From: a virus
Taxonomy: Duplodnaviria > Caudoviricetes
DNA: 30,969 nt
Direction: 5' to 3' (one strand)
Virus record (IMG/VR): IMGVR_UViG_3300011335_000270
Coordinates: 1 to 30,969 of that record
A program made the translations under genes and the position numbers. Below, one piece after another: positions 1 to 30,969 of this stretch. The notes under the pieces are model-generated. The model had not been told where the DNA came from and ran no database searches. It worked only from the letters and a program-made list of their open reading frames with translations. The stretch's first letter is position 1. Each line of letters starts with the position of its first letter.

Positions 1-947
1 TGGAGCTCACCGACCTGAAGGACATGGGCTTTGACTTAGACCTGACGGGCTTTAGCACCGACGAGATTGAGGCGCTGCTGGCTCCGGCAGGGACGGAGGG
101 GCTGACAGACGAGGATGCTGTGCCGGAGGTTCCTGAAGCCCCAGTGACCGTTTTGGGGGACGTTTGGCTGTTGGGCAAGCATCGGGTGATGTGTGGGGAC
201 TCGACCAGCATAGACGCGGTTGAGAAGCTGATGGATGGGCAGAAGGCAGATATGTTCTTTTCTGACCCGCCTTACGGGGTGTCCTACGCTGAAAAAAACA
301 AGAGTTTGAATGCAGTTTCCTTTGCCAACCGCATTCAAACTCCAATAATCAACGATCATATGACGGTCGATGAAACTGGCGAATTATGGTTTCAATCATT
401 TTCAAATGCGCATTTAGTAACAACCGATAAAGCGGTTTATTACATTTGTGGCACCCAAGGGGGCGAACTGATGATGATGATGATGATGATGATTCTAAAG
501 GCGGGTTGGCAGTTAAAGCACACAATGATTTGGGTTAAAAATAATCACGTTCTTGGGCGAATGGATTATCACTACAAGCACGAACCAATCATGTACGGCT
601 GGAAAGATGGCGAATCGCACAATTGGTACGGCGACCACAGTCAAATGTCAACTTGGGAAGTGGATAAACCCGTTAAATCAGCATTGCATCCAACCATGAA
701 GCCCGTGGAGTTGATGGAGAAAGCCATAGGAAATAGTACAAAAGCAGGAAATACTGTGCTTGATCTATTCGGCGGCTCCGGCTCCACCCTGATTGCTTGC
801 GAGAAAACAGGACGAATCAACCGCAGCATGGAGCTAGACCCCAAATACTGTGATGTAATCGTCCAACGCTGGCAGGAATTCACCGGACAGACAGCAACGC
901 TTGAGTCTGACGGTAAACCGTTTATTACATTGAAGAAAGCTGCTTAA
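1..947 (+). CDS. DNA methyltransferase (N6-A/N4-C family, beta-class motif order), 5'-truncated; probably a ParB-like N-terminal fusion
   Basis: Frame is open from position 3 (ELTDLKDMGFDLDLTGF...), so the true start lies upstream of the window. Catalytic DPPY precedes the SAM-binding VLDLFGGSGST; also HPTMKPV and ELDPKYCDVIVQRW. The acidic linker plus GDVWLLGKHRVMCGDST is typical of phage ParB-methylase fusions found upstream of terS. Confidence 0.9.
   Translation, partial: ELTDLKDMGFDLDLTGFSTDEIEALLAPAGTEGLTDEDAVPEVPEAPVTVLGDVWLLGKHRVMCGDSTSIDAVEKLMDGQKADMFFSDPPYGVSYAEKNKSLNAVSFANRIQTPIINDHMTVDETGELWFQSFSNAHLVTTDKAVYYICGTQGGELMMMMMMMILKAGWQLKHTMIWVKNNHVLGRMDYHYKHEPIMYGWKDGESHNWYGDHSQMSTWEVDKPVKSALHPTMKPVELMEKAIGNSTKAGNTVLDLFGGSGSTLIACEKTGRINRSMELDPKYCDVIVQRWQEFTGQTATLESDGKPFITLKKAA
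471..491 (+). repeat. (ATG)7 trinucleotide run encoding 7 consecutive Met
   Basis: ...ctg atgatgatgatgatgatgatg att..., read directly. Confidence 0.95.
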
Positions 948-966
948 GCTACTGGCTATAAAAAGA

Positions 967-1299
967 ATGTCATTTAAATCGCACCGTCCGACGGACAAAA
1001 CAAGGCAACAGGCGCAGAGTGCCAGCGGGCTCGGCTTGCCTCAGGATCAGATCGCTGCACTGATTGGCATCGCTCCTGACACACTAAGAAAGCACTACGA
1101 CCTCGAGCTTGGACTAGGCAAGGCGCAAGCAAGCGCTGCGGTGGCCAAGACGCTGTTCAACAAGGCTACGGTCGGCCAGGACACCACAGCCATGATCTGG
1201 TGGACTAAAGCGCAGATGCGGTGGGCTGAAACCCAAAGGCATGAGAACTCAGGGCCAGAGGGCGGGCCGCAAGAACATACCTTCCGGTGGCTTGAGTGA
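967..1299 (+). CDS. terS: Terminase small subunit (HTH)
   Basis: HTH-like GLPQDQIAALIGIAPDTLRKHY and TAMIWWTK; GTGA overlap with terL. Confidence 0.8.
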   Translation: MSFKSHRPTDKTRQQAQSASGLGLPQDQIAALIGIAPDTLRKHYDLELGLGKAQASAAVAKTLFNKATVGQDTTAMIWWTKAQMRWAETQRHENSGPEGGPQEHTFRWLE

Positions 1300-2630
1300 C
1301 GCTCCACGTCATACCCTATAAGCCTCGCCCGGCCTTTGCGCCGTTCCATAACCGCACTAAGCGGTGGTCGTGCCTTGTGGCGCACCGCAGGGCTGGTAAG
1401 ACCGTGGCGGCAATTAACGACCTTATCCGAGCAGCAGTCACCAGTAAAAGTCCCATGCCCCAGTTTGCCTACATAGCTCCGTTCCGCAGCCAGGCTAAAT
1501 CCGTGGCGTGGGACTACCTCAAGCACTTTTCGGCTACTGCGGCAGCCAGCACTAATGAGTCAGAGTTGACCGTGGATATGATAAACGGCAGCAAGGTTAG
1601 GTTGTTTGGCGCTGATAATGCAGATGCCATGCGTGGTTTAGGCTTTGATGGCATTTTCATGGATGAGTACGGCGACTTTAAGCCTAGCGTCTGGGGTAAC
1701 GTCATTCGTCCTTCACTTTCAGACTCAGACCGGCAAGGGTGGGCGGTGTTCGGCGGCACTCCTAAAGGCAAAAACCAGTTTTGGGACATAAAGCAGACCG
1801 CGGCAAGGCTTAGAGATGAGTGGTTCCTGTTGGAGCTGCCAGCTAGCAAGTCAGGTCTACTGCCGGCCGGCGAACTAGCCGCGGCGAGGGCGCAGCTCTC
1901 CAAAGACCAGTACGATCAAGAATATGAAATTTCATTCGAAGCGAGTATCTTAGGGGCGTTTTTCGGCACAGAGATGCGCGAGGCGGCAGAGCAAGGGCGT
2001 ATATGCCGCGTGGATTACCAGCCAGAAGTGCCCGTCCATACCGCTTGGGACTTAGGATACCGCGACGACACCGCTATTTGGTTCTATCAGGTCATCAGGG
2101 GCGAAATTCACATCATTGACTACTACGCGGTATCTGGCGCAAACATAGCAGAGCTGGCGGCGGTTATTACAAGCAAGCCTTACAACTATGGCAAGCATTA
2201 CCTACCGCATGACGCCAGGGCTAAGACGCTGGCGGCGCAAGGTAAGAGCATCATTGAGCAAATGGCTGAGTATCTGGGTATCAACAACCTAGCTATCGTG
2301 CCTGACTTAAGCGTTCAGGACGGCATCCAGGCGGTGCGCCAGATGCTGCCTAATACATGGTTTGATGCTGAGCGTTGCGACGAAGGCATGGAAGCGTTGC
2401 GCCAATACCAGCGCGAGTATGACGAGGACAAGAAAGCGTTTAGACAGACGCCGCGGCATGACTGGTGCTCGCATCCGGCCGACGCTATGCGAATGCTGGC
2501 AATAGCCTGGCGCGCCGAGCCGACCGTCAGGGCGCCGGATGTGGTCAAGCCGCTGATGGTCGGACCAGAAAACACCGTAACACTTAATGACATGTGGGCA
2601 ACCGCAAAATCAAGGAGCAAGAGATTATGA
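1296..2630 (+). CDS. terL: Terminase large subunit
   Basis: Walker A-like HRRAGKT, Walker B GIFMDE, coupling motif GTPKG, RNase H-like nuclease motifs AWDLG and HPADA. Confidence 0.95.
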   Translation: MTLHVIPYKPRPAFAPFHNRTKRWSCLVAHRRAGKTVAAINDLIRAAVTSKSPMPQFAYIAPFRSQAKSVAWDYLKHFSATAAASTNESELTVDMINGSKVRLFGADNADAMRGLGFDGIFMDEYGDFKPSVWGNVIRPSLSDSDRQGWAVFGGTPKGKNQFWDIKQTAARLRDEWFLLELPASKSGLLPAGELAAARAQLSKDQYDQEYEISFEASILGAFFGTEMREAAEQGRICRVDYQPEVPVHTAWDLGYRDDTAIWFYQVIRGEIHIIDYYAVSGANIAELAAVITSKPYNYGKHYLPHDARAKTLAAQGKSIIEQMAEYLGINNLAIVPDLSVQDGIQAVRQMLPNTWFDAERCDEGMEALRQYQREYDEDKKAFRQTPRHDWCSHPADAMRMLAIAWRAEPTVRAPDVVKPLMVGPENTVTLNDMWATAKSRSKRL

Positions 2631-2950
2631 GTGGCGTCAGTTATCCGTATAGGTATTCTTACGAACATGTCGCAGCAAGCCAAACCGCGCAGGTTTTGGG
2701 TACGGCGGGCGTAAAAGGCGATTATCTGCACCGCATTGTTTGCACAGTCACAACCGCGGCAACAGGTAACGTGGTTATTGTTGACGGGTCGGGAACGGGC
2801 ATTCTTACGCATACCATTTGCCCTGCGAGTCCGGGCGGCGGGATCGGTGTTTATAACGTCGAACTCAACGCGGTTAGCCAAGACGGTGCGTGGAAGATCA
2901 CGACCGGCGCAGGTGTCGAAGTCATGGCAATTGGCATATTTAGCGTATGA
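2627..2950 (+). CDS. Hypothetical beta-rich protein (107 aa), possibly virion-associated
   Basis: ATGA overlap with the terL stop favours ATG 2627 over the track's 2594; T/G/V-rich. Confidence 0.7.
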   Translation: MSGVSYPYRYSYEHVAASQTAQVLGTAGVKGDYLHRIVCTVTTAATGNVVIVDGSGTGILTHTICPASPGGGIGVYNVELNAVSQDGAWKITTGAGVEVMAIGIFSV

Positions 2951-3102
2951 ACAAGCCTGGACTTTATGCAAATATCCTTGCTAAACAGGAGCGCATAAAA
3001 GCGGGTTCTAACGAGAAAATGCGTAAGCCTGGAACACCCGGCGCACCGACTGCTGAAGCATTCCGTGAGTCGGCAAAGACTGCAAAGCCTGTGAAGAAGT
3101 GA
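2947..3102 (+). CDS. Small basic protein, 51 aa (MNKPGLYANILAKQERIKAGSNEKMRKPGTPGAPTAEAFRESAKTAKPVKK); not in ORF track
   Basis: Fills the gap exactly, with ATGA and GTGA overlaps at its ends; translated by hand. Confidence 0.8.
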   Translation: MNKPGLYANILAKQERIKAGSNEKMRKPGTPGAPTAEAFRESAKTAKPVKK

Positions 3103-3695
3103 TTGCTTGCGTCCTAAAGTCAGGTGGCGACTTCAAGCCAGCGCACGTTTACGCGTTGCAGGAGATGTGCGACCGTTTCCTGCCGGGCGAGGAGTTCATC
3201 TGCCTGACTGACATGGAGCTTGACTGCCCGACGCTGGCGCTCGACCACGACTGGCCGGGCTGGTGGTCGAAAATTGAGCTATTCCGGCTGCCGAGTGCGC
3301 TCTACATGGATTTGGATACCGTCTTGGTTGGCGACTGCACCGCAATGCTAGAGGCGGCAAGACCGCACGACTTTGTGATTATGCGCGACGTCTACCGCGG
3401 CAAAGCGGATCCGCGGGCGATGCAGAGCAGCCTGATGTGGTGGTCGAAGCCGCATCAGTTCATCTATGACGCATTTAAGGCGGGAGACCGCTACTGCGAC
3501 GGCGGCGACCAAGTCTATTTGGAGTGGGCGCTGCGTAACCATCCGGTCAAATACTGGCAAGACATTACGCCCGGCATTAAATCGTTCAAGGCCGACATAC
3601 TGCCGAACGGGGTGCAGGCCGAGGATCGTTTAATCGCGTTTCACGGCAAGCCGCGGCCGTGGGAGCAGACGAGGGTGCAATATGCGACTGCATGA
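3099..3695 (+). CDS. Putative GT-A fold glycosyltransferase (GT8-like)
   Basis: FICLTD, WWSKIELF, DxD motif LYMDLD, GGDQ and C-terminal AFHGKPRPW (HxxGxxKPW-like). Confidence 0.75.
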   Translation: MIACVLKSGGDFKPAHVYALQEMCDRFLPGEEFICLTDMELDCPTLALDHDWPGWWSKIELFRLPSALYMDLDTVLVGDCTAMLEAARPHDFVIMRDVYRGKADPRAMQSSLMWWSKPHQFIYDAFKAGDRYCDGGDQVYLEWALRNHPVKYWQDITPGIKSFKADILPNGVQAEDRLIAFHGKPRPWEQTRVQYATA

Positions 3696-4290
3696 GGGCT
3701 GGGCGGTTCCTGACGCTGACCAGTGCTGCATTCAAGCAGTTCTGGCCGAGGTGTGCGATTTGGGCGCTAGTCTGGATTTGTGCCGGGACTTTAGAACGGC
3801 GATACAAGCCGGTGGGAATGTGGGCGTGTATCCGGTGGCGTTGGCGCAGAAGTTCCAGCGCGTCTACACCGTGGAGCCTGACGCAGCAAACTACGAGGCG
3901 CTGGCGCTCAATACCGACAGTCACCCGCGAATAGTGATTCGGCGGGCTGCGTTTGGCATGGAACACGGCAAGGCGGCGATAGACCAGATATTCCCCGACA
4001 ACATCGGCGCGCACCAGATCAAAGAGGGCGCAGAGTTTGACGTCCTGCCAATTGACAGCTTGGGCGTCACCGACTGCGACCTGCTGCAGCTTGACGTTGA
4101 AGGCTCGGAGCACTTGGCCATTTTGGGCGCCATCTCAACCATCGAGGCGAGCTGGCCGGTGATTACGCTAGAGCTCAAAGGCCACGGCGAGCGATACGGC
4201 TACACCGACGATGACACGATCAACCTCTTGGCCGACATGGGATACAAGATTGCCGACCGGGTTAACAGGGATGTGATATTCACAAAATGA
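3682..4290 (+). CDS. FkbM-family SAM-dependent methyltransferase
   Basis: AIQAGGNVG (motif I), VYTVEPDAANY, LLQLDVEGSE, PVITLE. Confidence 0.85.
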   Translation: MRLHEGWAVPDADQCCIQAVLAEVCDLGASLDLCRDFRTAIQAGGNVGVYPVALAQKFQRVYTVEPDAANYEALALNTDSHPRIVIRRAAFGMEHGKAAIDQIFPDNIGAHQIKEGAEFDVLPIDSLGVTDCDLLQLDVEGSEHLAILGAISTIEASWPVITLELKGHGERYGYTDDDTINLLADMGYKIADRVNRDVIFTK

Positions 4291-4574
4291 GCGCAGCTTG
4301 GACACGAAAAGAAGGAAAAAACCCTGCTGGTGGATTAAACGCCGCAGGCCGAGCGAGCTACAAGGCCGAGACTGGCGGCACGCTTAAAGTGCCGGTCAAA
4401 GCAGGCGACAACCCGCGGCGTGCGTCATTTCTGGCGCGCATGGGCAACATGCCGGGGCCGATGGAAAAGAACGGCGAGCCGACGCGCTTGGCGCTTGCGT
4501 TGCGGGCGTGGGGCGCGAGCAGCAAGGCCGACGCCAAGAGTAAAGCCGCAGCAATATCGAACAGGAATAAATAA
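4287..4574 (+). CDS. Small basic hypothetical phage protein
   Basis: 95 aa, K/R/G/A-rich (AWTRKEGKNPAGGLN...RRASFLARM); overlaps both neighbours. Confidence 0.8.
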   Translation: MSAAWTRKEGKNPAGGLNAAGRASYKAETGGTLKVPVKAGDNPRRASFLARMGNMPGPMEKNGEPTRLALALRAWGASSKADAKSKAAAISNRNK

Positions 4575-6919
4575 TGGAACCAACCAGCACAGGCGTTGAC
4601 AAGTGGCTGAACATCATCAGCCAGTACGACAACGAATTCAAGAAGTGGGAAGCGCGCAGCGCGAAGATCGTTAAACGCTACCGCGACGACAACCGCAGCC
4701 AGCATACCAACGAAACCGCCAAATTCAATATTCTGTGGAGCAACGTCCAGACGCTGATTCCGGCGGTCTATGCCAAGCTGCCGAAAGCCGTGGCGGCGCG
4801 CAGGTTTGGTGACAATGATCCGGTCGGCCGGGTGGCCGGCCAGCTGATTGAGCGCGCACTAGACTTTGAGATCGAGCACTATCCCGACTTCCGGTCGACC
4901 ATGAAACACGCGGTCGAGGATCGGTTTCTCGGCGGGCGCGGGACTGCTTGGGTGCGCTACGAGCCGCATGTCAGGCAGCTGGGCATTCCAGAGGACGGGT
5001 TGCAGGTTACTGAGGACATCGACAATGAGCCAGCAGAAACCGCCGAGGGCGCCGAGAATCCAGAGAATCAAGACTACACGGCAGGCGAGGCCGAGCCGCA
5101 AGAGGAAATTGAATACGAGTGCGCCCCAACCGATTACGTTTATTGGAAGGATTTTGGCCATTCTGTTGCGCGCACTTGGGAGGAAGTGACCTGCGTCTGG
5201 CGCTGGGTTTACATGACCAAAGACGCGCTGACTGAGCGTTTTGGCGCCAAGATGGCCAAGTCAATACCGCTAGACAGCGGCGCCGAAACGCTGGCGACCT
5301 ATGGCCAGAGCACGAAAGAACGCACCAGAGCGAAGATTTGCGAGCTGTGGGACAAGGAATCTGGCAAGGTTTACTGGCTGTCGAAGAACTGCCCGACGAT
5401 CATAGACGAGCGCGACGATCCGCTGGAGCTTGACCAGTTCTTTCCTTGCGCGCGACCCCTTTACAGCACCACTACCAGCGACAGCCTTATTCCTGTGCCG
5501 GACTTTGTGATTTACCAGGACCAGGCGAACGAGCTTGATATTCTGTCAGACAGAATCGACGGGCTGGTTAAGGCGTTGAGAATCCGCGGTGTCTACGACG
5601 CTAGCCAGCCGGCGCTGCAACGGCTCTTGACCGAGGGCGACAACAATACGCTGATCCCGGTCGACAAGTGGATGGCGTTTAGCGAAAAAGGCGGGCTGAA
5701 GGGCAGTATCGACATCTTGCCAATCGACATGCTGGCCAGCGCGCTGCTTAATTGCTACCGCGCGCGCGATGACATAAAAGGCCAGATTTACGAGATTACC
5801 GGCATTAGCGACATCATCCGAGGTCAGAGCGCCGCCAGCGAAACCGCGACCGCACAGCAAATTAAAGGCCAGTATGCCGGGCTCCGGCTGCGCTCAATGC
5901 AAGAGGAAGTGGCGCTGTTTGCCAGCGAGCTAATCCGGCTGAAAGCGCAGGTCATCTGCACCAAATTCCAACCGCAGACGATTCTGCTCTACGCCGCTGC
6001 CGGCCAGATGAGCCCGGAAGATCAGCAGATGATCCCGCAGGCCATTGAGCTCATGCAAGACAACCCGTTGCGCAACTTCCGCATTGAGGTTGATGCCGAC
6101 AGCCTGGTGCAGCTGGACGAGCAACAAAACAAAAAGGATCGCGTCGAATTCATTACCGCGTTTGGCGGGTTGTTGCGCGAGGCGTTGCCGGTTGGCCAAT
6201 CCTCGCCGGAGCTGATCCCGATGTTGGTCGAGGTAATGAAATTCGGCATCAACGGATTCAAGCAGGCCAAACCGATAGAAGGCACGTTGGATGCTGCGCT
6301 CGACCAGCTGAAAGAGAAACAAAAGCAAGCCGCGGCAAATCCCCAGCCTGCACCACCAAATCCAGAAATGATGCAGATTCAAGCGACCCAGCAGCTGGAG
6401 CAGGCAAAGATGCAAGCGACCGCGCAGGCCGACCAGATGCGGGTGCAGGCCGACATGCAATCGGCGCAGATGAAGGCACAGCTCGACAGCCAGATTGCCC
6501 AAGCGAAAATTGAGGGCGAGATGCAGCTGGCGCAGATGCAGGCGCAAATCGACGACCAGAAAATGCGCCACGAAATGGAAATGAAAGCGCAGGAGGTTAA
6601 ATCTGTTGACGACTTTAACCGCTGGAAATCCGAGCTTGAGGCAGCGACCAAAATCATGGTTGCGCGCATAGGTGCTAATCCCGGCGTGGATCTGCAAACC
6701 GCTGAAGCGGCTCAGGCGGCATCTGACCGGGTGGCGCAGGAGCTGGGCGCCGGGGTGTCTAATGCGCTTAATCAAGTGACCGTCCTGCACGCCGACATGG
6801 CCAACAAGCACGACGAATCGTTGCAACAGGTAAAGCAGGCGCTGTCTGCATTGATGGCGCCTAAGCGCATTGTGCGCGGCCCTGATGGGCGCGCTGTTGG
6901 GGTTGAGATTGCACAGTGA
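4574..6919 (+). CDS. Portal protein with long C-terminal Q/A/M-rich coiled coil
   Basis: 781 aa, between terL and scaffold; EITGISDIIRG...ETATAQQIK segment typical of podophage portals; helical C-terminal extension as in P22-type portals. Confidence 0.85.
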   Translation: MEPTSTGVDKWLNIISQYDNEFKKWEARSAKIVKRYRDDNRSQHTNETAKFNILWSNVQTLIPAVYAKLPKAVAARRFGDNDPVGRVAGQLIERALDFEIEHYPDFRSTMKHAVEDRFLGGRGTAWVRYEPHVRQLGIPEDGLQVTEDIDNEPAETAEGAENPENQDYTAGEAEPQEEIEYECAPTDYVYWKDFGHSVARTWEEVTCVWRWVYMTKDALTERFGAKMAKSIPLDSGAETLATYGQSTKERTRAKICELWDKESGKVYWLSKNCPTIIDERDDPLELDQFFPCARPLYSTTTSDSLIPVPDFVIYQDQANELDILSDRIDGLVKALRIRGVYDASQPALQRLLTEGDNNTLIPVDKWMAFSEKGGLKGSIDILPIDMLASALLNCYRARDDIKGQIYEITGISDIIRGQSAASETATAQQIKGQYAGLRLRSMQEEVALFASELIRLKAQVICTKFQPQTILLYAAAGQMSPEDQQMIPQAIELMQDNPLRNFRIEVDADSLVQLDEQQNKKDRVEFITAFGGLLREALPVGQSSPELIPMLVEVMKFGINGFKQAKPIEGTLDAALDQLKEKQKQAAANPQPAPPNPEMMQIQATQQLEQAKMQATAQADQMRVQADMQSAQMKAQLDSQIAQAKIEGEMQLAQMQAQIDDQKMRHEMEMKAQEVKSVDDFNRWKSELEAATKIMVARIGANPGVDLQTAEAAQAASDRVAQELGAGVSNALNQVTVLHADMANKHDESLQQVKQALSALMAPKRIVRGPDGRAVGVEIAQ

Positions 6920-7260
6920 ACGGCGGATGGGACACAGGCACCTGGGATGATGCGACATGGGACTATGTAAGCCAGATTGTTGAATTTGACACGCACGACG
7001 GCGACTATCTTAAAAAGAAGTTTGCAAAAGAGGTGGCCGACGCAGCGCGACGCAAAGCTGAGATTGTTTACGCATTTGAGAGAATAGTAGAAGGCAGGCC
7101 GGAAGCGGCAGCAGAGATTGCCGAGCCGTTTATGGAAAAGCTAGCCAGCACTGAACCGGCTATTGATTACGACCGGATGCTGGCTGATTTGGATAGGGTG
7201 CAGCGGATCCGGGATCTGCACCTTGAATTAGACGATGAGGACGTTTTAGCGCTGATATGA
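6916..7260 (+). CDS. Hypothetical acidic protein with N-terminal WDxxx repeats
   Basis: GWDTGTWDDATWD; GTGA and ATGA overlaps with neighbours. Confidence 0.75.
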   Translation: MNGGWDTGTWDDATWDYVSQIVEFDTHDGDYLKKKFAKEVADAARRKAEIVYAFERIVEGRPEAAAEIAEPFMEKLASTEPAIDYDRMLADLDRVQRIRDLHLELDDEDVLALI

Positions 7261-7586
7261 GAAAAACCTACATTCAGATCGACGGCAAGCTGGTTGAGAA
7301 GTCGGAGTATTACGCCGAGCCGGTGGCGCCGGGCATCATGCCGGATATCCAGCCGTATCAGTCTATGGCAGATGGCAGCATGATTACCAGCCGCAGCCAG
7401 CATCGAGCCCACCTCCGGCAGCACAACTGCATCGAAATCGGCAACGAAAAGATGAAAAGCCGGGCGCCAGTCGTAAAAGACACGCGTCGCGAGGTTTTGA
7501 GGGAGCAGGTGGCCGGCATGACGCACGACCAGGCTAACCGAGTGCTGGCCAAGCTGCGCGACGATATTCGTTTTATCCGTAGGTAA
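7257..7586 (+). CDS. Hypothetical phage protein
   Basis: 109 aa coupled ORF containing PYQSMADGSMITSRSQHRAHLRQHNCIEIGNE. Confidence 0.75.
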   Translation: MRKTYIQIDGKLVEKSEYYAEPVAPGIMPDIQPYQSMADGSMITSRSQHRAHLRQHNCIEIGNEKMKSRAPVVKDTRREVLREQVAGMTHDQANRVLAKLRDDIRFIRR

Positions 7587-7605
7587 ACCCCCACAGGGAG
7601 CAATA

Positions 7606-8610
7606 ATGTCCGATTTAAATGAGATTGTGCCGGTAGAAAACCAAGACAGCCGCCGAGATATGCTTTCCCAGCAATTTGACGAGGTTGCCGAAGCGACGCC
7701 GGAACCGGCAAGGGTTGAACCGGCAAGGGCTGAAAAGCCGCGGGACGAGGCTGGCAAGTATGCCAAGCCTGCGCCGCAGGCAAAAGCAGAGCCCACCGAG
7801 CCGGCCGAGGAGCCGCTGTGGAAACGCCCGCCAGCGAGTTGGAAAAAAGATTACCACGAGGACTGGAAAACCGCACCGGCGCGCATTCAGGAGTATGCCT
7901 GGCAGCGTGAGAATGAGATGAAAGCTGGCGTTGAGCCGCTTATCAGTAAGGCGCAATTTGCCGATCAAATGCAGGAGGTGCTCAACCCTTACATGAACAC
8001 GATTCAAGGGCTGGGCATCGACGCGCCGGGCGCGGTCAAGGCTCTGATGGAGGCCGACCACGCGCTGCGCTACAGTAATCCGCAGGAAAAACGCCAATAT
8101 TTTGCTAGACTTGCACAATCTTACGGAGTAAATTTATCCGATATGGGCGACCAGCCACAACTGGCGCCGACTGATCCGACCATCTACGCACTGCAAAACG
8201 AGCTGAACAGCGTTCGTGGCGAAGTGCAAGGATGGAAGCAGGCACAGGAACAGCAGCAGAATCAGGCGCTTTTGGGTGAGATCAACAGTTTCAGCCAGAA
8301 AGCCGAGTATTTTGAAGAAGCGCGACCGGTAATGATCCAGCTCCTACAGAGCGGTGTGGCCAGCGACTTAGACGACGCGTATCAAAAGGCTTTACGCTTA
8401 GATCCGAACCTTTTTGAGAGTGTCCAGGCCAGCAAACAAGCTGAGCTAGACACGGCAAAGAGAGCGGCAGCAAATAAAGCTGCCAAGTCGGCGCGAGCGG
8501 CAGCGGTGAGCGTGCGAGGATCCACACCCGGAACCGTGACGAATACCAAAGCAAATGATCGCCGGGCTTTGCTGGCAGAGCAATTTGACAGCATGAGCGA
8601 CCGGCTCTGA
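7606..8610 (+). CDS. Capsid scaffolding protein (putative)
   Basis: Immediately before the capsid gene; acidic P/E-rich N-terminus, PPASWKK, helical Q/A-rich body; GGAG RBS. Confidence 0.75.
   Translation: MSDLNEIVPVENQDSRRDMLSQQFDEVAEATPEPARVEPARAEKPRDEAGKYAKPAPQAKAEPTEPAEEPLWKRPPASWKKDYHEDWKTAPARIQEYAWQRENEMKAGVEPLISKAQFADQMQEVLNPYMNTIQGLGIDAPGAVKALMEADHALRYSNPQEKRQYFARLAQSYGVNLSDMGDQPQLAPTDPTIYALQNELNSVRGEVQGWKQAQEQQQNQALLGEINSFSQKAEYFEEARPVMIQLLQSGVASDLDDAYQKALRLDPNLFESVQASKQAELDTAKRAAANKAAKSARAAAVSVRGSTPGTVTNTKANDRRALLAEQFDSMSDRL
7702..7731 (+). repeat. Two-copy 15-bp tandem repeat (EPARV EPARA)
   Basis: gaaccggcaagggtt gaaccggcaagggct. Confidence 0.85.
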
Positions 8611-8634
8611 TTAACTTGATTTGGAGATAATAAA

Positions 8635-8715
8635 ATGGCTTTTGCCAATTCTTCGATCAGCGACATCATCGCGACTAACATTCAAAGTCGTAGCGGTGAG
8701 CTGGCCGACAACGTT
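8635..8715 (+). CDS. Major capsid protein, exon 1 (MAFANSSISDIIATNIQSRSGELADNV)
   Basis: Strong RBS (ggagataataaaATG); 27 codons, then an in-frame TAA at the intron start; joins exon 2 in frame as ...ELADNV|TNNNALL.... Confidence 0.9.
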
Positions 8716-9409
8716 TAACATTAGACGTTAAAAAACTCCGTGAATTCGGTGAAAAGCTGAGATGCCAACACCGAGCCAAGCGGCGCAGTTAAAAGGGCGC
8801 TGAAGGTGTAACGACTAGGGCGATGCGGAAGCAAAACCCCACGAGCGCGGAGCGCAAGTATTAACCACAGAGGGGAATCCCAAATGGTAACGATCTACGG
8901 ATTGGAAGATGCGAGCACTGGGGCAGCGTATATTGGCTGCACAGCAGGCAAACCGGGTAAAAGGATGCGAGAGCACCGAAGCCTGTTAAAAGCCGGTAAG
9001 CATACTTCTAGAAGGTTGCAAGCAGCGTGGAACGATCACGCCGGACTGTTTCAAATGAAAGTGCTTGAAACAATGCCGGACACGGTTTCAGTGATTGAGA
9101 AGCGCGAACGCGAAATAGCTTGGATGCGGCAATATGGCGCGCAAGGTCTTTTGTTAAATGAAAATGAAATTTCATTTAGACCACCGCCAGGGGCCCCAGC
9201 AAAAGCAGCAGCGGCAAGGGTAGCGAATGGCTACCGGCCCAGCGCGGAAAGCAACTTAAAACGTAGATTGGCGCAGCTTGGAAAGCCGAAAATGCATGGC
9301 GCAAAGATTAGCGCCACCAAGCGAGCGAAAAACTTGCGATGAGATAGTCTGCTCTGCACATAAAAGGAATGTGCAGGTTTCGGATAAAGAGCCGAAACAT
9401 AACACTAGG
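8716..9409 (+). mobile_element. Group I self-splicing intron (694 nt) in the major capsid gene
   Basis: P1: exon AACGUU pairs with GACGUU (8724-8729), giving the U8715.G8724 wobble. P3 CUCCGUG (8736-42)/CGCGGAG (8846-52). P4 UCGGUG/CACCGA. P6a CGGCGC/GCGCUG. P7 GACUA (8813-17)/UAGUC (9345-49). P8 CGCAAGU (8853-59)/ACUUGCG (9332-38). Two P9 hairpins (9354-9376, 9377-9398). Terminal G9409; removal restores the reading frame. Confidence 0.92.
8884..9342 (+). CDS. Intron-encoded GIY-YIG homing endonuclease
   Basis: TIY-x10-YIG motif, KRMREH (conserved Arg), EREIAWM (catalytic Glu), LLN, and a basic NUMOD3-like C-terminus; sits in the P8 loop. Confidence 0.88.
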   Translation: MVTIYGLEDASTGAAYIGCTAGKPGKRMREHRSLLKAGKHTSRRLQAAWNDHAGLFQMKVLETMPDTVSVIEKREREIAWMRQYGAQGLLLNENEISFRPPPGAPAKAAAARVANGYRPSAESNLKRRLAQLGKPKMHGAKISATKRAKNLR

Positions 9410-10330
9410 ACAAATAACAACGCGCTTCTGCGCCGGCTGAAAGAACGCGGAAACGTTAAAACGTTTTCCGGCGGTAACGTCATCCTGCAAGAGGTAATGT
9501 ACAACGACAGCACGACTAACAATACTAATAGCTACAGTGGCTATGAAGTTTTGAACGTCAGTCAAAACAGCCCGATCAGTGCGGCGCAGTTTGGTATTAC
9601 TCAGTATGCTGCCGCGGTATCGATCAGCGGTCTGGAGATGATTCAGAACAGCGGCAAGGAAGCGATTATCGACCTGCTAGACGGTCGTATGAACGTGGCC
9701 GAAGCGCAGCTGGCTAACCGCATTTCCGGCGACATCTATTTGGATGGAACGGGCAACAGCGGCAAGAACATCACCGGTCTTGCGGCGGCTGTTCCTGATG
9801 CACCTTCGTCCGGCACTTACGGCGGTATCAACCGCGCCAGCTATTCTTTTTGGCAATCGGTTGCTTACTCTGGCGTAACGAACGGTGGCGCTGCTGTAAC
9901 GGCATCCAACATCCAGCAATATATGGATTCGGTTGCTGTTCAGCTGATTCGCGGAACTGATAAACCGGATCTGATTGTTGCTGACAATAACTACTACCGT
10001 CTGTATCTGCAATCGCTGCAATCGATTCAGCGCATTTCTGATTCGGGTTCGTCAATGGCTGGTGCTGGTTTTGCCTCGCTGAAGTACTACGGCGCGGGCA
10101 TGGCATCGGACGTTGTGCTCGATGGCGGTATCGGTTCGGCTGCAACGGCGAATCACATGTGGTTCCTCAATACGAAATACATTTTCTTCCGGCCGCACGT
10201 TGACCGTAATTTTGTACCGATCGGCGGCGAACGGCAAGCCGTCAACCAGGACGCCATCGTTAAATTGATCGGCTGGGCGGGCAATCTTTGCTCTAGCGGC
10301 CCGCAATTTTGCGGCGTGCTGATTGCATAA
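9410..10330 (+). CDS. Major capsid protein, exon 2 (spliced product 333 aa)
   Basis: TNNNALLRRLKERGNVKTFSGG...IYLDGTGNSGKNITGL...MWFLNTKY; position after scaffold. The track's N-terminal 44 aa from 9278 are intron sequence. Confidence 0.9.
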   Translation, partial: TNNNALLRRLKERGNVKTFSGGNVILQEVMYNDSTTNNTNSYSGYEVLNVSQNSPISAAQFGITQYAAAVSISGLEMIQNSGKEAIIDLLDGRMNVAEAQLANRISGDIYLDGTGNSGKNITGLAAAVPDAPSSGTYGGINRASYSFWQSVAYSGVTNGGAAVTASNIQQYMDSVAVQLIRGTDKPDLIVADNNYYRLYLQSLQSIQRISDSGSSMAGAGFASLKYYGAGMASDVVLDGGIGSAATANHMWFLNTKYIFFRPHVDRNFVPIGGERQAVNQDAIVKLIGWAGNLCSSGPQFCGVLIA

Positions 10331-10342
10331 GGAGAATATAAA

Positions 10343-10894
10343 ATGGCCTATACTTTTGTAGAAAATCAAGCCGGTCTGCTGCAAGTTGCGGCAATTGACA
10401 CCGGCGTAACCTCGCCTAGTGGCGTTTCGACTGGCAGCGCGACTGTCATCCCGACGCCACCAAACGTCCTGGGTAAGATCGTGCGCGCTGACGATCCGAC
10501 CTATGGCGAAGGCGAATTCATCATGCTGGTTGGCGTTGCTTCGACGGTGGTCGGTTCGTTGGTCAGTTACAACGCGACGACCTATCAAACGGTTTTGGTG
10601 CCGAACACTGGCAACCAAGCCTGTCCGGTGGCGGTTGCGATGTCAGCCAACTTGGCCGGCACGTTTGGCTGGTATCAAATCGCTGGCAATGCGGTGGTCA
10701 AGAAAACGGCAGTTGCGGTTACGCCGCAAGTGACGCTGTTCCTGTCTGCTACTGCCGGCCGCGTTAAGGTTCTTGCTTCTGCGGGTCTCCAGCTTCTTGG
10801 TGCTCGCTCGGCTAACTTGGCGACGATTGCCTCGACCGTTTCGACGGTTACGGTGACCATCAACCGTCCGCATCTTCAAGGTCAGATCACTTAA
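10343..10894 (+). CDS. Putative capsid decoration/cement protein
   Basis: Directly after the capsid gene with a strong aggag RBS; T/V/A/S-rich beta-type sequence (YGEGEF, FGWYQIAG). Confidence 0.6.
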   Translation: MAYTFVENQAGLLQVAAIDTGVTSPSGVSTGSATVIPTPPNVLGKIVRADDPTYGEGEFIMLVGVASTVVGSLVSYNATTYQTVLVPNTGNQACPVAVAMSANLAGTFGWYQIAGNAVVKKTAVAVTPQVTLFLSATAGRVKVLASAGLQLLGARSANLATIASTVSTVTVTINRPHLQGQIT

Positions 10895-10896
10895 TA

Positions 10897-11691
10897 ATGG
10901 TCGAAGCCGTATTAGATGTTGTTGGAAACACACTCCCCAGCGTAATGCTGGGGAATGTGAAACTGTCTTGCGAAAGGCAGTTGACTTGGTTTGACTTCGA
11001 TACGGAGCCAAACGGCGAAAGCATTTGCATTGTTGGCGGTGCGCCGAGTCTAAATGAGTCGGTGCACCAGCTAATAATTCGACACCAGAATGGCGCTAAA
11101 ATCTGGTCTGTAAACGGATCCTATGACTGGCTACTTGCCCGCGGCATCGTGCCGGATGGGCATGTCATGCTGGATGCTAGGCCAGAAAATGTGCGGTTTC
11201 TGAAGAATCCAAAGCTGGAGACTCAGTTCTACATTGCCAGCCAATGCGATCCTTGCATATTCGACGCTTTAGACGGGTTTAACGTCGATTTGGTGCACGT
11301 ACAGACCGAAGGGGTCTACGAGTATCTGGAGAGCGAAAGAGCGCGCCCTGTGCACCTTATGGGCGGGTTTACGACGGTCGGCATGTTGGCGATGATTCTA
11401 GCCAAGCTCAAGGGCTATCGGCAGATTTATCTGTTTGGCATGGATTCCAGTTATTCAGAGGGCGAGCACCACGTTTACAAGCAGGAATCAAACGACGGCG
11501 AGAACGTAATAACTGCGACTATCCACGAAACAAAATACCAGGCGGCGCCATGGATGTGCCAGCAAGTGCGGGACTTTCAAAACCTTGCCCGCGAGTTTGC
11601 GCAGGAAGATGTTGTAATTGAGGTTTGCGGTCCCGGCTTATTACACGCAATGGCGAAAGCCATGTCTTATCCACTAACTCAAAGGATTTAA
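10897..11691 (+). CDS. DUF115/MptE-like (Maf/Cst-II-like) transferase
   Basis: ICIVGGAPSL, IWSVN, GIVPDGHVMLD, GFTTVG, KGYRQIYLFGMDSSY...H: the motif series of the DUF115/Maf/Cst-II Rossmann-like fold. Confidence 0.7.
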   Translation: MVEAVLDVVGNTLPSVMLGNVKLSCERQLTWFDFDTEPNGESICIVGGAPSLNESVHQLIIRHQNGAKIWSVNGSYDWLLARGIVPDGHVMLDARPENVRFLKNPKLETQFYIASQCDPCIFDALDGFNVDLVHVQTEGVYEYLESERARPVHLMGGFTTVGMLAMILAKLKGYRQIYLFGMDSSYSEGEHHVYKQESNDGENVITATIHETKYQAAPWMCQQVRDFQNLAREFAQEDVVIEVCGPGLLHAMAKAMSYPLTQRI

Positions 11692-11692
11692 A

Positions 11693-12052
11693 ATGGCTAT
11701 TCCTTCACGCGTTCTAGCGTCCGGCAATTCCGGCCTTGCAACTACCAGCATCTGCGGCGATGGCGCTACCGGCCTGGTGGCCGTAGGCTCTACTATTGCT
11801 GACGCGCTGCAACTGTCAGCGGTCTGGAACACGATCACCACCAGCTCGGCATCGACCGGCGTTATTCTGCCGCCGACCGAGGTAGGCGCTATGGTCGGCA
11901 TCCGCAACGATAGCGGCCAAACCGTTACCGTTTATCCGAAATCCGGGTCGACAATCAACGCGGCAGCGTCAACATTGTCTGTTGCAACGGCGAAAACCGT
12001 CATTCTGTTTGCTACGAGCGCAACGACCTGGGCATCGGTTCTGACCGCGTAA
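11693..12052 (+). CDS. Ser/Thr-rich small protein, paralog A (probably virion-associated)
   Basis: 119 aa; aligns end to end with the next ORF. Confidence 0.75.
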   Translation: MAIPSRVLASGNSGLATTSICGDGATGLVAVGSTIADALQLSAVWNTITTSSASTGVILPPTEVGAMVGIRNDSGQTVTVYPKSGSTINAAASTLSVATAKTVILFATSATTWASVLTA

Positions 12053-12417
12053 TGACCATTCCTTCGAGGGTAATGGGCGCCGGGGCTACGTCCCTGATGA
12101 CCGTTGCCGTCTGCGGTGATGGCGTTGATGGGTTGACCGCGGTAGGGTCGACGAGAGCTGACGCGCTGCAACTGACGCGAGTTTACAACTCGGTCGATAC
12201 CGCGGCTGCCGGGACTGGCGTATTGCTTCCTCCCACACAAATGGGAGCAACAATATTTATTGCCAATTCCGGCGCCAACACGATCAAGGTTTATCCGTAC
12301 GACACAGGGTCGACGATCAATCAAACAACGTCGGCTTCGATTGTTAGCAATTTCAGCAGTGTATTTTTTGCAGTATCTGCAACGAAGTGGTACAGCCTGA
12401 CAGGCGCAAGAACTTAA
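12052..12417 (+). CDS. Ser/Thr-rich small protein, paralog B
   Basis: 121 aa; shares IPSRV, CGDG, AVGST.ADALQL, TGV.LPPT, VYP, GSTIN and SAT.W with paralog A. Confidence 0.75.
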   Translation: MTIPSRVMGAGATSLMTVAVCGDGVDGLTAVGSTRADALQLTRVYNSVDTAAAGTGVLLPPTQMGATIFIANSGANTIKVYPYDTGSTINQTTSASIVSNFSSVFFAVSATKWYSLTGART

Positions 12418-12436
12418 TCCCCACAGGAGAAGAAAA

Positions 12437-12970
12437 ATGGCTTTAGACAGTGATGTTTACAACGCTGATTCGCATCTGCATGTTGAGTTTTACGTCAACG
12501 ATCAGAAACCGTATAAAGATCGCCCGACGCCGTTCGTGCGGATTGTCGTGCCGGGTGACAAAACCAACATTGTCGACCAGCCGGTCAGGGAGGATCACAA
12601 GGAACGGTTCCCGCGCCAGTGGTTGTATTTCCAGATGCAAAGCGGCGACGGTCCGGTGATTGGCACACTGCTCGAACAATGGAACACGGACGATGACGAG
12701 GGATTCAACAAGCACCAGATGGCCGAACTCCAGATCCTCAAATTCCAGACCGTTGAACAGGTAGCAACGGCATCCGACAGCCAGCTGCAACGGATCGGCA
12801 TGGGCGGCGCTGGGTTGAGAGACAGAGCACGCGCTTATCTGGCGAGGAAAAACCAATCCGCGAATACCACCGAGCTGGAAACCACGCGCCGCGAGCTGAA
12901 CGAGCTTAAAGAGCAGATGGCGATGCTGATGGAAACCAGAAAGCCCGGAAGGCCGCGTAAAGAGGCGTAA
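12437..12970 (+). CDS. Hypothetical protein with helix-hairpin-helix-like segment and C-terminal coiled coil
   Basis: aggag RBS; LKFQTVEQVATASDSQLQRIGMG resembles HhH-type modules; basic tail RKPGRPRK. Confidence 0.7.
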   Translation: MALDSDVYNADSHLHVEFYVNDQKPYKDRPTPFVRIVVPGDKTNIVDQPVREDHKERFPRQWLYFQMQSGDGPVIGTLLEQWNTDDDEGFNKHQMAELQILKFQTVEQVATASDSQLQRIGMGGAGLRDRARAYLARKNQSANTTELETTRRELNELKEQMAMLMETRKPGRPRKEA

Positions 12971-12972
12971 AT

Positions 12973-13884
12973 ATGTCAAGCACGATGCTTCAGCTGGTGC
13001 AGCAGGTCACAAACGAACTGGGCGTTTCTACGCCCGTTTCGGTTGCTGGCAATACAAATCAGGACGTAATCCAGATACTCGCGCTAATGAACGCGACTGG
13101 CTACGAACTGCTGCGCCGGCACAACTGGCGCGCAATGACGAAGCAAAAGGCTTTCTATACCGAGTATTTGACTACCACCGGCAACTGGACCACGGCAGCC
13201 AGGACGATTACCGGCATTCCGTCGACTGTTGGTCTGGACACGACCTATCAGGTGCAGGGGTCTGGAATCAACCAGAACACGTTTATAGCGTCTGTAGACT
13301 CTGCGACGCAGGTTACGCTTGACCAAGACTTTGCAGCCGCTGGCGGGGCTTCTGCTACTGCCTACTTCCAGAAAATGAAGTATGACTTGCCGAGCGATTA
13401 CGAGGCTTTAGTTCCTCGTACTATGTGGGACAAATCCAAGCATTGGGAAATGCTGGGGCCAGAGGACGCGCAGCAATGGGAATGGCTGCTGTCGGGCTAC
13501 ATCTCAACCGGCCCGCGGATCCGTTGGCGCCTGTTGGGCTCTTACTTCCAAATCTGGCCGGGCACGTCTGCGGCCGAGTATTTAGGGTTTGAGTACCGCT
13601 CAAACGGTTGGGCTAATTCTGCCGCCGGAGCTGTAAAAACGAGCTTCACGGTTGACACCGACACGACAATCTACCCTGACCGGCTAATAGTGCTGTCAAC
13701 AAAGTTAAAATACTTTGAAGCAAAGGGCTTTGACACCACGGCGATGTATCGCAATTATTTGTATGAGCTTGAAGCGGCGATGGCGCTAGACATGTCGTCT
13801 GCTAATCTGAGCTTTGCGCCGCGGCCTGGCACTGTGCTGATCGGCTACGACAACATACCAGACAGCGGGTATGGCCCGAACTAG
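12973..13884 (+). CDS. Putative head-tail adaptor (tail tubular protein A-like)
   Basis: Position before the nozzle gene; N-terminal helix MLQLVQQVTNELG, YDLPSDY, C-terminal helices; contains a T-rich beta insertion. Confidence 0.6.
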   Translation: MSSTMLQLVQQVTNELGVSTPVSVAGNTNQDVIQILALMNATGYELLRRHNWRAMTKQKAFYTEYLTTTGNWTTAARTITGIPSTVGLDTTYQVQGSGINQNTFIASVDSATQVTLDQDFAAAGGASATAYFQKMKYDLPSDYEALVPRTMWDKSKHWEMLGPEDAQQWEWLLSGYISTGPRIRWRLLGSYFQIWPGTSAAEYLGFEYRSNGWANSAAGAVKTSFTVDTDTTIYPDRLIVLSTKLKYFEAKGFDTTAMYRNYLYELEAAMALDMSSANLSFAPRPGTVLIGYDNIPDSGYGPN

Positions 13885-15427
13885 CAGAGCGCTGGTGCAG
13901 CAGACTGCTGCGCGGGTTGCATCTATCCCGGCGCCGGTTGGCGGCTGGAATGCGCGGGATTCCATTGCAAACATGGAGCCCATCGACGCCTACCAGCTGA
14001 CAAACTATTTCCCCGGCGTGAGCAATTTGGTCTTGCGCGGCGGTTATGAGGACTGGGTAACCGGCATCAGCGGCCAGGTGCAGACGCTGGTCAATTATTC
14101 AACCGGCACTACTAATAAACTGTTTGCATGGGCGGGAACATCGATTTATGACGCCACCACGCAGGGCGTTGTCGGAGCAGCTGTTAAGACCGGGCTGACC
14201 AATGCCAAATGGGAGCACATCAACGTCACCACCGCTGCTGGCAGCTATCTCTACTGCGTGAACGGGGTCGATGCGCCGCTGCTCTACAACAATTCAACAT
14301 GGGAAAGCATTACCGGAATTTCGACAATTGCGATCACCGGCGTTACCACCACGACGTTAAGCAATATCTCGTTGTTTAAAAACCGCGTCTGGTTTATTCA
14401 GAAAGACACGCTGAAGGCATGGTATCTGCCGACTGGTGCTGTAGGCGGCGCGGCGCAAGTTCTGGACATGAGCCAGATCGCCAAATACGGCGGCACGTTA
14501 GTTGATCTGGACACTTGGACGCTGGATGCAGGTTACGGCGCGGATGACAACCTGGTGTTTGTAACCAGCAACGGCGAGGTCATCGTCTGGCGCGGCACAG
14601 ATCCGTCGAGCGATGCTACGTGGGCGCTGGCCGGTGTCTGGAAGCTGGGCTCCCCGGTCGGCAAGCGGTGCATGATGAAATACTCCGGCGACCTGTTGAT
14701 AATTACGCTGGACGGATTGCTGCCGCTGGCATCTGCGTTGCAGAGCTCCCGGCTGGATCCGCGGGTGGCTTTGAGCAATAAGATTCAGGGCGCCATCACC
14801 ACAGCGACGGTTAATTACGGGTCAAATTTTGGGTGGGAAATACTGTATTCCTCCAAAAATAACGCGCTGTGGATTAATGTTCCGGTTGCAGAAGGGCAGC
14901 AGCAGCAATTTGTGATGAACAACATCACAAAGGCATGGTGCAATTTCACAGGCTGGAATGCGAACTGTTGGGAAACCTTTAACGACGATCCGTATTTCGG
15001 TGGCAACGGCGGCGTGTTTAAGGGTTGGGACAACGGCTATGTTGATGGTATTGCAAACATTCAAACGACCGTTTTGCAGGCGTTTAATTACTTTGAAAGC
15101 CGCGGCGTAAAGAAGTATTTTACTCGCGCCCGGCCGAGCATTTTTACGGATGGCGTGCCTGCTGTTTTTGTTGGCATGAACGTCGACTTTAACACCGCTG
15201 ACACCACCGCCAGCTTGTCATTCTCCCCGACCGCTGTCGGGCTGTGGGATACGTCTGTTTGGGATACGGGTCTATGGGGTGCCGGGCTTCAGATTACGAA
15301 CAACTGGCAGGGCATTACAGGTATCGGCTATTGCGGCGGGATCCAACTAAAAAGCAGCAGTTCTGGACTGCAAATTGAATGGGCAGCCACGGACGTTGTT
15401 TATCAAGCAGGATGGGCTGGGATATAG
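13871..15427 (+). CDS. Putative tail nozzle/hub (P22 gp10 / T7 gp12-like beta-propeller)
   Basis: 518 aa, W/T/G-rich beta sequence, APVGGWNARD start; follows the adaptor. Confidence 0.65.
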   Translation: MARTSRALVQQTAARVASIPAPVGGWNARDSIANMEPIDAYQLTNYFPGVSNLVLRGGYEDWVTGISGQVQTLVNYSTGTTNKLFAWAGTSIYDATTQGVVGAAVKTGLTNAKWEHINVTTAAGSYLYCVNGVDAPLLYNNSTWESITGISTIAITGVTTTTLSNISLFKNRVWFIQKDTLKAWYLPTGAVGGAAQVLDMSQIAKYGGTLVDLDTWTLDAGYGADDNLVFVTSNGEVIVWRGTDPSSDATWALAGVWKLGSPVGKRCMMKYSGDLLIITLDGLLPLASALQSSRLDPRVALSNKIQGAITTATVNYGSNFGWEILYSSKNNALWINVPVAEGQQQQFVMNNITKAWCNFTGWNANCWETFNDDPYFGGNGGVFKGWDNGYVDGIANIQTTVLQAFNYFESRGVKKYFTRARPSIFTDGVPAVFVGMNVDFNTADTTASLSFSPTAVGLWDTSVWDTGLWGAGLQITNNWQGITGIGYCGGIQLKSSSSGLQIEWAATDVVYQAGWAGI

Positions 15428-15846
15428 TATCCAGTGCTGACGTTGGGCATTGGGTTGCCAAACGTGTAGACGGTGGCTTTTTTGAGGGCAGGGCGACGGC
15501 ATTAGGGTTAAAACGCAATGATGAGATTGTTGCAGGTGTCATGTATGAGAACTGGAACCATAAAAGCATTTGGTGCCATTTCGCTATTGAGGGGCAGCTG
15601 ACTCCGGCCTACTTGGCGGCGATATTTGATTACCCGTTTAACATTTGCCAGGTTGAAAAGATCATTGTGCCGGTTGGCAGCGATAACGAACAAAGCGCAA
15701 AAGTGGTGACGAACATGGGATTTACGGAAGAAGGCCGGATTAAAGAAGGGCGCCCGCATGGCGACATTGTGTTTTACACGCTGCGCCGCGATGACTGCCG
15801 GTTTTTAGGTCAACGATATAGTAAAAGGATATCAAATCATGGGTAA
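15412..15846 (+). CDS. GNAT-fold acetyltransferase-like tail assembly protein
   Basis: FDYPFNICQVEKI...NEQSAKVVTNMGFTEEGRIK (RimJ/RimL-like). Start uncertain (15379 or 15412). Confidence 0.75.
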   Translation: MGWDIVSSADVGHWVAKRVDGGFFEGRATALGLKRNDEIVAGVMYENWNHKSIWCHFAIEGQLTPAYLAAIFDYPFNICQVEKIIVPVGSDNEQSAKVVTNMGFTEEGRIKEGRPHGDIVFYTLRRDDCRFLGQRYSKRISNHG

Positions 15847-16747
15847 ATCCGCACCGGCCGCACCACCACCGCCAGACTATACCGGCGCTGCGCAAGCGCA
15901 GGGCGCTGCTAATGAGGCTACGGCTCGTTTGCAGGGTCGCATCAATAATCCAAACGTCAGCGGCCCACTTGGTGGCCAGACGGTTACTTTTGGCACAAAC
16001 GACCAGCCGACGATCACGCAAACGCTGACGCCTGACGCGCTGGCCGCTTTGCAGGCTCAACAGCGGGTGCAGAAGTCGCTGGCCAACCTGGGCGAGCAAG
16101 GCATCGGAACAGCTAGGACTGCTCTGGCGACGCCGTTTGCTCCGACGAGCCCGGCATTGCAGACCAGTATTGATACGTCAAACCTTGCCAGAATGCCGGT
16201 TAATGCTGGCACGACCGGGCAAGAGGCGATTATGGCGCGCTTGCAACCGCAGATTGAGCGCATGGACGCGCAGACTAGGACCAGGCTGGCCAATCAAGGG
16301 CTGGTGCCGGGCGGCGAGGCTTACGGGAACGCAATGCGGGACGTAAACCAGCAAAAGAACGACCTGCTTTCGCAAGCGGCATTGTCTGGCATTGGGTTGG
16401 ATACCGGCGCCAGAGCGCAGGGATTTAACGAAGCAAGCGCGCAGATGGGCGCGCAGAACGCAGCCCAGCAGGCCGAGCTGCAGCGGCAGTCATTCTTGCG
16501 CCAGCAGCCGCTTAACGAAATTACGGGGCTGATGTCCGGTTCGCAGATCCAGATGCCGCAATTTCAAGGTTACCAGCCGACCAATATTGCGCCGGCACCC
16601 ATATTTGCAGGAGCTCAAGCAGCTGGCCAGGCGGCGATGGATCAATACGGCATCCAGTCTGCAAACGCTAATGCTGCAAATGCCGGGCTGTATGGGGCGC
16701 TAGGAACGGCTGGGGGGTTGGCTGGTAGATACGCATTTGGTCGATAA
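15839..16747 (+). CDS. Putative DNA ejection/pilot (internal virion) protein
   Basis: MGKSAPAAPPPPDY start, Q/A/G-rich helices, C-terminal Gly-rich hydrophobic segment; position after tail genes. Confidence 0.6.
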   Translation: MGKSAPAAPPPPDYTGAAQAQGAANEATARLQGRINNPNVSGPLGGQTVTFGTNDQPTITQTLTPDALAALQAQQRVQKSLANLGEQGIGTARTALATPFAPTSPALQTSIDTSNLARMPVNAGTTGQEAIMARLQPQIERMDAQTRTRLANQGLVPGGEAYGNAMRDVNQQKNDLLSQAALSGIGLDTGARAQGFNEASAQMGAQNAAQQAELQRQSFLRQQPLNEITGLMSGSQIQMPQFQGYQPTNIAPAPIFAGAQAAGQAAMDQYGIQSANANAANAGLYGALGTAGGLAGRYAFGR

Positions 16748-16759
16748 TAGGGCGCTCAC

Positions 16760-17005
16760 ATGAACTCAATGTTTAATTTCAATCCAGACGAGAAGCGCGT
16801 GCAGCTGGCCGCGCTTCTGCAAGATCCGACGCAACCATACCGCAAATATAGCGGCCCACTGGGCGCTGGACCATCTGCCGGGAGCGGTATGAACAGCGAG
16901 ATCATGAAAATGCTGATGCAAGACAAGCAGAAGAAAGCGCCGGTCGTAGAAAAGTCTACGCAATACGACCCTGCTTCACAGAATTTCACGCCGTCGGATT
17001 ACTAG
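16760..17005 (+). CDS. Hypothetical protein (81 aa)
   Basis: Fills the gap between ejection genes on the coding strand. Confidence 0.6.
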   Translation: MNSMFNFNPDEKRVQLAALLQDPTQPYRKYSGPLGAGPSAGSGMNSEIMKMLMQDKQKKAPVVEKSTQYDPASQNFTPSDY

Positions 17006-17014
17006 AGGCTCCAA

Positions 17015-18769
17015 ATGGCCGAAGCAAACAAATTATTTAGCTTTACCCTGCCCAGCCCATACCAGGCAGAGCTGGCAAAGATTGCCGACCAGCAACGCAT
17101 GGCAGAGATGCTGCAGGCGCAGTCACAGGCTCCGATAGAGCGTTTTAGCTACAAAGGCATAGAGGCGCGCACACCTGCAACGGCAGGGCTGGCAAAGCTG
17201 CTACAGGGCTTTGGTGGGGCATACTTTCAGGGGCAGGCAAGGCAAGAAGAAAAAGCGCTTGGAGAAAGGTATAAAAAAGAATCTTCGGATATATTGCGCG
17301 AAGCGTTTAAAGCTGGCGAAGGCTCCGCAGCGGTTCCGGCAGCAAATGTTTCAGAATCAAACTTTATGCCTAGCGGGTCTGACTTGACCGATCTTACGCC
17401 GCCTCAACGGGTTCCTGAAGGCCAGCCCAGCGAAGGAAATATTGTACAAGACGCGTACACAATCCCCGGCAGGGCTGCCGTAGCGCCAAATCAGCAAAGA
17501 ATGGCCGAACTATTGATGAGCAGTCCGAATCCAGCTCATGAGGCGCTCGGATTGCAAACTGCACAAAAGGCAATGGAAGCAAAAAGAATTGCAGCTGTGA
17601 TGGCGAGTCTTGGCGTCGGATCTCCGCAAGCCACGCCAAATCAAGCAATGGCAGCAGAAAGCGTTAGCGGCGGCGCTCCTGGGCCTACTAATGCGGCTGC
17701 AGCACGTATTGGAATTTCTAATGCCGGGATACCCGGCGTCAGTCCAGTAGCAACGGCTTTAATGCTTGATCCAAGTTCTAATTTAAATGAAATCGGCAAG
17801 GCTGCACAAGCAGCTTTTGCAGAACAAGGCAAACCAATAGTAAGCCGAGAGAACGCACCTATTCTTAAAAGAAACCCACAAACAGGAAAATTAGAAGTTG
17901 ACTTTGCTCCTGCACCTAAACTTCCTGAAGGTATGTTATATGATTTTGCGAAAGGAACGGTAGGGGTTGCGCAGGGTTTCCCTGAGTCTTTGTCAACAAT
18001 AACTAAAACCAAAGGCGCGGCAGAAAGTGAAAATGCAATAGAAACCATAGAAATCGGAGGCCGTAAGGTTTCTGGAACACGCGCTCAAATAAAAGCAATT
18101 TTGACTGGAACTGCGCCAACTAATGAGGTTGCGCAATCATCAGTAAATATAGCAAATCAATCAGGCATTCCAACCAATATTAAAGTTAATCCAACTGCTG
18201 CTGAAGCAGAATACGATAAGAAAAAAGCAGTATCGTTTGCCGAAATGGCTGAACAAATGCGCGCCTCTTGGGTGAATTCTACAAAAATGAATTCAATGCT
18301 AGATCAACTGGAAACGCTTTACAAAGATCCAAACGTCACACAAGGTGCATTGGCTGAAAATATTACTGGATTAAAAGGTATAGCGGCGTCATTAAATATT
18401 GATATTGCAGGCAAAGGTTCAGAGGATGCAATCAGATCAATTACTAATAAGTTTGCGCTTGAATTGCGAAACCCTAGTGGTGGCGCCGGAATGCCGGGTG
18501 CAATGTCTGACAGTGATAGAAACTTCCTTGCTTCAATCCCGCCAAGTTTGTCAAACACGCCAGCTGGTCGAGCACTCATATCACAAGGAATGCGAGCCAT
18601 CAATAACCGAGACAAACAAATCGCTAATATGGCTCAAAGATATGAAGAAAAAAATGGCAGATTGGATAACGGATTTGTTAAAGAAATGCGCGAATGGTCT
18701 GAAAAAACGCCAATGTTTGATGAAAAGCAAAAAGCAATTATGGCTGAGTTGATGAGAAGGGGCGGCTAA
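17015..18769 (+). CDS. Putative DNA ejection (internal virion) protein
   Basis: 584 aa, low-complexity helical; GAMSDSDRNFL motif near the C-terminus; gagg RBS. Confidence 0.55.
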   Translation: MAEANKLFSFTLPSPYQAELAKIADQQRMAEMLQAQSQAPIERFSYKGIEARTPATAGLAKLLQGFGGAYFQGQARQEEKALGERYKKESSDILREAFKAGEGSAAVPAANVSESNFMPSGSDLTDLTPPQRVPEGQPSEGNIVQDAYTIPGRAAVAPNQQRMAELLMSSPNPAHEALGLQTAQKAMEAKRIAAVMASLGVGSPQATPNQAMAAESVSGGAPGPTNAAAARIGISNAGIPGVSPVATALMLDPSSNLNEIGKAAQAAFAEQGKPIVSRENAPILKRNPQTGKLEVDFAPAPKLPEGMLYDFAKGTVGVAQGFPESLSTITKTKGAAESENAIETIEIGGRKVSGTRAQIKAILTGTAPTNEVAQSSVNIANQSGIPTNIKVNPTAAEAEYDKKKAVSFAEMAEQMRASWVNSTKMNSMLDQLETLYKDPNVTQGALAENITGLKGIAASLNIDIAGKGSEDAIRSITNKFALELRNPSGGAGMPGAMSDSDRNFLASIPPSLSNTPAGRALISQGMRAINNRDKQIANMAQRYEEKNGRLDNGFVKEMREWSEKTPMFDEKQKAIMAELMRRGG

Positions 18770-20853
18770 TGGCTGATACCGATCTGTCTAAATTATCAGA
18801 AGCGCAACTTCTTTCTATGTTGCGCGGAGGGCCAACGCCAGCCCCACTTGATAGTTTTACTCAATCTTTAATGCAACCTGAGCCAGTTTCTCCTATGGTT
18901 CGCGTTGGGCAAGGCATGAGTGACATTTATACCGGCGCAAAGCAAAAATATTTAAATTTGACTGATCCGGCCGCCGCCGTTGAATATACAAAACAAAAAG
19001 CCGAAAACGATGCGTTGATTGCAAAAGGCCGAGCTGCATACGGAGAAAGTGGATTTGATCCGCTTAGAATGGCTGGATCTGTTGCAACTCCTTTGTCCCT
19101 GATTCCTATGGGTGCCGGTGGATTATTGGCTAGGACGGGTATGGGTGCGGCAGCTGGCGGCGCCGGTGGCTATGTAAACTTTGATCCAACAAACACTACG
19201 CAAAGCAATTTAACAAATACCGCTATGGGGGCAGTTGGGGGTGGCGTTTTAAATGCTGTTGCGCCCCCCGTTGTTGGTGGCATCATTAAAGGCGCTCAAG
19301 AGGTTGGCAATTTGGTAGGTAGTGCATGGCGATCATTGGCGCAGAAAGTTTCTCCAAGTTTAGTTTCAAATATAAGTAATAAAGTGCAAATTACGCTTCA
19401 AAATAATGGTATTGATTTTAGTAAATTGCCCGATGCTGTTAGGGCGTCTGTATTAGATGATGCCGCGCAACAATTTACAACAACCGGCAAACTTGATCCG
19501 GATATGTTGATGCGGAAGGCTGATATTGAAGCCGTTGGCGGGGTTGGAACTGCAACCAAAGCTCAAATATCAAGAAATCCCACAGATTGGACTGCCGCAC
19601 AAAATCTTCAAAAAACTGAAGTCAATATCCCCGCTGTTGCACGCGGCGAACAAGAAACAATGACGGGTAGGTTTCAGCAGCAAAACGCAAGCACTAATCG
19701 TTACGCCCAAGCATTGCAAGAACAGATGGCGCCAACTTTGGCTGGCGTCCTTAAAGTTACAACTCCTTTGCAGGCATCTGAACAAACTATTAAAGCCATT
19801 CAACAAAAAGATGCAGATGCAAGTAAAGCTGTTGGAGACTTATATACAAAATTTAGAGAATTAGGAAAAGGCGATACGCCTGTTCCAGATACGCAAATTG
19901 CCCAAACTTTGGGAAAAATTGCAGACGAAATTGGGGTAGAAAATATTCCTCCTGCTGTTTTGTCTAAATTGCAACAATTTGGTTTTATGGGTGGCACAAG
20001 AACAAAACTATTAACCGTTACTGAAGCCGATAAATTAGGCCGTTTAATTGGTAATAACAACCCTGGACATGGAACCGCTGGTATGGTTTCAACCCAATTA
20101 AAGCGCGCCGTTGATAATGCTTTATTAGACATTCCAGAGATTGATGCAACCGAAGCATTAATGGCAGCTAGGAATGCTGCCAGAGTTAGATTTAATGACA
20201 GAGAAGCCGGGGCGGCTGTAGAGCGTGCTATAGCCGATGTGGCTCCAGACCGGTTTTTCCAACAGAATGTTATAGGTGGAAATGTTAGAGATATTGTTTC
20301 TTTAAAAGATCAATTATCTAAAACATCAGAAGGCGGTCAGGCTTGGAATTCATTACGCGAACAAACAATGAAATGGATTCGGGACAAATCCACAAGCGCA
20401 AATGGAGTTTTTAGCGGCTCCAGAATGAATGATGCTATAGAGCAATTAGGCAAAGACAGATTAAATGTAATATTTACACAACCTGAACTAACGCAAATAC
20501 AGACTCTTTTGCGTGGATCTAAAGCAATGACTATGGAACCTGCGTTTGCGGCTCCTAATAGATCAAATACTTCGCCAGCTCTCTTAGGAGCAGCATTAAG
20601 AATAGGAAACAGATTGCCTATTGCAAATCTTATTACAGGGCCAATTTCTAGAGAAGTTGAATCATCTATTCAACAGAAATTATTGGCAAATGCTTTAGAA
20701 AGTGGCGGATTTGCATTAGAGCAACAAACAGCACAAGCGGCGCGGCGTGCGGCATTGGTTAAACAGCTAATAAGCGATAGGGCATACAATCCGTCTATGG
20801 TTCCTACCGCAATTCAAGAACAGTACAAGCCAGTTAGACAAGGACCCCAATAA
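18769..20853 (+). CDS. Putative large DNA ejection (internal virion) protein
   Basis: 694 aa with Gly-zipper-like segments (GAAAGGAGG, GAVGGGVL); TAATG overlaps with both neighbours. Confidence 0.55.
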   Translation: MADTDLSKLSEAQLLSMLRGGPTPAPLDSFTQSLMQPEPVSPMVRVGQGMSDIYTGAKQKYLNLTDPAAAVEYTKQKAENDALIAKGRAAYGESGFDPLRMAGSVATPLSLIPMGAGGLLARTGMGAAAGGAGGYVNFDPTNTTQSNLTNTAMGAVGGGVLNAVAPPVVGGIIKGAQEVGNLVGSAWRSLAQKVSPSLVSNISNKVQITLQNNGIDFSKLPDAVRASVLDDAAQQFTTTGKLDPDMLMRKADIEAVGGVGTATKAQISRNPTDWTAAQNLQKTEVNIPAVARGEQETMTGRFQQQNASTNRYAQALQEQMAPTLAGVLKVTTPLQASEQTIKAIQQKDADASKAVGDLYTKFRELGKGDTPVPDTQIAQTLGKIADEIGVENIPPAVLSKLQQFGFMGGTRTKLLTVTEADKLGRLIGNNNPGHGTAGMVSTQLKRAVDNALLDIPEIDATEALMAARNAARVRFNDREAGAAVERAIADVAPDRFFQQNVIGGNVRDIVSLKDQLSKTSEGGQAWNSLREQTMKWIRDKSTSANGVFSGSRMNDAIEQLGKDRLNVIFTQPELTQIQTLLRGSKAMTMEPAFAAPNRSNTSPALLGAALRIGNRLPIANLITGPISREVESSIQQKLLANALESGGFALEQQTAQAARRAALVKQLISDRAYNPSMVPTAIQEQYKPVRQGPQ

Positions 20854-21860
20854 TGAGCTACAACGGCAGCGGCACATTTAACATCAACTCGGCGGGTCAG
20901 CCCGTCGTTTCCGGCACCGTCATCAGCTCGACGGCGTTTAACGCACTGACCTCTGATCTGGCGACCGGGCTCACGACCGCGCTGACGAAAGACGGACAGA
21001 CTACGCCAACCGCTAACATCACGATGGGCGGCTACAAGCTAACCAACCTGGCGGCGGCGACGTTGGCAGCGGATGCGGTCCGGTTCAGCCAGCTGCAAAG
21101 CGGATCCACTAACACTTACATTACCGCGGCTGGCGCCGACACCATTACCGGCACCGTCACGCCGACGCTGACAGCCTACACGACCGGGCAGCAATTCTCT
21201 TTCGTTGCGGCCGGCACGAACACGACCGCGGTAACGCTGAATATTGACGGGGTGGGCGCTAAAGCAGTCACGCGGGCAGGCACAACAGCTTTAGCCGCGG
21301 GCGACATTCTGACCGGCCAGGTAGCGCTTGTAGAGTATGATGGCACGCAGTTTCAGCTGCTCGATCCTAACGCTTTCACTAATCTGCGGGTGTCTGGCAC
21401 GTTGGGCGTTACCGGCGCGACCACGATGTCGGCTGCTCTCACTTACGGCGGCGTGACGCTGACAAACGCGGTTACCGGCACTGGCAAAATGGTGCTAGAT
21501 ACCAGCCCAACCGTTAACAATCCAACCGTCACCAATTACGTTGAATCCGTTGTCGCTATTGGAACGGTAACAAGTTCATCCACTTTGGCGCTGACAAACG
21601 GAACGGTTCAGACAGCAACCTTGACCGCTTCTACCGCTTGCACTTTCACCATGCCTACTGCTACGGCGGGTAAATCTTTTGTGCTTTTGCTTAAGCAAGC
21701 GGCGGCTACTGGAAACGGAACGGCAACATTTACCGGCGTAAAATTTGGGACTGCCGGTGCGCCGACCATTACCGCAACTGCTGGCAAGATGGATATTCTG
21801 ACATTTATTGCTGACGGCACAAACTGGTATGGTTCAATCGCTCAAGGTTATACGCCGTAA
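20853..21860 (+). CDS. Tail fibre protein (putative)
   Basis: Very T/A/G-rich; NTTAVTLNIDGVGAKAV and YDGTQFQL are typical fibre segments. Confidence 0.7.
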   Translation: MSYNGSGTFNINSAGQPVVSGTVISSTAFNALTSDLATGLTTALTKDGQTTPTANITMGGYKLTNLAAATLAADAVRFSQLQSGSTNTYITAAGADTITGTVTPTLTAYTTGQQFSFVAAGTNTTAVTLNIDGVGAKAVTRAGTTALAAGDILTGQVALVEYDGTQFQLLDPNAFTNLRVSGTLGVTGATTMSAALTYGGVTLTNAVTGTGKMVLDTSPTVNNPTVTNYVESVVAIGTVTSSSTLALTNGTVQTATLTASTACTFTMPTATAGKSFVLLLKQAAATGNGTATFTGVKFGTAGAPTITATAGKMDILTFIADGTNWYGSIAQGYTP

Positions 21861-22711
21861 TGTTTGCCTCTAAGAATTTCTTTCTTGCCGGAACGGCGGC
21901 TCCAACTGCTCCGTCTGCTGTTGAATATCTTGTCGTTGCTGGCGGCGGTGGTGGTGGCGGCGGGTCTAGCGGCGGTGGTGGCGGCGCGGGTGGCTTCAGA
22001 ACAGCCACCGGGTTTGCAGTGGCATCAGGTACGCCGATTACCGTAACTGTTGGTGCTGGTGGTGCGGGAGGCGCGGCTGGCGCTGATGCCTCGCAGGGTA
22101 ATGACTCTGTGTTCTCCACCATCACATCAATAAAAGGCGATGGCGGTGGTGGCGGTGCGGCAAACTTTACCGCTAATATGTCATCAACGGGCGGCTCCGG
22201 TGGCGGCAAAGGGCTTATTGTTAACGGCGTAAATTACACTGGCGGCAACGGAACGGCAGGGCAAGGTAACAACGGCGGCGCGGCTTTTGGTTCTGTTAAT
22301 TACGCTGGTGGCGGCGGCGGCGGGGCGGGCGCTGTTGGCGGTAATGGTTCTAGCGGCGTAAACGGCGCTGGCGGCGTGGGAACCGCGTCAAGCATCAGCG
22401 GATCATCCGTGACGTATGCTGGCGGCGGCGGTTCTGGCGCAAACACGTTTAGCACGACACCCGGTAACGGCGGCACAGGCGGCGGCGGTAACGGTGGCAC
22501 CACTTCAGGGTCAAACGGAACCGCTAATACGGGCGGTGGCGGTGGTGGTTCGCAAACGACAACGGGCGGCACTGGCGGTTCAGGCATTGTGATAATCCGT
22601 TACGCAGACTCTTTCTTGGCGGCAACATCCACAACGGGTTCTCCGACAATTACTGTCTCTGGTGGTTACAGAGTTTATAGTTGGGCTGGGTCTGGGAGCA
22701 TTACATTCTAA
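21860..22711 (+). CDS. Glycine-rich tail/receptor-binding-associated protein
   Basis: VEYLVVAGGGGGG...TVTVGAGG...ANTGGGGGG...GGSGIVIIRY...GSGSITF. Confidence 0.75.
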   Translation: MFASKNFFLAGTAAPTAPSAVEYLVVAGGGGGGGGSSGGGGGAGGFRTATGFAVASGTPITVTVGAGGAGGAAGADASQGNDSVFSTITSIKGDGGGGGAANFTANMSSTGGSGGGKGLIVNGVNYTGGNGTAGQGNNGGAAFGSVNYAGGGGGGAGAVGGNGSSGVNGAGGVGTASSISGSSVTYAGGGGSGANTFSTTPGNGGTGGGGNGGTTSGSNGTANTGGGGGGSQTTTGGTGGSGIVIIRYADSFLAATSTTGSPTITVSGGYRVYSWAGSGSITF

Positions 22712-23064
22712 TGGCACATTTTGCTAAAGTAGAAAACGGCATAGTCACGCAAGTAATTGTTGTGGGCAATGCTGACACGGCAGACTCTGAAGGCGTTGAA
22801 ATTGAGGCCATTGGTGCTGCGTTCTGTAAAAGTTTGCTTAAAGGAGACTGGAAACAAACCAGCTACAACGGCAAGATGCGTAAGAATTATGCCGGGATCG
22901 GTTACACCTTTGACGCAGTGCGTGACGCGTTTATCGCTCCGCAACCTTTCCCGTCTTGGGTTCTGAATGAGCAAACCTGCCAGTGGGAAGCGCCTGTGCC
23001 AATGCCTGCGGACGGTAAAATGTATTCTTGGGATGAGTCTGTAAAAGAATGGGTTGAGGCGTGA
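22711..23064 (+). CDS. Hypothetical protein following the Gly-rich gene
   Basis: TAATG overlap favours ATG 22711 (MAHFAKVENGIVTQVIVV...WKQTSYN...RKNYAGIG...DAFIAPQPFPSW). Confidence 0.8.
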   Translation: MAHFAKVENGIVTQVIVVGNADTADSEGVEIEAIGAAFCKSLLKGDWKQTSYNGKMRKNYAGIGYTFDAVRDAFIAPQPFPSWVLNEQTCQWEAPVPMPADGKMYSWDESVKEWVEA

Positions 23065-23297
23065 TGGAAAACCAGCATCTAATAAACGGCCTACTTGCTG
23101 GCGGTTTTACCGTTCTTGGATGGTTTGCTCGTGAGCTTTGGGCGGCGGTCAAAGAACTAAAGGCCGACTTAGCAAAGCTGCGCGAAGACTTGCCTAAAGA
23201 ATATGTTCTGCGGATTGACTACCGCGAAGATATACGCGACATAAAAGCGATGCTCGCAAAGATATTTGAAAAGCTAGAAGCCAAAGCAGACAAATGA
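23061..23297 (+). CDS. Small membrane/coiled-coil protein in the lysis cassette
   Basis: One N-terminal hydrophobic segment followed by an amphipathic helix. Start may be ATG 23064. Confidence 0.65.
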   Translation: MMENQHLINGLLAGGFTVLGWFARELWAAVKELKADLAKLREDLPKEYVLRIDYREDIRDIKAMLAKIFEKLEAKADK

Positions 23298-23728
23298 ATC
23301 CGCTGCTGCTGTCAGGACTATTTGACCTAAGCAAGGGTCTGATCGATCGGCTGTTCCCGGATCCTGCAGCTAAAACGGCGGCGCAACTGGAACTTCTTAA
23401 GATGCAGAATGCCGGGGAGCTCGCCCATCTTGCGGCTGAAACCGATCTAGCAAAACTGCAAATCCAGACCAACATCGAAGAAGCAAAAAGCACTAACTGG
23501 TGGGTGGCGGGGTGGCGCCCGGCTATCGGATGGGTGTGCGGCGCCGGGCTGGCCTACGCTGCCCTGGTCGAGCCGTTTGCGCGGTTCGCGGCTAAGGTTT
23601 GGTTTGGCTATGCGGGCGATTTCCCGGTCATAGACACCGACCTGACAATGCAGATTTTGATGGGCATGTTAGGACTTGGCGCCATGCGCTCGATTGAGAA
23701 GGTCAAGGGCGCAGAGGGTAAACGGTGA
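23294..23728 (+). CDS. Holin (3TM / GTA-release-type)
   Basis: WWVAGWRPAIGWVCG and ILMGMLGLGAMRSIEKVKG; upstream of the endolysin. Confidence 0.8.
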   Translation: MNPLLLSGLFDLSKGLIDRLFPDPAAKTAAQLELLKMQNAGELAHLAAETDLAKLQIQTNIEEAKSTNWWVAGWRPAIGWVCGAGLAYAALVEPFARFAAKVWFGYAGDFPVIDTDLTMQILMGMLGLGAMRSIEKVKGAEGKR

Positions 23729-24108
23729 TTACCGTTGACGAGTATTTAGGCCAGCACCTAGCCGGGCATGAGTCGGAACTGACCGACGAGATCCGCGCAA
23801 ACGCCGAGATTATATGCGGGCGGGCAAATCAGCTATTAGCGGCCTTTGGCGAGGATCGCGGGCTGCGGTCAGGCTGGCGGCCTGCGGCTGTAAACCACTC
23901 TGCTGGCGGCGCTATGCGCTCCCGGCATATGACCGGGCAAGCCATCGACGTTGCGGACGATGACGGGCTCCTGGACGCGTTCTGCAAGCAAAATATAGGG
24001 CTGTTGGAGCAGTTGGAACTGTGGCTGGAGGACGGTGCTGCGACCCCATCATGGGCGCACATACAATGCGTGCCGCCGCGATCAGGGCGACGGTTTTTTA
24101 TACCCTAG
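23725..24108 (+). CDS. Endolysin, peptidase M15 family
   Basis: SGWRP...N...SRHMTGQAID (SxHxxGxAxD) and WAH Zn-ligand motifs. Confidence 0.85.
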   Translation: MITVDEYLGQHLAGHESELTDEIRANAEIICGRANQLLAAFGEDRGLRSGWRPAAVNHSAGGAMRSRHMTGQAIDVADDDGLLDAFCKQNIGLLEQLELWLEDGAATPSWAHIQCVPPRSGRRFFIP

Positions 24109-24121
24109 TCCCCTAGCAGTG

Positions 24122-24328
24122 TCATTCTTTCTCTCCAATCCCATGTGCGCGTCGTTGCAACTCAGGCATATTGTTACGCACCCATTCCAATACTTGGATT
24201 AGGTCAACAAAGGTACAACAGTAACCGCCTTCGTTAAACGCAACAATTACAGGTCTGCCCTTGTCATACCCAATCTTTACATCCAAGCCATCACCGTACT
24301 CTGTAACGCCAACCATTATTTTATCCAC
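24122..24328 (-). CDS. Hypothetical protein (68 aa)
   Basis: GTG start at 24328 has an AGGAG RBS, better than the track start at 24412. Confidence 0.6.
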   Translation of the reverse strand: MDKIMVGVTEYGDGLDVKIGYDKGRPVIVAFNEGGYCCTFVDLIQVLEWVRNNMPELQRRAHGIGEKE

Positions 24329-24596
24329 CGTTCTTCTCCTTGAGGATTGCTTCCGCTGCTCTGATTGTTTCCCACCACGTGCCGCCCTTCGGCAAATCTT
24401 CAATCTCATCACCCGTCAGCCCAACCCACTCACCCCGTTTAAACTCCATCATCGGCGTTACCCGTTGTTTGAGTTCCAGCAGATGTGCGGCAATGTCCTT
24501 TATCTGCTGCGCGTGGTTGAGAACCATCGCTTCAAGTTCGACAGGATTCAGACGTTTTATATCTTTAATCTGTTCGTATTTATCGCTTGGGTTCAT
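24321..24596 (-). CDS. Hypothetical protein with WVGLTxDEI...IRAAEAILKEKN C-terminus
   Basis: ATGA overlap; C-terminal motif is of a type I recall from small early phage proteins. Confidence 0.7.
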   Translation of the reverse strand: MNPSDKYEQIKDIKRLNPVELEAMVLNHAQQIKDIAAHLLELKQRVTPMMEFKRGEWVGLTGDEIEDLPKGGTWWETIRAAEAILKEKNGG

Positions 24597-24814
24597 GTGT
24601 TCTTTTCCTTATCCTCAATCTTCACAGACTCCAGAAACTGCGCCAGCAAATAAACGCAAGGCAGAATCAGGTCGCGGCAAATATCGTCATTTACCTGACG
24701 CTCATTTATGCCCTGCGCTAGAAGTTTAAGCGCGCCGATGCGCTCGCTGACCAGCATGTCCAAGTGGTCAAAATCAAGCCGCTTTACTTTTCCAATGTTT
24801 TCGTATTCGCTCAT
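24593..24814 (-). CDS. Hypothetical protein (73 aa, MSEYENIG...)
   Basis: ATG 24814 overlaps the upstream stop and has an AAGGAG RBS. Confidence 0.65.
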   Translation of the reverse strand: MSEYENIGKVKRLDFDHLDMLVSERIGALKLLAQGINERQVNDDICRDLILPCVYLLAQFLESVKIEDKEKNT

Positions 24815-24945
24815 TTCCCGCACTCCTTCCCAACTGTTAAGGTTTTCTGAACAGTTGACATCTGTATCGTCCCATCGACGATACCCCAGAGAAATGCAAG
24901 CGAGGTGCAAAACGAAATGAACATAACAAAGTCAACGAATCTCAT
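24811..24945 (-). CDS. Small membrane protein, 44 aa (MRFVDFVMFISFCTSLAFLWGIVDG...); not in ORF track
   Basis: ATGA overlaps at both ends; GGAGG upstream. Confidence 0.65.
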   Translation of the reverse strand: MRFVDFVMFISFCTSLAFLWGIVDGTIQMSTVQKTLTVGKECGK

Positions 24946-25097
24946 TTCACCGCCTCCCGATACTGCTGCATCGTCTTTTTAACGTCGGTTTTCTCCGCAG
25001 GGGTCGGCACCCACTTGCAACCGTCCAACAAATACTTGTCCCGCGAGCGCAGGTAGGCGATAGCTGCTGCCACTTTTTCTTCGTTTGTTTGGATCAT
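24942..25097 (-). CDS. Hypothetical protein, 51 aa (MIQTNEEKVAAAIAYLRSRDKYLLDGCKW...); not in ORF track
   Basis: ATGA overlaps at both ends; GAGG upstream. Confidence 0.65.
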   Translation of the reverse strand: MIQTNEEKVAAAIAYLRSRDKYLLDGCKWVPTPAEKTDVKKTMQQYREAVK

Positions 25098-25252
25098 TTC
25101 GACCTCGTTTCCATATATTTAACGTAAGCAAGCGCCAGTTCCAGATCGGCAGCTTTCCATGCCTTCGATGTGGTGCTGGTGGGTGAGTTCATGTAACGCC
25201 CGCGCGCAAGCATGAATTTTTCAAGTACAACTTTGAACTGCGTCAGCGTCAT
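25094..25252 (-). CDS. Hypothetical protein, 52 aa (MTLTQFKVVLEKFMLARGRY...); not in ORF track
   Basis: Translated by hand; its stop overlaps the next ATG. Confidence 0.55.
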   Translation of the reverse strand: MTLTQFKVVLEKFMLARGRYMNSPTSTTSKAWKAADLELALAYVKYMETRSK

Positions 25253-25277
25253 TTTTTTTGCTCAATTATGGATGGCA

Positions 25278-25856
25278 TCAATAAAACTCCTTTAAAATTG
25301 GCGCGCGTTTTTTGTCGCGCAGCTTTCGCAAAGCCTTTGCTTCTATTTGCCGAACGCGCTCTTTATGAACACCTTGAATTTTGCCAACTTCATCAAGGGT
25401 AGAATCATTGCTAAATCTTTCGTGCAGCACTTCTTTTTCTCGCGGGTTAAGCGTTCCTAAAACCTCATTTACTATTGCTGATGTTTCTGCCGCCAATAAT
25501 AAATCTTCAGGTGATGGCAGGTAGTCGTTTCGGTTTTTCTGTTCGAGCAAATGCTGCACGAGGTTTGCATCTATAGCCCGTTCTCCAATATTTGTTTTGA
25601 GTTTGATAGTCAATTGCTGCTCAGTCCAAAGGTCAGTGGGTGCCGCGCCAAGCACCTCCATAACCAGCTTTGCTTTCTGCGAAAACTCTCCGCTTTGCAA
25701 GATGGGCGCTTCTCGCATTGCAACAAGATTATTTATGCTGCCCGAACCAAGCTCGCAAGCCCGTTCAAACTCAGCAACCGAAACGTAACCTTGCGTTTCA
25801 ATTGCAGATAAAAGCAAGTTATTGCGAACAGAAACCTTGAGTCTGAATTCTTTCAT
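25278..25856 (-). CDS. Fusion of an N-terminal XRE-like HTH and a C-terminal sigma-70 region 4 domain
   Basis: LNPREKEVLHERF...TLDEVGKIQGVHKERVRQIEAKALRKLR closely matches RpoD region 4.2; no region 2 is recognisable. ATG 25856 overlaps the upstream stop. Confidence 0.8.
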   Translation of the reverse strand: MKEFRLKVSVRNNLLLSAIETQGYVSVAEFERACELGSGSINNLVAMREAPILQSGEFSQKAKLVMEVLGAAPTDLWTEQQLTIKLKTNIGERAIDANLVQHLLEQKNRNDYLPSPEDLLLAAETSAIVNEVLGTLNPREKEVLHERFSNDSTLDEVGKIQGVHKERVRQIEAKALRKLRDKKRAPILKEFY

Positions 25857-26104
25857 TTTCTGCGGTTCCACTTTTCGATGGCCAGCTCAACAGACTGGGC
25901 GCCGTCCTGGTGCGGTCCGATCGCCATGCACTCCGGGCAGCAGATCGCAATGATGCCGATCTCGATCTCGTCAACCTCGATGTCATCATGCCCGCAGAAC
26001 GGGCAAGCATTGATTACCGTCTTGCGCTCCTCGGCTCGGCTGGCCAGGTAATCCTCGCGCTCGGTATATTCGCGGTCTAATTGGTTAAATGCGTTGCTGC
26101 TCAT
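25853..26104 (-). CDS. Lar-like (restriction alleviation family) zinc-ribbon protein
   Basis: CPFCG...CPECMAIGP...AIEKWNRR. Confidence 0.75.
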   Translation of the reverse strand: MSSNAFNQLDREYTEREDYLASRAEERKTVINACPFCGHDDIEVDEIEIGIIAICCPECMAIGPHQDGAQSVELAIEKWNRRK

Positions 26105-26286
26105 TTTTCGATCCTCCTGTATTGAACCAGTCGATATTTGTTCCGAAATCCATTCTTGCGCCAGATCTGCAAAGCTGTGCGGCCACTCTCACGGCTTAAC
26201 AACGCCAACCAGCATGATTTAGGATTTACACATGGATACCAGCATCCTTTGTACAAAACCTCAACAACCCATAATATTTTTGTCAT
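26101..26286 (-). CDS. Hypothetical protein (61 aa)
   Basis: ATG 26286 lies just after the upstream stop; its stop overlaps the next ATG. Confidence 0.55.
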   Translation of the reverse strand: MTKILWVVEVLYKGCWYPCVNPKSCWLALLSRESGRTALQIWRKNGFRNKYRLVQYRRIEK

Positions 26287-26287
26287 T

Positions 26288-26476
26288 TTATGCACACGTC
26301 GCAGCATGATTAAATTCATCAGCGGTGACCATGCCGCCGGGCTCTAGGCTCACCACTATTTGTTTGGCGTAGCTTTGAACGATAACGGTTTTCGGAATTC
26401 CGCCATTAACTTCGCAGTAATTCTGCAACGCTTCTTGTAGCTCACCGGTTGATATGGTTGCTGTTTCAATTATCAT
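26288..26476 (-). CDS. Hypothetical protein (62 aa)
   Basis: ATGA overlap with the nuclease stop; GGGAG RBS. Confidence 0.6.
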   Translation of the reverse strand: MIIETATISTGELQEALQNYCEVNGGIPKTVIVQSYAKQIVVSLEPGGMVTADEFNHAATCA

Positions 26477-27600
26477 TTTGCGGCTCCCTTTTTAACGCGT
26501 TTAGATGCAGCGGCTTTTTCCCACGGTAGATCGTCAATCATGTCTGCAAACGGGTCGGCTGCCGGGGCTTTTATGGCACAGTCAAACTCGGTTTTGATGG
26601 CGGTCAGCCCGGCGTCCCCAAGCATGGTTTTGTCGACCAGGTTGGTAATGTCCTGACTGCTATAAACCGGTTGCTGGAATTCCAAGCCAGTCAGCTTGTT
26701 TTTATAGGTCAGAAGATTGTTTGCGCTGGCGTCCATCAGCTCGGCAAACCGGCCGAGCAAGGTCGGAATGTGCCGGTGCTCTCCGCAGCCTGCGCGCTGG
26801 GCGGCTACGTCCATGTCCGGTTTGCCCTGCGCGCACGACCAGCGGCCGTCCCCATCCATCTCCGGAGTCGAATGCGCGCAAGTGCGGCAGCTCACGGCCG
26901 GCGCCTCTGTGCCGTAGCAATGGTGCTTAAATTGGCAGAATTTACAGGTAAAGTTTGTGGCATCTTCGGCCAGCGTGACCGCGGGCTCTGGCGCCGTGAT
27001 GACGCGCTCGGCACGCTGGAGCGCCTGGTTGAATGCGTCCTGGTCGAATTCGATGCGCTCCGCGTGAATCTCGTCCGTGTCCTTGTTGACCATAATATAC
27101 ATGGCACGCGTTAGGCCAGCCCAGCCCATGTATACTTGCATTTGCACGTAATGCTGCGGCTTGGATTCCTTTACGCCTTTTTTGACCATTGTCGCAAAAG
27201 ACTCGGCGTTTGCGGTCTTGAACTCGAGCAAATGCGGCGTTTTAGGCGCTTCCGGCAAGCCCAGCCCAACTCCATCCAGACTGCCAGCAAAATGCCCGCC
27301 AACGGCTTTATAGCGCCACTGGTTGCCGTCTGCGTCCTTGTCCCACACCTCAACGCCTATCGCGCGCAGGTCGGCAATCAGGCGCGGTTCCTGGTGGTTG
27401 CCGCTGTCAAACAAGCGCAGCATCCTGCCGTCAAAATCAGCCGGTTTCGCCCATCTGAAACTGAGCCACAGGTGGCGGTCGCACTCGTGGCCAATCTCGC
27501 TGGCGCCGAGGTGCGGCCGGCCTTGCCGGTTGGCAGCCTGCTCGTAGTGCCGGAATATTGCGGTTCTGGTGCTGTTCTGCGTTTCTGGTATCTCTGCCAT
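26473..27600 (-). CDS. Cas4-like PD-(D/E)XK exonuclease
   Basis: LGASEIGHEC, GSLDG, LEFKT, QMQVYM, CKFCQFKHHC (Fe-S-type Cys pattern), plus an extra CRTC...C...C cluster. Confidence 0.85.
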   Translation of the reverse strand: MAEIPETQNSTRTAIFRHYEQAANRQGRPHLGASEIGHECDRHLWLSFRWAKPADFDGRMLRLFDSGNHQEPRLIADLRAIGVEVWDKDADGNQWRYKAVGGHFAGSLDGVGLGLPEAPKTPHLLEFKTANAESFATMVKKGVKESKPQHYVQMQVYMGWAGLTRAMYIMVNKDTDEIHAERIEFDQDAFNQALQRAERVITAPEPAVTLAEDATNFTCKFCQFKHHCYGTEAPAVSCRTCAHSTPEMDGDGRWSCAQGKPDMDVAAQRAGCGEHRHIPTLLGRFAELMDASANNLLTYKNKLTGLEFQQPVYSSQDITNLVDKTMLGDAGLTAIKTEFDCAIKAPAADPFADMIDDLPWEKAAASKRVKKGAAK

Positions 27601-27614
27601 ACATCCTCCGATGA

Positions 27615-27638
27615 CGCCGGGGCGTTGCCGCCCCAGCG
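27615..27638 (-). promoter_or_regulatory. Intergenic 10-bp hairpin with GCAA tetraloop
   Basis: Minus strand CGCUGGGGCG-GCAA-CGCCCCGGCG, one U.G pair, no following U-tract. Confidence 0.7.
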
Positions 27639-27645
27639 GGTTAGT

Positions 27646-28131
27646 TTACTTGCGAGCTGCCCACGGTGCCGCCGACGCGACCTTGCCGGTCGCAAAGCCT
27701 GCCGGTGCGGCAGGTTTAGCTTTTGGCGCCGGTGCGCCGTTGGCTTGGCTGTAACCCTTGATCCTGTTGGTCTGCTGGCCGGACATTGGATTCAGTTCCT
27801 GAATCACATCGACAATCAGCGGGCGGTCGTGGAGCTCCTCGGAGTCGGCTGGCGTGATGATGCCGACGCAGTGGCAAATGGCCGACAGCTCGCGCTCGGC
27901 GATGCCCACCGCGGTTGCGTTAGGGTTAACCAGGTTCAGCCTGGACCAGAGTTTACGGCCGTCGTGCTGGCCGCCGGTTACGGAAAAGGTCAGCTGCAAA
28001 TACTGGCCAGTCCCGGCTTTGGTGTTTTTCATCTCGCTGTCGGTGATGATCACCTCGTAACGTCCCGGCGGCAAGGCGTCGAAAGACTGCTGCGGTTCTA
28101 CTGCTGAAGCGTCAAAATTTAAAGAGGCCAT
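27646..28131 (-). CDS. DUF669-family protein (putative ssDNA-binding protein)
   Basis: LPPGRYEVIITDSEMKNTKAGTGQYLQLTF...GRKLWSRLNL...N.IKGY; P/A-rich tail ending in PW. Confidence 0.8.
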   Translation of the reverse strand: MASLNFDASAVEPQQSFDALPPGRYEVIITDSEMKNTKAGTGQYLQLTFSVTGGQHDGRKLWSRLNLVNPNATAVGIAERELSAICHCVGIITPADSEELHDRPLIVDVIQELNPMSGQQTNRIKGYSQANGAPAPKAKPAAPAGFATGKVASAAPWAARK

Positions 28132-28133
28132 GA

Positions 28134-28892
28134 TTATTTTCCTTTGGTTTTGGTTGTTGTTTCGGTTGTGGTCATCATTGCGTCTGCCAGTTGTGACCAG
28201 TCAAGCGGCAGTGAATCGGGTAGTGAATAGCGGTTCTTGGCAAGGTAGGCCGGCTTCTCGCTGGTGTAGAGCAGGCGTTCGCCGGTAGAGATGCCGCGGC
28301 TGACTTTGTTGTTGAATCCAACATCGCTAGATTTCACGATGGTCTTGTAATTGGCAAAGCCCACAATGTCGCACCATTCCTGCACTAAGGCGCTGCTGCG
28401 CGCTTGCAGCTTGGGCTGGTAGCGTTCATACGGTTCGACTTCTGGGCTGTCAAACCGCTTGATCTCGCAATGTGCAAGTAAGATGCTGGCCATGCCTTTA
28501 GCGCGCAGGGCGGTCAGATCCTCCAGCACCTTGCGCCAGAGGTCGGCGGCGATCACTGCGCCTTTGCCATAGGCCAAATCTTTCGCTTCGTATTGGCCGT
28601 TTATTTGTTCCCAAATCAGATTGTCCAGCCAGTCGAGCGAGTCAATCACGATCGTTTGGAAGTCGTGCTCGCCTTTAAGTGACGCCAAAGCCTCCTGCAC
28701 ATCCTTGTAGGACTTGGCGACCGGGAAGTGGTCAACCTCAAGGCGCCCAAGCCCATCCTCGGTCAAAATGAAGATCGGGTTAGGGGCGCTGGCGCCGAAC
28801 GTGGTCTTGCCCAGCCCATGCGGGCCGTAGACCATGATGCGGGGCGGTTGCAGCGTGGTATTGCGACTAATTGCTTGTAAATTTATAGCCAT
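28134..28892 (-). CDS. AAA_24 family ATPase (Sak4-like recombinase)
   Basis: YGPHGLGKTT (Walker A), TIVIDSLD (Walker B), LLAH, EWCDIVGF, AKNR. Confidence 0.85.
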   Translation of the reverse strand: MAINLQAISRNTTLQPPRIMVYGPHGLGKTTFGASAPNPIFILTEDGLGRLEVDHFPVAKSYKDVQEALASLKGEHDFQTIVIDSLDWLDNLIWEQINGQYEAKDLAYGKGAVIAADLWRKVLEDLTALRAKGMASILLAHCEIKRFDSPEVEPYERYQPKLQARSSALVQEWCDIVGFANYKTIVKSSDVGFNNKVSRGISTGERLLYTSEKPAYLAKNRYSLPDSLPLDWSQLADAMMTTTETTTKTKGK

Positions 28893-28903
28893 AAATCCTC
28901 CGA

Positions 28904-28996
28904 TTAAATACTAAACAACAGAACAAGAAAAATCCAACTTGCCGCAAGTGTTGCGATGGCGCACGCGGCCGCGCCTGTGATTTCGAGGAAATTCAT
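28904..28996 (-). CDS. 30-aa single-helix membrane peptide (MNFLEITGAAACAIATLAASWIFLVLLFSI); not in ORF track
   Basis: ATGA overlap with the upstream stop; ends just before the ATPase RBS. Confidence 0.6.
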   Translation of the reverse strand: MNFLEITGAAACAIATLAASWIFLVLLFSI

Positions 28997-29370
28997 TCTT
29001 CGCTCGCGTCTGCAATTTCTTGTGCGAGTTCTTCTACGATGTCGGTATCGATATAGTGTTTCTTGAGCATTTCCTGCACTTGGTCATACAGTCGGCTGAT
29101 GCGTGTTTGCACTGTCTCTTTGTCGCTGCTCAATACCGCGACCACCAATTCGAATGCGAAACTGGTGTCGAGGTGCTCAGAAACAAACTCGTAGAGATCC
29201 ACCTGCGCGCGGCCACGGCGCGGGTAGCGGCCGTAGTCCATTACTTCATCAACGATGTCGGTAAGCGCGTCGGCGCGGTCGCGCTCAGTGACTTCTGCGC
29301 GCTTTCTGCTCAAAGGGTAGCAGCGGGGGCAATCTTCGGATCCGCAGTTGCAGCGTTCTGGTGTTGGCAT
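28993..29370 (-). CDS. Hypothetical protein with N-terminal CxCGxxDCxxC motif; first gene of the leftward operon
   Basis: aaagga RBS in an A/C-rich leader. Confidence 0.75.
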   Translation of the reverse strand: MPTPERCNCGSEDCPRCYPLSRKRAEVTERDRADALTDIVDEVMDYGRYPRRGRAQVDLYEFVSEHLDTSFAFELVVAVLSSDKETVQTRISRLYDQVQEMLKKHYIDTDIVEELAQEIADASEE

Positions 29371-29423
29371 TTTGTTTCCTTTCGGTTGGTGGGTCGGTTG
29401 TTTTGCTGCACTTGCTGAAACGG

Positions 29424-29452
29424 ATATTATTCTTGTGTTTACGCGGTGTCAA
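29424..29452 (-). promoter_or_regulatory. Sigma-70 promoter (TTGACA-17-TAATAT) for the leftward operon
   Basis: Perfect -35 at 29447-29452, 17-nt spacer, -10 at 29424-29429. Confidence 0.7.
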
Positions 29453-29475
29453 CAACAATAGGCAAATTATTTGTG

Positions 29476-29504
29476 ATATTGTGCAATCCTTGTCTTTTAG
29501 TCAA
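29476..29504 (-). promoter_or_regulatory. Second tandem sigma-70-like promoter (TTGACT-17-CAATAT)
   Basis: -35 at 29499-29504 and -10 at 29476-29481, 52 bp from the first promoter. Confidence 0.5.
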
Positions 29505-29516
29505 CAGAGGGATGTT

Positions 29517-29690
29517 ATGTATATTATGGTCAAAGAGGCCGCAACCAGGCTAAAAGTCAGTCGACAATGGGTCAATACCCTGATAAATCAAGGTAAAGTG
29601 ACCACCAAGATGGTGGTCGGCCGGCGCGTGATCGTTGCGGATCGCCTGTTTTTGGCACTGGAACGAGGGCGCCGGAAGGCGGGGAAATGA
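29517..29690 (+). CDS. Small HTH DNA-binding protein (Xis/HTH_17-like), 57 aa
   Basis: VKEAATRLKVSRQWVNTLINQGKV; AGAGGG RBS before ATG 29517. The track start at 29361 would run through the promoter region. Confidence 0.75.
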   Translation: MYIMVKEAATRLKVSRQWVNTLINQGKVTTKMVVGRRVIVADRLFLALERGRRKAGK

Positions 29691-30721
29691 TTGAATTTGG
29701 GGATTGCCGAGAAACCATGCGGCGATGGGCAGAGCAGGGAGTTAAGGCTCAGACATGCGTGACTTCGCCGCCGTACTGGGGCTTGCGGGACTACGGGCAC
29801 GTGGGGCAACTCGGACTCGAATCCACGCCCGAAGAATACGTTGCCAAGATGGTTGCGGTATTCCGCGAAGTCCGGCGCGTATTGCGGGATGACGGAACGC
29901 TGTGGCTGAATCTTGGTGACTCGTACGCAAGAGAGGGCGGTAACGGTGCTGGCGTGTCTCGTCATTGGGACGGACGAGAATCAGACCCCGGCGGTCAGCA
30001 CGATAAACGCCCGAACGCTTCCAAGATTGGTCTTAAACAAAAAGACCTCGTGGGCATCCCGTGGCGCGTCGCTTTCGCACTGCAAGCCGACGGCTGGTAT
30101 CTGCGCCAAGACATCATCTGGCACAAGCCGAACCCTATGCCTGAGAGTGTTCAGGACAGATGCACGAAGGCGCACGAATACATCTTTCTGTTGAGCAAAT
30201 CGCAGAAATACTATTACGATGCAGATGCTATTGCGGAGCCGGTTACCGACAGCACCGCAATAAGATTGCTTCAGGACATAGACAATCAAAGAGGTAGTGA
30301 CCGTGTGCCGAATAAAAAAAACGGGACGATGAAAGCCGTTGGGGGCAAAAAGTTTACCTCTGACATGGGCGGTGGTGGAACAACCTTTGTCGGGCATTCT
30401 GGATACACCAAAGCAGATGGAACAAGCTCTCTCAAAGCAACGCGCAACAAGCGCAGCGTCTGGACTGTGACCACCAAGCCATACAAAGGCGCACACTTCG
30501 CCACCTTCCCGCCTGACTTGATAAATCCATGCATCCTAGCGGGTGCGCCTGCTGGTGGTGTGGTGTTGGATCCGTTCATGGGCAGCGGCACAACGGCAGC
30601 GGTGGCTGTTTTGAATGGTAGAAACTATTTGGGGTGCGAACTAAATCCGGCATACAAGGAATTGCAGGATGAGCGTATACGAAACGCACATTTAGAAACC
30701 GCACAAATGGAGTTAATCTAA
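29687..30721 (+). CDS. DNA methyltransferase (probably N4-cytosine, beta class)
   Basis: VTSPPYW, WLNLGD, IIWHKPNPMPES, HFATFP, VLDPFMGSGTT. Confidence 0.92.
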   Translation: MIEFGDCRETMRRWAEQGVKAQTCVTSPPYWGLRDYGHVGQLGLESTPEEYVAKMVAVFREVRRVLRDDGTLWLNLGDSYAREGGNGAGVSRHWDGRESDPGGQHDKRPNASKIGLKQKDLVGIPWRVAFALQADGWYLRQDIIWHKPNPMPESVQDRCTKAHEYIFLLSKSQKYYYDADAIAEPVTDSTAIRLLQDIDNQRGSDRVPNKKNGTMKAVGGKKFTSDMGGGGTTFVGHSGYTKADGTSSLKATRNKRSVWTVTTKPYKGAHFATFPPDLINPCILAGAPAGGVVLDPFMGSGTTAAVAVLNGRNYLGCELNPAYKELQDERIRNAHLETAQMELI

Positions 30722-30879
30722 TGCACCACAAAGCAAAAATACCATTCAGCATAGTGCAGGCAGCCCGCCACCAGCGGCAGCGGTTCGGCAGGGCGTATAG
30801 CGTGATTGCTGCGTTTTACGATGTGTATATGTGGACTGTGCGCGACTGGTGCGAGTATCGTACGAGGATTACGCGATGA
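30721..30879 (+). CDS. Small HTH-like protein, 52 aa; not in ORF track
   Basis: MHHKAKIP...AYSVIAAFYDVYMWTVRDWCEYRTR; TAATG and ATGA overlaps. Confidence 0.55.
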   Translation: MHHKAKIPFSIVQAARHQRQRFGRAYSVIAAFYDVYMWTVRDWCEYRTRITR

Positions 30880-30969
30880 CCGAGAATGATCCCGTAGTCG
30901 AGCTGCATCCTAAAGTCTTACTGGATGCCGCCTTGAAATACGCGCTCCGCGGCTTTCGCGTTTTGCCGC
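30876..30969 (+). CDS. Probable bifunctional primase-polymerase, N-terminus (3'-truncated)
   Basis: MTENDPVVELHPKVLLDAALKYALRGFRVLP matches the AALxYAxxGxxVxP start of Prim-Pol domains; only 31 codons are visible. Confidence 0.6.
   Translation, partial: MTENDPVVELHPKVLLDAALKYALRGFRVLP

Follow-up and report, generated by a model that had tools for sequence, protein, structure and literature searches.

The window analysed here is a linear virus record of 31 kb (30,969 nt, 88% complete) in which terminase, portal, head and tail genes follow one another in order. The major capsid gene within it is interrupted, which raises the question of whether the insertion is a complete group I intron whose removal restores the capsid protein and, if so, how it came to lie in this gene. 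There is a high probability that a complete group I intron splits the gene after codon 27 and likely self-excises to leave a 333-aa protein, and that relatives lacking it likely acquire it through the action of its GIY-YIG endonuclease. The intron has defined boundaries, a group I fold, an intact open reading frame (ORF) and a patchy distribution at a single site.

The Capsid Gene and Its Product

The product of exon 2 matches the PHROG 9953 major head protein (E 2.4e-96), the match beginning at profile position 29, and is 50% identical to the major virion protein of Myxococcus phage Mx8. Terminase and portal genes upstream and a virion protein gene downstream, all recognized by PHROG profiles, place the gene in the head module; profile match and position together identify an Mx8-like major head protein. 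An in-frame TAA (8716-8718) lies directly 3′ of exon 1. The earlier note, made from the letters of this DNA, had ended a 27-codon exon with a strong ribosome-binding site (RBS) at U8715, and the collinearity with relatives and the register of P1 agree on that end. It had also joined 8715 to 9410 to give a 333-aa capsid protein (27 and 306 codons) and proposed an alignment with intron-less homologs. The intact protein is likewise 333 aa long. A part-scan gave 596 viral capsid relatives; among the best 80, which were inspected, 70 are intron-less with both peptides contiguous and collinear with the joined product, 9 have the intron at the site and 1 is cut by a contig end. As the note expected, gene callers misplace the N terminus: the protein collection lists a shortened, 277-aa product with its start at 9497, which is a gene call and not an observed protein. 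Recognizing the intron mends the capsid annotation in a common family of uncultured phages, where gene callers give intron-bearing genes an incorrect start.

Table 1. Features of the interrupted capsid gene (positions in the window)
Feature	Position	Strand	Evidence
Tract identical to L001/L002, 937 nt, likely homing co-conversion tract	8497..9433	+	comparison with relatives
Shine-Dalgarno GGAG of capsid gene	8623..8626	+	8 nt upstream of ATG; read from sequence
Capsid exon 1, 27 codons; last base U8715 is the 5′ splice site	8635..8715	+	collinearity with relatives
P1 with U8715·G8724 wobble	8710..8729	+	wobble in 23/23; register test
Group I intron, 694 nt; opens with in-frame TAA, closes with G9409	8716..9409	+	fold, covariation, collinearity
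5′ core	8736..8852	+	pairing and covariation (23 homologs)
P3	8736-8742/8846-8852	+	4/7 pairs changed on both sides, 100% paired
P4	8745-8751/8769-8775	+	1/7 pairs changed on both sides
P5, P6	within 8736..8852	+	pair; invariant in alignment
P6a	8781-8786/8797-8802	+	6/6 pairs changed on both sides
P7, 5′ strand	8811-8817	+	invariant
P7.1	8818-8839	+	present, compensated
P8, loop contains ORF	8853-8859/9332-9338	+	5/7 pairs changed on both sides
Purine-rich RBS AGAGGGG of endonuclease ORF	8869..8875	+	sequence; putative function
GIY-YIG endonuclease ORF, 152 aa	8884..9342	+	PF01541, PHROG homing endonucleases, I-TevI likeness, dN/dS
3′ core, terminal G9409	9345..9409	+	pairing, covariation, folding
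P7, 3′ strand, G8813-C9349 pair	9345-9350	+	
P9.0	9352-9353/9407-9408	+	paired in 37/38 site-27 sequences
P9	9354-9376	+	
P9.1	9377-9398	+	
Capsid exon 2, 306 codons and stop	9410..10330	+	PHROG 9953 match; Mx8 likeness

Fold and Splice Sites of the Intron

The fold was assessed in an alignment of the window intron with 22 of the 38 distinct introns found at this site (site 27). Pairing is kept in 96.2% of the alignment cells and 28 of 67 pairs show compensatory changes; none of 500 shuffles did as well, a figure that is not a probability for sequences that are related. When the structure was slid along the same alignment as a control, pairing dropped to 31%–39%. Most of the covariation comes from P3, P6a, P7.1, P8 and P9.1. 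P5, P6 and P7 are invariant, so that P7 is without covariation support, and P9, partly misaligned, is 81% paired. The P3-P7 pseudoknot with a G-C guanosine-binding pair beside a bulge is present, as are the U·G wobble of P1, the P4-P5-P6 domain, P8, and the terminal G with P9.0. Every pair that the earlier note had assigned to P1, P3, P4, P6a, P7, P8 and the two P9 hairpins was found where it had been placed. Its group I reading stands, but it had omitted P5, P6, P7.1 and the 152-aa GIY-YIG ORF in loop L8. Single-sequence folding gave a weak signal for the 5′ half (z −1.19) and a good one for the 3′ part (z −3.07), and about three pairs at most are possible, by eye, in a P10 with the 3′ exon.

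Protein collinearity alone fits cuts at U8715/G9409 and at U8714/G9408, each of which gives Val, and the spliced aligner chose the latter. The cut is placed at U8715/G9409 because P1 there stacks six exon-side pairs, with the wobble in all 23 sequences, against at most three in the alternative; the sites one base upstream are ruled out by P1 and by P9.0. The CU/AG pairing of P9.0 that the note had used to set G9409 as the last base is swapped on both sides between introns of the same class, being CU/AG at site 27, AA/UU at site 71 and AG/CU at site 145. Although the aligner imposes a terminal G, the restoration of the intron-less protein by removal of 8716-9409 is independent of that constraint. 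The insertion can thus be called a group I intron with both splice sites and the 333-aa product as first read, a conclusion supported by these comparisons.

A covariance-model search, also proposed in the note, found the intron in part: because the ORF keeps the strands of P7 far apart, Rfam RF00028 matched the 5′ half only and, at 27.4 bits, stayed below its gathering score of 50. ORF-less introns with the same core scored 64.2, 53.3 and 46.7 bits with this model (threshold 50), and four introns of a second class (class B, below) gave 20.8 bits or no match. P7.1, a mark of group I subgroup IA, is present between P7 and P3. The intron class also resembles the polymerase introns of Bastillevirinae, most of which have been placed in IA (PMC11878797), and the window intron is a candidate member of IA (IA2/IA3). 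No further core motif was found on either strand of the 30,969 nt by Rfam and core-motif searches, and blastn of the window intron against cultured phages gave no match.

By analogy with group I chemistry, free guanosine bound at the G8813-C9349 pair would attack after U8715, and the freed end of exon 1 would then attack after G9409 and join the exons. Translation of an unspliced message would end after 27 residues, at the UAA with which the intron begins.

Contigs from RNA Libraries

Seven of 24 listed RNA runs (X1–X7) were examined as assembled contigs. X1 and X2, from freshwater and lake libraries, contain nearly the whole intron. In X2, X4 and X7 the exons are joined, but with the A found in intron-less alleles, and these joints were rejected as evidence of splicing; a loose T-form end in X4 was too short to use, and the contigs of X1, X3 and X5 held no joint. 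X6, alone among the seven, has a single contig (depth 5.6) that joins 8715 to 9410 exactly with T. Exon 1 of that contig differs from the window at five positions, as in the intron-bearing L083 and L086, and its upstream 30 nt are those of intron-bearing L086 and also of intron-less L007. The same run holds intron pieces of L005/L086 type. Exon 2 of the contig matches none of the genomes compared. The X6 joint fits a spliced message and is a hint of splicing; an intron-less GTT allele would look alike, and the libraries may hold DNA.

A GIY-YIG Endonuclease Encoded in Loop L8

The 152-aa ORF scores above the cut-off for Pfam PF01541, matches a PHROG homing-endonuclease profile and, among PDB entries, is most similar to the catalytic domain of I-TevI (E 1.4e-5). 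Its 3′ end overlaps the 3′ strand of P8, with the stop codon in J8/7. The Tyr, Gly, Arg, His, Glu and Asn positions of a GIY-YIG domain are present; in particular, Y5, Y16, G18, R27, H31, H40, E77 and N92, the likely catalytic residues, are conserved in 37 of 38 rows, the exception, L187, having been read in the wrong frame, and R27 and E77 align with the I-TevI positions mutated to alanine in PDB 1ln0 and 1mk0. The dN/dS ratio is 0.07–0.14 in 32 of 37 pairs, 0.20 in one and undefined in four. The ORF has 49 relatives; 42 of these are flanked by the two capsid exons at this site, contig ends truncate the other 7, and none is in another gene. The intron is likely of the mobile type, carrying a predicted homing endonuclease gene that spreads it among related phages.

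Analogous to GIY-YIG homing elsewhere, the endonuclease would be translated from its own RBS in L8 and, when two phages infect the same cell, would cleave the capsid gene that lacks the intron. The break would then be repaired with the intron-bearing genome as template, which would copy in the intron with flanking exon sequence and bring the U needed by the splice site.

The RBS region (8872-8881) can form a short GGG/CCC hairpin, kept in most relatives, which may damp translation. At L190:1909-2715 the site-27 intron is 807 nt long and its GIY-YIG ORF extends to 180 aa; the exon end there is altered, and the guide is altered to match.

Traces of Probable Homing

The identical tract in Table 1 consists of the intron with 219 nt of upstream and 24 nt of downstream flank. 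Elsewhere in 6.9 kb, L001/L002 differ from the window at 451 positions (7.5% of flanking bases), against none within the tract; the chance of a 937-nt identity at the flanking rate is about 1e-32. In the five closest relatives, dS is 0, 0.13, 0.15, 0.27 and 0.27 for the ORF versus 0.25, 0.55, 0.68, 1.15 and 1.08 for exon 2, a gap that shrinks in distant pairs (L104: 1.05 versus 1.09). All 39 intron-bearing alleles have GTT as codon 27, against 7 of 70 without the intron; such a bias would be expected whether the intron brings the required U along or keeps it in place. Co-conversion and its asymmetry have been described (PMC3984707). The identical tract likely marks a recent homing event, with cleavage presumed from the pattern of the sequences, and would be a natural record of it.

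CNNNG is the motif of the I-TevI target. A CNNNG motif 23–27 nt upstream of the site was dropped as a candidate, since such a motif often arises by chance and Thr-codon alleles lack it.

Alternative Explanations

The intron might splice and yet spread by ordinary recombination, its ORF being kept for another job such as aiding RNA folding or damaging competitor genomes without homing. Mosaic genomes would favor this, as the unmatched exon 2 of the X6 contig illustrates; purifying selection on the ORF is silent on which function is kept, and intron nucleases used against competitor phages have been described (PMC11878797). Ordinary recombination, however, fits poorly with an identical tract centered on the intron with short asymmetric flanks, with an ORF younger than exon 2 in five close pairs, and with catalytic-domain residues that are kept. 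This explanation is therefore considered improbable, and homing by the endonuclease is preferred.

The remaining explanations deny the intron a useful role or question the record itself. Were splicing of no use, translation of the capsid protein would begin inside exon 2 (at ATG 9497, giving 277 aa), or the phage would be defective. The 277-aa entry would agree with an internal start, but it is a gene call only, and exon 1 encodes protein 93%–100% identical to that of intron-less alleles in close relatives, with its RBS kept. The core covaries, moreover, and there are 38 distinct intron-bearing sequences, which makes this reading very improbable. Smaller still is the chance that the insertion or the identical tract is an artifact of assembly: the record is an incomplete metagenome contig, yet the same intron occurs at the same site in dozens of independent contigs as well as in those of runs X1 and X2, and an artifact would bear on the argument from the identical tract and not on the intron. 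A spliced, homing intron remains the preferred reading.

Introns across the Capsid Family

With the ORF, the junction and two core motifs as queries, and spliced alignment of what they found, group I introns of this capsid family were placed at nine sites, given as codon and phase: 27+0, 52+2, 61+1, 71+1, 82+2, 145+0, 150+2 and 309+0, with 13+0 added by L029. The aligner imposes the U and G ends at these sites; independent of it, a U·G-based P1 of 4–8 pairs is found in typical members at each of eight sites. The count excludes L107, L137, L147, L167 and L188, which are divergent or truncated (spliced alignment score <85), and six rows were skipped. Introns at sites 27, 71, 82 and 145 have P7.1 (class A), and those at sites 52, 61, 150 and 309 are without it (class B). 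All are ORF-less and 231–279 nt long except at sites 13 and 27. One capsid gene, in L106, holds three introns, and L163, L168, L471 and L509 hold two or more.

In L029 (1860-2716) an 818-nt intron follows codon 13, with an opposite-strand HNH-like ORF (1898-2470) in the loop of P1. L147 (reverse strand, about 850-3030) encodes a divergent capsid homolog in which four or more class-A-like cores lie near codons 21, 71, 125 and 330; the 3′ parts of these cores are near-copies of one another.

The same 232-nt ORF-less intron lies at codon 150 in L105 (2507-2738), L471 and L509 and at codon 52 in L163, L168 and L313, and the differences between the copies at the two sites cluster in the last hairpin. 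The site-150 intron, present in three contigs, nests within the site-52 group (support 100/95), with 209–211 of 232 bases in common (∼90% identity). A metagenome scan for site 150 gave 119 loci, 2 of them real and the other 117 without capsid and without core. Both sites end CCU within a Leu codon, and the GGGGUC guide pairs five bases at each, in registers one base apart. This is circumstantial evidence for RNA-guided movement between sites 52 and 150, with DNA-level routes as the alternative.

Core Motifs beyond the Capsid Family

The two core motifs were also used outside the family. The first 80 loci of each scan were taken; 14 and 15 fell in the capsid family, 9 had no usable frame, 11 duplicates were dropped and 111 were classified by one flank, while 84 loci with short flanks were left out. 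In this biased sample, 54 of the 111 loci adjoin major head genes (PHROG 1328, 1357, 283, 267 and 334) versus 8 at DNA-metabolism genes (DNA polymerase, 7; ribonucleotide reductase, 1). The other flanks are tape measure (15), endonuclease (5), terminase (4), portal (2), scaffold (2), glycosyltransferase (1) and no match (20). At 54 loci the second flank was also checked: the same capsid family appeared on either side in 25 (two at E 0.011), capsid lay downstream of scaffold in 2, and the second flank gave an endonuclease in 8 and nothing in 19. The motifs were derived from capsid introns, 14 and 21 of 64 parts were covered and contigs were not dereplicated by species. The scan shows that capsid introns are common; it gives no overall share among group I introns.

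At several of these loci the capsid intron carries an HNH or endonuclease VII ORF 5′ of its core. In the GenBank phage record L574 (MW202674.1, 16569-18084), the annotation splits a P22-like coat gene into two CDSs and passes over the class-B core between them.

A broader proposal is that major capsid genes, and not DNA-metabolism genes, are the main home of both intron lineages in uncultured phages and that ORF-less introns reach new capsid sites via RNA. It is tentative and, at present, rather doubtful; if true, the very abundant capsid message would be a target of reverse splicing in phages much as ribosomal RNA is elsewhere.

Comparison with Known Introns

The earlier note took DNA-metabolism genes as the usual home of phage introns, and that preference is still described in print (PMC11878797; PMC12350094), but the capsid site is less unusual than was implied. 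The major capsid gene of mycobacteriophage LittleE has a probable group I intron that is spliced in vivo, as reported from RT-PCR and N-terminal sequencing, and a 156-bp part of it is 98% identical to a tail-gene intron (PMC3706429). As in the window, an endonuclease ORF lies within the capsid intron; as described there, LittleE differs in its host group, in having its ORF, of a type other than GIY-YIG, on the opposite strand, in a structure that was not resolved and in having one site. The opposite-strand arrangement in L029 resembles that of LittleE. The major head protein gene of Lactococcus phage Tuc2009 is also cited as having a group I intron (PMC3706429; PMC2504315). In crAss-like Delta and Zeta phages, group I introns occur in MCP genes, one of which is in five fragments; these are large gut phages, unlike the virus of the window, and the account reports detection via endonuclease domains, not RNA structure (PMC7886860). 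Capsid group I introns were thus already known, and what is added here is a probable trace of homing, a family with nine sites and an intron found at two of them. A search of the literature, thin on subscription journals, found no report of introns in the Mx8-like capsid family.

Other systems share single features with the window intron. The ORF of the SPO1 intron also lies in L8 and overlaps P8, and that of I-TevI sits in P6 of the T4 td intron (PMC3073962). I-TevI shares the GIY-YIG catalytic domain (PDB 1mk0, 1ln0); unlike it, the 152-aa protein has a short C-terminal part. DNA polymerase introns of the Bastille/SPO1 type (I-BasI) match the ORF-less intron of L168 (site 145) at 68%–85% over much of its length, and differ from the window intron in host gene and in carrying an HNH ORF. 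Orf142 of Staphylococcus phage Twort carries three introns. As in the capsid family, a single late structural gene holds several group I introns, with exon skipping described in Twort (PMC11878797); orf142 is, however, a tail tube gene, and here nine sites and two intron classes are spread across a capsid family. Why phage introns seem confined to genes of nucleotide and DNA metabolism has been posed as a central question (PMC11878797). The family-wide picture bears on it, since in the biased sample here introns are not so confined. Nine sites, a two-site intron and a homing trace together make two open questions testable.

The Rest of the Window

Matches in the genome collection (n = 24, mostly short contigs) fall in bins of many unrelated phyla, and therefore no host is named. 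Scans of the window for promoters and terminators gave results at chance level. A DNA methyltransferase ORF with a run of seven methionines lies at 24-947 and a second methyltransferase at 29687-30721. An FkbM-type methyltransferase, a neighboring gene and an MptE-like gene lie in the virion module (3099-4290 and 10897-11691), perhaps for virion modification, and the minus strand encodes a protein with a sigma-70 region 4 domain at 25278-25871.
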